Source: Promethearchaeota archaeon (GTDB taxonomy: Archaea; Asgardarchaeota; Lokiarchaeia; Sigyniarchaeales; SOKP01). From it: DNA of 64,000 nucleotides. The stretch lies in the NCBI GenBank assembly GCA_029838195.1, contig JALGVJ010000031.1, positions 1-64,000 of the forward strand. Reading direction: 5' to 3'. A program made the translations under genes and the position numbers. Below, one piece after another: positions 1 through 64,000 of the stretch. Position 1 is the first letter of the stretch. The number at the start of each line of letters is the position of its first letter. Under the pieces are notes generated by a model. It did not search any database. It was not told the DNA's origin and saw only the letters and a program-made list of their open reading frames with translations.

Positions 1-93
1 GGACGCAGAAAAGGCGGGGTTAATTTCCGAGAGAAAGTTTCGGAGCACCCCATCTTGTCCTAAAATCGGAATTGATTGCATCACGAGGAGCAC

Positions 94-169
94 TTCTAAA
101 ACGTTTTAGAAAGAGTGAGAGTCCCGCCTCCCATCGTGTTTGTATCGCTTGGTGAGGCGGGAGTTCTCA
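94..169 (+). mobile_element. Probable right end of an IS200/IS605/IS607-type (TnpB) element: GC-rich subterminal hairpin
   Basis: Imperfect inverted repeat TGAGAGTCCCGCCTC (116-130) ... GAGGCGGGAGTTCTCA (154-169), preceded by the perfect palindrome TTCTAAAACGTTTTAGAA (94-111). It resembles the typical 'TCCCGCC...GGCGGGAG..TCA' ends of these elements. No transposase is visible in the window. Confidence 0.5.
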
Positions 170-425
170 TTAGTTTAACATGTTATGGAGATATTATCTT
201 CGACCTTTAATAAACCCGTGTAATATCGGCGTGATACGTGCAGGACATGGTTATTCCCAAAGCGCACCTTCCCTTGGCTTGCGAGCGAGAACGTGAAATT
301 TCCTTTTTTCTTTCCATTTCCGAGAAGTTGAGATGTTCATTCATCTAAGAGATTTCCCAAATTGCGTCATCACGCCAAGAAAAAAAGTTTTAACTTTAAG
401 GAAAATTATAAATTTACAAAACTTA

Positions 426-488
426 AGTTAAAAATTAATTAGAGCGGTGGAATCTACATATTAAATATAAACAAAAAGTAAAAATGTA
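426..488 (+). repeat. ~63-bp direct repeat, copy 1 (copy 2 at 4180-4243), flanking the repeat-protein gene
   Basis: AGTTAAAAA.TAATTAGAGCGGTGGAATCTACATAT.AAATAT.AA.AAAAAGTAAAAATGTA is present at both sites with only a few differences. Confidence 0.9.
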
Positions 489-630
489 GCAAGAATTTAA
501 TTCAATTGAATGATACCAATCAAACCTTTTATTATAAACTTGCTGCTTTCCAAGTTTCTGCAATATTTACTGAAAGTAAATATTTTATCGCTTGTTTTTT
601 GCCCACTGGATTTACCGCTTTGAATTCAAT

Positions 631-3600
631 TTATCCATATTTCTGAAGTAGCAAGCGTGCAGATTTATCCCCCAAGTCTTTTAATTTTTTTAAAATCTGG
701 ATAGCCCTTTTAACTTTATCACCTTTACGAGTTCTAAATTCTTTTAATATGTTCTTTTTTAATTCGGGATTAGCTTCAATGAACATTTTCCTAATCCCTT
801 CTGATGGTAAGTATTTATAATATTTCCTATTTAAAATTTTCTCAATTGCAGCTAGGTTTCTTGCCTTGAAGAGGGTTAAAACACGTGCTTGAAGAAAAGA
901 TTTCGCGGATTTATCCCCCAAGTTGATTAATTTCCGTAAAATCCAAATGTCCCGCCAGATTTTAGAAGAATAATCATAATTTTTATAGGTTTCAAAATCT
1001 TCTAACATGTTCTTTTTTAATTCGGGATTGGCATCAATGAACATTTTCCTAATCCCTTCTGATGATAAGTATTTATAATATTTCCTATTTAAAATTTTCT
1101 CAATTGCAGCTAGGTTTCCTGCCTTGAAGAGGGTTAAAACACGTGCTTGAAGAAAAGAGTGCACGGAATCATCCCCCAAGTCGATTAATTTCCGTAAAAT
1201 ATAAATGTCCCGCCAGATTTTAGAATCATCATCATCATCAGAGTTTTTATAAGTTTCAAAATCTTTTAACATGTTTTTTTTTAATTCGGGATTGGCATCA
1301 ATGAACATTTTTCTAATCCCTTCTGGTGGTAATTCCTCATGATATTTATTCTCTAAAATGAATTTAATTGCAGCCAGGTTTCCTGCCTTGAAGGAGGTTA
1401 AAATAAGTGCTTGAAGAAAGAATCGTGCGGATTCATCCCCCAAGTCGATTAATCCCCGTAAAATCTCAATGTCCCGCCTGATTTCGGAATGATCATCAGA
1501 ATTTTTATAGGTTTCAAAATCTTCTAACATGTTCTTTTTTAATTCGGGATTGGCATCAATGAACATTTTCCTAATCCCTTCCGGTGGTAAGTACTCATAA
1601 TATTTCCATTTTAAAATGTACTCAATTGCAGCCAGGTTTCCTGCCTTGAATAGGATTAAAACACGTGCTTGAAAAAATAATGGTGCGGATTCATCCCCCA
1701 AGTCGATTAATTTCCGTAAAATATAAATGTCCCGCCAGATTTCAGAATCATCATCAGAATTTTTATAGATTTCAAAATCTTCTAACATTTTCTTTTTTAA
1801 TTCGGGATTGGCATCAATGAACATTTTCCTATGCTCTTCCAGTGTTAAGTACTCATGATATTTCTCCTTTAAAATGAAATAAATTGCATCCAGGTTTCCT
1901 GCCTTGAAAGGGGCTAAAAAACATATGTAAAGAAAAGAGTGCACGGAATCATCCCCCAAGTCGATTAATTTCCGTAAAATATAAATGTCCCGCCAGATTT
2001 TGGAATCATCATCATCATCATCAGAGTTTTTATAAGTTTCAAAATCTTTTAACATGTTTTTTTTTAATTCGGGATTGGCAGCAATGAACATTTCCTCACG
2101 CTTAGTCAGTGGTAATACCTCATGATATCCATTCTCCAAAATGAATTCAATTGCATCCAGGTTTCCTGCCTTGAAAGGGGTTAAAACACATACTTGAAGA
2201 AAGAATCGCGCGGAATCATCCCTCAAATCGATTAATTCCTGTAATATATCAATGTCCCGCTGGATTGTGTAATCATCATAATATTTCTTATAGGTTTCAA
2301 AATCTTCTAACATTATTTTTTTTAATTCGGGATTGACATCAATGAACATTTCCCCACGCGCTTCTGGTGGTAAATCCTCATGATATTTATTCTTTAAAAT
2401 GCACTCAATTGCATTTAGGTTCCCAGCATTGAAGTGGATTAAAACACATGCTTGAAGAAAGGATCGCGCGGAATCATCCCCCAAATCGATTAGTTGCCTT
2501 AAAATACGCATGTCCCGCTTGATTTTATAATAATCATCATAAGAATTTTTATAGGTTTCAAAATCTTTGAGTATTTGTTTTTTTAATTCGGGATTAGTAG
2601 CAATAGATGTTTTCCTACGCTCAGCCAGTGGTAAATCCTCATGATATTTATTCTTTAAGATGAAATTAATTGCATCCAGGTTTCCTGCCTTGAAGGGGGT
2701 TAAAACCCATGTTTGAAAAAGTAATTGTGAGGATTTATCCCCCAAGTCGATTAATTGCAACAAAATATCAATGTCCCGCTTGATTTTATAATCATCATCA
2801 TCATTAGAATTTTTATAGGTTTCAAAATCTTTTAACATGTTTTTTTTTAATTCGGGATTGGCAACAATGAACATTTTCCTAATCCCTTCTGGTGATAAAC
2901 CCTTATGATATTTATTCTTTAAGATGAAATTAATTGCATCCAGGTTTCCTGCCTTGAAGGGGGTTAAAACCCATATTTGAAGAAAGGATCGCGCGGAATA
3001 ATCCCTCAAATCGATTAATTTCTGTAATATATCAATGTCCCGCCTGATTTCATAATTATTATTATTATAATTCTTATAGGTTTCAAAATCTTTGAGTATT
3101 TTCTTTTTTAATTCGGGATTAGTATCAATGAACATTTCCCCACGCATTTCCGCTGGCAATACCTCGTGAAGTTCATTCTTTAAAATGAACTCTATTAGCT
3201 CGAAATTCCCTTGGTTAAATACCTCTATAATGGCTTTCTTAAATAGAAGTTTTGTACATAATTCTTCCCGCTTAATGAAGGGAGATAAAATAAAGGCTCC
3301 AGGACCTTGAGGAAGGGCATTCTTTAAGCTCGTTTCATTCAACAAGTAATATAAGAGCACTATTAGCCCTTTTTCGATTGAAATCATGACGAGTTCTTTA
3401 AGATCCATCTCGTTCAAATAATTAAAATAATAATTTATGAAGAGATAGTGAATTACCGTTTTATGATTACTTACAAGTCTGGAAATGATCTCCCTTTTAA
3501 GGGCTTTTTTTGCCTTAGGATCTCCGGCATCTGCTAATTTCTTCAATAAAGGAAAGGCAAGCGTCCGGTGCAATAGGCGGGTATCATAATCGTGTTCCGT

Positions 3601-3864
3601 CCAGACTTGTAGATTGGAACAATGCCCCCAAAATTCAGTTTCCGGAGGGATATTAAACTTGCTTCTATTTCCTTCCATGGAACGATCTAATCGTTCAGCA
3701 GCCTCATCTATGGATTGAAAATCACCAAATATGTCAATTTTATCCACCGGAAGGTTTAATAAAAGGAATTTACAATGATCAAATTTTTTTCCAGCAACGT
3801 AGATGTTAGTCTTATTATTCTCTAATTTAAGCGTTAAATATTCATTAACCTTAAATTCTTTCAT
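631..3864 (-). CDS. 1077-aa alpha-helical tandem-repeat protein with a Lokiarchaeia-type N-terminal domain
   Basis: N-terminal 'FKVNEYLTLKLE...FWGHCSNLQVW..YDTRLLH..LAFPLLKKL' domain, followed by 10 NPELKK-anchored repeats of 86-89 aa (DNA spacing about 258-267 bp). Confidence 0.9.
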   Translation of the reverse strand: MKEFKVNEYLTLKLENNKTNIYVAGKKFDHCKFLLLNLPVDKIDIFGDFQSIDEAAERLDRSMEGNRSKFNIPPETEFWGHCSNLQVWTEHDYDTRLLHRTLAFPLLKKLADAGDPKAKKALKREIISRLVSNHKTVIHYLFINYYFNYLNEMDLKELVMISIEKGLIVLLYYLLNETSLKNALPQGPGAFILSPFIKREELCTKLLFKKAIIEVFNQGNFELIEFILKNELHEVLPAEMRGEMFIDTNPELKKKILKDFETYKNYNNNNYEIRRDIDILQKLIDLRDYSARSFLQIWVLTPFKAGNLDAINFILKNKYHKGLSPEGIRKMFIVANPELKKNMLKDFETYKNSNDDDDYKIKRDIDILLQLIDLGDKSSQLLFQTWVLTPFKAGNLDAINFILKNKYHEDLPLAERRKTSIATNPELKKQILKDFETYKNSYDDYYKIKRDMRILRQLIDLGDDSARSFLQACVLIHFNAGNLNAIECILKNKYHEDLPPEARGEMFIDVNPELKKIMLEDFETYKKYYDDYTIQRDIDILQELIDLRDDSARFFLQVCVLTPFKAGNLDAIEFILENGYHEVLPLTKREEMFIAANPELKKNMLKDFETYKNSDDDDDDSKIWRDIYILRKLIDLGDDSVHSFLYICFLAPFKAGNLDAIYFILKEKYHEYLTLEEHRKMFIDANPELKKKMLEDFEIYKNSDDDSEIWRDIYILRKLIDLGDESAPLFFQARVLILFKAGNLAAIEYILKWKYYEYLPPEGIRKMFIDANPELKKNMLEDFETYKNSDDHSEIRRDIEILRGLIDLGDESARFFLQALILTSFKAGNLAAIKFILENKYHEELPPEGIRKMFIDANPELKKNMLKDFETYKNSDDDDDSKIWRDIYILRKLIDLGDDSVHSFLQARVLTLFKAGNLAAIEKILNRKYYKYLSSEGIRKMFIDANPELKKNMLEDFETYKNYDYSSKIWRDIWILRKLINLGDKSAKSFLQARVLTLFKARNLAAIEKILNRKYYKYLPSEGIRKMFIEANPELKKNILKEFRTRKGDKVKRAIQILKKLKDLGDKSARLLLQKYG

Positions 3865-4179
3865 GAGTTAATTGTCTTTTTAGTTTTAAATCAATTAATT
3901 ATTTTTTGACTTTAAATATTTAAATTTATTGGAATTTAAATTTATCTATCGAGGATTTAAGATTTAAGATTTAAGATTAGAAAATAGTACGATTTTTTTA
4001 AGAATCTCTTTTTAAGCATAAGAAATTCAGCTTTATTGAGCTATCATTTCAATATAAAGAAAAAAATATAAAAAAAAGAGAAAAGATTTCTAATCGAGGC
4101 TAAATCCTATTAAAGCACATCTTAATGAGGCAATTACATTACTGAAAAACAGAAGCCGATAAGAAAGAGAGAGAAATTC

Positions 4180-4243
4180 AGTTAAAAAAGTAATTAGAGC
4201 GGTGGAATCTACATATCAAATATCAAAAAAAAGTAAAAATGTA
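4180..4243 (+). repeat. ~63-bp direct repeat, copy 2
   Basis: Matches 426-488. Confidence 0.9.
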
Positions 4244-4419
4244 CATGATGAGAAGAAAATTTATTTTTAATAATAATACACGACAATTTAATTAAAGCAA
4301 AGCACTCGAATTTTGGGTAAATTGAATTGATTATATCTTATAAGTAACGATATGAATTTCATGGTAAAGTTTAGTCCATTCTTATTAACCTCAAAAGAAA
4401 ACGAGATTCAATAAGAATT

Positions 4420-5514
4420 TCATGATCGTTTTAATTCTCGATAATATAATTTTTTATGTTTGGGATTCATTTGATTAAATTGAATTTCTGCCTCATCCGG
4501 GGGTAATATCATGATTTTTCCATCTTCTTTTTGGATCACGCAACCAAATTTTATCAGTAATTCATGATTCTTTTTTGTTTCTTCTGGATCTCCAAAACAA
4601 ATTAATTGACAATTTCCACACGTGAGTTTTATATCTTTAATTAATTCAAGTGCGCTCTTATTCCCAATTTTTACATTTTTGAATTCCGGGTCGTTTTCAT
4701 GGTGCGTTAAATCGATGCCTTTTGGTTCTTCGGGATTTTTTGGCCATTTAGAAGCATTATTCACGCAGAGAGAAAAAAGACGCATGACATCCTTGTCTGT
4801 TTCAGGATAAGGAAACCGGCCGGGAGACCATGTAGACCATTTTTTTGTCTTATCTAACCCCAATAATCCGCCACATACAATTTGGCATCTCCCAATATTT
4901 CTCCGTTTTGAGTAACTGAAAGTTTTTCCTCCCAGCATTATGGATTCTGTTTCTTTATCATCGAACATTCTCATTGCACACACGGTCGTACATAGTTTAC
5001 ATTTATTACAAAAGGTTTCTTTTTCCGGAATGGGTTTAGTAGGCTCTAATTTTGCAGAAGTAACTAATGCTCCTAAAATAATCGTGCATCCATGTCCTTT
5101 TAAGCCCACGTTTCCGGACCAGCCAAAAGATCCCACTCCCGATCGTACTGCTAAATATCTGAGAGCCAACTCGGGATACATGCGAAGTTCCCAACCAGGA
5201 ACTTCTTCTCGGTATTTGAAGTTTGGAAAAACTTGAACGGCAGCAAATCCTTTATTTTTTAAGATTCGTGCTCCTTCTTTTGCTAACATGAAGGCTTTAA
5301 TGTTTGTTTCAATATTATCAATTTCGTGCTCAATCCTTCCATTTGGTAATTTTTTTTTTAGAAAAGCGCGAATTTTTTCTTTATCTAAAGGTAAAGCAAA
5401 ACAAATAGCAGATTTAGCAGTTTTTAATGGATATGTAATGTCCACGCTGGGAGGACCACCTGCAAGCGTTTCTGGGGTGGCCACCCCTACTTTTAAAGCT
5501 CCATTTGAAAGCAA
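4420..5514 (-). CDS. Epoxyqueuosine reductase / reductive-dehalogenase-like cobalamin Fe-S protein; N-terminus probably frameshifted
   Basis: 'LAVRSGVGSFGWSGN', 'LGALVTSAKL', CxxCxxCxxxC (CNKCKLCTTVC) and a second CGNCQLIC cluster. Confidence 0.75.
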   Translation of the reverse strand: MLSNGALKVGVATPETLAGGPPSVDITYPLKTAKSAICFALPLDKEKIRAFLKKKLPNGRIEHEIDNIETNIKAFMLAKEGARILKNKGFAAVQVFPNFKYREEVPGWELRMYPELALRYLAVRSGVGSFGWSGNVGLKGHGCTIILGALVTSAKLEPTKPIPEKETFCNKCKLCTTVCAMRMFDDKETESIMLGGKTFSYSKRRNIGRCQIVCGGLLGLDKTKKWSTWSPGRFPYPETDKDVMRLFSLCVNNASKWPKNPEEPKGIDLTHHENDPEFKNVKIGNKSALELIKDIKLTCGNCQLICFGDPEETKKNHELLIKFGCVIQKEDGKIMILPPDEAEIQFNQMNPKHKKLYYRELKRS

Positions 5515-5880
5515 AAAATTTTCATTTCATTAATGAGTGAAATCCTCAGCCCCTTTTTTCTATTTTTTCAAATTAGTAATAATTAAACCCATTTTATTAA
5601 TTGCTATTATGTAAATTTGTATTAATAATTGAATCAACAAATGTTATTCTACATGAAAAGGGCATTTATTCTTAATAAGACATAAGTATTTAAACAAAGA
5701 AGTGCAATCTATTCTTAATTTTATTGAAAGCATTATATCTCATAAGTAAATACATGATTTCCATGTTATCGTTTAGTAATATTTTATAAAAATAATGGAT
5801 TCTTTAAATTATCAATATTTAACAAACTAATGTAATAAGAGCGTTATATAAAAATTTAGCCAATAGCAAGGAGAATTAGC

Positions 5881-7614
5881 ATGAAAAATTCCATCATTAT
5901 TAAAAACGGTATCGTGTTCGACCCGCTTAACAAAATTGAGGGAGAAAAAAAGGAGATCCATATTCAAGATGGTAAAATCGTAGAAAAAGTAAAAGGCGAT
6001 GCGAAAATCATAGATGCTTCCGGAATGATTGTCATGCCCGGTGGCGTGGACATTCATTCTCATATCGCAGGAGCTAAAGTAAATACTGGCAGGTCTTTGC
6101 GCCCAGAAGATAAACCTTTAGAATATACCATGAAAAAGACAAAATTAACGCGAAGTGGTACGGGTTTCTCAGTTCCTACCACGTGGATGACCGGCTATAA
6201 ATATGCTCAATTAGGATACACTACTGTATTTGAACCCGCCATGCCGCTACTCGAAGCTCGTCATACTCATGAAGAATTTTTGGAAACGCCCATTATTGAT
6301 AAGGGAGCTTTTCCCATTTTTGGAAATAATTGGTTTGTTCTTCAATATATAAGAGATAATGATTTAGAAAAGCTCGCAGGTTATATTGCTTGGATATTAA
6401 AAGTAACACGAGGTTATGCTATAAAAATTGTAAATCCCGGTGGCGTGGAAAATTGGGCTTGGGGAAAAAATTGTGAAAGCCTGGATGATCCTGTCGTATA
6501 TTGGGACGTGACTCCCCGTCAAATCATAGAAAGTCTGGCGAAAGCAAACGAAATGCTAGAATTACCGCATTCCATTCACGTTCATTGCAATAATTTGGGC
6601 CATCCGGGTAATGTAAATCATTCACTTGAAACGTTTGAATTGACGAAGAATATCAAAATCAATCGAAAAGACAGGGATACAAATTTCCACTGCACGCATG
6701 TTCAATTTAATGCTTACGGGGGTAAAAGTTGGAAGGATTTTAGGTCCGGCGCTCCTGAAGTTGCTGAATACGTGAACTCCCATGACCACATAACCATCGA
6801 CGCGGGACAAGTCGTTTTCACTAAATATGCGACTACCACGATGACAGGGGATGGTCCTTGGGAATTTGCTCTTCATCATTTAGGTGGCATGAGTCCTTGG
6901 GGGGCAAAACCAGGCGTGAAATGGGTAAATGGGCAAATTGAGGGAGAATCCGGGTCGGGTATCGTTCCTTATTTCTTTTCACCTAAAGTTGGTGTAAACG
7001 CCGTTCAGTGGGCAATTGGTCTCGAGCTCATGCTTCTAATTAAGAACCCATATCAAGTATTTCTAACCACGGACCATCCCAATGGTGCTCCTTTCACGAC
7101 CTATCCGACTGTTTTCAAGTGGCTCATGGATAGAAAATCCAGGAAATACATGCTGGAGAATGTCGTTTCCAAAAATGCAAGCAATAGCTCTACGCTCATA
7201 GATATTGATCGTGAATACACGTTGAATGAATTATGTATTGTCACTCGTGCGGGTACCGCAAAATGCTTGGGCTTGAAAGATAGGGGCCATTTGGGAATTG
7301 GAGCGATTGGAGACGTTTCGATTTATAAATTGGATCCTAACAATTATGATGGCAAGGCCATAGAAAAAGCATTTTCAGCAGCGGCGTATACGATAAAAGA
7401 CGGGCAAATCGTCGTAAAAGATGGTGAAATCGTGGCAACTCCCATGGGAACATTAATTTGTGCGGAGGGCAAGATTAAAGAGAATATTTATGAAGCTACC
7501 TTGAATGATATTAAATTACGCTGGAGAGATCATTATAGCATTAATTTTAATAATTATGCAGTTCAAGAAGCATATACTCCAAAAGTAAAAGTCGTGAATG
7601 GGGCTGGAAATTAA
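5881..7614 (+). CDS. fwdA: Formylmethanofuran dehydrogenase subunit A (amidohydrolase)
   Basis: 'MPGGVDIHSHIAGAKVN', 'KIVNPGG', 'HSIHVHCNNLGHPGN' and 'TTDHPNGAPF' are FwdA/FmdA signatures. Confidence 0.95.
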   Translation: MKNSIIIKNGIVFDPLNKIEGEKKEIHIQDGKIVEKVKGDAKIIDASGMIVMPGGVDIHSHIAGAKVNTGRSLRPEDKPLEYTMKKTKLTRSGTGFSVPTTWMTGYKYAQLGYTTVFEPAMPLLEARHTHEEFLETPIIDKGAFPIFGNNWFVLQYIRDNDLEKLAGYIAWILKVTRGYAIKIVNPGGVENWAWGKNCESLDDPVVYWDVTPRQIIESLAKANEMLELPHSIHVHCNNLGHPGNVNHSLETFELTKNIKINRKDRDTNFHCTHVQFNAYGGKSWKDFRSGAPEVAEYVNSHDHITIDAGQVVFTKYATTTMTGDGPWEFALHHLGGMSPWGAKPGVKWVNGQIEGESGSGIVPYFFSPKVGVNAVQWAIGLELMLLIKNPYQVFLTTDHPNGAPFTTYPTVFKWLMDRKSRKYMLENVVSKNASNSSTLIDIDREYTLNELCIVTRAGTAKCLGLKDRGHLGIGAIGDVSIYKLDPNNYDGKAIEKAFSAAAYTIKDGQIVVKDGEIVATPMGTLICAEGKIKENIYEATLNDIKLRWRDHYSINFNNYAVQEAYTPKVKVVNGAGN

Positions 7615-7809
7615 AATTACCTTCTTTTTATTTCTATTTTTAATCGAATAATTCATGCTAAGGTAAATTTTTCGTCTATATCTAATATAAACTGAATTTT
7701 TATTTGAATTACAGATACTGAATTTTATTGATTTTAGTAAAAGGAATTTAAAAAATAATCAGGAAAAGCGTACGTTCTTTTTAAAAAGAATTAAATGCTT
7801 TAAAATGAT

Positions 7810-9759
7810 TTATTGGTCTTCTAATTGAATGCCCATCTTCCCGAGCTGATCTCGGATAAAATCGCTTATTTTATATGTTTTCCGTTTTCTCAATTCCAAA
7901 CGAATTTCTTTAATAAGACTTAATAATCCTAAAATTAAAGTTCCCCGCTCATCAAATGATCCTCCCAATCCTAAGTCTAATTCCTTTCTCATCCAAAATT
8001 TATCCAATTCCTCAGTAATTGAATTACTAAGCTGGAAAAGTCCCATCTCATGTAAACGAGCTTGGAGAACCGATAATAAATCCAATAAGGATTCAATGAT
8101 GGCACCTCGCTTGTCAAAACTTCCCGCTTTGTCAATATCAAGCTCGCCATCTATTCCAAGTTCACTTAACTTTCCGTGGATAAAATTAATTAAATCGTCG
8201 TGATTTCTGTTTTCCAGTTCTTGATTAAACTTATCCACGAGTTCCAATAATTCTTCAATTAATCTGCCCCTTTTATCAAAAGATCCCGCAACCTCAATGC
8301 TTAATTCTCGTTTCATCCAATAGGTTCTCAACCAACATTGGATGGTTTCACTTAAATCATAAATTTTTTTTTCTCTCAACAATTCCGATATTTTCGTGAT
8401 TAAGTTTAATAATTGTTCAATTAGGTCTCCTCTTTTATCAAAAGATCCCGCAATTTCTAAATCTAACCCCGTGGATAATTCTTTTGATAATTTCGGGAAG
8501 ATTCCGAAAATTTTATCGATTTTGAGTAGAAAATCGATGAACTCCTCTTTAAATTGTTCCGTTATGGGAGTTTTAACTTCAAATAGAGATTTGTTTAATT
8601 CTCGAAATAGCGAATAAATTTTTGCTAATGCCACTGGAGTATCGAAATCATTATCCATGGCTTCTATAATTTTTGTTTCAAATTCCTTAAATCTTTTAAT
8701 TAAACTTTCAAGTTTTTCCGAACTTTCCTCCACGGTTGTTAAATTCATTATTTTTTTTATAGTATTTTTTAATTTCTTATAATTTTTTTCTGCCTGCTGG
8801 ATTGTTTTTAAAGAATAATTAAGAGAACTTCGATAATGACTGGAAATTAAAAAAAGCCGAATGACCATGGGATTAAATTCTTTTACCACATCAGAAACAA
8901 GAAAGAAATTGCCCAAACTTTTTGACATTTTTTCATTATCCACGTTCACGAATCCATTATGAATGAAATAATTGGCAAGTTTTTTACCGGTATATGCCTC
9001 GGATTGCGCAATTTCATTCCTATGATGCGGTGATTTAAGATCTTGGCCTCCTCCATGAATATCGATTGTTTCTCCTAAATATTTGAGTACCATCGCAGAA
9101 CATTCAATGTGCCAACCCGGCCTTCCTCTTCCCCAAGGGCTTTCCCAATACGGTTCTCCTTCCTTCCATTTTTTCCATAAAACAAAATCTTTTGGATCTC
9201 GCTTTTCACCGAGAAATTTTTTATCCATTTCTAAATCTTGTTCTTCTAATTCTCCTTCTTCCACCTCGTCTTGGTCAGCCTCGTCTTTTATGTTTTGAAA
9301 TAAAGTTCTATATTTCGGAAAAGATTTCACGGCAAAATATACCGAGCCGTTGCTTTCATAAGCATGCCCCTTGGAAATCAAGCCTTCAATGATCTTAATT
9401 ATATAATCAATAGTCTCTGTAGCGCGTGGATTGAACGTTTCCTTTTTAATGTTTAAAATTCGCATAATATGTTCATATTCCTCAATATATTGATTGGCAA
9501 GCTCACGATAATCCATGTTTTTCTCCCGTGCACGATTAATTATTTTATCATCAATATCCGTGTAATTTTTCACGATTTTAACTTCAAATCCCTTAAATTC
9601 TAAATACCGCCGAATTATATCAAAAGCTACGGCTGACTTTGCATGACCTAAATGAGGACTATCATAAACGGTTGGGCCGCAGACGTACATCAAAACCTTT
9701 TTTGGAAAAATAGTCTTGAATTCCTCTTCTTTAAATGTCAAGCTGTTGTAGATTTTCAT
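7810..9759 (-). CDS. cysS: Cysteine--tRNA ligase with a 4x repeated C-terminal module
   Basis: 'YVCGPTVYD.PHLGH', 'GRPGWHIECS', 'DIHGGG.DL..PHH.NE' and KMSKS motifs. Confidence 0.97.
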   Translation of the reverse strand: MKIYNSLTFKEEEFKTIFPKKVLMYVCGPTVYDSPHLGHAKSAVAFDIIRRYLEFKGFEVKIVKNYTDIDDKIINRAREKNMDYRELANQYIEEYEHIMRILNIKKETFNPRATETIDYIIKIIEGLISKGHAYESNGSVYFAVKSFPKYRTLFQNIKDEADQDEVEEGELEEQDLEMDKKFLGEKRDPKDFVLWKKWKEGEPYWESPWGRGRPGWHIECSAMVLKYLGETIDIHGGGQDLKSPHHRNEIAQSEAYTGKKLANYFIHNGFVNVDNEKMSKSLGNFFLVSDVVKEFNPMVIRLFLISSHYRSSLNYSLKTIQQAEKNYKKLKNTIKKIMNLTTVEESSEKLESLIKRFKEFETKIIEAMDNDFDTPVALAKIYSLFRELNKSLFEVKTPITEQFKEEFIDFLLKIDKIFGIFPKLSKELSTGLDLEIAGSFDKRGDLIEQLLNLITKISELLREKKIYDLSETIQCWLRTYWMKRELSIEVAGSFDKRGRLIEELLELVDKFNQELENRNHDDLINFIHGKLSELGIDGELDIDKAGSFDKRGAIIESLLDLLSVLQARLHEMGLFQLSNSITEELDKFWMRKELDLGLGGSFDERGTLILGLLSLIKEIRLELRKRKTYKISDFIRDQLGKMGIQLEDQ

Positions 9760-9806
9760 GGCTTAGGGAAAAAATTTTTAAAAATCAATAACATGAGGAA
9801 CTGAAA

Positions 9807-9891
9807 AGCCAGCGGAGGGATTTGCACCCTCGAATAACGGCTATCAGCAGAATTCTGCAGGCCGCCTCCTTAACTACTCGGATACGCTGGC
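9807..9891 (-). tRNA. tRNA-Cys(GCA) with a 12-nt intron at position 37/38 (intron 9843-9854)
   Basis: The reverse complement folds as acceptor GCCAGCG/CGCTGGC + U73, D-arm TCCG-AGTAGTTA-AGGA, anticodon stem GCGGC/GCCGT with CT-GCA-G[AATTCTGCTGAT]A, and T-arm GAGGG-TGCAAAT-CCCTC. Mature length is 73 nt without CCA. Confidence 0.93.
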
Positions 9892-10106
9892 ATGCGAGTT
9901 TACTACACGCTTTTGTTATTTCTCGAATTTTCTTGCATTATTCTAAAATAAATAAGAAGAAATTGCATATATATTTTTTATATATATCTTATAAAATTTT
10001 TCTCATATATTTCTTATTGCTATTTAAAAGGATTTTTAATAAAATATGGTCATTTTACATCAAAAAAATATCGCAATTATTTTTAACCTTAATTATCTAC
10101 TCTTAG

Positions 10107-10619
10107 CTAAATGAAAATCTTATCAGGAATTTCTCGTTCATAAAACACCATTAGTTGAGCTTTATCAATAGAATAGGTTTCTATTTTTTTTCTAAAATTT
10201 AAAGCATTGAGATTTTCCAATCGATCAATCTTTAGGGCATGAAGGGTAAAGACATATCGATGAAGTTTGGCAGAACAAGGTCCCACGTAATATAATGTTC
10301 CGAAATCATTTTTTACTTCTTCTCCTTTGGGAACTTCTCCGCGAGGAATTTCTTTTATTTCTTTGGGAATGTTACACACGTGCCAATGTCCCCAAATTCC
10401 ATTTTCATTATCGACATCAACGAAAGAGAGAGCAAAACTATGTGTCGAGATAGGTTCATCTTTCCACTTTAAATGGGGATGGAGATCGGCGCCATCACAG
10501 GTAAATAGAGAGGGTATTTTTTTATTATTTTCTACATCATTGCTCATTAATATCAACTTGCATCCCTCAATAATGGGAATGAGGAATTGAATGGAAGAGT
10601 TATTAAAATATTTAATCAT
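10107..10619 (-). CDS. YbhB/YbcL (PEBP/RKIP-like) family protein; true start probably at the downstream Met (MSND)
   Basis: 'IPSLFTCDGADLHPHLKW', 'HWHVCNIP', 'NDFG...Y.GPC...HRYVFTLHAL'. Confidence 0.88.
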   Translation of the reverse strand: MIKYFNNSSIQFLIPIIEGCKLILMSNDVENNKKIPSLFTCDGADLHPHLKWKDEPISTHSFALSFVDVDNENGIWGHWHVCNIPKEIKEIPRGEVPKGEEVKNDFGTLYYVGPCSAKLHRYVFTLHALKIDRLENLNALNFRKKIETYSIDKAQLMVFYEREIPDKIFI

Positions 10620-10896
10620 GAATAACGTAAAATTTTTATCATGGGCGATATAAATTTATATTTTCTTTCTTTAAAATATTACACCACGTGTAAAGATATC
10701 CGATATAGGGGGCTGTTCTCTGAAAATACGGTTGTCAATATAAAGCCAAAATCATGAATTTTTAAGGAAAAAATTTAATTAATTAATCATCATAAACTAT
10801 ATCGTTTAATATTGGTTATTTTGTTTGAATATTTTATTCAAAATATTGCTGACATTTCTTTTCAAATGAAAAGTATATAAAGCCAATAAAGAAAAA

Positions 10897-13710
10897 ATGG
10901 ATGATAATAAAGGATTTTTTGAAACAATTTTAAATAGTTTAGATGAATTAATATGCGTTATAGGAATTCATGATAATTTTAAGATCAGATATATTAATTC
11001 TAAATTCCTTAATAGAATTTTAAGATTTAGTTCTAAAAAATTACTAAATAAATCCCTCTTGGATCTTGTTCATCCTGAGGAGAAAAAAGCTTTAGAATAC
11101 GTGGTAAGCTCTATAAAAAGTGATGAAATAAAAACTATTAATTGTCGCATAAAAACTGAAAAAGGGAAATATATATGGTTTGAACTCATAATAAAGCAAC
11201 TGGATCAAAAGAACTCAACCCTTCTCATCACCTTAAGAGAGATTGGATCAGAAATTACATTGAAAAAAAGGATAGAGGATTATGAGGGCAACCTACAACA
11301 ATTAGCGGAACTAATTCCTGAAATCCGATTTTGGAGGTTATTCACTCCAAAAAAATTTGAAGAGGCGTTAAAAACCTCTCATGAGATGCTGAAGACCATT
11401 ATTGAAAGCATTCCGCAATATATCGCATGGAAAGATTTAAATCTTGAATACATGGGATGTAATGAGAAATTTGCTAAACTTATTGGTATTGGGCAATCTT
11501 TAAATATCTTGGGTAAAAAAAATGGTGAATTAGAGTGGTTTAAAAAACGTAGACTCCATCATCTTGAAGTACGGGAAAAAGAAGTTTTAAAAAATAACAT
11601 GCCCGAATTAAATGTATCAGAATCATGGATATTGGATGATGGTTCTGAGATATGGGTAAATATTAATAGAATTCCCCTCCATGACTCAAGAGGAAAGGTA
11701 ATGGGTATTTTAATAACATGTGAAGACATAACAGCACGAAAGCTCGCCGATAAAAAATTAAAGGATTCAGAAAAAAAATACCGTCATTTGTTTGAAAATT
11801 CTCCGAACATGGTTATATTAATTGATATTGAAGGAACATTTCTTGATGTAAATGAAGCATTTCTTAAATTTTCAGGATTTAAGAAAGATGATTTAATTGG
11901 AAAAAATTTTACGGAAATCAATTTAACCCCCGAAAATTTTGTTATATTTAAAGAATATTTAGAAAAAATTAATGAACAAGGAAAAATTGGCCCTGTAGAA
12001 ATACTTTTAAGAGATTTTAAAAAAGATTATAGATGGTTCACTCTTCGGGGATATTTTACAGAGATTGAAGATACTAAAGTCATTCACGTGATTTTAGAAG
12101 ATATTCATGAGAGAAAACTCATTCAAAATAAAATTAAAGAATCTGAAGAGAGATATAGAGATTTATTAGAAACCTCTTCCGTAGGTATAATTGAATTAGA
12201 TCTTAGAAAGCAAGAGATACTTTATATTAATCCGAAACTTCTACAAATTCTCGGATATGAGAAAGAAATAATTACAAGTGAAACATTAATATCTAAAATA
12301 TTCCAACCAAAAGATTATGAACGGATTTTAGAAGCGTCTGATGAAGAAGAACTAGAATTTCAAATACAAGATAAATATGGAAAGCTAAAATGGTTATCAG
12401 GAAAAAAAGTCATGCATTATGATAAAGAGGGAAATATGATTAGTTTTCGATTATGGTTAGAAGATGTCACGGATAAAAAGATATATGAAAAATTACTCTA
12501 CGAGTTAAATATTAACTTCTTGAACTTTTCTTTAGATATTAAAAATAATATCTTTTTATTGCTAGACAATTGTAAAAGTTTATTAAATTCCGATCTTGCC
12601 ATTTATGTTTTCATTGAGGAGGAAAAGGGAGAAGAAATATTTAATATTCTTACCAGTGAAAAAGAATATTTAAAGGTGGCCTCAGAAGAATTTTATGATA
12701 AATTTTTTGCCAGCAAGCTTTTTCTCGAATATCATGATTTTCCACAATTATATTTTAATATTCATGAATCAGAGTATAAAGATTTTGATCCCCTTATTAA
12801 AAACCATCATCTCGTGGGGTGCTATGGAAGGCTCCTTAAAATAAAGGAAGAAATTAATGGATGCACGTGCGCATTTTTTAGGAAAAATCCTGTTATTTCT
12901 TATCATGATCAATATTCACTCTTTCTAATAAGTGTAGCTCTTGATATAGAGAGAAGAAGATGGAATGCTCAAAAAGAATTAGAAAAACAAAATATTGCCT
13001 TGAGTGAAATTAATAAATTAAAAACAGAACTATTATCCCGTACTTCACATGAATTGAAAACACCTTTAATTTCTATCAAGGGATTCACGGAACTTCTCCT
13101 TACTCTTTATAGAAACAAGTTCGACGATGAGATTCTTTCAATTTTAAAAGAAATAAGAAATGGAAGCGAAAAGTTAGAAAAAATCATTAATTCATTGTTA
13201 GAAAGCTCTCGCTTAGAACAAGGGCGGCTCATTTTAAAACCTGAACCTGAGGATCTCTCCTTTTTAATACATTATTGCGTTAAAGAATTAATAGGCGTGA
13301 CATCTCTTAGAAATCAAGAACTCATCGTTAAAGTACAAGATAATCTTATCACGAGATTTGATAAAGAAAGAATCTATGAAGTACTCTCCAATCTCTTAAT
13401 TAATGCCATAAAATATACTCCTCCAAATGGAAAAATAATTGTATCTTCCGAAGAAAAGGATGGGTTTTATATCATTTCAATCCAAGATAATGGAATTGGA
13501 TTTACAGAAGAAGAGAAACGCCGTGTTTTCAAACAATTTGGAAAAATAGAAAGATATGGAAAAGGTTGGAATCTGAATATTGAAGGAACGGGTCTAGGAT
13601 TATATATTTCAAAAAAAATCATTGAATTACATGGTGGTAAAATTTGGCTGGAATCCGAAGGAAGAAATAAAGGAAGTACGTTTTATTTTTCCCTTCCTAT
13701 TAAAAAATGA
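10897..13710 (+). CDS. Cytoplasmic multi-PAS (plus GAF-like) sensor histidine kinase
   Basis: About 4 PAS/PAC units, H-box SHELKTPL, N-box NLLINAIKY, and DNGIG and GTGLGL boxes. No TM segment or receiver domain. Confidence 0.93.
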   Translation: MDDNKGFFETILNSLDELICVIGIHDNFKIRYINSKFLNRILRFSSKKLLNKSLLDLVHPEEKKALEYVVSSIKSDEIKTINCRIKTEKGKYIWFELIIKQLDQKNSTLLITLREIGSEITLKKRIEDYEGNLQQLAELIPEIRFWRLFTPKKFEEALKTSHEMLKTIIESIPQYIAWKDLNLEYMGCNEKFAKLIGIGQSLNILGKKNGELEWFKKRRLHHLEVREKEVLKNNMPELNVSESWILDDGSEIWVNINRIPLHDSRGKVMGILITCEDITARKLADKKLKDSEKKYRHLFENSPNMVILIDIEGTFLDVNEAFLKFSGFKKDDLIGKNFTEINLTPENFVIFKEYLEKINEQGKIGPVEILLRDFKKDYRWFTLRGYFTEIEDTKVIHVILEDIHERKLIQNKIKESEERYRDLLETSSVGIIELDLRKQEILYINPKLLQILGYEKEIITSETLISKIFQPKDYERILEASDEEELEFQIQDKYGKLKWLSGKKVMHYDKEGNMISFRLWLEDVTDKKIYEKLLYELNINFLNFSLDIKNNIFLLLDNCKSLLNSDLAIYVFIEEEKGEEIFNILTSEKEYLKVASEEFYDKFFASKLFLEYHDFPQLYFNIHESEYKDFDPLIKNHHLVGCYGRLLKIKEEINGCTCAFFRKNPVISYHDQYSLFLISVALDIERRRWNAQKELEKQNIALSEINKLKTELLSRTSHELKTPLISIKGFTELLLTLYRNKFDDEILSILKEIRNGSEKLEKIINSLLESSRLEQGRLILKPEPEDLSFLIHYCVKELIGVTSLRNQELIVKVQDNLITRFDKERIYEVLSNLLINAIKYTPPNGKIIVSSEEKDGFYIISIQDNGIGFTEEEKRRVFKQFGKIERYGKGWNLNIEGTGLGLYISKKIIELHGGKIWLESEGRNKGSTFYFSLPIKK

Positions 13711-13724
13711 AGGTTATTTCAAAT

Positions 13725-14429
13725 TTAAAGCTCCGTACCGATGCCATAAAATAATAATAGTTCACATGGAATGAGGAATAAGGAGATTATTATCCATGTT
13801 ATTTGAAATAACTCGTTCTCAAATGTATTAAACACGAGGACACCATAAAAAGAAATCCCATAACTTATCATCCCAATTAAGAAATATTTGAATTTTTTTT
13901 TTAATTGAGCATCTTCGAAAATTCTATACAATTTAATTGAATATACTATTCCGGGAATCAGTAGAACGCACGTGAAATATAGAAAAAGAAGATTAAAAAA
14001 AAGGAAACTATATTTAGGACGCCAGTTAGTCGTTTCATCATATTTTATACCATTTGAAAAATAAAAAATAAGAAAACTTACGACTAAATGAGATATTATT
14101 ATTAATACATCCCTCCACGTGAAATTCATATTTTTAAAATTGAAAAGCTTGATTAAAAATAGAACAACAAATATTTGGGCGGCTAAATTAATGTATAGTG
14201 AAATGAAATAAAAATCATGAGAGAAGGGATTGACACGAATCGGATATAAAATTGCTAATAGAATAAAGCTCACAGATTGTAATAAAAAAAATAAGCTAAG
14301 TAATAAAGATAACATGCTCCTATTTCTTCTCAAGATGCGATACGTAACATAAAGAAAAATTATCCCTATTCCCAGCTGTGTAACATACACTCCAATAAAA
14401 CGGATAAATTGTGGATCCTCAGTTAACAT
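13725..14429 (-). CDS. Seven-transmembrane protein resembling a stand-alone 7TM sensor domain
   Basis: Seven hydrophobic segments, a W-x-P extracellular loop and a basic 'LKKKFKYF' loop before TM6. Confidence 0.7.
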   Translation of the reverse strand: MLTEDPQFIRFIGVYVTQLGIGIIFLYVTYRILRRNRSMLSLLLSLFFLLQSVSFILLAILYPIRVNPFSHDFYFISLYINLAAQIFVVLFLIKLFNFKNMNFTWRDVLIIISHLVVSFLIFYFSNGIKYDETTNWRPKYSFLFFNLLFLYFTCVLLIPGIVYSIKLYRIFEDAQLKKKFKYFLIGMISYGISFYGVLVFNTFENELFQITWIIISLFLIPCELLLFYGIGTEL

Positions 14430-14863
14430 GATTAAAGGATAATATTCTTTCGAATTTTCTTAAAAAACATGTTTTTGTCGTGCTTGTCCTATATTATGAA
14501 TCATGCTCAAGATGCATGAGGATCAGATCGTGAAGAACTTTTTAAAATTTTGTGAAAGGATAAGGATTTTTAATACTCTCATGCCAAGTTTTACTTCATT
14601 ATATTATTCTCCATGTTTTCAGAAAATCCTCTTGAACTAATATAGAAGATTAGAAAATATAATTCTTTTCATTCAAGCGTATTATTGCTCGAATTACATC
14701 GATAAACGTTTAATTTGGATTGTTGGAAAAGTAAATTATTGGACTCCATATGATATTTAACTTTTTAAAAGTTAATACCATTCATGGGTCAATGCAAAAT
14801 TATTTCACCGAAAGATATTAATAATCTTAGGATAAATCAACCCTAATCGTTTTAAAAATTAAG

Positions 14864-15097
14864 GTGAAAATCATAACAAACAAGGATGATATGAAAAATT
14901 TTGAAAAATTAGATGTTATTCAAAAATATTTCGCAAGAGAATTTTCCGTACTTTCCAAAAAAATCAGAAAAAAATTCCTCCAATTAAATTTACCGCTTAA
15001 AATGAAAAAAAAGGTGCTTGAAGAATTAGCTTTCCTTCCTGAACATAAACAAGAAGATTACTTGAATGAACTCGAGAAAAATAAAAAATTTACATGA
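14864..15097 (+). CDS. Small hypothetical helical protein
   Basis: Open ORF with host-like amino acid usage ('K.KVLEELAFLPE.KQE.YL.EL'), convergent with tfb. Confidence 0.6.
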   Translation: MKIITNKDDMKNFEKLDVIQKYFAREFSVLSKKIRKKFLQLNLPLKMKKKVLEELAFLPEHKQEDYLNELEKNKKFT

Positions 15098-15225
15098 ATT
15101 CTTGTTCTAAAAATATTAAAAAAAGAACTTACTCAATTGTTTGACGATATAAGATAGGCCGTTTGAATTCAGGAAATATCCTTTTACTCTTTCATATAAT
15201 TAATCTATTTCCCTTGAAATCCCCT

Positions 15226-16158
15226 TTAATTAACTAATTTCTTCTTGATATCTTTCACGCGAGAACGCAACGTGACTTCTGTTATCTTTGCAACTTCTGA
15301 GACTTCTGCTTGCGTTTTAGAATCACCTGATTTCTTTGCTGCGATATAAAGCACGCTGGCTGCGAACCCTTTAGGATCCTTACCGGTACGTACCAATCCA
15401 TTCTTGGTGGCATGTTCTAATAGGGTTAATGCTTTCTTTTGAGTCGTCATGGGTAAATCTAATTCATTTCCGAAGCGAAAGATCAACTGTTCGGCCGTTA
15501 TAGGGTGATATCTCAGACCTAATTCGGGCAATACTTCTTTTACAATAAGGCCTAACGAGCGAATGATCGTGTGTCGAGGCGTTAGAGAAGCTTCATGTAC
15601 CTCTTCAAGCAATCTTGGAAATTCGTGGATTCGAATCGCTGCGTATAAAGCGGCACAAATAAATCCGTCGATTGACCTGCCCATCGTGAGCTTCTTTTTA
15701 GCTGAAGTGGTGTATATCTTCCAAGCTGTCTCCCTGATATACTCTGGAATATTCATTTTCGAGCATAAAAGGTTTAATTTTGGTTTTGCTTCCCAGAAAT
15801 TGCGCTCGATACTGTTTACCAGAGATTTTTGAATCTTTGATAATCTGGAGAACAGTGTCTTGCCTTTTGCATCCATGAGCTGCCCTTTTGAGTCTGTTTT
15901 CACGTTGCTTATCGTTGTTCTTGGGCCAAACTCTCGCCAGCGCGTTTCCGTTATTTTTCTATTTTCTACTTCTTGGGTCGTGAAGGCACGTCGTTCATTA
16001 CCGACGATATTTCTACCGTGGACCATCCCGCAGTTTAGACAGAGAATATCCCCATCTCTGTTTTCGATGCACGGATCGTCGCAACATTTATCGTCGATGC
16101 AATCCTCTACAAAATTGTTTGTCCGAGCGTGTATTCTCGTTTTAAGGTTCCGGTTCAT
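15226..16158 (-). CDS. tfb: Transcription initiation factor IIB (TFB paralog)
   Basis: Zn ribbon (CCDD...CLNCG), B-reader 'ERRAF', and two cyclin repeats ('GRSIDGFICAALYAAIR', 'GKDPKGFAASVLYIA', 'ITEVTLRSR'). Confidence 0.95.
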   Translation of the reverse strand: MNRNLKTRIHARTNNFVEDCIDDKCCDDPCIENRDGDILCLNCGMVHGRNIVGNERRAFTTQEVENRKITETRWREFGPRTTISNVKTDSKGQLMDAKGKTLFSRLSKIQKSLVNSIERNFWEAKPKLNLLCSKMNIPEYIRETAWKIYTTSAKKKLTMGRSIDGFICAALYAAIRIHEFPRLLEEVHEASLTPRHTIIRSLGLIVKEVLPELGLRYHPITAEQLIFRFGNELDLPMTTQKKALTLLEHATKNGLVRTGKDPKGFAASVLYIAAKKSGDSKTQAEVSEVAKITEVTLRSRVKDIKKKLVN

Positions 16159-16343
16159 GATATTTTACACCTATTTTTTATTAAAATTGATTAAATTTGT
16201 GAGTGTTACATGAAAATTAATGCGAGATTAATTTTCAGATGAGTAAATATTATCGGTATTGATAATATCGAGAATTGATCAAGAACTTGTAACATAACTT
16301 TTCTTAATTAAAAAGATATTAAACCAGCTATTTAACTTTTTGG

Positions 16344-16378
16344 TTTATAAAATAAAGATTTCCCACTTTTGTGGGAAA
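16344..16378 (-). promoter_or_regulatory. Candidate tfb TATA box with an adjacent palindromic operator
   Basis: TTTCCCAC-TTTT-GTGGGAAA (16359-16378) lies immediately upstream, on the minus strand, of TTTATAAA (16344-16351). Confidence 0.45.
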
Positions 16379-16587
16379 AAATAAGTGATATTTGGGAGGT
16401 TAATTTTGCGTTTCATGAGGGTCTATACATTCATGTAAACTTATTTGAAAACAAGGACACATTGGATATTTAGGAAATTCTAAAGTATAAGAGGCAGTTG
16501 CACTAAAAAATTGAATTATTTTCCATAATTGGAGAAAGAATATCAAAATAAAAGGAGAAAAGTCCATTAAAAGAGTCCAAGGGCATT

Positions 16588-18102
16588 TTATGGCGTTTTT
16601 GATTTTATTTTATACTTGGGAATCGATTTATATTTTTTAAGTTGCGCTTTCAATTGCTCTTGTTCTTTTTTAATTTGTTGGCTCTCAATTTTAAGCTTAT
16701 TTCTTTCCTTTTTTATTAAAACCTTTTCATTTTCTATCATATTCCTTTCTGCCTCCAGTTTTTTAACTTGTTCTTTTAGCCTTGATTCAAGGTTCCTTTT
16801 TCGGCGTTCTAATTCTTTTAGCTCATCATTTAATTTTCTTGCGGTATTTTCTAATTTATTACAGGCATTTTCTAATACTTTTTTTCTATTTTCTAACCCT
16901 TCAATAGTAGATTGAATGCGTTTTAATCGATTATCTTCTTTTTCGTGTAAGCTTTTAAGGGAAATTCTTTCTTTTTTGATTTGTTTTCGAACATCATCTA
17001 ATTTCTTTCGTTTTTTATTCAAATTTTTAAATTTATCACTAAGATCCTCTTCCTTTTTTTGTAGAGATTTTTCAAACTTATCTAATTTTTTTTTTTGATC
17101 ATTTATCGCTTTCTTTTCTTTATTAATGGCATCGTGTAAATTTGAAATCTCCTTTTTCAAGGCATCTCGATTTTTTTTGAGCGATTCCACCTCTTTTTTT
17201 AAATTATCCAGATGGTTTTTTAACGCATTTAATTTTTTATTAGATAAATCTATTTCTCGTTCCAAATTATCCTTTTTCTTCTCTAAATCTCGAATTTTGG
17301 AATTGATCTGATGTAATTTATTTTCTTCTTGTTTTTTACGTTGGTCAAGATTTTTTTGTTCCTGTTTTAGTTTTTCTTTAAAATTTTCCAATTGTTTTTT
17401 TTGATTTTCTAAGTTTTTGAACCCGTCTTCTAAATCTTTCTTTTTATCACGTAGATTTTCTTTAGTAATTCTTATTTTCTTTATTTGTTGCTCCCTATTT
17501 TTGTTTTCTTCCGCTATCTTGTTTTGTAAATCATTTAATTGCCTTTTCAAGCTTTTAATTTCGGAAATTAAATCCGATTTCTGGCGCGTTAAATCTCTCA
17601 CATCATTTTCTAATCCCATTTTAGTTTTTTCTAATTTTTCTCCAGCAGTTTCCAATTTAGGGATTTTTGAGGAAATTTGTTTGATTTCAGAAGTAAAATT
17701 CTTTCTCTTTTTTTCTCTAAGAGCAATCTCCTTGTTAAGAGCATCTAATTCTTTCTGTTTAATTTGAATTTGGTGGTCCACGTGTGAAATTCCTTGAGAT
17801 AACCTCCTCTTTTCTCCCTCAATTTTTTTTTGAATATCTTCTAATTCTTGAAGCAAGGATTGCTTTTTATACGTAAGACTTCTTACCTCTAATTCACTCT
17901 GTTTTCGGAATTTTTCTAATTCGTCCAAATTTACTTGATAGTGTTGAATTTTCTCCAGAGTTGACTCCCATTCTTTACGTTCAGCTTCTAAACGCATTCG
18001 TTCTTTTTTTATTTTCTTTAATAATGCTTGATTTTCCACCGTTGTTTTAGGGATCGAGTCTTGCTCATCAATCACGTGCTTGGGAGGAATTTTATCGCTC
18101 AT
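16588..18102 (-). CDS. Long coiled-coil protein (504 aa, K/E/L/Q-rich)
   Basis: Continuous heptad pattern over about 470 aa with almost no Pro/Gly and no globular or ATPase motif. Confidence 0.85.
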   Translation of the reverse strand: MSDKIPPKHVIDEQDSIPKTTVENQALLKKIKKERMRLEAERKEWESTLEKIQHYQVNLDELEKFRKQSELEVRSLTYKKQSLLQELEDIQKKIEGEKRRLSQGISHVDHQIQIKQKELDALNKEIALREKKRKNFTSEIKQISSKIPKLETAGEKLEKTKMGLENDVRDLTRQKSDLISEIKSLKRQLNDLQNKIAEENKNREQQIKKIRITKENLRDKKKDLEDGFKNLENQKKQLENFKEKLKQEQKNLDQRKKQEENKLHQINSKIRDLEKKKDNLEREIDLSNKKLNALKNHLDNLKKEVESLKKNRDALKKEISNLHDAINKEKKAINDQKKKLDKFEKSLQKKEEDLSDKFKNLNKKRKKLDDVRKQIKKERISLKSLHEKEDNRLKRIQSTIEGLENRKKVLENACNKLENTARKLNDELKELERRKRNLESRLKEQVKKLEAERNMIENEKVLIKKERNKLKIESQQIKKEQEQLKAQLKKYKSIPKYKIKSKTP

Positions 18103-18257
18103 GGGACTTTCTCGAAAAATTTTTTTGATACACGGGGTAATTATTTAAATATCTTGTTCAAAATAATCTATTTTATTTACATGGTAAAATAAGAATTTAA
18201 ATATGAAGATTTCCATGAGATCCTTACTAATTTAATTTTAATTAATAAACGAGGGAC

Positions 18258-18614
18258 ATGAAAATGAATTTTGATGAGGAAGAAGAATTTGATGAAGATT
18301 TAGAGGAGAAGACGCCCGAACCAGCCATGCGTTCTAAAACGCCTGCGGTCTCAGCTGGTGGTGAGAAATTAAGTTTATTTTTCTTATCCACGGTAGGGCC
18401 CGGCGAAAAACGGCAAAAGTTATCCGTGGATAATGGAAATTTAGTCGGAGATATAAAACAAACGGTTGGAAATATTTTTGGATTAGATCCATCCGATTTT
18501 CACTTATCAGCTGGAGGCGTGACCATGGATGATTCTCAACCATTATCAAATTATAATGTTCGCGATGGAGATGAAATTTTATTAATTCCTGCTTCTACAG
18601 CGGGTAGGAGCTAA
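18258..18614 (+). CDS. Ubiquitin-fold modifier, UFM1-like, with an acidic N-terminal tail and C-terminal ...TAG-RS
   Basis: Beta-grasp pattern. The segment 'MDDSQPLSNYNVRDGDEILLIP' is ubiquitin-like and the C-terminus matches the UFM1 register. It is the first gene of the E1/E2/JAMM/RING cluster. Confidence 0.9.
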   Translation: MKMNFDEEEEFDEDLEEKTPEPAMRSKTPAVSAGGEKLSLFFLSTVGPGEKRQKLSVDNGNLVGDIKQTVGNIFGLDPSDFHLSAGGVTMDDSQPLSNYNVRDGDEILLIPASTAGRS

Positions 18615-18730
18615 TTAAAATCTTAATTTTTGAGCCAATTTTTTTTTAAATTTAATTACTTAGGGTCATATTTAGTAAATTTTAGAGAATATAATGAAAT
18701 AATAGCAATCGATCTTGAGGGGAAATTCTA

Positions 18731-19954
18731 ATGGATGAGAAATCAGAATTTTTTACCGAAGAATTAACGGAAAAAGAGCGGGAATTATATGACCGTCAAT
18801 TTAGATTAGAAGGGTGGTCTCAAAGCATTATTAAAAATTCCCGCGTTTTAATTGCGGGAATAGGTGGTTTAGGATGCGAAATTGCTAAAAATTTAACCAT
18901 GGTAGGCGTGGGACACTTGGATTTAGTAGATCTTGATATAATTGAACATTCTAATTTAAATCGGCAGATTCTATTTGTCGGGGCCAAAATGGGAGAACCA
19001 AAAGCTAAAGCGGCGGTAGAAATATTAAGAAAAATTAATCCAAACATAGAAATTGATGGTTACCATTGCTCCTTAGAGCGTTTAGATCCAATCCTTTATA
19101 AAAAAGCGGATCTTATCATTGGAGGGCTTGATTCAATGAATGCGAGGTTAAATTTGAATGCTCAGTGTGTTCGATTTGGTAAGCCCTTAGTAGATGGAGG
19201 AGTTGCGGGTTACCATGGTCATTTTTATACGGTATTTCCTCATGATAATGCTTGTTATGAATGTAATCCCCTTCCTATTGCCGAAATGAATGAGATGGCA
19301 GCATGCACGGTTGTAGGAATTCCCAGAAAACGAGTACATTGCGTGTTTAAAGCATCCATGGCATTTACCGAACAATATGAACAAGAACCCAATCCGAAAA
19401 ACGTGGAACACGTAAAGTTTCTAAAACAGCATGCGAATGAATTGGTAAAAAAGCATGATTTTTATCCTTTATTTACAAAAGATGAAATCGTGAAAATTAT
19501 TGATCGGCATGATCCAGGGATTATTACAATTAACGCAGTTATCTCAGCAATGCAATCTCATGAAGCCGTAAAAATTTTGCATTGGATGAGAGGAAATACA
19601 TCTTTAGGAGTACCTGTCAAAACTTACTTGATTTATAATGCCATGACTCAAAAACTCTATGCAGTAGAAAAAAAACGTAATCCTAATTGCAGGCAATGTG
19701 GAAATTCTGTAAAAAGAGTGGATGTCTCCCTCTCTCAGAAAGATCCATGTTCTAAAATAATTGAAATATTATTGGAACAAGGATATAGGGTTGATCCCGA
19801 CTTAGAACCTACTCTTACCATCATGGATTTCAATGATATTACAGAAATTGACTTGGAAAAAGATTCCATTCAAAATGGTTTACGAGATTTAGAATTAATA
19901 ACAGCGGCAGGCTTTGATAAAGGAGAAATATTTATTAATTTACATCTTTCTTAA
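18731..19954 (+). CDS. Ubiquitin-like activating enzyme E1 (ThiF/MoeB fold with Uba2/Uba3-like Cys domain)
   Basis: 'LYDRQ', GxGxxG 'GIGGLG', 'D.IEHSNLNRQ', two CxxC motifs (CYEC, CRQC), catalytic 'ACTVVGIPRKRVHC' and a C-terminal UFD-sized domain. Confidence 0.95.
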   Translation: MDEKSEFFTEELTEKERELYDRQFRLEGWSQSIIKNSRVLIAGIGGLGCEIAKNLTMVGVGHLDLVDLDIIEHSNLNRQILFVGAKMGEPKAKAAVEILRKINPNIEIDGYHCSLERLDPILYKKADLIIGGLDSMNARLNLNAQCVRFGKPLVDGGVAGYHGHFYTVFPHDNACYECNPLPIAEMNEMAACTVVGIPRKRVHCVFKASMAFTEQYEQEPNPKNVEHVKFLKQHANELVKKHDFYPLFTKDEIVKIIDRHDPGIITINAVISAMQSHEAVKILHWMRGNTSLGVPVKTYLIYNAMTQKLYAVEKKRNPNCRQCGNSVKRVDVSLSQKDPCSKIIEILLEQGYRVDPDLEPTLTIMDFNDITEIDLEKDSIQNGLRDLELITAAGFDKGEIFINLHLS

Positions 19955-20053
19955 CAAGATTTCATTTCATGATTTAACATGCAAAAATAAATACGAAAAT
20001 TAGTATCATCATATAAAATAATATCGAAATAAAAAAGAAAATAGTGAAAAAGC

Positions 20054-20581
20054 GTGAGTATAAGGAGTTCGAGAATAACTCAAGAGTATGCTGCCCTAAA
20101 GAAATTGCTAAAAAAAGGAACCATCATGCAATTAAAACCATTTGATTCAAAAAGGAAAAGTATCGATCATCTTGCCATTACATTTAAAGGTCCAAAAGGG
20201 ACTGCGTATCAAGGAGGGCTATTCAAACTTGAAATCAAATTCCCCGCCAGGTATCCAAACCAACCACCTTTTGTTCGGCTACACACTCCCATTTGGCACC
20301 CGAACTTCTGGCCTAAACCCTCCGAATATCCTGGACAAAGAAATATATGTCTTGCTTTGGTAGATCCTTCTTTAATTGGGAAGAAGGGAGGGTGGAGTCC
20401 TTCAAAAACCGCTGTGACGGTTGTCCAAGCAATAATTGCCATGTTAAATACGAAAGGATTGTTCATTAATCCAAAAGACGTGTTTAATAAAAAAGCAGCC
20501 ATTGAAATGATGGAACGTCCTGATTATTTTGAAAAAAAAGTTCGGCACCTTGTAAAAAAATATGCGAATAAAAAATGGTGA
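20054..20581 (+). CDS. Ubiquitin-conjugating enzyme E2 (UBC fold)
   Basis: 'GPKGTAYQGGLFKL.I.FP..YP..PP.V....PIWHPN', catalytic 'NICL' and 'WSP'. Confidence 0.95.
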   Translation: MSIRSSRITQEYAALKKLLKKGTIMQLKPFDSKRKSIDHLAITFKGPKGTAYQGGLFKLEIKFPARYPNQPPFVRLHTPIWHPNFWPKPSEYPGQRNICLALVDPSLIGKKGGWSPSKTAVTVVQAIIAMLNTKGLFINPKDVFNKKAAIEMMERPDYFEKKVRHLVKKYANKKW

Positions 20582-21372
20582 TGTTCATGGGTTCAAATGA
20601 ATTTAATAAAGAAGAAATTAAACGAAAAATAAAAGAAAAAATAAAAGAGCGTATAACGCGAGAACTCATCGAAGAGATTTATCAAGAATTAAATTTTGAA
20701 AAAAATGAATTAATTGAAGAAATAACCTCTGTATTGGATTTAGAACTAGTCCCTTCCATGCCTTCCAAGAGCTTTAAGGAACCTTATAAAACAAATAAGA
20801 ATGCTAAGAGACCTAAGATTTCAATTGAAATTAAACCCATCTTAAAGATAGCTAGCCATGCCATTAAATATGCTAATCCTAAAATACCTAAAGAAGAATG
20901 GGTTGAGGTTATAGGGCTTCTGGCCGGCAAGGAGGATAAAAATAAGGATATCCTTTTTATTAAAGATGCTTATCCCATGGGACATGGATCCGCTTTGCAT
21001 GCTGAAATAAAAGATTATAAAAACTATGAGAGAGCATATCAAGACATTCGAAAGAATAACCTCTTTATATGTGGGTGGTATCACTCGCATCCTTCATATG
21101 GCACCTTCATGAGTCAAGAAGACTTAACAACTCAAGAAAGATATCAAAAACTATGGAATAAATCCGTTGCGTTAGTAATCGATCCCACCAAAATTAATGG
21201 TCGTTCTCATGGATTTAAGATATTCAAGACGGGTGTAGCTTCTAATACATGGGAAGAAATACCTCATGAAATAAAAGGAAATCTTTCTCCGGCACTTTTA
21301 CCTGAATTAATTGAATTCATTAATCCCATTATGGATGGAAAAGCAATTTATCTCGAATATGATGAAGAATAA
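20575..21372 (+). CDS. JAMM/MPN+ metallo-isopeptidase (Rpn11/CSN5-like) with an N-terminal helical extension
   Basis: 'EVIGLLAG' Glu plus 'GWYHSHPSYGTFMSQED' (HxH-x7-S-x2-D) and 'VALVIDP'. The start overlaps the E2 stop. Confidence 0.95.
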   Translation: MVMFMGSNEFNKEEIKRKIKEKIKERITRELIEEIYQELNFEKNELIEEITSVLDLELVPSMPSKSFKEPYKTNKNAKRPKISIEIKPILKIASHAIKYANPKIPKEEWVEVIGLLAGKEDKNKDILFIKDAYPMGHGSALHAEIKDYKNYERAYQDIRKNNLFICGWYHSHPSYGTFMSQEDLTTQERYQKLWNKSVALVIDPTKINGRSHGFKIFKTGVASNTWEEIPHEIKGNLSPALLPELIEFINPIMDGKAIYLEYDEE

Positions 21373-22541
21373 TGCTAAAAAAGCGCACGATCGTTTTTTC
21401 TATAGTGATTTTAACTATTGCTGTTATATATGGCTTTTTTATTGAGAATTCAAGGAATATTTTTTGTAGTGTAGTCTTAATTGGCACGTGGTTTTTATTC
21501 GTGCTAAAATATTTTGAAAAAAGAAAGCATTACAATGAATTTAATTCTCCCCATAATACGCCCTTTTTCTTGTTTGCCCCTCTCTTTCTTGGATTATTTT
21601 ATAATTTCTGGAGTTATTATACGGGAATATTGGGAGAAAATCTCTTTAATAATAATGGAGAGAGTTTCTTTTATCTTAGTCCTTGGAGCTTGATTCTTGC
21701 TTTTCCGTGGTTAGTACATGGATTAAATACCGTGAGAAAATGCTTTAAAGATTTTACACTCGTATATATTTTTAAAACAAGATCGATGGGGGGTAAAAAA
21801 TTTGGCACAATATATTCTATTTGTTTGCTTGTTTTAATCTTGCTTCAAGTAATTTACTTACCCGTCATTATGGATGCTCTTTCCTTCATTGTGTCACCCT
21901 CCCATTCCATGTATCCCCTTGCTTATTTTGATGTAATGCTCTTCATTTTTACCACGACGTTGGGAAGCATTTTTCTCTGGCATGGAGTAATCCAGCCAAG
22001 AAGACGTACTCTTCCTTCCGTGACCCCAACTTATGTTTCTCGTAGAAGAAGAGAACTCGATCAATTAAGCAGGAGGGCTTCCCAAGCACCAACAACAGTA
22101 AAAACATCACGTAGGACTCCCCGAATAACTACTACATCAGGAAGCTCACGCTCAAGTTATCAGAGAACAACACCACGGAGGATGGTTCCAGTATCCTCAA
22201 CTTCTAAAAGAAAGGATAAATCAAGGTCATCTGGTCGAGCAAAAAGCTCATCAATGGATCAATATAAACCAAAGGCTGGTATTTTAACTCTCGACGATTT
22301 CAAATGCATTTTTTGTTTCAAACTTCCTTCCCTTTCTGCAGATAAAAATAGAGGAATAGTATTATGCCCTAAATGCAAGCATCCGGCTCACGAAGATGAA
22401 TTTAGAGAATGGACTAAAGTATCTTCCTTATGTTCACGCTGTGATGCCCCTCTTCCTTCCAATTTCATCAGAAATCCCACTATCATTCCATTAAAGAAAT
22501 ATATAGAAGTCATTGAAGACTTCAAGAAAAGAAAAAAATAA
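21372..22541 (+). CDS. Multi-pass membrane protein with a C-terminal RING-type Zn finger (putative E3 ligase)
   Basis: About 6 hydrophobic helices (aa 5-205), an S/T/R-rich linker, then 'CIFC..CPKCKHPAHEDEFREW......CSRC'. TAATG overlap with the JAMM gene. Confidence 0.85.
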   Translation: MLKKRTIVFSIVILTIAVIYGFFIENSRNIFCSVVLIGTWFLFVLKYFEKRKHYNEFNSPHNTPFFLFAPLFLGLFYNFWSYYTGILGENLFNNNGESFFYLSPWSLILAFPWLVHGLNTVRKCFKDFTLVYIFKTRSMGGKKFGTIYSICLLVLILLQVIYLPVIMDALSFIVSPSHSMYPLAYFDVMLFIFTTTLGSIFLWHGVIQPRRRTLPSVTPTYVSRRRRELDQLSRRASQAPTTVKTSRRTPRITTTSGSSRSSYQRTTPRRMVPVSSTSKRKDKSRSSGRAKSSSMDQYKPKAGILTLDDFKCIFCFKLPSLSADKNRGIVLCPKCKHPAHEDEFREWTKVSSLCSRCDAPLPSNFIRNPTIIPLKKYIEVIEDFKKRKK

Positions 22542-23299
22542 ATCTCACAAAATAATATTGAAAAAGAGATTTTCTTTTATTTTACTGATTTCGTATTTAT
22601 CGTGTTTCTTTAATTAGCTTGTTTGGTCGTGAAACCATGCCCTAATGAACCTTTTGATTAAGTTTCTCTTAACCCAGGGTTAAGCAATATCTTAATTGGT
22701 ATCCTTAAGATTGATAATTCTTGCTATTTTTTGTTTATTAGCATTGAAAAATTATAAATCATGAATTCTCTCATATATTCAATTTAGCAAATTAATCCGC
22801 CTTCTAATATCATGACCGATCAAGAAATTATCGAATATGATTTTTTAAGAACAAGCATTCTGAATGTATTTACTGCGGGAGTTTCACATTCTAGAAAAAA
22901 TTATGATGAGCTTCTACACTTGTCTTTTAATACACAACAAACATGTAAATTAGTCTTAAAGAATGATGAATTAGTCGAAAGTTAATACTTCAAACAGAAT
23001 TTAAATTAAAAAAAAAATTAAAACCATCAATTAAAAATGCCGTTTTTAATAAAATCCACGTTAAATCTGAAATTTTTAACTCATTACAGCAAAAATTAAT
23101 ATTTAATCTTCTTTTAAACTATATGATTTGCTCATCCTTTTTTATTCGTCCAGAAAACTGAATTTTTACCTTCTAACCCTCTCCAATAAACTGTGTCATG
23201 AGAAAATTTTTATTCCAGCTGATATTGTCAAAATTATATCATTTTTCACGAAATATATTAATCTTAAATTAATTACATGTTCTAAAAGAGAAAATAAAA

Positions 23300-24073
23300 A
23301 TGGCAGAGGAAGAAGTACTCTATAATAAAGAAGGGGATATAGGAATCATTACCCTAAACAAACCGGAACAACGAAACACGTTAGATTTAAATACACTTAA
23401 TCAACTGGTAGAGGCTTTTAGAAAAAGTGCTAATAATCAAGATGTTTGCGTCATCTATCAAGCAGAAGGCAAACATTTTACCGTAGGAGCTGATTTAAAA
23501 TATGCTCATGAAATCTTAACAGATCCCTCCCGACTAGAAGAAGGCGTCTTGTTTCAAAACACGTTTCAAACTTTAACAAGAGCCATGATGAGCCATCCGG
23601 GAATTATTATTGTCGGGTTACACGGATGGGTAATTGGAGGTGGATTCGAACAAACGCTCTATTGTGATATAAGAATCGCCGCTGACGATACTCGAATAAT
23701 GTTGCCCGAATTAGGCGTTGGCATTTTTTTTTCAAATGCTTCTACAAAATTACTACCACGAATCATAGGAGAGGGAAGAGCTAAACACCTCATGTTATTA
23801 GGACAAGAAATTAATGCTGAAGAAGCACTACAAATCGGATTGGTTACCCAAGTATGCAAACCCACGGCATTAAAACGAATTTTAAAAAAAATGGCAAATA
23901 CTATTGTCCAAAAAAGCCATCTGGCCTTGCAGTATACTAAAAAACTCGTAAATGAAAATCAAGATTTGCCCATGGACGCCGTTTTAGATAGTGAAGCGCT
24001 GGCAATGCTAGAAACGGGACGTTCTGAGGAAGCAAAAAAACGGATTACCAAATTTGCTACCGAACGGCATTAA
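23300..24073 (+). CDS. Enoyl-CoA hydratase/isomerase
   Basis: 'ITLNKPE.RN.L', 'FTVGADL', 'GWVIGGGFE', 'LPELGVG'. Confidence 0.92.
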   Translation: MAEEEVLYNKEGDIGIITLNKPEQRNTLDLNTLNQLVEAFRKSANNQDVCVIYQAEGKHFTVGADLKYAHEILTDPSRLEEGVLFQNTFQTLTRAMMSHPGIIIVGLHGWVIGGGFEQTLYCDIRIAADDTRIMLPELGVGIFFSNASTKLLPRIIGEGRAKHLMLLGQEINAEEALQIGLVTQVCKPTALKRILKKMANTIVQKSHLALQYTKKLVNENQDLPMDAVLDSEALAMLETGRSEEAKKRITKFATERH

Positions 24074-24269
24074 GCATTTTTTTAATTAACATTTTTTACT
24101 CCTTTTTCTCACGGGAGGGCAAGTTTTTTTAAATTAACATTAATCTTATTTTTAAGAAGGCAATTTTAATCGTTAGAATAAATTGATTAAAAAATTAAGA
24201 GTAAAGAAATTTTATAATAAAAAATTAGTTAAATAATTTAAAATTGTAAATTTAAAAAAGAAAATTTTT

Positions 24270-25211
24270 TTAATTTTTTGAATGAATGGGATTTTTATCC
24301 ATGCAGGGGACATTAAACTGGCAAAAAGCACAACCTACCGGAGGATATCGTTGTTTTTTATAAACTCCAGCAATACGTCTCCAATGTGGTTTTAATATAT
24401 CTCTAAATTTCTTTTCCATTTTACTTGCAATCATTTGTTCATATTTAAAGCATTTCCATTTATCATGCCCTTTTTCAGAAAGTGCACCAGCCGGGCAACG
24501 CTCAACGCATTTTTTACAAGTTCCTTTAGTATAAAATAAGCAATTTCCATACGGATCATCATTCTTGCGAGGAGTCGCTTTAAGAGGGGCATCAGTAATA
24601 ACGGAACCAAGGCGAATATTGCATCCTAATTCAGTGATCAGTCCTTCATGAAGACTAAAAGTTCCTAATCCGGCAGCAAATGCAACATGCCGTTCTGACC
24701 AAGTGGAATAAAAATAAGGATATTTTCTTTTAACAAGAATATTATATTTCTCATTTAAGATTCCGATCATGGCACTAAAACCTTTCTTTTCCAAAAAACC
24801 TTTAGTCTTTTTTAAAATATCGAAAATAAGTTCATTGGCATAATTTCTTCCAATGCAATAAATATCTGCAGGCATCGTGGTTTGGTGCATGCTTTTTTCT
24901 CGAATTAGAGCCGTGTAAGGAAAAACAATAGAGATTACTTTCAATGAACTGTCGGCTTCTTTAAGGTTTAAACCATTTGCTTCCCACATCTCCATCGGTG
25001 TTAAGTGAGACTCATTAATTATGGTCTTATATTGCTGAAAAATGGGATCCGCTCCATCTGCTATCCCCATTAGGGGATTTGAAAAGATTTTTCCTCCTCC
25101 GAATATTTCCGGAAGTCTATTCAAGGAATTTTGATCAAGCAATCTTATTAAAAAATCCTTCAATTCATTATTTAACATCATTTTTATCAAAAAGAACTCT
25201 TCAATTTTCAA
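24270..25211 (-). CDS. Epoxyqueuosine reductase (QueG)-like Fe-S protein
   Basis: 'WSERHVAFAAGLGTFSL', 'RLGSVITD', CLF.....CKKCVERCP and CAFCQ...PC. Confidence 0.85.
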   Translation of the reverse strand: MKIEEFFLIKMMLNNELKDFLIRLLDQNSLNRLPEIFGGGKIFSNPLMGIADGADPIFQQYKTIINESHLTPMEMWEANGLNLKEADSSLKVISIVFPYTALIREKSMHQTTMPADIYCIGRNYANELIFDILKKTKGFLEKKGFSAMIGILNEKYNILVKRKYPYFYSTWSERHVAFAAGLGTFSLHEGLITELGCNIRLGSVITDAPLKATPRKNDDPYGNCLFYTKGTCKKCVERCPAGALSEKGHDKWKCFKYEQMIASKMEKKFRDILKPHWRRIAGVYKKQRYPPVGCAFCQFNVPCMDKNPIHSKN

Positions 25212-25406
25212 TATTTTGTATTTTAAAATTCAATTAATATATTATTATCATTATCATGTGGTGGTTCCAAAAAATATTTTCAACCTCAATAATTAATCAT
25301 CAAAAATACTGCATTCCGTAAAATTAATTTAATACAATTATATCGGGCATGTATTTTTTAAAAAATAAAAAACGATTAATAAAAAAATTAAAAAAATCAA
25401 TTGAAT

Positions 25407-26798
25407 TTAGATTTTAAGTTCCTTTAATCTTTCCTTATTGATTTTTATACGATCGGGCGTAAGATTGTATAGGCTCAAGAATAATAGAAGCCCTATTAAC
25501 ATGAAAATCATTGGAACTATTCCAAATAATAATTGAATGCCCCTAATCGCCTCGGCCGATTGTATGGCCGACCCTTCAACAAAACCGGTAAGTGAATGGA
25601 CGATTCCAAAGCTTAATGCTTGTAAGACAATGCCGAACCTTCCAAAGAATTGCTGAATGCCAAACAAAATTCCTTCATCATGTTTCTCATACTTAGCTGT
25701 ATAATCATCTACGGCAGAAGCCATTACGGGCGATAAGTAAACCCAAACACCGCCTAATCCAATACCCCAAAAAATTAACAATAGAAATAACAAGATATGC
25801 ACGTTAAATAATGATAAGAATATGGAAAAAAGACATAACAAAACGCAAGCTATGGTCATCATTTTCTTATCATTATTTGCTCTCTGACCTACATAAACCC
25901 AAAATGGAGTAGAAGCCACGGCACCTATTAAAAATCCAACCTGTAGGAGTACTTGTCCTCCAGCTTGCATTCCTAATACAAATCGAACAATATAAGCAAC
26001 ACTCGTTTGAACAAGCGTAGTCACAGTATTGAAAAAAAGATATAAAAATACATAACCTACAAAAGGGGAACACTTGAATGCTTCTTTCATAGATCTAAAG
26101 AAGGATTTACGAGCTTCTTTTTCTTTACTTTTAAGAAGGAATCGCTCGATCATTTCAGGATCATCTCTAAGTCCCGGAATTGTTAGGGAAAAAATAATTA
26201 AAGTTCCAAGTATTACCACTCCAGCTTGAGTGACGAATGATTGCGTATCACCATAGGTGACGAGTAATGGTGGTACGATACCCCCGAGTGTAACGCCTAC
26301 AGCACCTATAGGTATGCCGATTCCATTAGTCATGCGCCGTTCCTTCAATGAAGTAAATTTCATCGGAAATAAGGCCCAAAAGTTTATTTCAAATATTGTA
26401 GCAAATGAATCAAATAAACAAGTTGAAAAAACGAGCCATGCAAAAATTATCCATTGTCCTTCTACGGGATTAACTTTGGGAGGAAGAAATATTAATAGGT
26501 AACTAAAGATCCACGGAATTCCTCCAATTATAGTCCAAGGAAAAAAACGACCCCATTTTTTAGTGAATTTAAATGGCCGATTAGTCAAGTAACCTCCAAT
26601 AGGGTCATTTACAGCGTTCCATATCGCATATATGATGTAGCCAAGAGTCGTGAGCCAAGTATTTAACCCAATTTCGCTTTCATAAAAGTAAAAAGTAAAA
26701 GCCGCAAATGACATCATTATGAATTGTCTTACAGCCCTACCGCACCCATAAGAAGCCATTATCAATTTTGAATGTTGACGTTCTTCTACATTTTCCAT
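25407..26798 (-). CDS. MFS transporter, GPH/MelB family
   Basis: About 12 TM helices and 'WNAVNDP..GYL......KWGR..PW'. Confidence 0.9.
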   Translation of the reverse strand: MENVEERQHSKLIMASYGCGRAVRQFIMMSFAAFTFYFYESEIGLNTWLTTLGYIIYAIWNAVNDPIGGYLTNRPFKFTKKWGRFFPWTIIGGIPWIFSYLLIFLPPKVNPVEGQWIIFAWLVFSTCLFDSFATIFEINFWALFPMKFTSLKERRMTNGIGIPIGAVGVTLGGIVPPLLVTYGDTQSFVTQAGVVILGTLIIFSLTIPGLRDDPEMIERFLLKSKEKEARKSFFRSMKEAFKCSPFVGYVFLYLFFNTVTTLVQTSVAYIVRFVLGMQAGGQVLLQVGFLIGAVASTPFWVYVGQRANNDKKMMTIACVLLCLFSIFLSLFNVHILLFLLLIFWGIGLGGVWVYLSPVMASAVDDYTAKYEKHDEGILFGIQQFFGRFGIVLQALSFGIVHSLTGFVEGSAIQSAEAIRGIQLLFGIVPMIFMLIGLLLFLSLYNLTPDRIKINKERLKELKI

Positions 26799-27009
26799 AA
26801 TTTTTAGACTAAAAATTTTAATTATTATAATGAAAACATATTATAGTGTATATTCGTTGATTATTTATTTAAAGTTTTGTACTAGAAAAATTCAAAATTA
26901 TACTTTTAATGGGCCCGCATGATTTAGAATCATTAGAGGTGTCTAATTATCGTGGAAAAAATTAACTTGAATATTTCTTTTTTTTATTTTATAATGATAA
27001 AATGGGAAA

Positions 27010-27933
27010 ATGATGAAAGATATAAAGATTAAACGACTTGAAACCAATCCCATTATATATCCTGAAATGGATTCGAGCTTGGGAGAAAATATCACGGGTC
27101 CTTCCTTAATTTACATTCCTCGATGGATTGAGGAGCCTTTAGGGAAATATTATTTATATTTTGCAAGTCATAAGGGAACTTATATTAGATTAGCATTTTC
27201 TGAATCGTTAGAAGGTCCTTGGAAAATATATAAAAAAGGTACATTACATCTCAATGAATCGCTTTTTCCATCAGTGGTTCCAGAACTAAAAATAAAAAAG
27301 ACTTCATTAGGGGAAAATATTCCACACGTTGCTTCTCCAGATGTTCACGTCATGGAAGATTCAAGAGAAATTCGAATGTATTATCACGGATTAGAATCTG
27401 ATGGGCGTCAAGTGTCCAGAGTTGCAAGATCGAAGGATGGAATCCACTTTCAAGCTGAACCAGAAATCTTATCTCCTCCTTATCTTCGAATTTTTCAATA
27501 TAACGGATATTTTTATGGAATGTGCATGCCGGGGATTTTCTATAGATCAGTTAATGGTTTAACCAATTTTGAAAGAGGTCCAATGTTATTTTCCGGAAGA
27601 ATGCGCCATTCTGCGGTACGAGTCCATGAAGATCAATTGGAAGTATATTGGACAAGAGTAAAAGATTCTCCCGAGCGTATCTTACTATCAAAAATTAAAT
27701 TGAGTCAAGACTGGTGGCAATGGAAAGCTTCCGAACCATTAGAAATATTAAGACCGGAAGAAAATTGGGAAGGTGCTAATTTACCCGTAGAACCATCCAA
27801 GCGCGGTCCTGTAAATGAAAAAGTTTGTCAATTAAGAGATCCAGAAATATACGAAGAAAATAATAAAATTTATTTGTTATACGTGGTTGCTGGAGAAAAA
27901 GGAATAGCAATTGCTGAAATAATAGAATCATGA
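27010..27933 (+). CDS. Five-bladed beta-propeller glycoside hydrolase-like protein
   Basis: 'NPII', 'YYLYFA...G..I.LA.S..L.GPW', 'SPDVH', 'RDP.IYEE..K.YL.Y'. Confidence 0.75.
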   Translation: MMKDIKIKRLETNPIIYPEMDSSLGENITGPSLIYIPRWIEEPLGKYYLYFASHKGTYIRLAFSESLEGPWKIYKKGTLHLNESLFPSVVPELKIKKTSLGENIPHVASPDVHVMEDSREIRMYYHGLESDGRQVSRVARSKDGIHFQAEPEILSPPYLRIFQYNGYFYGMCMPGIFYRSVNGLTNFERGPMLFSGRMRHSAVRVHEDQLEVYWTRVKDSPERILLSKIKLSQDWWQWKASEPLEILRPEENWEGANLPVEPSKRGPVNEKVCQLRDPEIYEENNKIYLLYVVAGEKGIAIAEIIES

Positions 27934-27938
27934 AATTT

Positions 27939-29480
27939 TCATGCTTGGGCTTGTTTTTTAGGATACCTATTTTGAAGGTTCAGAATTTCATGAAGCATTT
28001 TTTTCAAAAGATTGTTTTTGATATTTTCATGCTTTTTATCATGCCAAAGGTTATTTTTTTCTAAAGGATCCTCTTTTAAATCATATAAATCACCTGTATT
28101 CATGAAACCTTCATAAACCGTCATTCTATATCGTTCCGTAATCATGGTACGCACGCGTATATCTCGATAAATCCCTTGTTTAGTGGCTTTATGTGCATCT
28201 TCATCTTCTTCAATGATGCAGTTATCTCTTACTTTCACGGAAGGGTTTCTTAAAACCGGCATTAAATCATGGCCTTGCATTCCGGGAGAATGATACTTTT
28301 CTCTAATCCCCAAAACATTTAAAATCGTAGTTGGAATATCAATTGAATTCACTAACGATTCGCTAACAGCTCCTTTAGGTGTAATGTCGGGTATTTTCCA
28401 AATCATGGGTACTTTTATGAGACCTTGAAAATGAGCAGGACCTTTAAATATAACTCCATGATCTCCCATTAAATCCCCGTGATCGCTTGTAAAAACAATC
28501 ATGGTATTTTCTTCTAAACCAAACGACTTCAAGGCAGCAAGGATTTCTCCAATAGCTTGATCTATTAAAGATAATACACCATAAGTATAAGCTTGAAATT
28601 TTCGAAGTTCTTTTTCATTTGTCTCTCGAAGTCTTGCCCTCCTATACACGTTCACGTAATTTTTTAATACATCATGCTCTTGCAAATTATTAATCTCATT
28701 TAAAGTTGAAGATATGGTTATTTTATCAGGATGATACATTTCTCTATATTTTCCCGGAGGACATACGGGGTGATGGGGATCTGGAAAAGAACAATGCAAG
28801 AAAAAAGGTTTATTAGAATAATACCCTTGAGAATACTTTTCAAGAAAAGAAATCGTCCGTTCCTTGATATAATTTGTATGATATATATTTTCAGGAATGG
28901 GGGAATCATATAAAATTTGATCAAATAACCTTGTCGCTCTTTTTTTTATCAATTCAAGATACTCTGGACTCCGTTCTTCCACCCAATCTAAATAATCTCC
29001 TCCCACTGCATCTCCGTGCCCCAATACAATTTCATATTCTTTGAATCCATAATAAGGGTTAGGTATGGGGCGTCTCTTTTCTTTTGGTGTATAAATCGAA
29101 ACAATTAATTGTTCATGAGAATAATATTTTCTACTCCAAGGAGTTCCATACCAATTCAAATGGATTTTACCGATAGAACATGTATGATAACCTGCTTTTC
29201 TTAATGCGTCGGTAAATGTAGGGATTTTAGGATTCAAATTAATTCCATTACATCGCACGCCATGAATGCTGGGATATTTTCCAGTAAATATTGTAGCCCT
29301 ATTCGGCATGCAAAAAGGATTTCCACAATATGCATTTGTAAAACGAATTCCTTCAGAGGCTAATTGATCTATATTTGGAGTTTTTAAATCAGGATTTCCT
29401 GCGCAACCTAAATGATCTGCTCGTTGAGCATCCGTGATGATTAATAAAACATTCTTTTTTTCATTCAAAGCTAACACCAC
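27939..29480 (-). CDS. Formylglycine-dependent sulfatase (paralog A)
   Basis: CxPxR (CMPNR), GKIHL, 'PDPHHP', 'FTSDHG'. Confidence 0.93.
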   Translation of the reverse strand: MVLALNEKKNVLLIITDAQRADHLGCAGNPDLKTPNIDQLASEGIRFTNAYCGNPFCMPNRATIFTGKYPSIHGVRCNGINLNPKIPTFTDALRKAGYHTCSIGKIHLNWYGTPWSRKYYSHEQLIVSIYTPKEKRRPIPNPYYGFKEYEIVLGHGDAVGGDYLDWVEERSPEYLELIKKRATRLFDQILYDSPIPENIYHTNYIKERTISFLEKYSQGYYSNKPFFLHCSFPDPHHPVCPPGKYREMYHPDKITISSTLNEINNLQEHDVLKNYVNVYRRARLRETNEKELRKFQAYTYGVLSLIDQAIGEILAALKSFGLEENTMIVFTSDHGDLMGDHGVIFKGPAHFQGLIKVPMIWKIPDITPKGAVSESLVNSIDIPTTILNVLGIREKYHSPGMQGHDLMPVLRNPSVKVRDNCIIEEDEDAHKATKQGIYRDIRVRTMITERYRMTVYEGFMNTGDLYDLKEDPLEKNNLWHDKKHENIKNNLLKKMLHEILNLQNRYPKKQAQA

Positions 29481-29606
29481 AGAAAAAATTTTTACATTAC
29501 TAAAACATCAAAATATAAATGTATAAATTCATGTATTCGATATGGCATTTTATTCTTAAACTTTCTTCTCATTTAACTCTTGCTGTATTAAAGAAAAAAA
29601 GTAATT

Positions 29607-31136
29607 TTAAGCTTGCGCTTGTTTTTTTGGATACCTATCTTGGAGATTTAAGATTTCATGAAACATTTTGATTAGCAATTGATTTCTTATCTTTTCATGC
29701 TTTTTATCATGCCAAAGGTTATTTTTTTCTAAAGGATCCTCTTTTAAATCATATAAATCACCAGTTTCAGGATAACCTTCATAAACCGTCATTCTATATT
29801 GATCTGTAATAATCGTACGAATTCGTATGTTTCGATAAATTCCTTGTTTGGTAGCTTTATGCGGATCTTCATCTTCTTCAATGATGCAATTATCTCTTAC
29901 TTTCACGGAAGGGTCTCTTAAAACCGGCATTAAATCATGGCCTTGCATTCCGGGAGGATGATACTTTTCCCTAATCCCCAAAACATTTAAAATCGTAGTT
30001 GGAATATCAATTGAATTCACTAACGATTCGCTAACAGCTCCTTCAGATGTAATGCCAGGTATTTTCCAAATCATGGGTACTTTTATGAGACCTTGAAAAT
30101 GAGCAGGACCTTTAAGTAATAATCCATGATCTCCCATTAAATCCCCGTGATCGCTTGTAAAAACAATCATGGTATTTTCTTCTAAACCAAACGACTTCAA
30201 GGCAGCAAGGATTTCTCCAATAGCATGATCTATTAAAGATAATACACCATAAGTATAAGCTTGAAATTTTCGAAGTTCTTTTTCATTTGTTTCTCGTAAT
30301 CGAGTTCTTGGATATATATTAATATAATTCCTCAATACATCATGGCCATAGAGTTCTTTAATTCCATCAAAAGTTGGAGAAATTTCAATTTTTTTAGGAT
30401 CATGCAGTTTGCGGGCATTTTCCGGCGGACATACGGGGTGATGGGGATCCGGAAAAGAACAATGCAGAAAAAATGGTTTATTTCCATATTTTCCTTCACA
30501 ATACCTTTCGAAAAAGGAGATGGTTCTTTCCGTTATGTATTGCGTTTGATAAAGATGCTCGGGAATCGGAGAATCATAGAATATTTGATCAAATAATTTT
30601 GTTGCTCTTTTTTTTATCAATTCAAGATACTCCGGACTCCGTTCTTCCACCCAATCTAAATAATGCCCCGCAATGGCATCTCCATGTCCAATTGTTAATT
30701 CTACCTCCTCTAGCCCGTAATACGGTTTGGGTAAAGGGATTCGTTTCTCTCTTGGAGTATATATAAATGGAATCATTTGTTCATAAGAAAAATATTTTCT
30801 ACTCCAAGGAGTTCCATACCAATTCAAGTGGATTTTACCGATAGAACCTGTATGATAACCTGTTTTTCTCAATGCGTCGGTAAATGTAGGGATATTAGGG
30901 TTCAAATTAATTCCATTACATCGCACGCCATGAATGCTGGGATACTTTCCCGTAAAAATAGTAGATCTGTTTGGCATGCACATGGGATTCGCACAATAAG
31001 CATTCGTAAAGCGAAATCCTTCAGAAGCTAAACGGTCTATATTAGGTGTTTTTAAATCAGAGTTACCAGCGCAACTAAGATGATCTGCTCGTTGCTGATC
31101 GGTAATAATAAATAAAACATTCATTTTTTCTTTCAT
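29607..31136 (-). CDS. Formylglycine-dependent sulfatase (paralog B)
   Basis: Same motifs as paralog A; tandem paralog. Confidence 0.93.
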   Translation of the reverse strand: MKEKMNVLFIITDQQRADHLSCAGNSDLKTPNIDRLASEGFRFTNAYCANPMCMPNRSTIFTGKYPSIHGVRCNGINLNPNIPTFTDALRKTGYHTGSIGKIHLNWYGTPWSRKYFSYEQMIPFIYTPREKRIPLPKPYYGLEEVELTIGHGDAIAGHYLDWVEERSPEYLELIKKRATKLFDQIFYDSPIPEHLYQTQYITERTISFFERYCEGKYGNKPFFLHCSFPDPHHPVCPPENARKLHDPKKIEISPTFDGIKELYGHDVLRNYINIYPRTRLRETNEKELRKFQAYTYGVLSLIDHAIGEILAALKSFGLEENTMIVFTSDHGDLMGDHGLLLKGPAHFQGLIKVPMIWKIPGITSEGAVSESLVNSIDIPTTILNVLGIREKYHPPGMQGHDLMPVLRDPSVKVRDNCIIEEDEDPHKATKQGIYRNIRIRTIITDQYRMTVYEGYPETGDLYDLKEDPLEKNNLWHDKKHEKIRNQLLIKMFHEILNLQDRYPKKQAQA

Positions 31137-31343
31137 AATAACACCAATAAATTTTATATTAGGTAGATTAAAGGAATAACTAAAATTAAATAAAATTTAC
31201 ACTATAGTATTTAAAAAAATACTATGAAGATTCACTCACATTCTGTATTTATATAAAATCTTAATTTATTCTCTTTCTTATTTATATCACGTAGGGAGTA
31301 GATTTTAAAATAAAATAAATCATGAATAAAGCGTGATAAGAAA

Positions 31344-32972
31344 ATGGAGATTCCAAAATTAAATTATTTTTGGGAATACGTGGATTATTGGGCGGAAAAG
31401 GAGCCTGATTTTACTTTCATTCGATTTAAAAAGAAAACGATTTCTGCGCGTGAATTAAAAGAAAAAACAGATCGGTTTGCTAAGCTTCTTTTAAGTCTTG
31501 GTGTAAAAAAGGGGGATACCATTGCAACAGTATTATCCACCATTCCCGAATTCGTTATTAGTTATATTGGTGCGGCAAAAATTGGAGCTATTACAATTCC
31601 CATGGATAAGGCCTATAAAAAAACTGACTTCATGACATTAATTCCTCATTCTGCTCCGAAAGTAATAATTACAATCGATAAATGGGAAAAAAATAAAATT
31701 GCTGATAATTTGATGGAACTCAAACCACAATTCGGTGATGTTCACTATATTGTTGTGGGGAAACATGAATTGGGATCCTCTTTTGATGCATTGATGAAAA
31801 AAGAATATCCCTTTGATTCCCAATTTGAAGAAGCTAAAAAAAATCAAGACACGAATGATTGTATTTTAGTCATTTGGACAGGAGGCACGACTGGAGCCCC
31901 TAAAGCCGTAGAATTAACTCATGCAAACATCATTGAAATGTGCTATCTCGAATACAAAAAAATAAAAGAAGATTTATCAAAAATTGACGGATTTGTTGAG
32001 CGCACTCACGAACCCTTTTTAGTTAATTTACCCACCAGCCACGTGGGCGGAACTGTTGAATTGATTGGCTCCTCCATCGTGGGTGGTAATGAGATGATAA
32101 TGCAAGCTTCGTGGAGTCCTTTTGATTCTTTAAAGGCCATGCAAGAGTTTAACCTTTCCTTCATGGGTGGCGTGCCCACGATGTTTAAAATCTTTCTTTC
32201 TTTGCCAAATTTAGCATCTTATGAACCAAAAAAATATCTAAAAATTGTCTTCATGTCCGGCGAAAAAGTCTCAATGGAATTACTAAATGGAATTAAGGAG
32301 TACATGTGTGAAAATATCGTGATAGGATATGGAAGCACGGAAGCTGGTTCTGAAGTCACGTTTACAGAAATTGGAGATTCATTTGAAGATTTAGCAAGTG
32401 GATATGTAGGTAAACCCTTACCAGGCATGATTATTAAAGTCATTGATGAAAAAGGAAAAGAACTACCTCCCGGTGAAGACGGCGAAATAGTTATTAAAGG
32501 CCCCTTAACAGCAAGACGATATTTCAGAATGCTTGAAGAGGATAAAAAAGGGTTTACTGCGGATGGATTTTGTAAAACTGGGGATATGGGACATTTGGAT
32601 GAAAAAGGAGGGTTATGGATCACAGGAAGGATCAAGCAAATCATTCGAGTAGGAGCCTATACGGTATTTCCTAATGAGATTGAAGAATTAGTAGTGCAGC
32701 ATCCCAAAGTTGCTTTAGCCGCAGCATTAGGTGCTCCCGATGAGATAAAGGGAGAAGTAGTTTGGCTCGTAATCGGTCCAGAACTCGGTCAGAAATTCAC
32801 GAAAGAAGATGAGGAAGAAATAATGGATTTATGCCGAAATAATTTAGCTAAATTTAAGGTTCCTCAAAAGATCATTGTATATCCCTTAGACCCGAATGAT
32901 TTACCCATTACCCGGATTGGTAAAGTAGATCGTGTTCGTTTGGCAAAAGAATTACTTCCAAAAACAAAATAA
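31344..32972 (+). CDS. Class I adenylate-forming enzyme (acyl-CoA synthetase)
   Basis: 'WTGGTTGAPK', 'GYGSTE', 'TGDMG', 'GRIK', 'GKVDR'. Confidence 0.92.
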   Translation: MEIPKLNYFWEYVDYWAEKEPDFTFIRFKKKTISARELKEKTDRFAKLLLSLGVKKGDTIATVLSTIPEFVISYIGAAKIGAITIPMDKAYKKTDFMTLIPHSAPKVIITIDKWEKNKIADNLMELKPQFGDVHYIVVGKHELGSSFDALMKKEYPFDSQFEEAKKNQDTNDCILVIWTGGTTGAPKAVELTHANIIEMCYLEYKKIKEDLSKIDGFVERTHEPFLVNLPTSHVGGTVELIGSSIVGGNEMIMQASWSPFDSLKAMQEFNLSFMGGVPTMFKIFLSLPNLASYEPKKYLKIVFMSGEKVSMELLNGIKEYMCENIVIGYGSTEAGSEVTFTEIGDSFEDLASGYVGKPLPGMIIKVIDEKGKELPPGEDGEIVIKGPLTARRYFRMLEEDKKGFTADGFCKTGDMGHLDEKGGLWITGRIKQIIRVGAYTVFPNEIEELVVQHPKVALAAALGAPDEIKGEVVWLVIGPELGQKFTKEDEEEIMDLCRNNLAKFKVPQKIIVYPLDPNDLPITRIGKVDRVRLAKELLPKTK

Positions 32973-33208
32973 AAACAATTCACTTTATTTTTAATTGTAT
33001 TTTATCATTTTTTTTTGACAAAGTATTCTTTGATTAAAGATTTTAAAACATAATTTTATGCATTAAAGTCCTGATTACAAGCTTATTTTTAAAAATAAAA
33101 AAAATTCACGTTTTATGATTTCATGAGAATACATGTTTAAAGAGCATTGTATAGAGAAATAATCCAATGGTAAGCTAATATACTATAAACATAAAAATAA
33201 TAATGGTA

Positions 33209-33541
33209 TTAAAGATCTCTTTCCAAGATTTTGCCGCCCGGCTGACTTCGTTTTTGTTTCGCATTTTCAACGACAAGAACCCAATTCACGATAACATCAA
33301 TTATGCCCGAAGGAAATTGATGAGGCTCCTTGAATGTCATATTATCTTGCAAGATTATTGGATTAAAAATAATAATATCTGCCCAAGATCCTTATCTAAT
33401 TTTAGGGTACGTGCTATGGGTGCGAGGAAGAAAGATTTTAGATCCCGGTAAATGTTTAAATGCCATAGCGTCCATTCTGACCATATAATACCTTCCTTTT
33501 ATGATCTTGCGAATGTCATCTTCATATATTGCTTCAGACAT
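33209..33541 (-). pseudogene. Remnant of an N-acyl-D-amino-acid deacylase (amidohydrolase) C-terminus
   Basis: Manual translation gives MSEAIYEDDIRKIIKGRYYMVRMD...PRTHSTYPKIR*GSWADIIIFNPIILQDNMTFKEPHQFPSGIIDVIVNWVLVVENAKQKRSQPGGKIL, with an internal stop and a deletion. Confidence 0.75.
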
Positions 33542-33608
33542 GAGTAGAATGTCTTTTTTTACCCTTATTCATTAATCGCAAGAATGAACGGGTTATAAGT
33601 TTTTTGGG

Positions 33609-34322
33609 CTATTCTAGGGTGAAATATATTCGCCGGTTCGATTTTCCTTTATTAACAGATTTTAAAAATCTGATGGTACCAATTTCTTTCAAGAATTTCA
33701 CGTGAGTGCCTCCATCGACTTGCATATCAATTTCACCTATTTTAACGATGCGTAAGGGATCTAAATTAGGTGGCAAACCAATAGCTAAGCGAGCAAGCTC
33801 GGGTTGGTCTAATACTTCTTCTCTGGACATGTAATATGTATAAACTTCCAAATTTTTCTGAATGATTTGATTTGCCTTATTGATGAATGCTTTTAATAGC
33901 TCAGGGTTATACTCTTTTATGGAAAAATCAATTCGAGTTTTATCTAATTCAATCTGATTGCCTGTGATTTTCGCATTTGCCTCTTTATATAAAACATGAG
34001 AGATGAGATGAGCTGCCGTGTGGTATCGCATGAACGTGTATCGTCTTTCCCAATTCAACTCGCAAGAAACTTCATCTCCTTCTTTTAATCCGGGTTTATC
34101 CACTTCATGACTAATTTCACCTCCAAACTTGCCAACATACACGACATTATAAATTTCTCCATTTTTACGGATAATGCCTTCATCATGAGGCTGTCCACCT
34201 CCTTTCGGGTAAAAAGCAGTTTTATCAAGGACAATATATTTTCCTCCTTGAACTTTAACGACCTTGGCTTTCCACTGCTTTAAATAAGAATCATCCATAT
34301 AAAGCGCTATACTTTCTGGCAC
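33609..34322 (-). CDS. alaXM: Alanyl-tRNA editing protein AlaX-M
   Basis: 'LDKTAFYPKGGGQPHD', 'MRYHTAAH', 'DGGTH'. Confidence 0.92.
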   Translation of the reverse strand: MPESIALYMDDSYLKQWKAKVVKVQGGKYIVLDKTAFYPKGGGQPHDEGIIRKNGEIYNVVYVGKFGGEISHEVDKPGLKEGDEVSCELNWERRYTFMRYHTAAHLISHVLYKEANAKITGNQIELDKTRIDFSIKEYNPELLKAFINKANQIIQKNLEVYTYYMSREEVLDQPELARLAIGLPPNLDPLRIVKIGEIDMQVDGGTHVKFLKEIGTIRFLKSVNKGKSNRRIYFTLE

Positions 34323-34627
34323 AAGGTATGAAAAAAAAGGAATTTTAAAAATTTTATTTCAAAAAATAACAATTATTCTACTTTCAACAAAAAAAACATT
34401 TATAGATAAACTCTAATATATTATTTATAAATAAGAATAATTTAGACTATATTTTGCATGATGACCTTTATTTAATTAGGAATAATAATTAGGCGGGAAA
34501 TATTAGGAAACATTTAATTTCCCCTCTCCTTCTTTTATTCACGACAATATTTCGCATCTTGAAATTTTGCTGTAAAACGCTGCATATATTCGTAAATTTC
34601 ACATCTGAAATGCTAAAATCTGGGAAG

Positions 34628-35422
34628 TCATGTAGTATTTTCACTAAGATTAATATTAATTTTCCTTATTAAGAAATATATAGCGAGCAACCCGCCCCAA
34701 ATAATTATAGTTATCAATGTCATCCACTCAAAAAATGTATGTAGTAAAAATGCTGGACGTTCAAGTTGGAGATTTTGATTATAATATCTTGCTAAATCAG
34801 TTACATCATATGGATAAAACAGTAGTAAAGCAAAAAATACAAATACTATTGCTCCGATAATGGAGAAACCCCAATGAATCTTTTTCTCTTTATCAATAAG
34901 AATTGCTATTGAAAATAGAACAACTGCAAGCATTCCACCAAAAAAGAATATTAAAGAAACAACCCAATGGGCGTCATAATAATTCATTGGAAATACTCCA
35001 ACGAAGGATCCACCAATACATGAAATCACTCCAATATAACCCGCTAAATAGGCAAACTTATTCTCCATATATAATGCTAATCCAATATAATAAACTAACG
35101 TAATGACACCACTAATAATTAAACAAATATTGAAAAAGATAGCTAGTTCAGAAACTCCAACTTCTCCAAGCATGGAAATACTATGATTAAGGAAACTATA
35201 TCTTTCTCCTTTTTTTCCAGTATATGCAATCGATGGGATAACGAAAGCAATAGTAAGAATAATTGTAGCTATTATTCCCCAATATGGTAATGCAATTTTT
35301 TTAAATGGTTTTTTCAATATTGGTCTCAAGTTTATAAAGTAATCGGTTATTGCAAGAATGATTGTACCTACTGCAAGAATAGATATAGCTATTATACCCC
35401 AAGAGAATTCATAAAGAACCAT
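34628..35422 (-). CDS. DUF998 / Frag1-DRAM-Sfk1-like membrane protein
   Basis: 'YSFLNHSISMLG', 'FFN..LI', 'GVFP....AH', 'FEW'; about 7 TM helices. Confidence 0.7.
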   Translation of the reverse strand: MVLYEFSWGIIAISILAVGTIILAITDYFINLRPILKKPFKKIALPYWGIIATIILTIAFVIPSIAYTGKKGERYSFLNHSISMLGEVGVSELAIFFNICLIISGVITLVYYIGLALYMENKFAYLAGYIGVISCIGGSFVGVFPMNYYDAHWVVSLIFFFGGMLAVVLFSIAILIDKEKKIHWGFSIIGAIVFVFFALLLFYPYDVTDLARYYNQNLQLERPAFLLHTFFEWMTLITIIIWGGLLAIYFLIRKININLSENTT

Positions 35423-35488
35423 GATATTTTTTAAAAAAAAAAACCTTTAAAAGTTTTTTGGATTTATAATTTTGAAGTTGAAAAACCA

Positions 35489-35776
35489 TCACTTTATTAT
35501 CACATGGTCGCAAATAGGAAAATATGCTATAAGATCGATTACTGGAGTCCCATCAAAAGCATCTGTTCCGCCTACCTTAACGATACCTTTTTTCTTATTT
35601 CCTTCTAATATACCATATGTAGTTAAGGCGATAGGATTTGGACGATATTCGGTCCGAGTAGCAAAAATCCCCGTGACTGGAGCATTTTCCCCGTAAAGTA
35701 TTTCGGTTGGCCACTCAAAAGCATTCCGATACTCCTCAGAATCCATTTCTTGAGTCCACCAGAAGACTATAACATG
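35489..35776 (-). pseudogene. 5'-truncated TrmO/TsaA-family (tRNA m6t6A37 methyltransferase-like) gene
   Basis: In-frame 'HVIVFWW...GIFATRTEYRPNPIALT...DAFDGTPVIDL'. The N-terminal third is missing. Confidence 0.75.
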
Positions 35777-35812
35777 AATTGCACGATTATCTTTATTTAA
35801 ATTATAAAGAAA

Positions 35813-36238
35813 TTAGGATGGAAAATAGTATGTGATATTCAATTTACTTTCTCCTTCTTTTATCCAAGCTAAAATCTCATTCTGTGAGATTTTACTGTAA
35901 ATAATAATACCATCCTTAAAAATACCATGCAAGAATGAATTTCCTTCTTTTAAACCATTTTTTAATTCTTGAAATGTTATTGTTTTTGGTTGGACCAAAC
36001 CCTCACTATATTGATAAGCTTCTAAAAACCTTTCCTTCATGGATGCAAATGATTTATCAAAAACGCATAACAAATCGATATCACTAAATTGAGTATAAGT
36101 TCCTTTAGCAAGTGAACCAAAAATGAGGACTAATTTCAAATTAGTTTTATCAATATTTTTTAAAAAATGTTCTAATTCAATCAGATGCGGATAATTCTTC
36201 AATTTTTCTTTTAACAAATTCAATGATACTTTTTGCAT
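35813..36238 (-). CDS. Minimal nucleotidyltransferase (MNT antitoxin)
   Basis: 'IFGSLAKG.....SDIDLL' (GS-x10-DxD). Confidence 0.9.
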   Translation of the reverse strand: MQKVSLNLLKEKLKNYPHLIELEHFLKNIDKTNLKLVLIFGSLAKGTYTQFSDIDLLCVFDKSFASMKERFLEAYQYSEGLVQPKTITFQELKNGLKEGNSFLHGIFKDGIIIYSKISQNEILAWIKEGESKLNITYYFPS

Positions 36239-36617
36239 TATCTATACATTCCTTAGCTGTTTTTTTATTATAAAATTCTGCGGGATAACCTGAAGCAAAT
36301 CCATTAGGATATCTTGGCTGGATATAATGACGATCTAATTCTTGAGATTTTTCATGCAATTCATTATACATGGCTTCATCAAACGCTTGTTTGCTTCCGG
36401 TTTCATCGATAACAATATTTTTCCACTTTTTTAAAAGATAAATTAACCCATGACCCCAAGCTTCAACGTTCAAGGATAATAATAACGCTTTTAATGCTTT
36501 TTCAGCAGCCTGTTGTGCTTGAAAACACGTCCATTCAAAATGACCGCTCTTCATGCTATCAACAGCGGCTTGATAATCTTCTATAGCTTGATTTAGCCAA
36601 TCTCTAAATCTATTCAT
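36177..36617 (-). CDS. HEPN domain protein (partner of the MNT)
   Basis: 'W.CF.AQQAAEKALKA', 'WGH.L', 'LDRHYI.PRYP'. Overlaps the MNT start. Confidence 0.9.
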   Translation of the reverse strand: MNRFRDWLNQAIEDYQAAVDSMKSGHFEWTCFQAQQAAEKALKALLLSLNVEAWGHGLIYLLKKWKNIVIDETGSKQAFDEAMYNELHEKSQELDRHYIQPRYPNGFASGYPAEFYNKKTAKECIDNAKSIIEFVKRKIEELSASD

Positions 36618-36759
36618 TCGATTTATCTATATATATTATAAGTATTAAAATAATTATTTTTTTTGATCTAATTAAATTCCTTTCATCTCATTAAACCTAA
36701 AATGCGTGCCTTATTTTAAAAAAAAAGAACCATTTTAGAATTCATGTTTTATAAAATTA

Positions 36760-38094
36760 TCATCCAACTACTCCTTCTGATTTCTTAATAAAGAATAATG
36801 GTACTAAAGAGATAAGCCCTAAAAAAGCCCCTACAATGATAAGGGGAGGCGTAGGAATATAGCCCGGCTCTCCATTAATAATGACGGGAATTCCATATTG
36901 TTGGATGACGAAAGAGCCTATAAAAGGGCCTATTACCATGGGTATTAACACCATAAAAATTAATCGAACGCCTTGGAACTTTCCTATACTTTCTGCCGGG
37001 TATTTATCTTGCATCCATGCTCCTCGCACAACGCCTGTTAATGTGGAAAACGTGAGATTCAACAAGTAAAAAATGACAACCATCCAAAAATCTTTAACAA
37101 TCGCAAAAATGAAAGATAAAATCATGGTAATAATGGTGTATATAAACATTAATGTTTTACGATTAATATTCTTAATGAGAAATCCAATAATTAGTACTAA
37201 TATCGTAGAGCCACCGATAATGATTAATCCGATTATACTTATGATCGTTTTCGAGAACCCCAAATAATGCTCCATGTATATAAATAAATAAGGAAAAAAC
37301 ACCATGGATGCAATTCCACCCAATGCCATATTAAGAAATAATAAATATAACACTTTATTTTCCTTTACATCTTGAATGGAAATGAGTTCTTTCAATTCAT
37401 TTACTATTTTTTTTCTTGGCCTTCGTTCCTCTTCCACTGGAATATTTTCTTTTATCATCCCTCCCGCAATTAAGCCGCTAATGGATACAATGCCCCCTAA
37501 GATGTAAAAGAAAGTAAAATAACCAAATTCATCTATAATGACACCCGCAACGCCTAATGCGATTAAATTTGCAATTAAGACCGTAGCTGAATTAATGCTA
37601 TTAATCCGATTACGATTAGAAGGATGACCTATATCAGTAATCCAAGCATTATAAGCCGCATCATTGGCTGTAGAACCGAAAAATGTCATGATAGCATCCA
37701 TTATAACCACCATGATGACAGCAATGCTAATTACTTGAATTAACGCCGTTAATGGAAAAAGCGCAGTTATTATGCCCCAAATTACGTATCCAAATAAAAT
37801 ATACGGCTTCCTTCTTCCCATTTTAGTATAGGTGCGATCACTTAATGTTCCCATTATTAAAGTGGTAATCGTGGCTACTACGGCAGAAACTGCCACCATC
37901 CAAGCAACAGGTCTCGGATCAGGCGTTAGTTCATCAAAAACAAAGGTATTAAACCAGCTATTTTCAACGGCCCAAGCTATTTGTCCTGCGATTCCCAAAA
38001 TAAGTATTATCGCAACGTTTTGCCTTCCAATCTTGACTATTTGACCATTTTCAAGCGTTTCTGTTCTTTCATCTATAACATTATTTTTTTCCAT
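36760..38094 (-). CDS. MFS transporter
   Basis: About 12 TM helices and 'MGTLSDRT.TKMGRRKPYI'. Confidence 0.9.
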   Translation of the reverse strand: MEKNNVIDERTETLENGQIVKIGRQNVAIILILGIAGQIAWAVENSWFNTFVFDELTPDPRPVAWMVAVSAVVATITTLIMGTLSDRTYTKMGRRKPYILFGYVIWGIITALFPLTALIQVISIAVIMVVIMDAIMTFFGSTANDAAYNAWITDIGHPSNRNRINSINSATVLIANLIALGVAGVIIDEFGYFTFFYILGGIVSISGLIAGGMIKENIPVEEERRPRKKIVNELKELISIQDVKENKVLYLLFLNMALGGIASMVFFPYLFIYMEHYLGFSKTIISIIGLIIIGGSTILVLIIGFLIKNINRKTLMFIYTIITMILSFIFAIVKDFWMVVIFYLLNLTFSTLTGVVRGAWMQDKYPAESIGKFQGVRLIFMVLIPMVIGPFIGSFVIQQYGIPVIINGEPGYIPTPPLIIVGAFLGLISLVPLFFIKKSEGVVG

Positions 38095-38213
38095 GATAAG
38101 AATTTACCAATATTTTAATTAATCTTGATTGTATTTTGCCTTATCTCAATATAAATGCATTGATGCTCAATTTATTTTACTAATTTGAAAAAAAATAAAA
38201 AGTTTGATACATC

Positions 38214-38438
38214 CTAATTTTCATGCTTTTTTCTCTTCATTAACCTCGAGTTTAGCGTTAATGAGTCTCTTAGTAAAAAATAAAGCAATTGGACTTTTTT
38301 GAACAATTTTACTCGTCTTTTTATATATTCTCTTTCTATTTCCTTTAATTCATCGATCTCGTTTATAATTCTAAAATTCAATCTTTTTTTAATACCGATC
38401 CTTTCTCTTATTAGCATTAATTCTTTTGCTTTATTCAC
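38214..38438 (-). CDS. Small basic hypothetical protein
   Basis: ORF downstream of the yhfC-like gene on the same strand, with helical/coiled character. Confidence 0.4.
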   Translation of the reverse strand: MNKAKELMLIRERIGIKKRLNFRIINEIDELKEIEREYIKRRVKLFKKVQLLYFLLRDSLTLNSRLMKRKKHEN

Positions 38439-38522
38439 TCCTACTAATCAAGATCATAGCATTACTCAAAAAAACTCGTGATTTATTTTTGAATTATCAT
38501 TTGGATGAGCGGAAGCTACCTC

Positions 38523-39257
38523 TTAATTACTTACATCTTTCTTATTTATCACGTCTTGGAAAGATGGGGGCTTTTTCATATAATCCACACGGAGATAAAA
38601 AATGGTTAAAATTGTAATCGTAGCAAAGATAATCTCTCCTAAAATGATGTTAATATGGAAAGCCACCATGACTCCAAAAAAATCAAGAGAAAAATGAATA
38701 AGAATTGCCATGAGCACCCAAATATTGTTAGAATCCTTCACGCATTTATAGACAAGAAAGGTCATTGCTACATGAAACGTGATGATGATTATCCTCTCAA
38801 CCACCCCAATGAAAACAAGCGGAGTAGCTATATCTGAGGTCAAATATGGAATGAGAGCAAGCGTGTGAAGCAAGAAAGCTTCTATAAGCCCCCACCCAAG
38901 CCCGAAAGACATTAATTGAGCGCTATCTTTAGAGGTTAATTTGATCTTTTTAATTATTAAAAAGCGTATTAATTCCTCAAAAAGCCCTGCCATTAAAGAA
39001 CTAAACGCAATGTACCAAATTGACATTGATACTGCAAGAATTGCGTCCGTAGAAATTGATTCAATGGGTTCGGGATAAAAATTCAAGATAATTGCTAATT
39101 GTAATAAAGGAGAGCGAAGCAAGAGTGCCCCCAACCATGAGCCCCCACCAATAAAAAATGCCAACCATGCTTTCAACCGTAACCTCGAATAAATCAAAAA
39201 GATGATGAAATGGGGCAGAATAGCAAGCAATATGGCTAATAAAATTAAGGAATTAAT
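38523..39257 (-). CDS. YhfC-family intramembrane glutamic/metalloprotease
   Basis: 'AGLFEELIR', 'FGLGWGLIE', 'ER.....FH', 'AILIH'. The frame stays open upstream of the TTG (39230) to an ATT (39257) lying 5 nt after AGGAGGTG. Confidence 0.85.
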   Translation of the reverse strand: MNSLILLAILLAILPHFIIFLIYSRLRLKAWLAFFIGGGSWLGALLLRSPLLQLAIILNFYPEPIESISTDAILAVSMSIWYIAFSSLMAGLFEELIRFLIIKKIKLTSKDSAQLMSFGLGWGLIEAFLLHTLALIPYLTSDIATPLVFIGVVERIIIITFHVAMTFLVYKCVKDSNNIWVLMAILIHFSLDFFGVMVAFHINIILGEIIFATITILTIFYLRVDYMKKPPSFQDVINKKDVSN

Positions 39258-39294
39258 GAAAACACCTCCTTATAGTCTTGGTTTCTCTTAATAT

Positions 39295-39345
39295 AGCATC
39301 TAAATAAAATTTAATTTATTTCACCCCATTAATTATTTAGATGCT
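39295..39345. promoter_or_regulatory. Perfect 13-bp inverted repeat upstream of the yhfC-like gene
   Basis: AGCATCTAAATAA (39295-39307) ... TTATTTAGATGCT (39333-39345). Confidence 0.6.
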
Positions 39346-39884
39346 TTTTTTCAGGATCACTTAATCTGAAATTTACCTGGGATGTTTTTGTATCTCTATC
39401 GCAGAGTCCCTCTTATCCCCTCTTTCTCAATTTGATTACGATGATTCCCTTGAACCCATCCGCAAGATCAATTGTTTTCATCAAGGGGTAAATTTTTCAG
39501 GCAATGCCTAATTTCTTCTCTATTTAATCAAGCATTAATAAATTAGTCTAATTTAATACAAAATGTTAACCTTTTTTTCAATTTTCATGTTTTTTCTGGC
39601 ATTTCGGATTTCTCATTTTCGACAATTTAACTTTTTTTAATTGATTATTTTTATGTTACTTTCTTTTTGAGAACTTTATACTCCATTAAATAACTAAAAT
39701 TTTATTTTATTTTAGAAATCATTCTCCGATTACAAAAGTTTTAACCTTTTTCCCTAATTTTTTATGAGTTTTTATATTTAAATGAGTCATTTTTGATCAT
39801 TCTGAGGATAGCATTTAAATAGAATTAAGGCAAAATATTAATTAACAAATTTATCTAAAAATTTGTTGCTCTTGTAATTAAACG

Positions 39885-41221
39885 GTGCGAAAAAAAATGG
39901 AACCTAAAACTAAAAAAATTGTAGCCATAATCATAATCGTTATTATCGCCGTTGGCGTTGGTCTGGGAACTTGGTATGCCGTTACCCCTCGCTACGGACA
40001 AGTACAAACCGGCACTCTAGTGACTCCTGGCGCTCCAGAAGGGATTACAGAAGATCAAGTAATTAAAATTGGTGTACTGGGCGCTTTAACCGAAATTCAA
40101 GGAGAAGGTCAATGGTATGGCGTCTATATGGCTGTTGATGAATTAAATCAAGCTGGTGGGGTTGTCATTGATGGTAAGACCTATTATTTTGGTCTTGTTG
40201 GTGAAGATACCTACGAAGCCGATCCTTACTTGGATGTAACAAAGGGCGTGGCAGCAGCCCAAAAAATGGTTCAGCAACACAAACCTAATTTTATAATAGG
40301 CGGTTTCCGAACAGAGGCATTGCTTGCCTATCAAGAAGTCGTAATGGATGCCAAAACAATTTTTATAGACACGGGAGCTGCCACTGATACTTTTACGGAA
40401 AATGTAGAAAAGAATTATGATCGCTATAAATATTTCTTCCGCACCATGCCGATTAGCTCGAGTAATTTAGCAAAAGAAATTTTAACCTTTTTAGGCTATC
40501 TACGAGTCTACATGAGTGTTGCATTAAATAAAACCGTGAATAAAGTTGCCATTATTCGTGAAGATCTCGACTGGACGGTGCCCATGACCTATTTACTCAA
40601 TGGAAAAGTACCCGGTGCACCTGGCTTGGAAGATCTTGGATGGGAAATTACAACAGAGATTGCGTATCCAATCACCGCCACGTCTAGCGATTTTGCCACG
40701 TATTGGCAGCAAATACAAGATTCTGGAGCACAGCTCGTCGTACCCATCATTAGTGCTCAAGGCGGAATTTTAATGATGTCTCAATATGCTCAAATTAAAC
40801 CAAAATGTTTGATTGCCGGAATTGATGTCATGTCTCAACTTGACAATTATTGGCAAATAATTGGGTAGAACATTATGGTGAATCACCACTCTATACGGGA
40901 CTTGGTGCATATGATTCCGTTTACATGCTTTATTATGCGATTCAAACCATCCAATCTTTTGATACTGAAGGAATCATTAGAGTATTAGAGGGAATTGATG
41001 AAGATAATTATGTTGTCGGAGCTTCCGGCAATCTTGCCTTCACTGATAATCATGATGTTGTTGAGGGCTATGATAAAAAGACAGGCGTCATTTATGGCGT
41101 GACTCTTTTCGTTCAGTGGCAAGAAGGTGGGAAGAAAGAATGCGTTTCATCAGGAGGGTTGGTGTACCCTGAATATGTTGTTACAGCACCCATTACGTTC
41201 CCAGATTGGGGAATTAACTAA
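39885..41221 (+). pseudogene. Liv-type (branched-chain amino acid family) ABC substrate-binding protein, split by a frameshift or deletion near 40860
   Basis: N-terminal TM anchor plus 'IKIGVLG', 'GGFRTE', 'YFFR'. The C-terminal part 'GAYDSVY...GASGNLAFTDNHD' is in another frame (40850-41221). Confidence 0.8.
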
Positions 41222-41442
41222 ATAAAATTCTAATTATCGTTTTTTTTTATTTGTTAATCTAAATTTTTATTTTTTTGAATAAAATTAAGTTTTCTCGTGA
41301 TTAAAATGGAAGTATTTGATGAATTTTAATAAAAGAATAAACCTTTTTTAACTATCATGTTAATAAATAAATAAAAAATTGATTTTTTTGTATTATCCGA
41401 AAATGTAAATATAATGAAAATAAAAGAAGGACATGAATAAAA

Positions 41443-42306
41443 ATGTGGCAAAACGTGATTATTTTTGGGACCGTGGAAGGGTTAATATTGGCCCTTCTTG
41501 CGTTGGGCTTCTCATTAGTTTATGGGGTGGGTGGTGTGTTGAATCTTGCGCATGGTGCGTTTTATCTCGTGGCTTGTTATGCGTTATATTGGACATTAAC
41601 AATTTTACGCATTCCTTTAATAATTAGTATTATTTTAACGCTTGCTATCGTAATGGGAGTAGGTGCTGCTGCATATTTAGGATTAATGGAGCCCTTGCAA
41701 GAATCAGAAATTGGAGTCATCATAGCGACCTTCTCTTTGGCTTTTTTTCTCCAGCAATTTGTAATCGTAGTTGTAGATCCGAAGTATCATGGCTTATTAA
41801 ATGCCCAAATTGCCACGGGAAGTATTGCATTTTTAGGTGTTGTCATTCCTTCCCAATTCATCGTAGTAGTGGTGGGTTCCATCATTTTAATGGTTGCCGT
41901 GTCATTATTCATCAGCAAGACCAAGATTGGAAAATCCATTCAAGCGGTATCGCAAGACAGGGAAGCTGCCCAGCTCATGGGCATAGATGCAAATAGAGTT
42001 TTAATGATCACAGTCATGATATCGGCATTTTTGGCAGGTATGGGAGGAATCTTATATGCTCCCACGACGGGCATTCAGCCATACATGGGATGGGGTTTCT
42101 TAATAAGTGCCTTTGCAGTCACGATTTTTGGGGGAAAAGGAAGCATTTTAGGAAGCATTTTAGGTGCTTTAATCATGGGATATGCTCGAGCATTCTGTAG
42201 CTATTATATTTCCACCTCTTTTGCGGAATTAGTTCCGCTCATTGTTATTGTTATAATGCTTTTAATAAGGCCGAGAGGGTTGTTGGGAAAAAAGGAGTTG
42301 ATGTGA
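41443..42306 (+). CDS. livH: Liv ABC transporter permease
   Basis: 'ALGFSLVYG...VLNLAHG', 'AVSQDREAA.LMGID'. Confidence 0.92.
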   Translation: MWQNVIIFGTVEGLILALLALGFSLVYGVGGVLNLAHGAFYLVACYALYWTLTILRIPLIISIILTLAIVMGVGAAAYLGLMEPLQESEIGVIIATFSLAFFLQQFVIVVVDPKYHGLLNAQIATGSIAFLGVVIPSQFIVVVVGSIILMVAVSLFISKTKIGKSIQAVSQDREAAQLMGIDANRVLMITVMISAFLAGMGGILYAPTTGIQPYMGWGFLISAFAVTIFGGKGSILGSILGALIMGYARAFCSYYISTSFAELVPLIVIVIMLLIRPRGLLGKKELM

Positions 42307-42310
42307 GAGA

Positions 42311-43333
42311 ATGACGGTTACAGAATCTTTTCAAAAGGGAATTCCGAAAAAGAGCATGATGAACTTGCTTCGAGATGCCATAAATGATTTACAGAATTGG
42401 TTGAAGACTTTTCGGGGAGGGCTCACGTTATTTTGCATGGCACTTCTTATAGTCGTTCCTCTCGTTTGGCGTAATGATTATGTTACGGGAATTTTAATCA
42501 CGGCAATGATTTTTGCGATTTTTGCTGCGAGTTGGGATTTATTAGCGGGAATCACCGGACAAGTTAGTTTTGGTCATTCTGTATTTTTTGGCATTGCAGG
42601 CTATGTCACGGCCGCTTTGTTTAAGAACTTGGGATTAAACTGGTTTCTATGCATTATAATCGGGGCCTTGATTGCCGTATTAACAGGATTAATCGTGGGG
42701 ATTCCTTGCTTGCGACTGAAAGGCCCATATTTAGCTTTAGGCACGCAAGCGTTTGCTCTGATTTTATTCAATTTGTTTATGACTGGGGAATTGTTAGGGG
42801 GAACGGAAGGAATATCAGGACTTCCTGCTATAGTTAATAAGGATATCGTTAAATTTTTCATCATTTTTGGATTCATGATAGGAACATTCATCATTCTCCT
42901 TCTTATTAGCAAGTCTAATTTAGGAACCATCTTAAAATCCATTCGAGATGATGAGACGGGGGCAGATGCAGCGGGCATCAATACCACGAGATATAAGCTG
43001 ATAGCTTTCATGATCAGTGGTTTTTTTGCCGGGATTGCGGGCTCCTTGTTTGCTTTAAGCAATCGAAGCGTGAATCCTTCGGTGTATCAACCCTTATATT
43101 CTTTTTATGCTATCATCATGGCGTCGATTGGGGGGATTTCCACCATTTCAGGTTCATTAATAGGTGCTTTTTTGTTTGTCCTGCTTGCTGAATTATTCCG
43201 ACCATTAGGAGAATTATCGATTTTAATTTTTTCCATCATATTAATCGTAGTAATACGATTTGCAGAACATGGATTGTTACACCCGGCTTTAGAAAGAATT
43301 AAAGAATTCTATGACAAGCTCATGGGAAGGTAA
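42311..43333 (+). CDS. livM: Liv ABC transporter permease
   Basis: 'GITGQVSFGH', 'LRLKGPYLAL', 'IRDDE..A...GIN'. Confidence 0.92.
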   Translation: MTVTESFQKGIPKKSMMNLLRDAINDLQNWLKTFRGGLTLFCMALLIVVPLVWRNDYVTGILITAMIFAIFAASWDLLAGITGQVSFGHSVFFGIAGYVTAALFKNLGLNWFLCIIIGALIAVLTGLIVGIPCLRLKGPYLALGTQAFALILFNLFMTGELLGGTEGISGLPAIVNKDIVKFFIIFGFMIGTFIILLLISKSNLGTILKSIRDDETGADAAGINTTRYKLIAFMISGFFAGIAGSLFALSNRSVNPSVYQPLYSFYAIIMASIGGISTISGSLIGAFLFVLLAELFRPLGELSILIFSIILIVVIRFAEHGLLHPALERIKEFYDKLMGR

Positions 43334-43403
43334 TCCAAACATAGATGATAATATGAAATTAAAAATTCAAATTTTAATAAAAGAAAAAAAAGGAATATAA
43401 ACC

Positions 43404-44144
43404 ATGGGAATCATTTTAGAGGTTAAGAATCTAACGAAAAAATTTGGCGGGCTTACTGCCGTGAATGATTTTAGTTTTGAGGTAAGAAGAGGAGAACTTC
43501 TCGGACTAATTGGACCTAATGGCGCAGGAAAGACGACCTTATTTAACGTGATTACGGGTTTTGAAAAACCGAACTCGGGAACCATTCGATTTGATGGAAT
43601 CGATATTACGAAGAAAAGTCCTTATGAAATCGTGAATTTTGGGATATCACGCACGTTTCAATTAGTAAGGGCGTTCCGTTTTCTTTCTTGCTTGGACAAT
43701 GTTAAGGTGGCGTGTTTATCTCCTCGCGGCCAGCAAGTGGCAAAAAAAGTAGGGATTGATGAATATGCGAGCATTATTCTTTCCGAAGTCGGATTAATAG
43801 ATAAAGCACGAATTCCTCCCATTATTTTACCGCATGGCGATTTAAGACGGCTTGGAATAGCCAAAGCATTGGGCTCAAACCCACAATTGCTCCTTTTGGA
43901 TGAGCCTTTTAGCGGATTAACTCATGAAGAGCAATTAGGAATAAATAAATTGATTAAACAATTAAATGATAATGGCGTGACCATTTTCATTTCAGGGCAC
44001 ATCTTGAGGGAACTCATGGCTTTGGTGCCGCGGGTGATCGCCATGCATCAAGGAAAGTTAATTGATGATGGTCCTCCTGAGGAAGTAGCTAATAATAAAA
44101 TTGTTTTGGAAGCATATTTAGGAAAAGGTGGTAAATTTGCTTGA
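43404..44144 (+). CDS. livG: Liv ABC transporter ATPase
   Basis: 'FGGL.AV', GPNGAGKT, 'RTFQ', LLLDEP, 'AYLG'. Confidence 0.93.
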   Translation: MGIILEVKNLTKKFGGLTAVNDFSFEVRRGELLGLIGPNGAGKTTLFNVITGFEKPNSGTIRFDGIDITKKSPYEIVNFGISRTFQLVRAFRFLSCLDNVKVACLSPRGQQVAKKVGIDEYASIILSEVGLIDKARIPPIILPHGDLRRLGIAKALGSNPQLLLLDEPFSGLTHEEQLGINKLIKQLNDNGVTIFISGHILRELMALVPRVIAMHQGKLIDDGPPEEVANNKIVLEAYLGKGGKFA

Positions 44145-44841
44145 ACTACAAAAAATATATCATTATTATGGAAAAGCTAAGGCTTTGGAAGAAATCAACC
44201 TCACGGTCAAAGAAGGGGCACTCGATGCGGTAATTGGCCCTAATGGTGCCGGAAAATCCACTTTGCTGAGAGTCATTTCAAAATTAGAAGAACCGGATAG
44301 AGGGAAGGTTTTTTTTAATGGAGAAAGAATTGACGAGTTAGATCCTCATGAAATTGTGGCTCGCGGAATTGTTCATTGTCCCGAACGTCGTCGCCTATTT
44401 TATGACATGACCGTGTTAGAAAATCTGGAATTAGGGGCGTATTTAGTTAAAGATAGGGACATTTTTGAGAAGAATTTAAATTTGGTATTTGAAATTTTTC
44501 CACGCTTAGAAGAGAGAATTAAACAACGTGCAGGGACGCTGAGCGGAGGAGAACAACAAATGTTGGCAATTGGTCGGGCTCTCATGGGGAATCCAAAATT
44601 ACTTTTAATGGATGAGCCTTCATTGGGGCTCGCACCGAAGGTAAAGGATAAAATTTTTGATGCAATTTTAAAAATCAAGGAAGAAGGAACGACTACTTTA
44701 TTAGTAGAACAAGATGCTATGTTGGCCATGGATATCGCAGACATGATTCATGTGTTGGAAGAGGGAAAGATTGAAATGAGGGGCACTAAAGAGGAGCTCA
44801 TGCGTGAACCTCGAATTAAAAAAGCGTATTTAGGAATATAA
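44128..44841 (+). CDS. livF: Liv ABC transporter ATPase
   Basis: GPNGAGKS, 'AGTLSGGEQQMLAIGRALM', 'DEPSLGLAP'. Confidence 0.95.
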   Translation: MVNLLELQKIYHYYGKAKALEEINLTVKEGALDAVIGPNGAGKSTLLRVISKLEEPDRGKVFFNGERIDELDPHEIVARGIVHCPERRRLFYDMTVLENLELGAYLVKDRDIFEKNLNLVFEIFPRLEERIKQRAGTLSGGEQQMLAIGRALMGNPKLLLMDEPSLGLAPKVKDKIFDAILKIKEEGTTTLLVEQDAMLAMDIADMIHVLEEGKIEMRGTKEELMREPRIKKAYLGI

Positions 44842-44860
44842 GGAGGTGGAATAAAGAAAA

Positions 44861-46207
44861 ATGTCAGCAACTATCGAAAAATTATTGAGAGATGCCCGGG
44901 TAGATTTAGTTCTTTCGAGAATCGAGAAAGATCCAAGCGTAATAGATGAGGTCATTTCTCATTTAAATAGCAATATTCGTTCGGTTAAATTCAATGCCAT
45001 TTACGTGTTAGGCGAGATAGGTACACAATCTTTAGAAGCATTGGAAGGGTTGATCAAATGCCTTAACGATGATGATTGGAGCATTTGCCGGGAAGCTTCA
45101 CGCTCTCTAGGAAAAATTGGTAGGAATTCCGAGAAAGCAATCCCACATCTCATTCCATTGTTGAAAAATGAAGAACCTTCGATTCGAAAAGAGGTGGTTG
45201 TCACATTAGGAAAGATTGGCAGTGCGAAATATAATACAGTACCAAGTCTCATTGAAGCTTTATACGATGAGAACGAGGAGATTAGAGAAGAAGCTGCCGT
45301 GGCTCTTGGTAAGATTGGAAATGCTGCTCATGAAGCCATCGGTCCATTAACAGAGAGTTTAAAAGATGTGCATTGGCGAGTAAGAAAAGCAGCTGCTGAA
45401 GCGATTAGTGAAATTGGTAAAGGCTCCACCAAGGCGATTCCGGATTTAATCAAAGCCTTGGATGATGAAGATTGGAGAGTCAGATATCGGGTCATTTTCA
45501 CCCTCGCTGAAATGGGAGAAAGTACCATCCCTCCTTTATTAGATATTCTGGACCACGAAAATCCCCTCGTGAAAAAAGGAGCGATTGAAGCATTAGGAGA
45601 GTTAAAAATTCCACGCCCAGAAGTTATTGAAAAGATTTCAGCTTTATTGGAAGATAAAAATGAAGCCGTGCGCGGAAAGGTAGCGGATGCGTTGCGGAGC
45701 ATGGGTAAAGATGCCGTACCTGCCTTGATTAATCACTTGAAAACCTCCAAATCCAAGGTAAAAATTTTGATCCTATCTGCAATTGGAGGAATTGGGGAGG
45801 AGGCTGAAAATGCCATCCCTCACGTCATTGAACTTTTAAAAAACAAAAAGAAAACCATTCGCATCGAAGCGACCAGGACGTTAGGAAAAATTGGAAGAAA
45901 TTCAAGAGAAGCGCTATCAGCATTAGAAAGTGCAACACGAGATTCGAAATGGGAGGTAAGAAGAGAAGCGGCATTGGCATTGGGTAACTTTGGAACAGGA
46001 GCGCGTGAAGCCATGCCCTCCTTAATTCAATTATTATCGGACAAAAATCCGGACGTGCGATGGAGAGCTTCTGAAGCCTTAGGAAAAATAGGCATATCGG
46101 AAAATAAAGTCATCTCTGCCTTAAAAGGCCTTATCCACGATGAGTGTGACTATGTTTGTGAATCTGCCATCAGTGCAATTGATAAATTATCAGAAAATTC
46201 ATCTTAA
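44861..46207 (+). CDS. HEAT-repeat (PBS-lyase-like) protein
   Basis: About 13 repeats of 'AIP.L...L.D....VR..AA.ALG.IG'; Shine-Dalgarno GGAGGTG upstream. Confidence 0.92.
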   Translation: MSATIEKLLRDARVDLVLSRIEKDPSVIDEVISHLNSNIRSVKFNAIYVLGEIGTQSLEALEGLIKCLNDDDWSICREASRSLGKIGRNSEKAIPHLIPLLKNEEPSIRKEVVVTLGKIGSAKYNTVPSLIEALYDENEEIREEAAVALGKIGNAAHEAIGPLTESLKDVHWRVRKAAAEAISEIGKGSTKAIPDLIKALDDEDWRVRYRVIFTLAEMGESTIPPLLDILDHENPLVKKGAIEALGELKIPRPEVIEKISALLEDKNEAVRGKVADALRSMGKDAVPALINHLKTSKSKVKILILSAIGGIGEEAENAIPHVIELLKNKKKTIRIEATRTLGKIGRNSREALSALESATRDSKWEVRREAALALGNFGTGAREAMPSLIQLLSDKNPDVRWRASEALGKIGISENKVISALKGLIHDECDYVCESAISAIDKLSENSS

Positions 46208-46274
46208 TTAATCATGATCATAAAATTCATCTATAAAAAATCTTTAAATAAAAAGAAAGAGGTGTATTGGAAAA

Positions 46275-47960
46275 ATGAGTGAAAATCCGTACGCGAAAAA
46301 ACCGTGGTTAAAACACTACGACAAGGATGTACCTCCCTCCATTGAATATCCAGAAATGAATTTGTATGAATTCTTAGATAATTCCGCAAAAAAATATGGA
46401 AGAAAAACGGCAATCTGGTTCATGAAAAATAAAATTTCCTATAAACAATTTAAAGATATCGCAGATCGCTTGGCTACAGCCCTCGTGAACCTGGGATTAA
46501 AAAAAGGACAAGTCGTGGCAATCATGATCCCAAATTTTCCTCAATTTTGTTTTAGCTTTTATGGAATATTGAAAGCCGGCGGAATTGTTACGGCTTGTAG
46601 CGTGCTCTTGACTGAACATGAATTGGCCTATCAGCTAAACGACTCGGGAGCAGAAATAATTATTGCCTGGGATAATCAATTGGAAAAGATCAATAATATC
46701 AAGGATAGAACCCGCCTTCGACACGTAATCATTACGAATGTTCTAGATTATGCCCCCCTAGCACCTACAAATCCCCCAGAAATTGCTGGTACTTTACAAT
46801 TTCTTAATTTAGTGAACAATACAAAACCAAATCCTCCGAAATTTAAGACTAACGCCCGAGAAGATATAGCAGTACTGCAATATACGGGCGGAACTACAGG
46901 TTTGCCGAAAGGAGCCATGCTCACGCATTACAACTTGGTTTCTAACGTGATTGCGACCCATCGATGGATTGGCTCGGAAGCTAATCCAGGAAAAGATACA
47001 GGGTTAACCAATCTGCCCTTATTTCACATATATGGAATGACAGTGTGTATGAACATGCTTATCTATAATGGCTCCACTATTGCCTTGAATCCAGACCCGC
47101 GCGATCAAAAATCACTTTTCGAGATTATACGAGCCACTAAACCCGCTTTTTTCCCCGGCGTTCCTACCATGTACATGCGACTCTTAGAACGAGATGATTT
47201 GGAAGATTATGCTGAAGATTTGAAGAGCATACGAGTTTGCAATACGGGTGCGGCTCCGATGCCACCCGAGGTACTCAAAGAATTTGAAGGGAGAACGGGA
47301 GGCAAGATTATAGAAGGCTATGGAATGACGGAGTGTTCACCCGTAACACATAGTAATCCCGTAAATGGGTTGAGGAAAATTGGTTCCGTAGGTCTTGCCA
47401 TACCTGATACCGAAGTGAAAATCGTGGACATTGATGATTATACAAAGATAGTACCCATTAGAGAAAAAGGAGAAATTATGATAAAGGGACCGCAAGTCAT
47501 GAAGGGCTACTGGAACAAACCAGAGGAAACGGCTAATCAATTAAAGGATGGTTGGGTTTTGACGGGAGATATTGGGATGATGGACGAGGATGGCTATCTT
47601 TACATCGTTGATCGCAAGAAGGATATGATAAACGTCTCGGGATTCAAAGTGTATCCACGAGAGTTAGAGGATGTACTTTATGAGCATGAAGCAATTGAGA
47701 AAGCTTCAATTATTGGCATTCCTCACCCTGATCTACCGGGAAGCGAACGGGTGAAAGCATATATCGTGTTAAAAAGCAATTATGAAGAAAGCGAAGAGAT
47801 GAAACGAGATATAATTGAGTTTTGTAGAAAGCATATGGCTCCTTACAAGGTTCCTAAATACATCGAATTTAGAAAAGAATTGCCGGAAACTCTTGTGGGA
47901 AAAGTTCAGCGAAAGGAATTAAAAGAAATCGAAGCGAAAAGACGAGGAGAAGAGGTCTAA
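46275..47960 (+). CDS. Long-chain fatty acid--CoA ligase
   Basis: 'LQYTGGTTGLPKG', 'EGYGMTE', 'TGDIG', 'DRKKDMI', 'GKV'. Confidence 0.94.
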   Translation: MSENPYAKKPWLKHYDKDVPPSIEYPEMNLYEFLDNSAKKYGRKTAIWFMKNKISYKQFKDIADRLATALVNLGLKKGQVVAIMIPNFPQFCFSFYGILKAGGIVTACSVLLTEHELAYQLNDSGAEIIIAWDNQLEKINNIKDRTRLRHVIITNVLDYAPLAPTNPPEIAGTLQFLNLVNNTKPNPPKFKTNAREDIAVLQYTGGTTGLPKGAMLTHYNLVSNVIATHRWIGSEANPGKDTGLTNLPLFHIYGMTVCMNMLIYNGSTIALNPDPRDQKSLFEIIRATKPAFFPGVPTMYMRLLERDDLEDYAEDLKSIRVCNTGAAPMPPEVLKEFEGRTGGKIIEGYGMTECSPVTHSNPVNGLRKIGSVGLAIPDTEVKIVDIDDYTKIVPIREKGEIMIKGPQVMKGYWNKPEETANQLKDGWVLTGDIGMMDEDGYLYIVDRKKDMINVSGFKVYPRELEDVLYEHEAIEKASIIGIPHPDLPGSERVKAYIVLKSNYEESEEMKRDIIEFCRKHMAPYKVPKYIEFRKELPETLVGKVQRKELKEIEAKRRGEEV

Positions 47961-47991
47961 TTACAAGTCATTTTTATTTTCATTTTTTTTA

Positions 47992-48049
47992 TTAAGATTG
48001 TTAAACAAAAGACACCCAAATCAATTTAATTTCTCGAGAAAGAAAAAAA
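47992..48049 (+). repeat. 58-bp direct repeat, copy 1 (copy 2 at 53321-53378)
   Basis: TTAAGATTGTTAAACAAAAGACACCCAAATCAATTTAATTTCTCGA[G/A]AAAGAAAAAAA with one mismatch between copies. Confidence 0.95.
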
Positions 48050-48056
48050 GATAACA

Positions 48057-48329
48057 CTAATAAAAAAAAATCAGAAAAATGAGGCTAACATTGATATGAA
48101 GCGAACTTTTTTCTTTTCCCTTTCTTTTTTTTGCGGGTAAGGGAAAGATCCACTGCCATAAATCCGCACCTTTTCTGATCCTCCCTCCGTTTTCCTTAAA
48201 TCTTGCTTTTAATTGATTAAACTTGCCTTTCGGTATGTATTTCAAGAGCTTCACGAAAATTTTTTCCGAAACCACGACAAAATCAAATAAGATAAAATCG
48301 TTTTCAAAAATCTTAATTAATTGTTTCAC
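48057..48329 (-). CDS. Small hypothetical protein or gene remnant
   Basis: ORF with protein-like composition; the frame is open about 10 codons further upstream with no ATG. Confidence 0.35.
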   Translation of the reverse strand: MKQLIKIFENDFILFDFVVVSEKIFVKLLKYIPKGKFNQLKARFKENGGRIRKGADLWQWIFPLPAKKRKGKEKSSLHINVSLIFLIFFY

Positions 48330-48943
48330 GGCAATTCGATATCTTCTCTGCGACCATCTTTTTCCTATATTTTTCCATTAATTTAAGCGTATTGACCTCT
48401 TTTTGGTTTACTCTGGGTTTTAACTCGCCTCTGTCCCATATTTTTTCCGTTGAATACTCTGTTATGAGAAAGTAATTAAAATTCACCTATTTAACTGCAA
48501 AAAGTGTGAAATTTTATTAATCTGGGACAATTATAAATTCCTAATTTCATCCTGTAATTTTCCCAGCTCTTCCTTCATGTGAAAGACAATTTACTCCTTG
48601 CTGTAGACACACCGTTCTTGCTCATAATCAAACCAATTATCGTATTATATTTCTTAGAATTAATGGAAATAAATACAGAATACTCTCCAAACACGATTTC
48701 CATAACAGAATTGTCAGAGACTTCGCATTTCAATAATTTAACAAAATCTCTTGTATTAATGTAAATTGTCCCCCCGTGAAAAAATTCAAAAGAATTCTTT
48801 CTTCATTTATAATATATGTTATCAAAAATAGTACCCGAGCATGATACCTTCAATTCTTTACGTTCAGAATATTTTAAATTAATGTTCTCCAAACTATTTT
48901 AAATAAAAAGAATTCATTCAAAGATACTAATAATAGACCGTGA

Positions 48944-49080
48944 TATGTAATATTCACGACAGAACACGTGAAGAATACAAGCAAGAAACTCATTAATTTC
49001 ATTGAATATAAAAGAAATCTCGGGTTTAACGTGCATCTCATCATAGTAGAGCAATTTAAGAACAAAACTGGACAAGGGCT
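48944..49080 (+). pseudogene. Fragment resembling the start of a C25 (gingipain-like) peptidase domain
   Basis: 'YVIFTTEHVKNTSKKLINFIEYKRNLGFNVHLIIVE' fits the Y.I.T...L..F..YK...G..V pattern. Confidence 0.4.
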
Positions 49081-49292
49081 TCGAAAAAAAATGAAAGAAA
49101 AACAAGAAACCTCCAATACCTACATGTTTGTTCAGATATTGCAATCTATCTTGTCTTTTACATTCATGCCAATAGTCCTTATTTCACTGATGATATTTAT
49201 AAGACCCAATTTCCAAAAAATAATTAAATGGGATAATATCCCTGGCATACTTGCCTTCGTTCCACACCACTGCCGTAAAAGGTAGATTTTTA

Positions 49293-50699
49293 TTAATCGC
49301 TTGAGATACTTTCTTTTTTTTCTTCATGCAATTTTTCTACTTCTTTTTTGATTTGTAAATATTTTTCTTTCGTAATGGGAAATCTACTCATGACAATAAA
49401 TCCAATTATTAAAGCAATTGCAGGAAATATAAAAATTAAGCTTCGAAGGCCGAAAATTATCTCTTCGGATACATTTTCGGGCGTAAATACAGTCCATCCA
49501 ACGCTATTAAAAACAATGTTAATGGAGAGGATTACGAATATTGTTGACAATTTTGTAATTAAAGCATTTATACCATAATATCCTCCTTCTCGTCTTAATC
49601 CTGTATTTAATTCATCCTCATCTATTATTGCCGAAAGTAAGATATCTCCAAGCATAAGGGCTCCAGCAAGACCTAAACCAACAAAGAAAAATGCGATAAA
49701 TGCACTTAAAATCTTCTTTATCAACATGAAGGGAAAGAGCGTAGCAATGAATATGATTTGGCATAACATGTATCCTTTTTTCATTCCAATTCTAACCGCA
49801 ATATAGCGCCAAAAAATCATAAAAAAACCTGCAGAGATAAACGATAAACCTAACATTAATCCTAAAAGTATTGATTCCCCTTCGCCTATGTTTAGAACGA
49901 AACTTCCATAAAGCGGAACAATAGTAGGTAATATTCCAATAACATACCAATAAGCCAAATTAGCAACAATAAAAATTCTAAATGATTTATTTTTTAGCGA
50001 AAATTTTAGAGAATTCAACAAAGATAGAGCTTCTTCAGCATCTTTCAGATATTCTTTTCTTTCTTTTATTCCAAATATTATCATCAGAATTGCACCTACT
50101 GCTATTATAATACTCATAAATATGCCCGCTTGTCCGTATTCCGCATAATATTTAGGATCGTCTAATTTTGGTATAAATAATGTTGGTCCTATAAAAGCAA
50201 AAATCAAGCCAATCACAGTAAAAAGTTGTTTTATTGCACCTGCTCTTGCTCTATCTTCTAGATTTTTAAACATCTCAGGGAATAACGATGCATAATTCAA
50301 ATCATAGAGCGTATATGTTAGATCAAACAAAATAACCATAATAAGAAAATATATAAAAGTATTAATCTCTGAATTTCTTGGTGGAATCCATAAAAAAATC
50401 ATCACCACGCATAGAGGAATTATACTAATAATTATATATGGTTTTCTTCTACCCCATTTTGTTTTCGTGCGATCTGATAAAGCTCCCAACAAGGGATCAT
50501 TAATTGCATTCCAAACCGACCAAATTATGAAAACAATCGTTATTAAATTGATATTCAATCCGACTACAGCGTAATAAAAAGTAAAGATGAAAAAACTAAA
50601 CATTTCAAGAGCTATTGTATCCGAGAATTGTCCTATACCATAAGCAAATATCTTTTTTCTCGAGAATTTATCATCTATTTTTTTTTCTTTCTCATTCAT
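49293..50699 (-). CDS. MFS transporter, GPH/MelB family
   Basis: 'WNAINDPLLGALSDRTKTKWGRRKPY', 'IIDEDE..TG.RREG'. Confidence 0.92.
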   Translation of the reverse strand: MNEKEKKIDDKFSRKKIFAYGIGQFSDTIALEMFSFFIFTFYYAVVGLNINLITIVFIIWSVWNAINDPLLGALSDRTKTKWGRRKPYIIISIIPLCVVMIFLWIPPRNSEINTFIYFLIMVILFDLTYTLYDLNYASLFPEMFKNLEDRARAGAIKQLFTVIGLIFAFIGPTLFIPKLDDPKYYAEYGQAGIFMSIIIAVGAILMIIFGIKERKEYLKDAEEALSLLNSLKFSLKNKSFRIFIVANLAYWYVIGILPTIVPLYGSFVLNIGEGESILLGLMLGLSFISAGFFMIFWRYIAVRIGMKKGYMLCQIIFIATLFPFMLIKKILSAFIAFFFVGLGLAGALMLGDILLSAIIDEDELNTGLRREGGYYGINALITKLSTIFVILSINIVFNSVGWTVFTPENVSEEIIFGLRSLIFIFPAIALIIGFIVMSRFPITKEKYLQIKKEVEKLHEEKKESISSD

Positions 50700-51017
50700 T
50701 TTTAAACCTCATTTTTTATTTATAGAATCTTATTTTAATAATAAATTGAAATCTATACATAATCTTTTTCTTTCATCTTATTATATTTATATTTTTTTTA
50801 AAATTGTAATTAATAAAAAGACTTATAAAAAGTCGATCCCCACCATCTATATCCTATTAATTAGCAGGAAAAAAAAAGAGTTGTACATAATTAGGATAAG
50901 TTAAACAGATTTTAATCTCCTTTTTTAAAAGATTACTAAAAATAAGATAATATAGTTAAATAAAAGTTTAAATTATTTCGGAATCAATATACTTAAGAGA
51001 TAAAAGAAAATTTTTTC

Positions 51018-52712
51018 GTGAACTATATGAAAGTAAAAGATTTCTTAGAGAAAATTACGGAAGAAACAAAAGAAGGAAAATATAAAACTTTAGGACGCCT
51101 CGTGAGAAAAGCTAAAAGAGAAGGTTTCTCAAGGGAAGAAATCATTAAAGCGCTCTCGGAGGGAATAAAGAGCGCTAGTGAGCATTATAAAATCAAAGGA
51201 ATGTATCTTGATGATATTATAAAATCTGCGGCAGCATTTAATGTAGGAGCTCAATCCCTTGGACTCGAGATGGAGGAAAAAAAAGAACCCGAAAAGAGAG
51301 TTATAATTGGAGTAATGGGAGGGCCGTGGACAATTGGTTCTGATATTGTATCTGCGAACCTGCGCGCTGCTGGATTTGAAGTGGTAAATGCTGGTTCTGA
51401 TATTACACCAGAAAAGCTTGCAAGAGTGGTTCAAGAAACAGGAGGAAGAATAGTTGCTTCTGCAATTTATTTAATGCAAAGTGAACCGGAAGTGGCAAAA
51501 TTAGAGGAAGAATTATGGAAGAGAGGTATACGTCATGAAGTAAGAACGATTCTGAGTGGCCCCGCTAGTTCGAGACCTCTTGCGGAGCGATATAACGTGG
51601 ATGCTCATGTAAAAGACGTAAATGAACTCGTGATTAAAATAAAAGAATTTTCGGAAGAATTAAAATCAGAAATGACATCTCGAGAAAGGGTCATGACATC
51701 TGTAAGATATGAAGAACCAGACCGTGTACCTTTCATTCCATTCGCTCAAACTTTTTGCGCAAAATTTGCGGGTATTCCTTTTTCAGAATACGTGAGTAAG
51801 GCAGAAAAATTTGTCGAAGGACAAATGAAAGCCTATAAAGCATTTGGATGGGATGCATTATGCTTTTCTTCCGATGTGGGAATGTATGCTGAAGCGCTAG
51901 GCGCAAAAATAGCATTCCCTCATAATGATATTCCTCGAATTATTGAGCCCCTCTTACATCATGATTCGGTTTATGAAGATTTTAAAAAATTAACCATACC
52001 TGATCCCATGGAGGCAGGTCGCTTAACAGAATCCATAAAAGCAATTGAGCTTGCCAGAAAAGAAGTGGGAGAGGATGTTCCCTTGATTGGATGGTTAGAA
52101 GGACCATTTCAGGGTGTAGCATTGTTAACTGGTGCAGATCCATTGATGCTTTTTTATGTATTAGATCACCCTAAAGAATTTAATGAAATTTTAGAGTGGT
52201 ATGCAGAGTTTCAGATTAATGTTGCACGTTGTATGGGGGAAGCAGGAGCAGATATAATTGGTGTGGGAGAAACTGCCGCATATTTCATGTCTCCTAAATT
52301 CTTTGAACGTTTTTGTTTAGAACCGGAAAAAAAATTATGCGGAACAATTAAAAGAATGGGAATGATCCCTTTAATTCATTGTTGTGGATACGTTCCTCAA
52401 TGCATTCCTTATGCAAAAGAAACGAATCCAGGAGGGGCAATTCAATTTGATTATCAAGTAGATTTAGCATGGGCAAAAAAAGAACTTCAAAATAAAGTAA
52501 CCATCATGGGTAATCTCAACTATAATAAACTCACGAGAGCAAGTCCAAAAGAAGTATATGAGGATTGTGCCAATCATATAAAAATCGCAGCAAAAGGAGG
52601 AGGTTTTTGGTTAGCATTTGGATGTGAAATTCCTCGAGATTTGCCCATAAATAATATGAGAACAATAATTCGAGCTACAAGAACAATAGGTAAATATCCC
52701 ATTTCCATATGA
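51018..52712 (+). CDS. Fusion of a corrinoid-binding protein (cap + B12 Rossmann) and a MtaA/CmuA (UroD-family) methyltransferase
   Basis: N-terminal cap helices, 'L...GFEV.N.G.D..PE', then 'TSRERV......EPDRVP' and Zn ligands 'IHCCG' and 'GCEIP'. Confidence 0.88.
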   Translation: MNYMKVKDFLEKITEETKEGKYKTLGRLVRKAKREGFSREEIIKALSEGIKSASEHYKIKGMYLDDIIKSAAAFNVGAQSLGLEMEEKKEPEKRVIIGVMGGPWTIGSDIVSANLRAAGFEVVNAGSDITPEKLARVVQETGGRIVASAIYLMQSEPEVAKLEEELWKRGIRHEVRTILSGPASSRPLAERYNVDAHVKDVNELVIKIKEFSEELKSEMTSRERVMTSVRYEEPDRVPFIPFAQTFCAKFAGIPFSEYVSKAEKFVEGQMKAYKAFGWDALCFSSDVGMYAEALGAKIAFPHNDIPRIIEPLLHHDSVYEDFKKLTIPDPMEAGRLTESIKAIELARKEVGEDVPLIGWLEGPFQGVALLTGADPLMLFYVLDHPKEFNEILEWYAEFQINVARCMGEAGADIIGVGETAAYFMSPKFFERFCLEPEKKLCGTIKRMGMIPLIHCCGYVPQCIPYAKETNPGGAIQFDYQVDLAWAKKELQNKVTIMGNLNYNKLTRASPKEVYEDCANHIKIAAKGGGFWLAFGCEIPRDLPINNMRTIIRATRTIGKYPISI

Positions 52713-53320
52713 AAAAGTTTAAATAAACTTTATTTTAATTTACTATAATATCTTAACACTTAATAATCGAAAATTCAAAAATTATAATTCATGAATGGTT
52801 TAAACCATTAAATTAAAACATATTCTATATCAAACACGACATTTACACATTAAAATGTAATATTTCCTTTCCCTAGAAGTTCGCTGGATGGCTGCGTGGG
52901 CATGTACACATCAAAATGTAATCTAATGCCTTCACCCGAATAAAATAAAACATCTTTCTCTACCTTGAAATCTTGTCGGGGTACCGATTAAAAATGGGAG
53001 GGAATATTATTATATGACACGGGAAGAAAATATTCTTTTACTTCTGCTGGGATTTGTTCTTCCCAATTATTCCCAAATGCTTTATTATCGTGTTCTTTTC
53101 GATTTTCCCTAGGCGTACCTTTTCACCCTCCATTAAGGTGGTTAACGAGTCGAGCAATAAATTGATGAATAACTTGTATCAAACTCAGTGTAGGATGCGC
53201 ACTCTTGAAAATATTCGCATGAGAATATCGCATCGTCTAGGATGTCCCGTGATAGTCTCGCCCGCCTTGTTGGAAAAACTACAATAAGAAACTAATATTT
53301 ATAAAATATACTCTTTTTTT

Positions 53321-53378
53321 TTAAGATTGTTAAACAAAAGACACCCAAATCAATTTAATTTCTCGAAAAAGAAAAAAA
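53321..53378 (+). repeat. 58-bp direct repeat, copy 2
   Basis: Matches 47992-48049. Confidence 0.95.
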
Positions 53379-53438
53379 TAGAATAGAATTTATTTAATTT
53401 AAATACTCGGTAAAATTCATGTTGAAGAAATTAGCCTT

Positions 53439-53642
53439 TTAAGGCGGTTTTGCATCCGGCAACGCTTTTGCAGCGGGAAGTCCTCTTACACCCCAATGCG
53501 ACTTTGGGACTTGTTGGACAATAACCTCGACAGCTTCTTTTGGAATTCCTAATCCCACGAAAACTTCCGTGACGCCGGTAATTATTTTCTCTATAGCCTC
53601 ATCAGAAGTACCTTCCCACATATATATTTGGGCTAAAGGCAT
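53439..53642 (-). CDS. 4-oxalocrotonate tautomerase family protein
   Basis: Catalytic Pro1 (MP..), 67 aa, 'V.V.....P.SHWG..G'. Confidence 0.9.
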   Translation of the reverse strand: MPLAQIYMWEGTSDEAIEKIITGVTEVFVGLGIPKEAVEVIVQQVPKSHWGVRGLPAAKALPDAKPP

Positions 53643-53817
53643 TTTAATTTAACACCCTCTTTTTTACAAGATTTTTGATGTAATTAACATTTATTTTAAT
53701 ATTATTTATAATTTTTGATATATAAATAAATTAAACGGCGTTATCATTATTTCTTTCTCCCCGTTTCACATTCTTTCAGTACCTAAGTCGTGGGAATAAA
53801 ACGAAAAGAAGGAGTTT

Positions 53818-55695
53818 TTAATAAAATAATTTATCCAACTCTGCTTTCAATCGAGCAGGTTCGAATTTAGGTATTCTATCAATGGTTAACAAGCCGTTAA
53901 TTTCTTGAAATTGGTCGTATAGTTCCGTATAGCAAAATCCATGGATCCAATCTTTTCTTGCATCAAATAATTTCAACAAATCGATTATTTTTTCAAACAA
54001 TTCATCGGAGGTTTGAACCATTTGATATCCCCAATCTTCTTTTTTCTTTTCTCCGCTTAGTTCGAAACCAAAACCTCCTATTTCCGAAAAAATGACGGGG
54101 TTATCGTCGTGCGTACAAGAGGAAAGGTAAATGGGATATGGAGAGGGAATTTGATAAATTTTGTCACTATCATAAGATTCAGGTATGGCTTCATATTGTT
54201 CATACATGTGAAGTGTACATAAGTCGGATTTAGCATGAAACCATCCATCATCATCAATGATTAATCGAGTAGGATCTATGGATTTCATAAAATAATAAAG
54301 CCCTCGAGTATAATCTTTTTTTTTGTCATCGCGGTGGGCACCAGGAACGCCCCAGCCCTCGTTTAAAATGGTCCATGCTATGATTGAGGGATGGTTATAA
54401 TCTCGCTCTATTACTTCCACGAAATGATTTAGCAAGCGTAATTGAGCTTTTGGAGAAAATTGAAACGCGTTACCGATTTCTCCCCACACTAAAACGCCCA
54501 TTTTATCACACCAATAGAGAAAGCGGGGATCAAACACTTTTTGGTGGGTTCTCAAACCGTTAAACCCAAATTCTTTAACATATTGAATATCGCGTTTAAT
54601 AGCTTCATCAGAAGGGGCTGTATACAATCCATCAGGCCAATATCCTTGAACTAAAAAAAGCTTTTGATATATGGGTTTATTGTTTAATAACACACGTTTA
54701 TTGGTATTTGGGTGGGGAGAGGTTTCAGAAATGGATATTTTTCTCATGCCAAAATAGGTTTTTACCATGTCGATGAGTTCACCAGTTTTTGAGTCAACGA
54801 ACTTGAATATTAAATCATATAAGAACGGATCATTCACCTCCCAAAGTCTTAATTTTTCTGTAGGAATGCTCATTTTGAACTTGAATGGCGATGGATTTTC
54901 CGGTTGCCATCGAGCTCCCTTGATTTTTAATATTTTTCGGTCTCTTTTAGCAAGTAAGTTTCCTAAAAAATCAAGGCGCAAAGTTTCTTGAGAAACAGGC
55001 TTATCCTTAGCAAGGATGGTCGCAGATAAAGTTAGGTCAGGCGTTCCCTTTCCGTGCACATCACACTCTACAATGATTTCTGATTTATCTATATCAGGAG
55101 TGATTTTTACCCATTTTAAATGATTCCTTAAAGAAACCGCTTCTATCCATGCGGTTTGCCAAATTCCGGATACTCTAGGGTAAAAAATTCCAGATGGTTC
55201 TTCCAGCCAATATTGTTTTCCTCTCGGAATTTCCAAATCTGTACTCGGGTCTTCCACTCTTACTACTAAAACATTATTATCTTTAATAAAATCCGTGATA
55301 TCGAACGTGAATCCCACGTATCCTCCTTCATGAGATCCCACATATTGTTCGTTTAAATACACAGTACAAGAATAATCCACCGCTCCAAAATGCAATAAAA
55401 TACGCTTATTCTTGAAGGAGGGAGGCAATTCAAACTCTTTTCGATACCACATGAAATCATGGAACCCGAGATCCCCGATTCCACTTAATTTGCTCTGAAA
55501 ACAAAAAGGCACGATGATTTTTTTGTCAAATTTTTCTTTTTGGCTTTTTTCATACCATCGTTCTTTAAGGCCCTTATTAGCATCATCAAAAGCAAACTCC
55601 CATTCGCCATTTAAATTGATCCAATTATTTTCACGTTCAAATTGCGGTCTTGGATGTTCGGGTCTGGGAATAGAACCATCATTTATGATTTTCAT
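53818..55695 (-). CDS. Glycoside hydrolase family 2
   Basis: 'PRPQF.R..W.NLNGEW', 'LHFGAVDY', 'GFNGLRTHQK', acid/base 'NEGWG' and nucleophile 'SEIGG'. Confidence 0.93.
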   Translation of the reverse strand: MKIINDGSIPRPEHPRPQFERENNWINLNGEWEFAFDDANKGLKERWYEKSQKEKFDKKIIVPFCFQSKLSGIGDLGFHDFMWYRKEFELPPSFKNKRILLHFGAVDYSCTVYLNEQYVGSHEGGYVGFTFDITDFIKDNNVLVVRVEDPSTDLEIPRGKQYWLEEPSGIFYPRVSGIWQTAWIEAVSLRNHLKWVKITPDIDKSEIIVECDVHGKGTPDLTLSATILAKDKPVSQETLRLDFLGNLLAKRDRKILKIKGARWQPENPSPFKFKMSIPTEKLRLWEVNDPFLYDLIFKFVDSKTGELIDMVKTYFGMRKISISETSPHPNTNKRVLLNNKPIYQKLFLVQGYWPDGLYTAPSDEAIKRDIQYVKEFGFNGLRTHQKVFDPRFLYWCDKMGVLVWGEIGNAFQFSPKAQLRLLNHFVEVIERDYNHPSIIAWTILNEGWGVPGAHRDDKKKDYTRGLYYFMKSIDPTRLIIDDDGWFHAKSDLCTLHMYEQYEAIPESYDSDKIYQIPSPYPIYLSSCTHDDNPVIFSEIGGFGFELSGEKKKEDWGYQMVQTSDELFEKIIDLLKLFDARKDWIHGFCYTELYDQFQEINGLLTIDRIPKFEPARLKAELDKLFY

Positions 55696-55849
55696 GCTTA
55701 TTAAAATATTTCCCCTGTAAAAAATTTTAAAAATTTGAAGAATTTAGGATAAAAATGAATTAATATCCTCTCGTTCTTTTGGCGTTTCATTATTAATTTT
55801 TTTGACGAACACAAAATATTTTTAATATTAAAGAATTAAATTTTAGATC

Positions 55850-56887
55850 ATGGTCCTTGAAAAATTTCCCTTGATCACCGTGCACGGTTCCTCTTCTATA
55901 GAAATAGGCTTTCAGCACGGAAAAAAATTGAAAGAAAGAATCCAAAAAACCATTCAAGTATATCACATGGCTACCAATTTAAAAGAGGATGTAATTTTCG
56001 ATAGAGCAGCCCATTTCAAACGGGTCATCTATAAATTTAACCCGGATTATTGCGATGAAATTGAAGCCATTGCGAAAGGAGCGGGTGTGAATCCTTCTTG
56101 GATTTATGCTTTAAATGGAAGAACAGAATTAGTACCGCTTCTTAGCCATGCATGTACAGCTCTTTATTTCAGTAAAACGGGCATTTTAGCTCAAAATTGG
56201 GATTGGGCGGAAGCCCTCGAATCCTTATCCCTTATAATGAGAATTAAAAAAAATAACGGACACGAAATCCTTCAAGTAACAGAACCAGGAATCATCGGGA
56301 AAATCGGATTTAATGATAAAGGAATTGGAGCGTGTCTAAATTTTCTAGATTACAAGGGAGATTTAAATGGCGTGCCAATTCATATTTTATTGCGAGCAGT
56401 TTTAGATTCTTCGAATTTAGAAGAGGCAGTAAATAAAATGAAGAATCATGAGCATGGAACGGCTAGTAATATATTAATTGGGACTGATAAGGGAAAATAT
56501 GTGGATGTGGAATTTGCTGATAAACAGATTTTTTTATTTGAAAATTCCAATGAAGATGAAATTTTTATTCATACGAATCATTATCTTGATAAGGCATCCG
56601 TGCCCACGTTGATAGCCACAGAGGAGGACATTATTAATTCGCATGTACGCTATGACCAAGCTTTAAATTTAGCAAAGCAAGTTGTTGATCAATCAATTGA
56701 AGACATGAAAAAAATCCTTTTGAATAAATCCAATAAAAAGCATCCTATATGTCGAAAATACGTGCGACATCCTCTTTTTGGGCGCTCGGGATCTGTTTGT
56801 TCCATCATTATGAATTTACCACGACGAGAAATGCATGTCACGAAAGGAAATCCAACGAAACATGATTATGAGCTAATAAAATTATAG
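55850..56887 (+). CDS. C45 family Ntn-hydrolase / acyltransferase
   Basis: 'LNGRTE...ACT' (autoproteolytic Cys), 'AQNWDW', 'KIGFN..G', 'HTNHY'. Confidence 0.9.
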   Translation: MVLEKFPLITVHGSSSIEIGFQHGKKLKERIQKTIQVYHMATNLKEDVIFDRAAHFKRVIYKFNPDYCDEIEAIAKGAGVNPSWIYALNGRTELVPLLSHACTALYFSKTGILAQNWDWAEALESLSLIMRIKKNNGHEILQVTEPGIIGKIGFNDKGIGACLNFLDYKGDLNGVPIHILLRAVLDSSNLEEAVNKMKNHEHGTASNILIGTDKGKYVDVEFADKQIFLFENSNEDEIFIHTNHYLDKASVPTLIATEEDIINSHVRYDQALNLAKQVVDQSIEDMKKILLNKSNKKHPICRKYVRHPLFGRSGSVCSIIMNLPRREMHVTKGNPTKHDYELIKL

Positions 56888-56994
56888 CATTAGGAAAATC
56901 GCTTTCTTTTTATTGTTGAGATAATTTAACTTAAAAGGATGATTAGTTATCTTGATTTAAAGAATTATCAATACTTTTTCAGGGTAAATAAAAA

Positions 56995-58752
56995 ATGAAT
57001 GAAAATAAAGTTAGAGAAAAAAATGGCAAGTTTTATTATCAAGATGCCCGGGCAATTAAAAAGAAATATCTTAATATTTTGTATCTTAAAGGAACTCCTC
57101 ATGAAATTGGGTTTCAGCACGGTATTCTATTAAGTGAAGAGATTAAAAATGGGGCCGTAAATGTTTATGCAGATCCATTGAGAGCCCAAGGAGTAAAAAA
57201 TCCCCTCATGAAAATGATTGGAAGGCTGTACTTGAATAAAAAAATTTATAAACCAACAGAGCAAGCACAGCCTAAAGAAATAATCGAGCAATTAAAAGGG
57301 ATTGCTGAAGGTAGCGGAGTTCCTTATTCGACTATTTTTAAGGCGAATCATCATACTTCTGTCAACATGGTCTTGACTCCAATTATTTTTAAATCCACGG
57401 AAAAGAAGTTTAATAAGATGGGAATATTCATCCAACCCGCTTGTAGCACGTTTGTTGCGACTAAAAAGGCAACTCTTAATGGAGAAACCATTGTTGGAAG
57501 AAATACAGACTATTCTGCAATTCATGAGTGGCCAACATATCAAACAGTTAGCTTCGTGGAGCCCACAGATGGATTTAAATATGTACAAATTGGAACGGCC
57601 GGTTTATTACTTTGGGCTCCCGGAATGAATGAAAATGGTATTGTGGTTTGCGGACATTATATGATTTATGATGATATTGATCCAAGTGGATGGTGCATTC
57701 CCGCTTTTACGGATGCCATCTTGAGAACAGCTGAAAGCCTAGAAGATGCGATCAATATTTTGAAGAAAAACCCAAGAGGCGTTTCATGTGGATTCGTGGT
57801 GACAGATGGAAAATCTAAGAACGCCTTTGCTGCAGAAGTGAGCACGGGCAAGCCAACAATTCGGTGGCTAGAAGAGGACCACGTGATCATGACAAATATG
57901 GCGGTATCAGAGGAAAAGCGAAAAATAGATTTTGTTTCACGATATAATTTGAATGAAGGCTGTCCAGCTCGATATAAACGGTTGGAGCAACTCATTAAAT
58001 CAAATTGGGGGAAGATCGACCCTTCATTAGCTGCAGAATTCATGGGAGATCATGTTAGATATACCACGCAAACGGAACGAAATGCATATGGTATTCTTGC
58101 GGTTGATGATAATGTTAATAGCATTATATTTGTTCCTGAAAGATTAAAATTTTGGGTGGCGGCTGGGCCAGCTCCTGTCTGTAATAATCCTTATGTTGGA
58201 TTTGATTTTAACGCTGAAATGAAAGGAACTGCATCTGATGTTTCTCCGAAAATATTAAAGGGATATCAATTTAAAAATGAAAACAAGAGAAAAGGAATGG
58301 TTTTATTCAACCAAGCTTACATTTTATACGAAAAGCATGTAAAAATTACCGAAGAAATAAAGGATTTCATTCAAAAAGCTATAGAAATGGATCAGGAAGA
58401 GGTGATTTATTATCAAATGCTAGCAAAGATTTCAATTCATGAAGGTGACTATGATGCGGGTATTAATCTTCTTAACAAGGCACTCTCTTTAAAACAATCG
58501 GCCAATGAAAAAGCCCATGATACACTACTTTTAGGAATCCTACATGATCTCAAGGGGGAAAGAGATAATGCACTAGCTTATTATAATGAAATTGATGTTT
58601 TAATAGAAAATGAGCCTAAAGATTCATGGTTTAGGATAAATCGAGTAATAAAAGCTTTTAGTGAAAAATACAAAAAATATCCCTTCTCAAAAAAAGATCT
58701 GGGAGATAGATGCGTATTAATTGAATTTTCGCAAGGTGCCGGCGTGGAATAA
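56995..58752 (+). CDS. C45 family Ntn-hydrolase with C-terminal TPR repeats
   Basis: 'GTPHEIGFQHG', 'ACSTF', 'GRNTD', 'GMNENG'; TPR-like helices after about aa 435. Confidence 0.85.
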   Translation: MNENKVREKNGKFYYQDARAIKKKYLNILYLKGTPHEIGFQHGILLSEEIKNGAVNVYADPLRAQGVKNPLMKMIGRLYLNKKIYKPTEQAQPKEIIEQLKGIAEGSGVPYSTIFKANHHTSVNMVLTPIIFKSTEKKFNKMGIFIQPACSTFVATKKATLNGETIVGRNTDYSAIHEWPTYQTVSFVEPTDGFKYVQIGTAGLLLWAPGMNENGIVVCGHYMIYDDIDPSGWCIPAFTDAILRTAESLEDAINILKKNPRGVSCGFVVTDGKSKNAFAAEVSTGKPTIRWLEEDHVIMTNMAVSEEKRKIDFVSRYNLNEGCPARYKRLEQLIKSNWGKIDPSLAAEFMGDHVRYTTQTERNAYGILAVDDNVNSIIFVPERLKFWVAAGPAPVCNNPYVGFDFNAEMKGTASDVSPKILKGYQFKNENKRKGMVLFNQAYILYEKHVKITEEIKDFIQKAIEMDQEEVIYYQMLAKISIHEGDYDAGINLLNKALSLKQSANEKAHDTLLLGILHDLKGERDNALAYYNEIDVLIENEPKDSWFRINRVIKAFSEKYKKYPFSKKDLGDRCVLIEFSQGAGVE

Positions 58753-59000
58753 TTCAGTTCGCACGCAAGATACTAACAATTTTTTCATTTTTTAAGAATA
58801 TAATGATTCTATTCATATTTGTATAAAAAATCTCTAATTGGATTTTAATTAATCGAATGATTTTCCTCTTGGTTTACCTAAAATTATCTTCCTATTGAAT
58901 TTAAAATAATAAAACCTCCAAAATAAATTAAAGAAATTATTTCTTTAAAAAAGATATTAGAAGATTGAGGGGATTTCCCCAATTTCATGATAACTTTTCT

Positions 59001-60440
59001 TTAATCGTGCAATATGGGTCTTCTAGCGGCCAAAACAGCATCAAGACGGCCAATAGGAGTATCATGAGGGGCTGTTTTTACGATTTCAGGATTTTCCCGA
59101 CATTCTTCATGGATTTTGTTCATTACAAAAATGAAATGATCTAATGAATCCTTCGATTCTGTTTCCGTGGGCTCGATCATTAAAGCTCCAGATACAATTA
59201 AAGGGAAATAAATTGTTGGTCCATAAATGCCGTAATCCAAAATTCGCTTAGCAATATCTTCCGTGGTAATACCATTTGGTACGTCCTTATCAGAAAGCAC
59301 GAATTCATGCATACACCAACGATCATAAGGAAGATGATATTTTTCTTTTAATTTAATTCTAAGATAATTCGCATTTAAAACCGAAATTTCTGCCACGCGT
59401 TTCAAACCGTCCGCACCTAAAGCTCGTATGTATGAAAAGGCCCTTACTAAAATGCCAAAATTTCCCCAAAAACTCCTTATTCTCCCAATACTCATGGTTG
59501 AGGATTTATCACGGGTAAACCTTCCCTTCCGGGCAATAATGCTCGGCTCAGGTAAAAAGGGTAATAATTTTTTCTTTACCCCGATGGGACCTGCTCCGGG
59601 GCCACCACCACCATGAGGCGTCGAGAAGGTTTTATGAAGATTTAAATGAACGATATCAAAGCCCATGTCTCCGGGTCTGCATTTTCCAAGTATGGGATTT
59701 AGGTTAGCTCCATCATAGTAACATAATCCTCCATTGTCATGGACGATTTTAGTAATCGTTTCAATGTTTCTATCAAATAATCCCAACGTGTTAGGATTTG
59801 TTAACATGAGTCCCGCAACATCACCTTCTTCCATGGCAAATTCGAGTTTGTCTAATGGGATTTCTCCTTCTGGGGTGGATTGGAGTTCGATGATGGAAAA
59901 ACCAGCCAGTTTCGCTGAGGCGGGATTCGTCCCATGAGCAGAATCCGGAATGAGAATTTTATTCTTGATTCTATTTTCTTGTTCAAAGTATTTTTTAATA
60001 ATTAATAATCCCGTTAATTCACCATGAGCCCCCGCAGCGGGTTGAAGCGTAAATGCATCCATTCCTGTTATTTCTTCTAAAAATCTCGATAACAGATTCA
60101 TGAGTTCAAGACATCCTTGGTTTTCTTCTTGAAGCGGATGTATTTGACAAAATCCCGAAAGACGTGAGATTTTTTCATTAATTTTAGGGTTGTATTTCAT
60201 GGTGCATGATCCTAAAGGATAAATCCCGAAATCCACTCCATAATTGTCATGACTTAGGTTAAAATAGTGTCGGACGATTTCAACTTCCGGTATATCAGGA
60301 ATGGGAATATCTTTTCTCTGTAAGGATTCTGGTAACAATTCATTTAACTCAGTAGGATCTATATCCAACCTCGCATTAAAATTGAGAGTTTTTAATTCCT
60401 TTTTCCCTTTTTCGAAAATTAATTTTTTTCCTTCACGCAT
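59001..60440 (-). CDS. gcvPB: Glycine dehydrogenase subunit 2
   Basis: 'PLGSCTMKYNP', 'SAHGTNPASA', 'HLNLHKTFSTPHGGGGPG'. Confidence 0.96.
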   Translation of the reverse strand: MREGKKLIFEKGKKELKTLNFNARLDIDPTELNELLPESLQRKDIPIPDIPEVEIVRHYFNLSHDNYGVDFGIYPLGSCTMKYNPKINEKISRLSGFCQIHPLQEENQGCLELMNLLSRFLEEITGMDAFTLQPAAGAHGELTGLLIIKKYFEQENRIKNKILIPDSAHGTNPASAKLAGFSIIELQSTPEGEIPLDKLEFAMEEGDVAGLMLTNPNTLGLFDRNIETITKIVHDNGGLCYYDGANLNPILGKCRPGDMGFDIVHLNLHKTFSTPHGGGGPGAGPIGVKKKLLPFLPEPSIIARKGRFTRDKSSTMSIGRIRSFWGNFGILVRAFSYIRALGADGLKRVAEISVLNANYLRIKLKEKYHLPYDRWCMHEFVLSDKDVPNGITTEDIAKRILDYGIYGPTIYFPLIVSGALMIEPTETESKDSLDHFIFVMNKIHEECRENPEIVKTAPHDTPIGRLDAVLAARRPILHD

Positions 60441-60457
60441 TCATATCCCTCCAAAAC

Positions 60458-61780
60458 TTATTGAGACAAATTTTTTGCTATGGTAAGAAATGTGTCAATG
60501 TTTTCCTTTGAATTTATCTCAGTGACACATGTTAACATTAAATCCTTTTTATCCGGATAATAATAAGATAAATCTAAGGGAGGCAGTAAATCGTATTCCT
60601 TGCATTGAGCTTTAAATTCTTCAACATTTGGGCATTTTACTACGAATTCATTGTAAATGGGCTTTTGATTGAGAACTTTAAATCCATTTATTTTGCTTAT
60701 CTTTTTTTTCACGTAATTAGCTTTTTGAATGTTCTGAATTGCCACTTCTCGCAATCCGGTGCCTCCTAATGATACAATATATATTAAAGACGCCAAGGCA
60801 CATAATGCTTGATTCGTGCAGATATTTGAAGTAGCCTTTTCTCTGCGCACGTGCTGTTCCCTCGCCTGTAAGGTCAAGATATACCCAATTTTATTTCCGT
60901 TTATTTCACGTGTTTGTCCCACCAATCTTCCCGGAATCTTACGTAGATATTTATTTTTAGTAGTAAAAATTCCCAAACCCGGACCACCAAAGGATGGGGG
61001 AAGTCCAAGAGACTGCCCTTCTGCAACAAAAATATCAATGTCAGCATCACCGGGAGGAGTTAAAATTCCCAAACACGTGGGATCTGTCATCGTTTGAATG
61101 ATTAAACACCCTGATTTCTTTTTTCTAATACGTCCTACAAATTCTTTAATATTCTCTACCTCGCCATAAAAATTGGGGCTTTGAAAAAGAACCGCCGCAG
61201 TCTTATCAGATAAAGAACTAAACAAGGAACTATCTGACACTATTTCGCAATTCATTCCATGGCCCCAACAATACGTTTTCACGACTTCAATGTATTCCGG
61301 ATGAATGCAATTATGAATGAGAATTTTGTTCCTTCCCGTAATATAACATGACATTATAGCTGCCTCAGCCAAAGCCATAGAACCATCATACGTACTAGCA
61401 TTGGATACTTCCATCTTAGTTAATCGTGAAATCGCTGATTGATATTCAAATAAAGCTTGTAAAAGGCCTTGACTTGCTTCTGCTTGATAGGGGGTGTAAG
61501 AGGTATAAAATTCAGAACGAGACACTATAAATTCAACTAAAGAGGGAATAAAATGATAATAGCACCCTGCTCCTAAAAACGAACCCGAATATACTTTATT
61601 CTTCTTAGAAAGCTGTTCCAATTCATTGAATAATTCCGGCTCCGAGATTCCACTTGGGAGGTTGAGTCCATTTATTCTTAAATTTCCAGGAATATCCTTA
61701 AATAGCTCTTCAATTGAATGAATTCCAATGGCTTTTAACATTTTTTCAATATCTTCATTATCATGAGGAATGAAATCCAT
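60458..61780 (-). CDS. gcvPA: Glycine dehydrogenase subunit 1
   Basis: 'YTPYQAEASQG', 'REQHVRREKATSNICTNQ'. Confidence 0.96.
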   Translation of the reverse strand: MDFIPHDNEDIEKMLKAIGIHSIEELFKDIPGNLRINGLNLPSGISEPELFNELEQLSKKNKVYSGSFLGAGCYYHFIPSLVEFIVSRSEFYTSYTPYQAEASQGLLQALFEYQSAISRLTKMEVSNASTYDGSMALAEAAIMSCYITGRNKILIHNCIHPEYIEVVKTYCWGHGMNCEIVSDSSLFSSLSDKTAAVLFQSPNFYGEVENIKEFVGRIRKKKSGCLIIQTMTDPTCLGILTPPGDADIDIFVAEGQSLGLPPSFGGPGLGIFTTKNKYLRKIPGRLVGQTREINGNKIGYILTLQAREQHVRREKATSNICTNQALCALASLIYIVSLGGTGLREVAIQNIQKANYVKKKISKINGFKVLNQKPIYNEFVVKCPNVEEFKAQCKEYDLLPPLDLSYYYPDKKDLMLTCVTEINSKENIDTFLTIAKNLSQ

Positions 61781-61831
61781 GTTAACTCCTCCTTCTTAAA
61801 AAAAATAAAAATAAAATTCTAATATTTAATT

Positions 61832-62233
61832 TTAATGTTCTTCCTTTTCAATAAGTTCAGAGTACTTTTCAGCCGTAAGTAATTCCTCAATCTCTAGAAG
61901 ATTGGATATTGCAATCCGAACAATCCATCCGTGTTCATAAGGAGAATTATTGATATATTCGGGATTCTCTTCTAAATCTTTATTTACTTCTAAAATCTCG
62001 CCCGTCAGAGGCATGAATAACTCCTCCACGGCTTTCACTGATTCTAATTCCGTTAACACATCTCCTTTTTTAAAAGTAGAACCTACTTGCGGCAATTCAA
62101 TGTATACTATGTCGCCTAACTGATATTGAGCATAATCAGTAATCCCTACAATAGCGATAGTTTTTTCATTAATTATTTTTGCCCATTCGTGGGTTTTTGC
62201 ATATTTTAAATCAGTTGGGATTTTATACTCCAT
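61832..62233 (-). CDS. gcvH: Glycine cleavage system H protein
   Basis: 'HEW', 'GITDYAQ..LGDIVY', lipoyl 'ESVKA'. The start is probably MEYKIP at 62233. Confidence 0.95.
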   Translation of the reverse strand: MEYKIPTDLKYAKTHEWAKIINEKTIAIVGITDYAQYQLGDIVYIELPQVGSTFKKGDVLTELESVKAVEELFMPLTGEILEVNKDLEENPEYINNSPYEHGWIVRIAISNLLEIEELLTAEKYSELIEKEEH

Positions 62234-62268
62234 TTTTTTTTTAACCTTCTTAGTTTTCAAGATATAAT

Positions 62269-63384
62269 TCATACATTACGATAAAATGGTGTTGGAACAA
62301 CTCTTGCTCTTAACAGCTTATCGCGAATGCTAACTTTTAGCTCTGTTCCTGTCTTGCTATATTCCGTTTTGATAAGGGCTAATCCAATGCTCTTTTTTAA
62401 TGTAGGAGAATACCCTCCTGAAGTTACGTATCCAATTTCGGTTCCATTTTCATGTACTTTATAATGTTCTCGTAGGATGCCCCGATCTAATAATGTGAGG
62501 CCAACAATAATTCGCGACGTTCCTTCTGATTTCTGCCTTAAGAGCACTTCTTTACCAATATAATCATTTCCTTCTTTCTCTTTTACTACCCATCCGATAT
62601 TTGCTTCAATCGGCGTAATATCCTCACTTATTTCATGTCCGTACAAGGAATAGCAGGCCTCTAAACGTAGTGTATCTCTTGCTCCTAAACCAATGGGACG
62701 TGCCCCTGTTTCCAGTAATAAGTCCCATGCTTTCTGTACTAACCGGGAACTAATGGATATTTCGAAACCCCGCTCACCCGTATACCCCGTTCGCGCTAAA
62801 AAAATAGGCATGCTCTCCAAATAACATTTAGCAAACTGGAACCTCTGCAATTTGGAAAGCTCGACGTCAACTAACGGTTGCAATAACTCATCGCTTTTTG
62901 GACCTTGAAATGCTAACCTAGAAAATTCTTGAGAAACATCGCATGTTTTTACATTAAATTTTTCTGCATGAGATGTGATCCAATTAAAATCTTTTACTCT
63001 ATTGCTTGCATTGACAATAATGCGAAATTTTTTAGAACTTTCCATGTAGTAAATGTTATCATCAACCACGCCCCCATGTTCATTGCACATGCAAGAGTAT
63101 TGACTCTTATTTACATCAATTAACCGTAAATCATTAGTCATGAGATATTGCAATAAATCGACCACGTGATCTCCTTTTAATTCAAATTCGCCCATATGCG
63201 AAATGTCAAATACGCCAGCATGCGAACGCACGCACTCGTGCTCCTTGATAATACTTTCATATTGGACAGGCATGTGCCATCCAGCAAAATTAATCATGCG
63301 TGCTCCTAATTGTACATGAGTATCATGTAAGGGCGTGGTTTTTAATCGATTTGTTGAATGTCGTGATTCCATGATACCATACAA
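62269..63384 (-). CDS. gcvT: Glycine cleavage aminomethyltransferase T
   Basis: 'FAGW.MPVQY', 'FDISHMG', 'RTGYTGE.GFE', 'GLGARDTLRLEA'. Confidence 0.96.
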   Translation of the reverse strand: MYGIMESRHSTNRLKTTPLHDTHVQLGARMINFAGWHMPVQYESIIKEHECVRSHAGVFDISHMGEFELKGDHVVDLLQYLMTNDLRLIDVNKSQYSCMCNEHGGVVDDNIYYMESSKKFRIIVNASNRVKDFNWITSHAEKFNVKTCDVSQEFSRLAFQGPKSDELLQPLVDVELSKLQRFQFAKCYLESMPIFLARTGYTGERGFEISISSRLVQKAWDLLLETGARPIGLGARDTLRLEACYSLYGHEISEDITPIEANIGWVVKEKEGNDYIGKEVLLRQKSEGTSRIIVGLTLLDRGILREHYKVHENGTEIGYVTSGGYSPTLKKSIGLALIKTEYSKTGTELKVSIRDKLLRARVVPTPFYRNV

Positions 63385-63644
63385 GAATCTTCTTTTCTAC
63401 CAGATAAAAAAAAAAAGAATCATTTAAATATTTGCATTTTTATAGGAATTATTTTAAAAGATACTGGAATTATTTGATATTTGTTGAAATAATTAAAGAT
63501 TATTAGGAGAAGATCATATTATCGGTAATAAGGTTAATATTTTTTCATGATCGACTTTTTTGGAGATCATACCAAAACATGACAATCAATTTGGATAAAA
63601 TTTAAATTAAATTCCATGTTTACACATTAAAATGGTGGTTTTAC

Positions 63645-64000
63645 ATGACGAAAATAGAAAAAGCCCATGGTAATATTCAAGAAAAATTAGCCCGCCGCAG
63701 CTTCCTAGATGAAACGGACATGAGAATCCTCAACTTGCTTCAGAATGACGCTAGAATGCCCTTAAATGAGATAGCTAAAAGATTATCTAACGAAGTAAGC
63801 AAGATTTCTAAATCCACCGTGCATTACCGCATTAAGCGATTGGAAGAAGAAGGCGTCATTAAAGGATATTATGCTAAAGTAGATCCCTCAAAAATTGGTG
63901 AAGATATCACTATTGTTGTTAATATTCGAGCAAAATTCGGGAAAGGCTATCATGAGCGAATAGGAAAAAAATTATCCAAAATCCCTGGTGTATGGGCTGT
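63645..64000 (+). CDS. Lrp/AsnC family transcriptional regulator (runs off the window end)
   Basis: Manual translation gives MTKIEK...LDETDMRILNLLQNDARMPLNEIAKRL...STVHYRIKRLEEEGVIKGYYAKVDPSKIG. It is absent from the ORF track because it lacks a stop. Confidence 0.92.
   Translation, partial: MTKIEKAHGNIQEKLARRSFLDETDMRILNLLQNDARMPLNEIAKRLSNEVSKISKSTVHYRIKRLEEEGVIKGYYAKVDPSKIGEDITIVVNIRAKFGKGYHERIGKKLSKIPGVWA

Follow-up and report, generated by a model that had tools for sequence, protein, structure and literature searches.

A Promethearchaeota alpha-solenoid protein with a recombining, codon-diversified repeat array, a candidate self-diversifying binding surface

The window analysed here is a stretch of 64,000 nt from a Promethearchaeota archaeon (contig JALGVJ010000031.1, positions 1 to 64,000). 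Close to its beginning, a single ORF on the reverse strand (631-3864, TAA stop at 631-633) encodes a protein of 1077 aa, named P0001, and all features of this gene given below lie on the same strand. The 3234-nt frame is open through all 12 units of a repeat array, and an identical protein was present on three contigs, the longest of which measured 69218 nt. From its N terminus, the protein comprises an N-terminal domain, two degenerate units, nine full units (86-89 aa) and one truncated unit. Tandem Repeats Finder placed the array at 736-3196 with a period of 258, 9.4 copies and 82% matches, while an NPELKK motif opens 10 units (aa 249, 336, 424, 511, 597, 686, 772, 858, 946, and 1032) and a profile of the unit also picked up two earlier degenerate copies (aa 83-162 and 190-248). 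The N-terminal domain core (aa 1-100, 3565-3864) consists of a four-strand beta meander and helices. It is followed by a divergent first copy of the helical repeat, unit -1 (aa 101-162, 3379-3564), in which profile positions 30-83 match aa 83-162 and which is helical in the models; this segment was previously assigned to the tail of the N-terminal domain. Unit 0 (aa 163-248, 3121-3378) is a degenerate copy with a low-confidence first half (pLDDT <50 at aa 178-191). The nine near-alike full units, delimited by the NPELKK motif, Tandem Repeats Finder and alignment, span 772-3120: u1 (2860-3120), u2 (2596-2859), u3 (2335-2595), u4 (2077-2334), u5 (1810-2076), u6 (1552-1809), u7 (1294-1551), u8 (1030-1293), and u9 (772-1029). 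The divergent terminal unit 10 (46 aa, 634-771) is truncated by the stop codon, beyond which lies an in-frame unit-like remnant (562-630). Profile positions 1-71 match 562-771 with one internal TAA, and from these letters the truncation looks like a nonsense change.

Nucleotide identity between full units was 73-92%, i.e., they differ by 8-27%. Their amino-acid identity was 53-81%, with the other eight units sharing 60-81% with unit 6, and 34 of the 89 aligned columns were invariant in the nine full units (hand count from the consensus line). The first-pass annotation had described 10 repeats; the array is real, but its members are not 10 equals, with nine full, one truncated and two degenerate upstream. 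The scaffold motifs, the xIxRDIx variants and the blocks shared by units 5 and 8 and by units 1 and 4 were all found as it had quoted them. A direct repeat of approximately 58 nt flanks the gene on both sides, with forward-strand copies downstream at 431-490 (26 nt exact at 436-461) and upstream at 4185-4243 (26 nt exact at 4191-4216), and the genome has just these two copies. A separate multi-copy element occupies positions 1-430 and is the reason why the contig ends there. The neighbouring genes are housekeeping genes, without defence genes among them, and PADLOC assigned 0 families to the protein and three neighbours. Rfam gave 0 matches in positions 1-4500 of the window. Sequence searches of the whole protein against Pfam, NCBIfam and PDB, as well as of the unit profile against PDB, returned nothing above cut-off, and an NTPase or known effector domain was absent from the protein in Pfam and NCBIfam.

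The N-terminal domain, by comparison with its homologs, belongs to a widespread group. At E <=0.001 we found 273 homologs, and the domain was present in 32 of 41 related genomes at 1-26 copies each. Nine positions were invariant in 86 members (N7, L12, C31, D53, C82, S83, N84, W88, Y93) and H81 and H99 were nearly so; P0001 carries the family pattern C31, D53, E77-F-W-G-H-C-S-N, W88, and Y93. LRR families were found in 79 of the 120 homologs listed (hand count), and others in the list are fused to TPR, WD40, Ras/Roc, ORC/Cdc6, Memo, or JAB. The first reading of this DNA had recognised the domain from expanded repeat-protein families and proposed a search for alternative C-terminal repeats, which indeed revealed a large Promethearchaeota family carrying LRR, TPR or WD40. 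ESM Atlas searches with aa 1-165 and aa 1-100 returned unnamed Promethearchaeota clusters only, or nothing. The repeat has relatives as well. In P0122, P0126, P0127, and P0025, the N-terminal domain is followed by the same helical repeat and then by LRRs, and the unit profile matched directly after the N-terminal domain core in 10 of 10 relatives scanned. In this unnamed family (P0122, P0123, P0126, P0127, P0010, P0018, P0025), the N-terminal domain is 40-68% identical to that of P0001, and the repeat is homologous along the whole unit, the first copy starting after about aa 100, as here. However, the relatives' units are only 16-59% mutually identical, compared to 53-81% for the nine full units of P0001, and most of these proteins end in LRRs, which P0001 does not have. 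By sequence comparison, the array unit is a lineage-specific, unusually self-similar form of an unnamed 76-90-aa Promethearchaeota helical repeat. Outside two loci of this genome, the NPELKK..DFETYK helix and its Asp/Asn/Tyr loop were found in five fragments only. The N-terminal domain paralogs on contigs C41, C59, and C6 carry LRR-type motifs (by eye). For the paralog on C6, which has three in-frame TAG stops, a pyrrolysine reading was rejected because one TAG sits at the invariant Trp of the N-terminal domain.

An AlphaFold2 model of aa 1-596 (mean pLDDT 85.4, pTM 0.77) was all-helical after aa 40, with six helices per unit in the same pattern in u1 to u4, in agreement with the solenoid fold proposed at first pass. 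A fold search with this model gave weak HEAT/ARM-type best matches (E 4e-3 to 3e-2, TM <=0.25), including transportin-3 and designed armadillo proteins, and none at E 0.001. The model of the N-terminal domain (aa 1-165) had a pLDDT of 84, with residues about 31-70 low. Foldseek found no match for it at E <=0.001 (best 1.4), which is not proof of a new fold, and the best VIA match (Z 5.2) covered the helical part only. Unit -1 aligned with ARM, ANK and Nup205 segments at Z 4-5, and the N-terminal domain core had no PDB fold match in either Foldseek or VIA. We assessed the exposure of variable sites by helical periodicity, a proxy that does not use model coordinates. In helices 2 and 4, the variable face lay opposite the conserved hydrophobic one, at 158-180 degrees (p 0.02 and p 0.03, respectively), and periodicity was not significant in helices 1 and 3 (p 0.13 and 0.71). 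The idea that the variable residues lie on one face has indirect support from helices 2 and 4, and none from helices 1 and 3. Replacements at the fixed helical stripes favoured Trp, Tyr and Arg; at the eight top sites described below, Trp accounted for 6 of 72 residues, versus 1% of all unit residues.

The units also differ in length, in a loop between helices 1 and 2 that is encoded by pure GAT runs (3-6 copies), AAT x4 and TAT. The GAT x6 run of the unit 5 Asp loop (2005-2022) corresponds to seven Asp in another assembly, and the GAT x5 run of unit 8 (1225-1239) is one GAT longer on a contig of run X1 (ATC inserted behind 1224; one contig, depth 5.8). Loop-length variation by triplet runs, as predicted from the letters, was thus seen as a one-codon Asp difference between assemblies, and all length changes observed, between assemblies and in the loop runs, were whole codons.

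Recombination between units, suspected earlier from their shared blocks, is supported. Shared tracts exceeded chance, with an uninterrupted run of 31 variable sites identical in units 1 and 2 (global p 0.018) and one of 30 in units 5 and 8 (global p 0.024). The PHI test was significant, its observed value being reached in 0 of 2000 permutations, and trees of different segments of the unit were mutually discordant, so that the units are mosaics. An independent 7.7-kb contig encoding a 658-aa fragment is collinear over units 3-10 and differs at two points, by an added Asp in unit 5 and by V to A at column 52 (posterior 0.99). On a contig of run X2 (depth 3), the end of unit 8 is followed by the start of unit 5, a 1047-nt jump that equals exactly four units. 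In total, public contigs and other assemblies yielded one altered junction (depth 3) and two loop differences of one codon each, and this population evidence consists of single low-depth contigs (depth 3-6). The Logan contigs across the gene were 51-302 nt long at depth 2-9; the parts that they leave uncovered are uninformative, and some of their variant letters, placed at 90% likeness, may stem from other units.

Pairwise dN/dS between units (36 values) had a mean of 0.80 and a median of 0.81, and M0 gave an omega of 1.05 for the units. With 34 columns invariant, an overall omega close to 1 implies that the remaining columns change more than neutrally. By contrast, the N-terminal domain core, compared to its own paralog, had an omega of 0.28 at a dS similar to that of the array, which localizes the excess change to the array. 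In site models, M2a was preferred over M1a with 14 units and 81 codons (LRT 18.3, p 1e-4; omega 2.4 for 35% of sites) and again when each third of the unit was given its own tree (LRT 24.0, p 6e-6; omega 3.0 for 20% of sites). Such tests are prone to false positives when sequences recombine, as they do in this array, and the split into thirds lessens this effect without abolishing it. Eight columns (25, 29, 47, 52, 53, 57, 67, and 80) had a posterior >0.8 either under both designs or under the one with a tree per segment, and the variation involves about 8-15 columns, which are located in three helices, one loop and one linker. The early impression that amino-acid change is concentrated at fixed columns is in line with these tests.

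These observations can be read in more than one way. In one alternative, which we consider possible but doubtful, a spacer or stalk unit was recently amplified by unequal recombination and its surface drifts while the scaffold alone is selected, without any recognition. Most sites do fit an omega of 1 (66-72% in M1a, 43-60% in M2a), and the M2a share makes much of the variation compatible with relaxed constraint. In the relatives, the homologous repeats form a variable-length segment between the N-terminal domain and the LRRs, a placement that also suits a spacer; the array is restricted to one lineage; and recombination is able to inflate the site-model tests. Neutral drift fits less well with the advantage of M2a in both designs at omega 2.4-3.0, with the global omega near 1 over so many invariant columns, with the preference for Trp, Tyr and Arg along fixed stripes of the helices, and with the lone substitution between two assemblies, which falls on a top site.

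Pseudogenisation under way in a lineage-specific gene, in which a high dN/dS would reflect lost function, appears quite improbable. The sole paralog of the array (contig C18) is frameshifted in this assembly, the N-terminal domain/LRR paralog on C6 has its TAG stops, a TAA truncates the terminal unit with unit-like sequence past it, and a genome of the same genus (G001) has no ortholog and carries a different gene at the syntenic locus. Yet the frame of P0001 is uninterrupted over 12 units, the invariant columns are strict, with an omega of about 0.01-0.02 for the constrained site class of the codon models, the N-terminal domain core is under purifying selection, and the length changes all preserve the frame. 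A unit order or number produced by short-read assembly is the least credible of the alternatives, and we regard it as highly improbable. Illumina assemblies of such arrays are unreliable according to the accessible part of one source, which warns of misbuilding (PMC12222747), and other assemblies do break within this array: P0124 ends in unit 1, P0002 begins at the end of unit 2, P0125 and P0165 are pieces of 64-69 aa, and the public contigs are as short as given above. On the other hand, the nucleotide differences between units make them mostly distinguishable, the array lies inside a 69-kb contig whose end is due to the separate multi-copy element, and the independent 7.7-kb contig repeats the order of units 3-10.

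We favour, with a probability of roughly 0.55, the reading that P0001 is an alpha-solenoid of a large unnamed Promethearchaeota family whose array is a self-diversifying binding surface. A single unit would have been amplified recently to 9-10 near-copies in this lineage. Unequal crossing-over or gene conversion among the 258-nt units would then shift blocks and alter unit order, while slippage in GAT/AAT/TAT runs would lengthen or shorten the acidic loop that connects helices 1 and 2. Replacement would be selected at about 8-15 positions, along those stripes of helices 2, 3 and 4 that are not hydrophobic and in the linker joining the units, so that exposed positions change while the hydrophobic scaffold is held constant. 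The variable stripes would form the ligand-binding face, the ligand being presumably a protein or another macromolecule, and the N-terminal domain, with its conserved Cys, His and acidic residues, would act as a docking or effector module with a shared partner or activity. The protein is probably cytoplasmic, as no hydrophobic N-terminal stretch was seen by eye. The immune role suggested at first pass is a candidate reading that found no support in the domain searches, PADLOC or the gene neighbourhood.

A broader proposal, that the N-terminal domain family is an NTPase-free archaeal receptor/adaptor system of which this gene is the first member caught generating specificity as fungal NLRs do, is unlikely on present evidence. 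If true, such a system would pair a constant docking/effector domain with interchangeable sensors (LRR, TPR, WD40, helical) and would derive specificity rapidly from positive selection together with the shuffling of units and the slippage of triplets, for instance to recognise viruses, mobile elements or partner cells. Solenoid proteins are unusually abundant in Asgard archaea, and their function is described as unresolved in the available part of a recent preprint (bioRxiv 10.64898/2026.10.28.762692). The evolution of the array itself flags a small set of candidate contact positions. Moreover, the N-terminal domain is common to tens of paralogs per genome, so that a pull-down of this domain could place the whole family. 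A literature search covering listings and passages found no report of a self-diversifying repeat sensor in archaea or on an NTPase-free scaffold.

Fungal and bacterial NLRs are known to carry self-diversifying repeat sensors. Among known systems, the P0001 array comes closest in behaviour to the high-internal-conservation (HIC) repeats of fungal NLRs (the HNWD WD40 repeats of Podospora het-d/het-e) and to the analogous repeats of bacterial NLR-like WD/TPR proteins. In the accessible portions of two sources, HIC units are described as kept highly similar through recombination while a few hypervariable codons diversify on the predicted interaction surface, and their arrays gain, lose and shuffle repeats and break short-read assemblies (PMC12222747; bioRxiv 10.1101/2020.01.06.895854). 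P0001 shares with them the diversifying codons at few columns, with the recombination caveat given above, and the signal of recombination and shuffling between units. Its unit identity (53-81% aa) is under the 80-100% quoted for fungal HNWD genes in the available part of one of these sources (PMC12222747), yet above the range of its family relatives. Unlike NLR/STAND proteins, it lacks a NACHT or NB-ARC NTPase as well as any known N-terminal effector domain, and its repeat is an unnamed six-helix 87-aa unit in an archaeal host rather than a WD40, TPR or ANK repeat.

Among alpha-solenoids, the ARM/HEAT proteins (importin-alpha, transportin-3, designed armadillo) form a right-handed helical stack, which is predicted for P0001 too. 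Their period is about 40 aa with two or three helices, whereas that of P0001 is 87 aa with six helices, and it has no sequence membership in these families: no Pfam ARM, HEAT, ANK or TPR family was listed for the protein at E <=1. A bacterial ankyrin protein (P0135) weakly matched unit positions 28-68. The initial comparison to TALE, LRR or ankyrin receptors holds as a general analogy, but membership in each was rejected. No LRR family matched P0001, and TALE repeats are ~34 aa long with a two-residue pair reading DNA bases, as opposed to units of 86-89 aa varying at about 8-15 columns here. F-box adaptor families combine a constant docking domain with LRR, WD40 or other repeats. While P0001 showed no sequence or fold similarity to F-box in Pfam, NCBIfam and the fold searches of its N-terminal domain, its family likewise joins a constant small N-terminal domain to interchangeable repeats, here with many paralogs per genome.

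The repeat-protein gene (window 631-3864, minus strand) is one open frame encoding 1077 aa. The window covers the first 64 kb of contig C26. Its host genome, of 4.5 Mb in 94 contigs, has a G+C content of 33%, which the gene equals. Tandem Repeats Finder delimited an array at 736-3196 with a period of 258 nt (9.4 copies, 82% matches). When cut at the NPELKK motif, the array gave nine full units of 86-89 aa each and a terminal unit of 46 aa, and the motifs and shared blocks quoted in the first-pass annotation were all found in the translated units. By hand count on the consensus line, 34 of the 89 aligned columns were invariant across the nine full units. The loop behind the first helix is encoded by pure GAT runs (3-6 copies) plus AAT and TAT runs. 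A unit profile was built from 14 aligned units, nine from this gene and five from a paralog on contig C18 of the same genome. It additionally matched aa 83-162 and 190-248, and the protein thus consists of an N-terminal core of approximately 100 aa and 12 copies of one repeat: two old ones that have diverged, nine young ones that resemble each other, and a truncated one. In the AT-rich leader of the gene, the heptamer GATTTAA is repeated perfectly in tandem (3.6 copies, window 3954-3978) approximately 90-115 nt before the start codon, and a TATA-like TTTAAATATTTAAA lies closer to the start.

An AlphaFold2 model of aa 1-596, which runs through unit 4 and used a 70-sequence alignment, reached a mean pLDDT of 85.4 and a pTM of 0.77. 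A four-strand beta meander is predicted at aa 3-28, followed by a poorly defined stretch (aa 31-70) and, beyond it, by helices only. The same set of six helices recurs in units 1-4: H1 (NPELKK..DFETYK), separated by the Asp/Asn/Tyr loop from H2 (xIxRDIxILxxLID), then H3 (SAxxFLQ..VL..FKAG), H4 (NLxAIxxILK) and two short helices in the unit linker. The sole Foldseek matches of this model were HEAT/ARM-type solenoids, and these were weak (best E 4e-3, TM 0.25 or less). No sequence match of the protein to Pfam, NCBIfam or PDB was obtained. Modeled alone, the N-terminal domain (aa 1-165, pLDDT 84) had no Foldseek match with E 0.001 or better, and its best VIA Z of 5.2 was confined to the helical repeat part.

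Across 5.8 billion protein clusters, 273 matches were obtained, nearly all covering only the first ~150 aa at 50-68% identity; the genomes of the named matches belong to Promethearchaeota, Lokiarchaeota, and Heimdall-, Hel- and Hermod-archaeota. Alternative C-terminal repeat types on the N-terminal domain occur among the homologs listed, as LRR, TPR and WD40. LRR families were present in 79 of the 120 matches listed (hand count, of 273), Ras/Roc GTPase, ORC/Cdc6 AAA, Memo and JAB were further partners, and 21 of the 120 were without any Pfam family. The domain was also detected in 32 of 41 related genomes (1-26 matches each), including all 24 of the same family, and at seven places in the window's own genome. 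Four of these seven proteins continue into LRR-type motifs (L..L..L.L..N, judged by eye), one being an apparent pseudogene. This LRR paralog (L007, C6:45975-47495, minus strand) has three in-frame TAG stops. Recoding of these stops was rejected because one TAG stands where the domain has its invariant Trp, and L007 therefore looks like a pseudogene.

Against 1.84 billion representatives, the unit profile matched only 48 proteins with an E value of 0.001 or lower, 11 of them reaching 1e-10 or lower. The best matches (database proteins P0122, P0123, P0126 and P0127) carry the N-terminal domain, then 5-10 helical units, then a C-terminal LRR. Their helical units, of 76-90 aa, are homologous along the entire unit, indicating an unnamed repeat type that extends through the family. 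The distinctive trait of the studied array is its between-unit similarity, not its repeat type: the nine full units share 53-81% protein and 73-92% DNA identity, versus core identities of 16-59% between units in ten relatives. The specific NPELKK..DFETYK unit with acidic loop had strong matches only at two loci of the host genome, on the studied contig (C26) and on C18; a same-genus genome (G001, 96% complete) gave no match, and in 16 other related genomes just the core part of the unit was matched, weakly (E 9e-9 or worse). Outside the related genomes searched, it was present only in five fragments (P0002, P0124, P0164, P0125, P0165). The sole paralog with the same unit (L002, C18:2-2283, minus strand) has an N-terminal domain 82% identical, is frameshifted in the fourth of its units, and is cut off by the end of the contig. 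This position reads differently in P0164, which comes from another assembly, and the frameshift may therefore stem from the assembly or from population variation. P0135 (1133 aa) is likewise a highly self-similar helical array; it has more than 10 nearly identical 33-aa ankyrin units and matches the archaeal unit weakly, at positions 28-68.

Shuffling between units, proposed in the first-pass annotation, was supported. In a permutation test on identical runs, units 1 and 2 were identical over 31 consecutive of 113 variable sites (global p 0.018) and units 5 and 8 over 30 (global p 0.024). None of 2000 permutations attained the observed PHI statistic, and unit groupings differed among three segment trees.

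The main rival explanation takes the array to be a young, drifting spacer. Between the nine units, dN/dS averaged 0.80 (36 pairs, range 0.46-1.25), and a one-ratio codon model gave an omega of 1.05. Using our own implementation of M1a/M2a on an IQ-TREE codon tree (14 units, 81 gap-free codons), lnL was -1857.43 for M1a versus -1848.28 for M2a (LRT 18.3, p 1e-4), with an omega of 2.4 at 35% of sites. Because recombination can mislead site tests, the analysis was repeated with one tree per third of the unit, which gave an LRT of 24.0 (p 6e-6) and an omega of 3.0 at 20% of sites. Eight columns had a posterior >0.8 in this three-tree run, in keeping with the earlier observation that variation is concentrated at fixed positions: 25 (loop), 29 (the x of xIxRD; R, K, Q or W), 47 (after DxSA), 52, 53 and 57 (helix 3), 67 (helix 4) and 80 (linker). 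As an internal control, the N-terminal domain core compared with that of the C18 paralog had an omega of 0.28 at a dS of 0.31. These results point to selection for change at a subset of unit columns, provisionally, since the units recombine and the sample is small. Judged by helical periodicity, the variable and the conserved hydrophobic faces are 158 degrees apart in helix 2 (p 0.02) and 180 degrees apart in helix 4 (p 0.03), with a like but non-significant tendency in helices 1 and 3 (138 and 150 degrees). At the eight top sites, 6 of 72 residues are Trp, versus 1% over all unit residues. This pattern fits surface stripes and falls short of demonstrating one shared face.

Misassembly of the array is a less likely explanation, as is gene decay. 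The identical 1077-aa protein is on record from three contigs. A 658-aa fragment encoded on a separate contig of 7.7 kb begins inside unit 2 at the contig end and keeps units 3-10 in unchanged order, with two differences from the studied protein: seven Asp instead of six in unit 5, and Ala for Val at column 52 (posterior 0.99). From a contig of 2.8 kb comes a 290-aa fragment that equals the N-terminus of the studied protein and stops inside unit 1. We also compared public contigs of four metagenome runs over window 1-4400; these were short and thin across the gene (depth 2-9, versus 17-43 across window 1-430). One carried an extra GAT in unit 8, and in another the end of unit 8 was fused to the start of unit 5, a 1047-nt jump of exactly units 5-8. 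Taken singly, 6 of the 11 single-base differences in the runs were amino-acid-changing and 5 were not; as the differences at 2314 and 2315 share one codon, 6 of 10 affected codons were changed. These are hints, not proof, of loop-length and unit-order variation. Regarding decay, a TAA stop lies inside the last unit, and unit-like sequence extends in frame for approximately 70 nt past it (window 562-633, minus strand). The contig itself breaks because of a multi-copy element at window 1-430, not because of the array. Copies of this element, 92-97% identical, occur at the ends of contigs C48, C87, C17, C33 and C79; on C33 they form an inverted pair. The element had no Rfam match and probably represents one end of an insertion sequence.

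The neighbours of the repeat gene are an unannotated Cys-rich protein, an amidohydrolase and a cysteinyl-tRNA synthetase; none of the three had a PADLOC match. In the same-genus genome the first two are syntenic, and a different gene lies at the position of the repeat gene. A direct repeat of ~58 nt (26 nt exact) with only two genome copies flanks the gene at 431-490 and 4185-4243, and may be the trace of an insertion or local duplication. The cysteinyl-tRNA synthetase (window 7810-9759, minus strand) has a C-terminal extension of ~200 aa with four copies of a ~50-aa unit around the motif AGSFDKRG.

The best-supported reading combines a constant module, a recombining solenoid, and diversifying positions and loop. 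The N-terminal module, common to a large paralogous family, would remain constant; recombination would keep the young units of the helical solenoid alike; and the acidic loop and a limited set of likely exposed positions would be driven to differ. In the text covered by our literature search, neither the N-terminal domain family nor a self-similar diversifying array was reported in Asgard archaea. NLR identity was rejected for the studied protein because it is without an NTPase. The behaviour proposed in the best-supported reading is nevertheless the one described for the high-internal-conservation repeats of fungal NLRs, and bacterial NLR-like proteins are noted to share it (PMC12222747; bioRxiv 10.1101/2020.01.06.895854). 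The likeness to the fungal repeats would lie in units kept alike by recombination and few positions diversifying.

Follow-up and report, generated by a model that had tools for sequence, protein, structure and literature searches.

The window, by which we mean the whole 64,000-nucleotide stretch of DNA analysed here, contains on its forward strand a cluster of co-directional genes. A gene for a ubiquitin-like protein (Ubl) comes first and is followed by genes for an E1, an E2, a JAMM metalloprotease and a membrane protein whose RING-like character is assigned from its Cys/His pattern and weak Pfam matches. The genes of the cluster and the parts of the Ubl gene are as follows.

18258..18614, +: Ubl gene, 118 aa plus stop (from the ORF and its translation)
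18258..18362, +: N-terminal extension of the Ubl, residues 1-35, with an acidic FDEE..DEDLEE stretch, then KTP..SKTPA; predicted disordered
18363..18590, +: beta-grasp core of the Ubl, residues 36-111, with a family-specific STxGPGEK loop and FHLSxGG segment
18591..18605, +: C-terminal tail ASTAG, residues 112-116; the codon of G116 is GGT, 18603-18605
18606..18614, +: two-residue extension Arg-Ser plus stop, AGG AGC TAA
18731..19954, +: E1, 407 aa, ThiF-family adenylation domain plus further domains (PF00899, E 2.5e-59)
20054..20581, +: E2, 175 aa, canonical UBC fold with HPN...Cys (PF00179, E 3.5e-25)
20575..21372, +: JAMM/MPN+ metalloprotease, 265 aa, Rpn11-like (PF01398, E 1.5e-12)
21372..22541, +: polytopic membrane protein, 389 aa, with a C-terminal Cys/His RING-like finger (hydrophobic segments; CxxC...CxxCxHxxH...CxxC)

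The Ubl gene is real and intact. Its protein is recorded in identical form on 4 contigs, and the database form (P0002) is 116 aa long and 100% identical to it. Because this database copy begins at the second Met and the orthologues begin with MSFD or MNFD, the second ATG at 18264, which gives 116 aa, is likely the true start. The source genome is a metagenome-assembled genome (96.6% complete, 7.9% contamination), and the names under which homologues appear in public sources point to Lokiarchaeota/Promethearchaeota. The public runs listed as containing the Ubl sequence are hydrothermal-vent metagenomes, and no RNA run was found among them.

The translation ends in GDEILLIPASTAG-RS-stop, i.e., ...LLIPASTAG-RS, and the 3' end of the gene reads GCG GGT AGG AGC TAA (18600-18614). 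An earlier interpretation made from the DNA letters without database searches (hereafter the sequence-only reading) had remarked that the C-terminus lacks a di-Gly. This is borne out by the translation: the protein ends in Ala-Gly, followed by Arg-Ser.

Conserved parts of the modifier and its operon

The structure of the Ubl was modelled with AF2 on the basis of 60 homologues. The core was modelled with a pLDDT of 82-95 across residues 36-111 and presents strands at residues 37-44, 51-58, 81-85 and 106-111 and a helix at residues 63-74. The N-terminal extension was modelled with low confidence (pLDDT 45-54, being below 50 at residues 1-18 and about 54 at residues 21-30), in line with the earlier description of an acidic and probably disordered N-tail. 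The alignment of the 60 homologues shows that this extension, an acidic block followed by SKTP, is a conserved family trait and not junk: K27, P29 and G35 are invariant, D12, E13, L15, S26 and T28 are each at least 90% conserved, and the SKTP motif was found in 116 of 121 close homologues. The extension had also been called SUMO-like. Like SUMO, the Ubl carries a disordered tail with a conserved Lys ahead of its beta-grasp domain; unlike SUMO, it presents neither a SUMO-type consensus nor a Gly-Gly. The SUMO-type model Rad60-SLD (PF11976) did not match the Ubl and matched 10 of the 60 homologues weakly (best E 0.011), and the likeness to SUMO is best read as an analogy.

At the other end of the protein, P111, S113, A115 and G116 are invariant among the 60 homologues, with conservation of 90% or more at A112 and T114. 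The IPxSxAG end is retained by distant representatives at 39-50% identity, and the terminal Ala-Gly, after which we name the family, is unchanged across hundreds of relatives. Conservation of the terminal Gly in orthologues had been set beforehand as a test, and the invariance of G116 supports the proposal of a conjugatable modifier with a single reactive Gly, G116 being the predicted site of both conjugation and cleavage.

The best solved relatives of the E1 are SAE2 and UBA3 (E ~1e-36), then UBA7 and UBA1, followed by MoeB (3.7e-31), while UBA5 reaches only 1e-18. Residues 31-337 of the E1 align with residues 35-352 of UBA3, which extends the similarity past the adenylation domain. The E2 has its best solved relatives in UBE2 15, UBE2T, UBE2R and UBC9, and the JAMM motif of the protease (E111, H170-S-H172, S180 and D183) is invariant in 40 homologues. 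On these comparisons, the E1, E2 and protease of the operon are ubiquitin-type enzymes, unlike UBA5, UFC1 and UFSP. The 389-aa membrane protein yielded weak Pfam matches (zf-RING_16, E 0.024) and, with its RING-like finger, is a candidate E3.

The same gene order was found at two loci whose Ubl is tail-less (L008 and L012) and on a contig from Hodarchaeota that encodes two Ubls of the family (L007), and all three carry a membrane-protein gene of equal size at the equal position. At a further locus (L006), the Ubl, E1 and E2 genes occur without an adjacent JAMM or RING gene, and a JAMM homologue is encoded elsewhere on the contig. This layout is a known type of Asgard ubiquitin-type system, and ubiquitin operons built in this way have been described in Caldiarchaeum as well as in Asgard archaea (PMC5654768, PMC6043591, PMC9192718). 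The system of Caldiarchaeum subterraneum (CsUb, E1, E2, a small RING protein and CsRpn11) follows the same operon logic of Ubl, E1, E2, RING and Rpn11-like JAMM (PMC5654768, PMC6043591). In the structure search the Ubl matched CsUb best, and the CsUb precursor has a C-terminal extension that is removed by the JAMM, as we infer for the Ala-Gly Ubl. The two systems also differ. CsUb ends in Gly-Gly plus a 9-residue extension, whereas the Ala-Gly family ends in Ala-Gly plus 0-3 variable residues; the conserved acidic/SKTP N-terminal extension belongs to the Ala-Gly family; and the Caldiarchaeum RING protein is small and soluble, whereas the RING-like protein of the Ala-Gly operon is a polytopic membrane protein of ~390 aa. 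Within the same phylum, a Gly-Gly pro-ubiquitin cascade of Helarchaeia has been reconstituted (bioRxiv 10.1101/2023.07.25.550441). It is of the same E1/E2/RING type and its pro-form has Ser-Pro-Lys-Asn after the reactive Gly but, unlike the Ubl described here, the Helarchaeia ubiquitin has a conserved di-glycine.

Relationship to ubiquitin, sulfur carriers and UFM1

Profile searches place the Ubl with canonical ubiquitin-type Ubls. The protein scored 27.5 bits against PF00240 (curated cut-off 25.4) and passed again in a genome-level search (28.1 bits), and all 60 homologues matched this model (best E 7e-8). A phmmer search of the PDB returned ubiquitin and polyubiquitin, with Ubl residues 52-109 aligned to ubiquitin 12-69 without any gap, and the echo of ubiquitin that had been noticed by eye was thereby recovered. 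With hhalign, the family profile reached a probability of 80% against ubiquitin (E 1.3e-5) and 27% against a Gly-Gly Ubl of the same genome. Similarly, a custom HMM of the family, run with filters off, gave 20.1 bits for ubiquitin and 12-15.5 bits for the genome's Gly-Gly Ubls. The structure searches agree with this placement. In the PDB, Foldseek ranked ISG15, ubiquitin, NEDD8 and Hub1 behind three structures of Caldiarchaeum ubiquitin, namely 6FNO, 6FNN and 6FJ7, which gave an rmsd of 1.6-3.7 A across 74-81 columns (E 5e-8 to 2e-7). The beta-grasp fold of the Ubl is superposable on these ubiquitin-type modifiers. Searches of the ESM Atlas by language model and by shape led to Promethearchaeota clusters labelled ubiquitin.

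The Ubl nevertheless departs from ubiquitin in several respects. Identity to eukaryotic ubiquitin, NEDD8 and ISG15 is only ~20-22%, the loop between strands 1 and 2 is longer (STxGPGEK), and the N-terminal extension of ~35 residues is repeated in every unit of the tandem forms described below. In the gap-free HMMER register (offset 40), A115 aligns with ubiquitin Gly75 and G116 with Gly76: of the C-terminal Gly-Gly that characterizes PF00240, the terminal Gly is kept and the penultimate one is not. In eukaryotic ubiquitin, Gly75 matters for recognition by E1 and DUBs. Given the penultimate Ala, the enzymes of the Ala-Gly system must therefore have adapted. The ubiquitin patch formed by Leu8, Ile44, His68 and Val70 corresponds, by alignment register only, to P48, S84, L108 and I110, and the Ile44 patch is not retained. 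S84 is conserved at 90% or more, and this Ser at the Ile44 position implies that ubiquitin-type receptors may not apply to the Ala-Gly Ubl. Other features are shared: the length of the tail from strand 5 to the terminal Gly equals that of ubiquitin, NEDD8 and ISG15, and the position of ubiquitin Arg72 is occupied by Ala in the HMMER register. NEDD8 likewise has Ala at this position.

Taken together, it is probable that the Ubl serves as the modifier in a ubiquitin-type conjugation operon of Asgard (Lokiarchaeal) origin and belongs to a distinct and widespread Ala-Gly subfamily of the ubiquitin family. The hallmarks of this subfamily are the ...IP-A/S-S-T-Ala-Gly end, the STxGPGEK core loop and the acidic disordered N-extension with its invariant SKTP. 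The subfamily is apparently undescribed: we found no description of an Ala-Gly-ended Lokiarchaeal ubiquitin in the literature, which is no proof of absence.

Alternatively, the Ubl could be a sulfur carrier of the SAMP/URM1/MoaD type, or a protein of dual function, that is activated by the ThiF-type E1 and for which conjugation is secondary or absent. The similarity of the operon E1 to MoeB mentioned above would fit this scenario, as would weak ThiS matches in 5 of the 60 members (best E 0.072) and the fact that JGI labels two members 'molybdopterin converting factor small subunit'. However, the Ubl passes the ubiquitin model and fails ThiS/MoaD, its operon also encodes a RING-like protein, an Rpn11-like JAMM and a UBC E2, and the alignment of its E1 with UBA3 extends across the catalytic-cysteine domain region. 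The genome also possesses separate short E1s of the MoeB/ThiF type (frames of 249-272 aa). We therefore regard a sulfur carrier as highly improbable and retain the ubiquitin-type modifier.

The sequence-only reading had proposed a different origin: the Ubl would be an intermediate between UFM1, ubiquitin and SUMO and an ancestor-like UFM1, such that eukaryotic UFM1 would descend from an Asgard Ubl of the Ala-Gly type. This proposal relied on a hand alignment to UFM1 with about 16 identities and one gap, and we could reproduce it. Using a UFM1 query that is 100% identical to proteins named ubiquitin-fold modifier 1 in public sources, hhalign aligned Ubl residues 37-116 collinearly with UFM1 3-83 with one gap and 20% identity over 80 columns, and a global BLOSUM62 alignment gave 17 identities. 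In addition, both proteins are beta-grasp modifiers with a hydrophobic-I-P-x4-Gly end and a single C-terminal Gly that follows a non-Gly residue. As in UFM1, this Gly would be bared in the Ubl by removal of a short tail, although only the single Gly is a trait of the family.

The weight placed on this alignment was not sustained by profile methods. The hhalign probability was 1.0% (pairwise E 0.053), as compared to the 80% obtained with ubiquitin, and a calibration of UFM1 against ubiquitin gave 0.6%. The Pfam model Ufm1 (PF03671) did not match the Ubl at E<=1 and matched none of the 60 family members at E<=10. Custom HMMs yielded equally little in both directions: the median score was 1.5 bits for the Ala-Gly family under the UFM1 model (best 6.5) and 1.8 bits for UFM1 under the family model (best 9.2). 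The likeness to UFM1 detected by BLASTP was rejected, as it consisted of short, out-of-register pieces only. Among the best 50 matches of each structure search, all were ubiquitin-type Ubls, and the nearest Atlas clusters of UFM1 outside UFM1 itself, all of which score below 0.9, include no Promethearchaeota Ubls.

Residue shuffles were more favorable to a relationship. Nine family members compared with UFM1 gave a global z of 4.3-7.1 and a local z of 0.7-4.8, which is above the values against UFM1 of ubiquitin (local 1.2, global 3.7) or of the genome's Gly-Gly Ubls (global 1.4-2.4). The same nine members reached a local z of 5.7-12.1 and a global z of 6.0-8.5 against ubiquitin. When the last 12 residues are left out, the local z against UFM1 drops to 2.1, so that about half of the local signal lies in this segment (LIPxxxxG). 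These sequence comparisons point to a faint but systematic extra likeness to UFM1, located mostly in the L-I-P-x4-Gly end, with ubiquitin always clearly nearer.

The remaining components of a UFM1 pathway were searched for as well. A search of 301 Asgard genomes gave no Ufm1 match, and neither UFC1 nor UFSP (Peptidase_C78) was detected above noise in the 96.6% complete source genome. A single weak Ufm1 match of this genome (E 0.17) lies inside a HAD-type hydrolase frame and was discarded as noise. The genome does encode a UFL1/DDRGK-like protein, which would be in favor of a UFM1 ancestry, but its gene lies on another contig and is fused to Vps28. Moreover, UBA5 is a more distant relative of the operon E1 than SAE2, UBA3 and even MoeB are, the operon E2 is of the UQ_con type and the operon protease is a JAMM. 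UFM1 has been reported to be exclusive to eukaryotes, with UFL1 and DDRGK1 being of Asgard origin (PMC10183829). A 2026 structural survey reports structure-based 'Ufm1 homologues' in nine Asgard clades and describes partial and multi-region matches (PMC12962969). Such matches would fit the fused and tandem forms of the Ala-Gly family, which is at most a candidate for these homologues.

On this evidence, the interpretation of the family as an ancestor-like UFM1 or a UFM1/ubiquitin intermediate is unsupported, and we consider it very unlikely. A firm placement with canonical ubiquitin had been named beforehand as an outcome that would refute it; the profile searches gave this placement, and the best matches in the structure searches were ubiquitin-type Ubls. 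There is only a slim chance that the Ala-Gly family is the Asgard source of eukaryotic UFM1, and possibly identical to the homologues reported for nine clades; in its favor are the faint excess of likeness to UFM1 in the global shuffles, the common I-P-x4-Gly end and the UFL1/DDRGK-like protein of the genome. If it were, UFM1 would have begun as a ubiquitin-type tag with a canonical E1/E2/JAMM/RING cascade and would later have switched to UBA5, UFC1 and UFSP. Ends with a single Gly and short tails have turned up repeatedly in Ubls and do not constitute evidence for UFM1 ancestry.

The Arg-Ser tail, tandem forms and proposed processing

The two residues that follow the terminal Gly had been presented as the same Gly+2 tail as that of UFM1. 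The match holds for the Ubl sequence of the window; it does not hold as a family trait. Indeed, 75 of 121 close homologues (62%) end directly at the Gly, whereas one residue follows in 16, two in 25 and three in 5, and the sequences of these tails are unrelated. In the two nearest relatives, which are 88-90% identical, the stop codon directly follows the Gly codon (GGA TAG in L012 and GGT TAG in L013). Since these relatives carry TAG where the Ubl gene reads AGG AGC TAA, the Arg-Ser tail is a recent, lineage-specific and incidental displacement of the stop codon and not a conserved pro-peptide.

It is also conceivable that the tail is an artefact, caused by a slip at GGT(T)AGG during sequencing or assembly, and that the real protein ends at the Gly. 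The difference between GGT TAG G in the relatives and GGT AGG A in the Ubl gene is consistent with the loss of one T, and the source is a metagenome-assembled genome with the contamination given above. Against such a slip, the identical protein is recorded on 4 contigs, and short tails are present in 46 of the 121 homologues, which indicates that tails are a normal state of the Ala-Gly family. A contig of a public run (X3) also has the same letters over 18584-18747, but it does not constitute independent support because its depth is low (2.6) and it may derive from the source sample. A slip is thus unlikely, and we favor the displacement of the stop codon in the genome itself.

Natural tandem proteins were identified in an exhaustive search of representatives: one consists of three units (P0243) and one of two units (P0244), both known from contigs of only ~1.2 kb. 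The acidic N-tail, the SKTP motif and the core recur in every unit. One unit follows the other without a spacer after ...STAG or ...SQAG, and both tandem proteins finish with a short tail, as STAG-VL or STAG-IY. Judging from their organization, these head-to-tail genes seem to encode precursors of the polyubiquitin type, and an endoprotease with its cleavage site behind Ala-Gly would be needed to release the units.

The JAMM of the operon is a plausible candidate for this activity. CsRpn11 cuts conjugates as well as the CsUb precursor, the latter behind its terminal Gly (PMC6043591). We modelled the complex of JAMM residues 75-265 with Ubl residues 35-118 and obtained a score of 0.85, as compared to 0.00 for the best control. 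Of 80 solved complexes, 58 attained this mark, as did 2 of 110 mismatched pairs; these counts are only approximate here because our own alignments were fed to the model. Three runs shared at least 99% of contacts, with a partner pLDDT of at least 90. In the modelled interface, Ubl residues 108-118 and 44-49 (the STVGPG loop) touch E111, H170, H172, S180 and D183 of the JAMM. Because a similar complex has already been solved (6FNO), the high score may reflect likeness to it and is not proof. The earlier proposal of a pro-protein matured by the JAMM can therefore be retained in part: with CsRpn11, the tandem forms and the complex model in its favor, the JAMM is a reasonable trimmer, but the tail is not a conserved pro-peptide. 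The JAMM gene is kept at loci where the Ubl is tail-less (L008 and L012), which indicates that trimming cannot be its sole role. By analogy with CsRpn11, deconjugation would be the obvious other one.

We propose the following sequence of events. The JAMM would strip whatever follows Gly116, namely Arg-Ser in the Ubl of the window and, elsewhere, 0-3 residues or a further Ubl unit. The SAE2/UBA3-like E1 would then adenylate Gly116 and hold the Ubl as a thioester, from which the Ubl would pass to the UBC-type E2. The membrane-anchored RING-like protein would direct the Ubl onto lysines of substrates, and the JAMM would also reverse the conjugates. Cleavage, activation and conjugation are all inferred steps, whereas the analysis shows the family membership, the fold, the gene context, the conserved Gly, the variable tail and the existence of tandem precursors. 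Under this proposal, the Arg-Ser tail would be tolerated because the end is trimmed anyway.

Distribution and possible parallel tagging systems

Of the 301 Asgard genomes searched, 122 encode the Ala-Gly family, which is represented in 9 of 30 GTDB families. Its distribution is uneven: 60 of 68 genomes of the window's own GTDB family possess it, as opposed to none of the 76 genomes searched of another family. Many genomes carry 3-5 copies of the Ala-Gly Ubl, often with two of them ~2.2 kb apart. The source genome has a single Ala-Gly copy and, on other contigs, two Gly-Gly Ubls (L002, at 1450-1707 and ending in ...QAGGKM, and L003, running to 1698 and ending in ...MNGG). The presence of these Gly-Gly Ubls elsewhere in the genome indicates that the Ala-Gly family is a separate line of paralogues with its own operon. 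Together with a second E1-E2 pair, which is also encoded elsewhere in the genome, on contig 72, they suggest that parallel tagging systems coexist and are separated by their C-termini.

Asgard ubiquitin operons serve to reconstruct the origin of eukaryotic ubiquitylation, and published work has treated the archaeal modifier as a Gly-Gly protein (PMC6043591; bioRxiv 10.1101/2023.07.25.550441). Beside E1, E2, JAMM and RING, however, Lokiarchaeia and several further families of Asgard archaea encode a modifier of a separate Ala-Gly subfamily with an altered Ile44 position and a conserved N-terminal extension. Conjugates of this modifier would escape proteomic approaches based on the di-Gly remnant. 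As read from the Ubl sequence, trypsin would instead cut after R102 and leave a 14-residue remnant, DGDEILLIPASTAG.

Genomic setting and copy number

The gene for the Ala-Gly-ended ubiquitin-like modifier (Ubl) is present as a single copy in the window's genome. Many Lokiarchaeal genomes possess three to five paralogues, typically including a pair located about 2.2 kb apart and beside the E1 gene. Divergent from the Ubl gene lies a gene for a Lys-rich coiled-coil protein, followed by a TFIIB-family gene on the side away from the Ubl gene, and both positions are retained in the two closest relatives (L012 and L013). At three further loci of relatives (L006, L007 and L008), genes of 378-607 aa without Pfam matches occupy the position of the coiled-coil gene.

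Window 15226-18102, minus strand (also L012 1630-4840 and L013 183-4682): genes for the Lys-rich coiled-coil protein (504-522 aa) and the TFIIB-family protein
L007 6001-6384 and 8255-8587: paired Ubl paralogues

Near the Ubl gene, public contigs depart from the window at two sites: by one T at 18648, in the poly-T run 3' of the gene, and by A>G at 18707, in the intergenic stretch ahead of E1. Both probably represent strain variation.

Other ubiquitin-type genes and a UFL1-like gene in the same genome

Elsewhere in this genome, we detected two Gly-Gly ubiquitin-family genes, a second E1 with its E2, and a protein resembling DDRGK and UFL1.

Contig 8, 1709-1966 (L002 1450-1707): Gly-Gly gene 1, product ending ...ATQAGGKM
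Contig 87 (L003 1279-1698): Gly-Gly gene 2, product ending ...AVMNGG
Contig 72, 34582-37391: E1 (536-aa frame) and adjoining UBC E2
Contig 54 (L014 439-2799), minus strand: 786-aa protein in which DDRGK-like, UFL1-like and PCI winged-helix repeats are combined with a Vps28 domain at the C-terminus

Roughly 6 kb separate Gly-Gly gene 1 from a short MoeB/ThiF-type E1 (contig 8, 8079-8771). The contig-72 E2 appears as two adjacent pieces (36950-37231 and 37275-37391) and may be frameshifted or split. The 786-aa gene shows no linkage to the Ubl operon; its domain architecture has already been described in Asgard archaea (bioRxiv 10.1101/2020.10.19.343400).

Tandem, C-terminal and extended forms of the Ubl

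The Ala-Gly family includes natural head-to-tail tandem genes.

L009 59-1177, also in L010: P0243, three units
L011 205-957: P0244, two units

As in polyubiquitin, the units are joined head to tail, each new unit starting directly past ...STAG or ...SQAG. Both genes lack gene context because their contigs are only about 1.2 kb long. In five longer proteins (P0261, P0247, P0249, P0250 and P0253), a Ubl of this family ending in ...S(T/R)AG forms the extreme C-terminus after a long N-terminal part, which is a HerA/FtsK-like P-loop ATPase in P0261 (PF01935, E 3e-14) and weakly resembles Roadblock/LC7 in P0247. Either genuine fusion or the merging of neighbouring gene calls may account for these proteins.

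The N-terminal extension of the Ubl (window 18258-18362) is kept across the family in an alignment of 60 homologues, in which an acidic FDEEFDEDL block precedes (KTP)...SKTP and Lys27 and Pro29 are invariant. Some members, such as P0120, present SKTPEPG as two or three repeats, and the acidic/SKTP tail is found in every unit of the tandem Ubls. This conserved extension might serve as a docking motif or supply a Lys that accepts chains.
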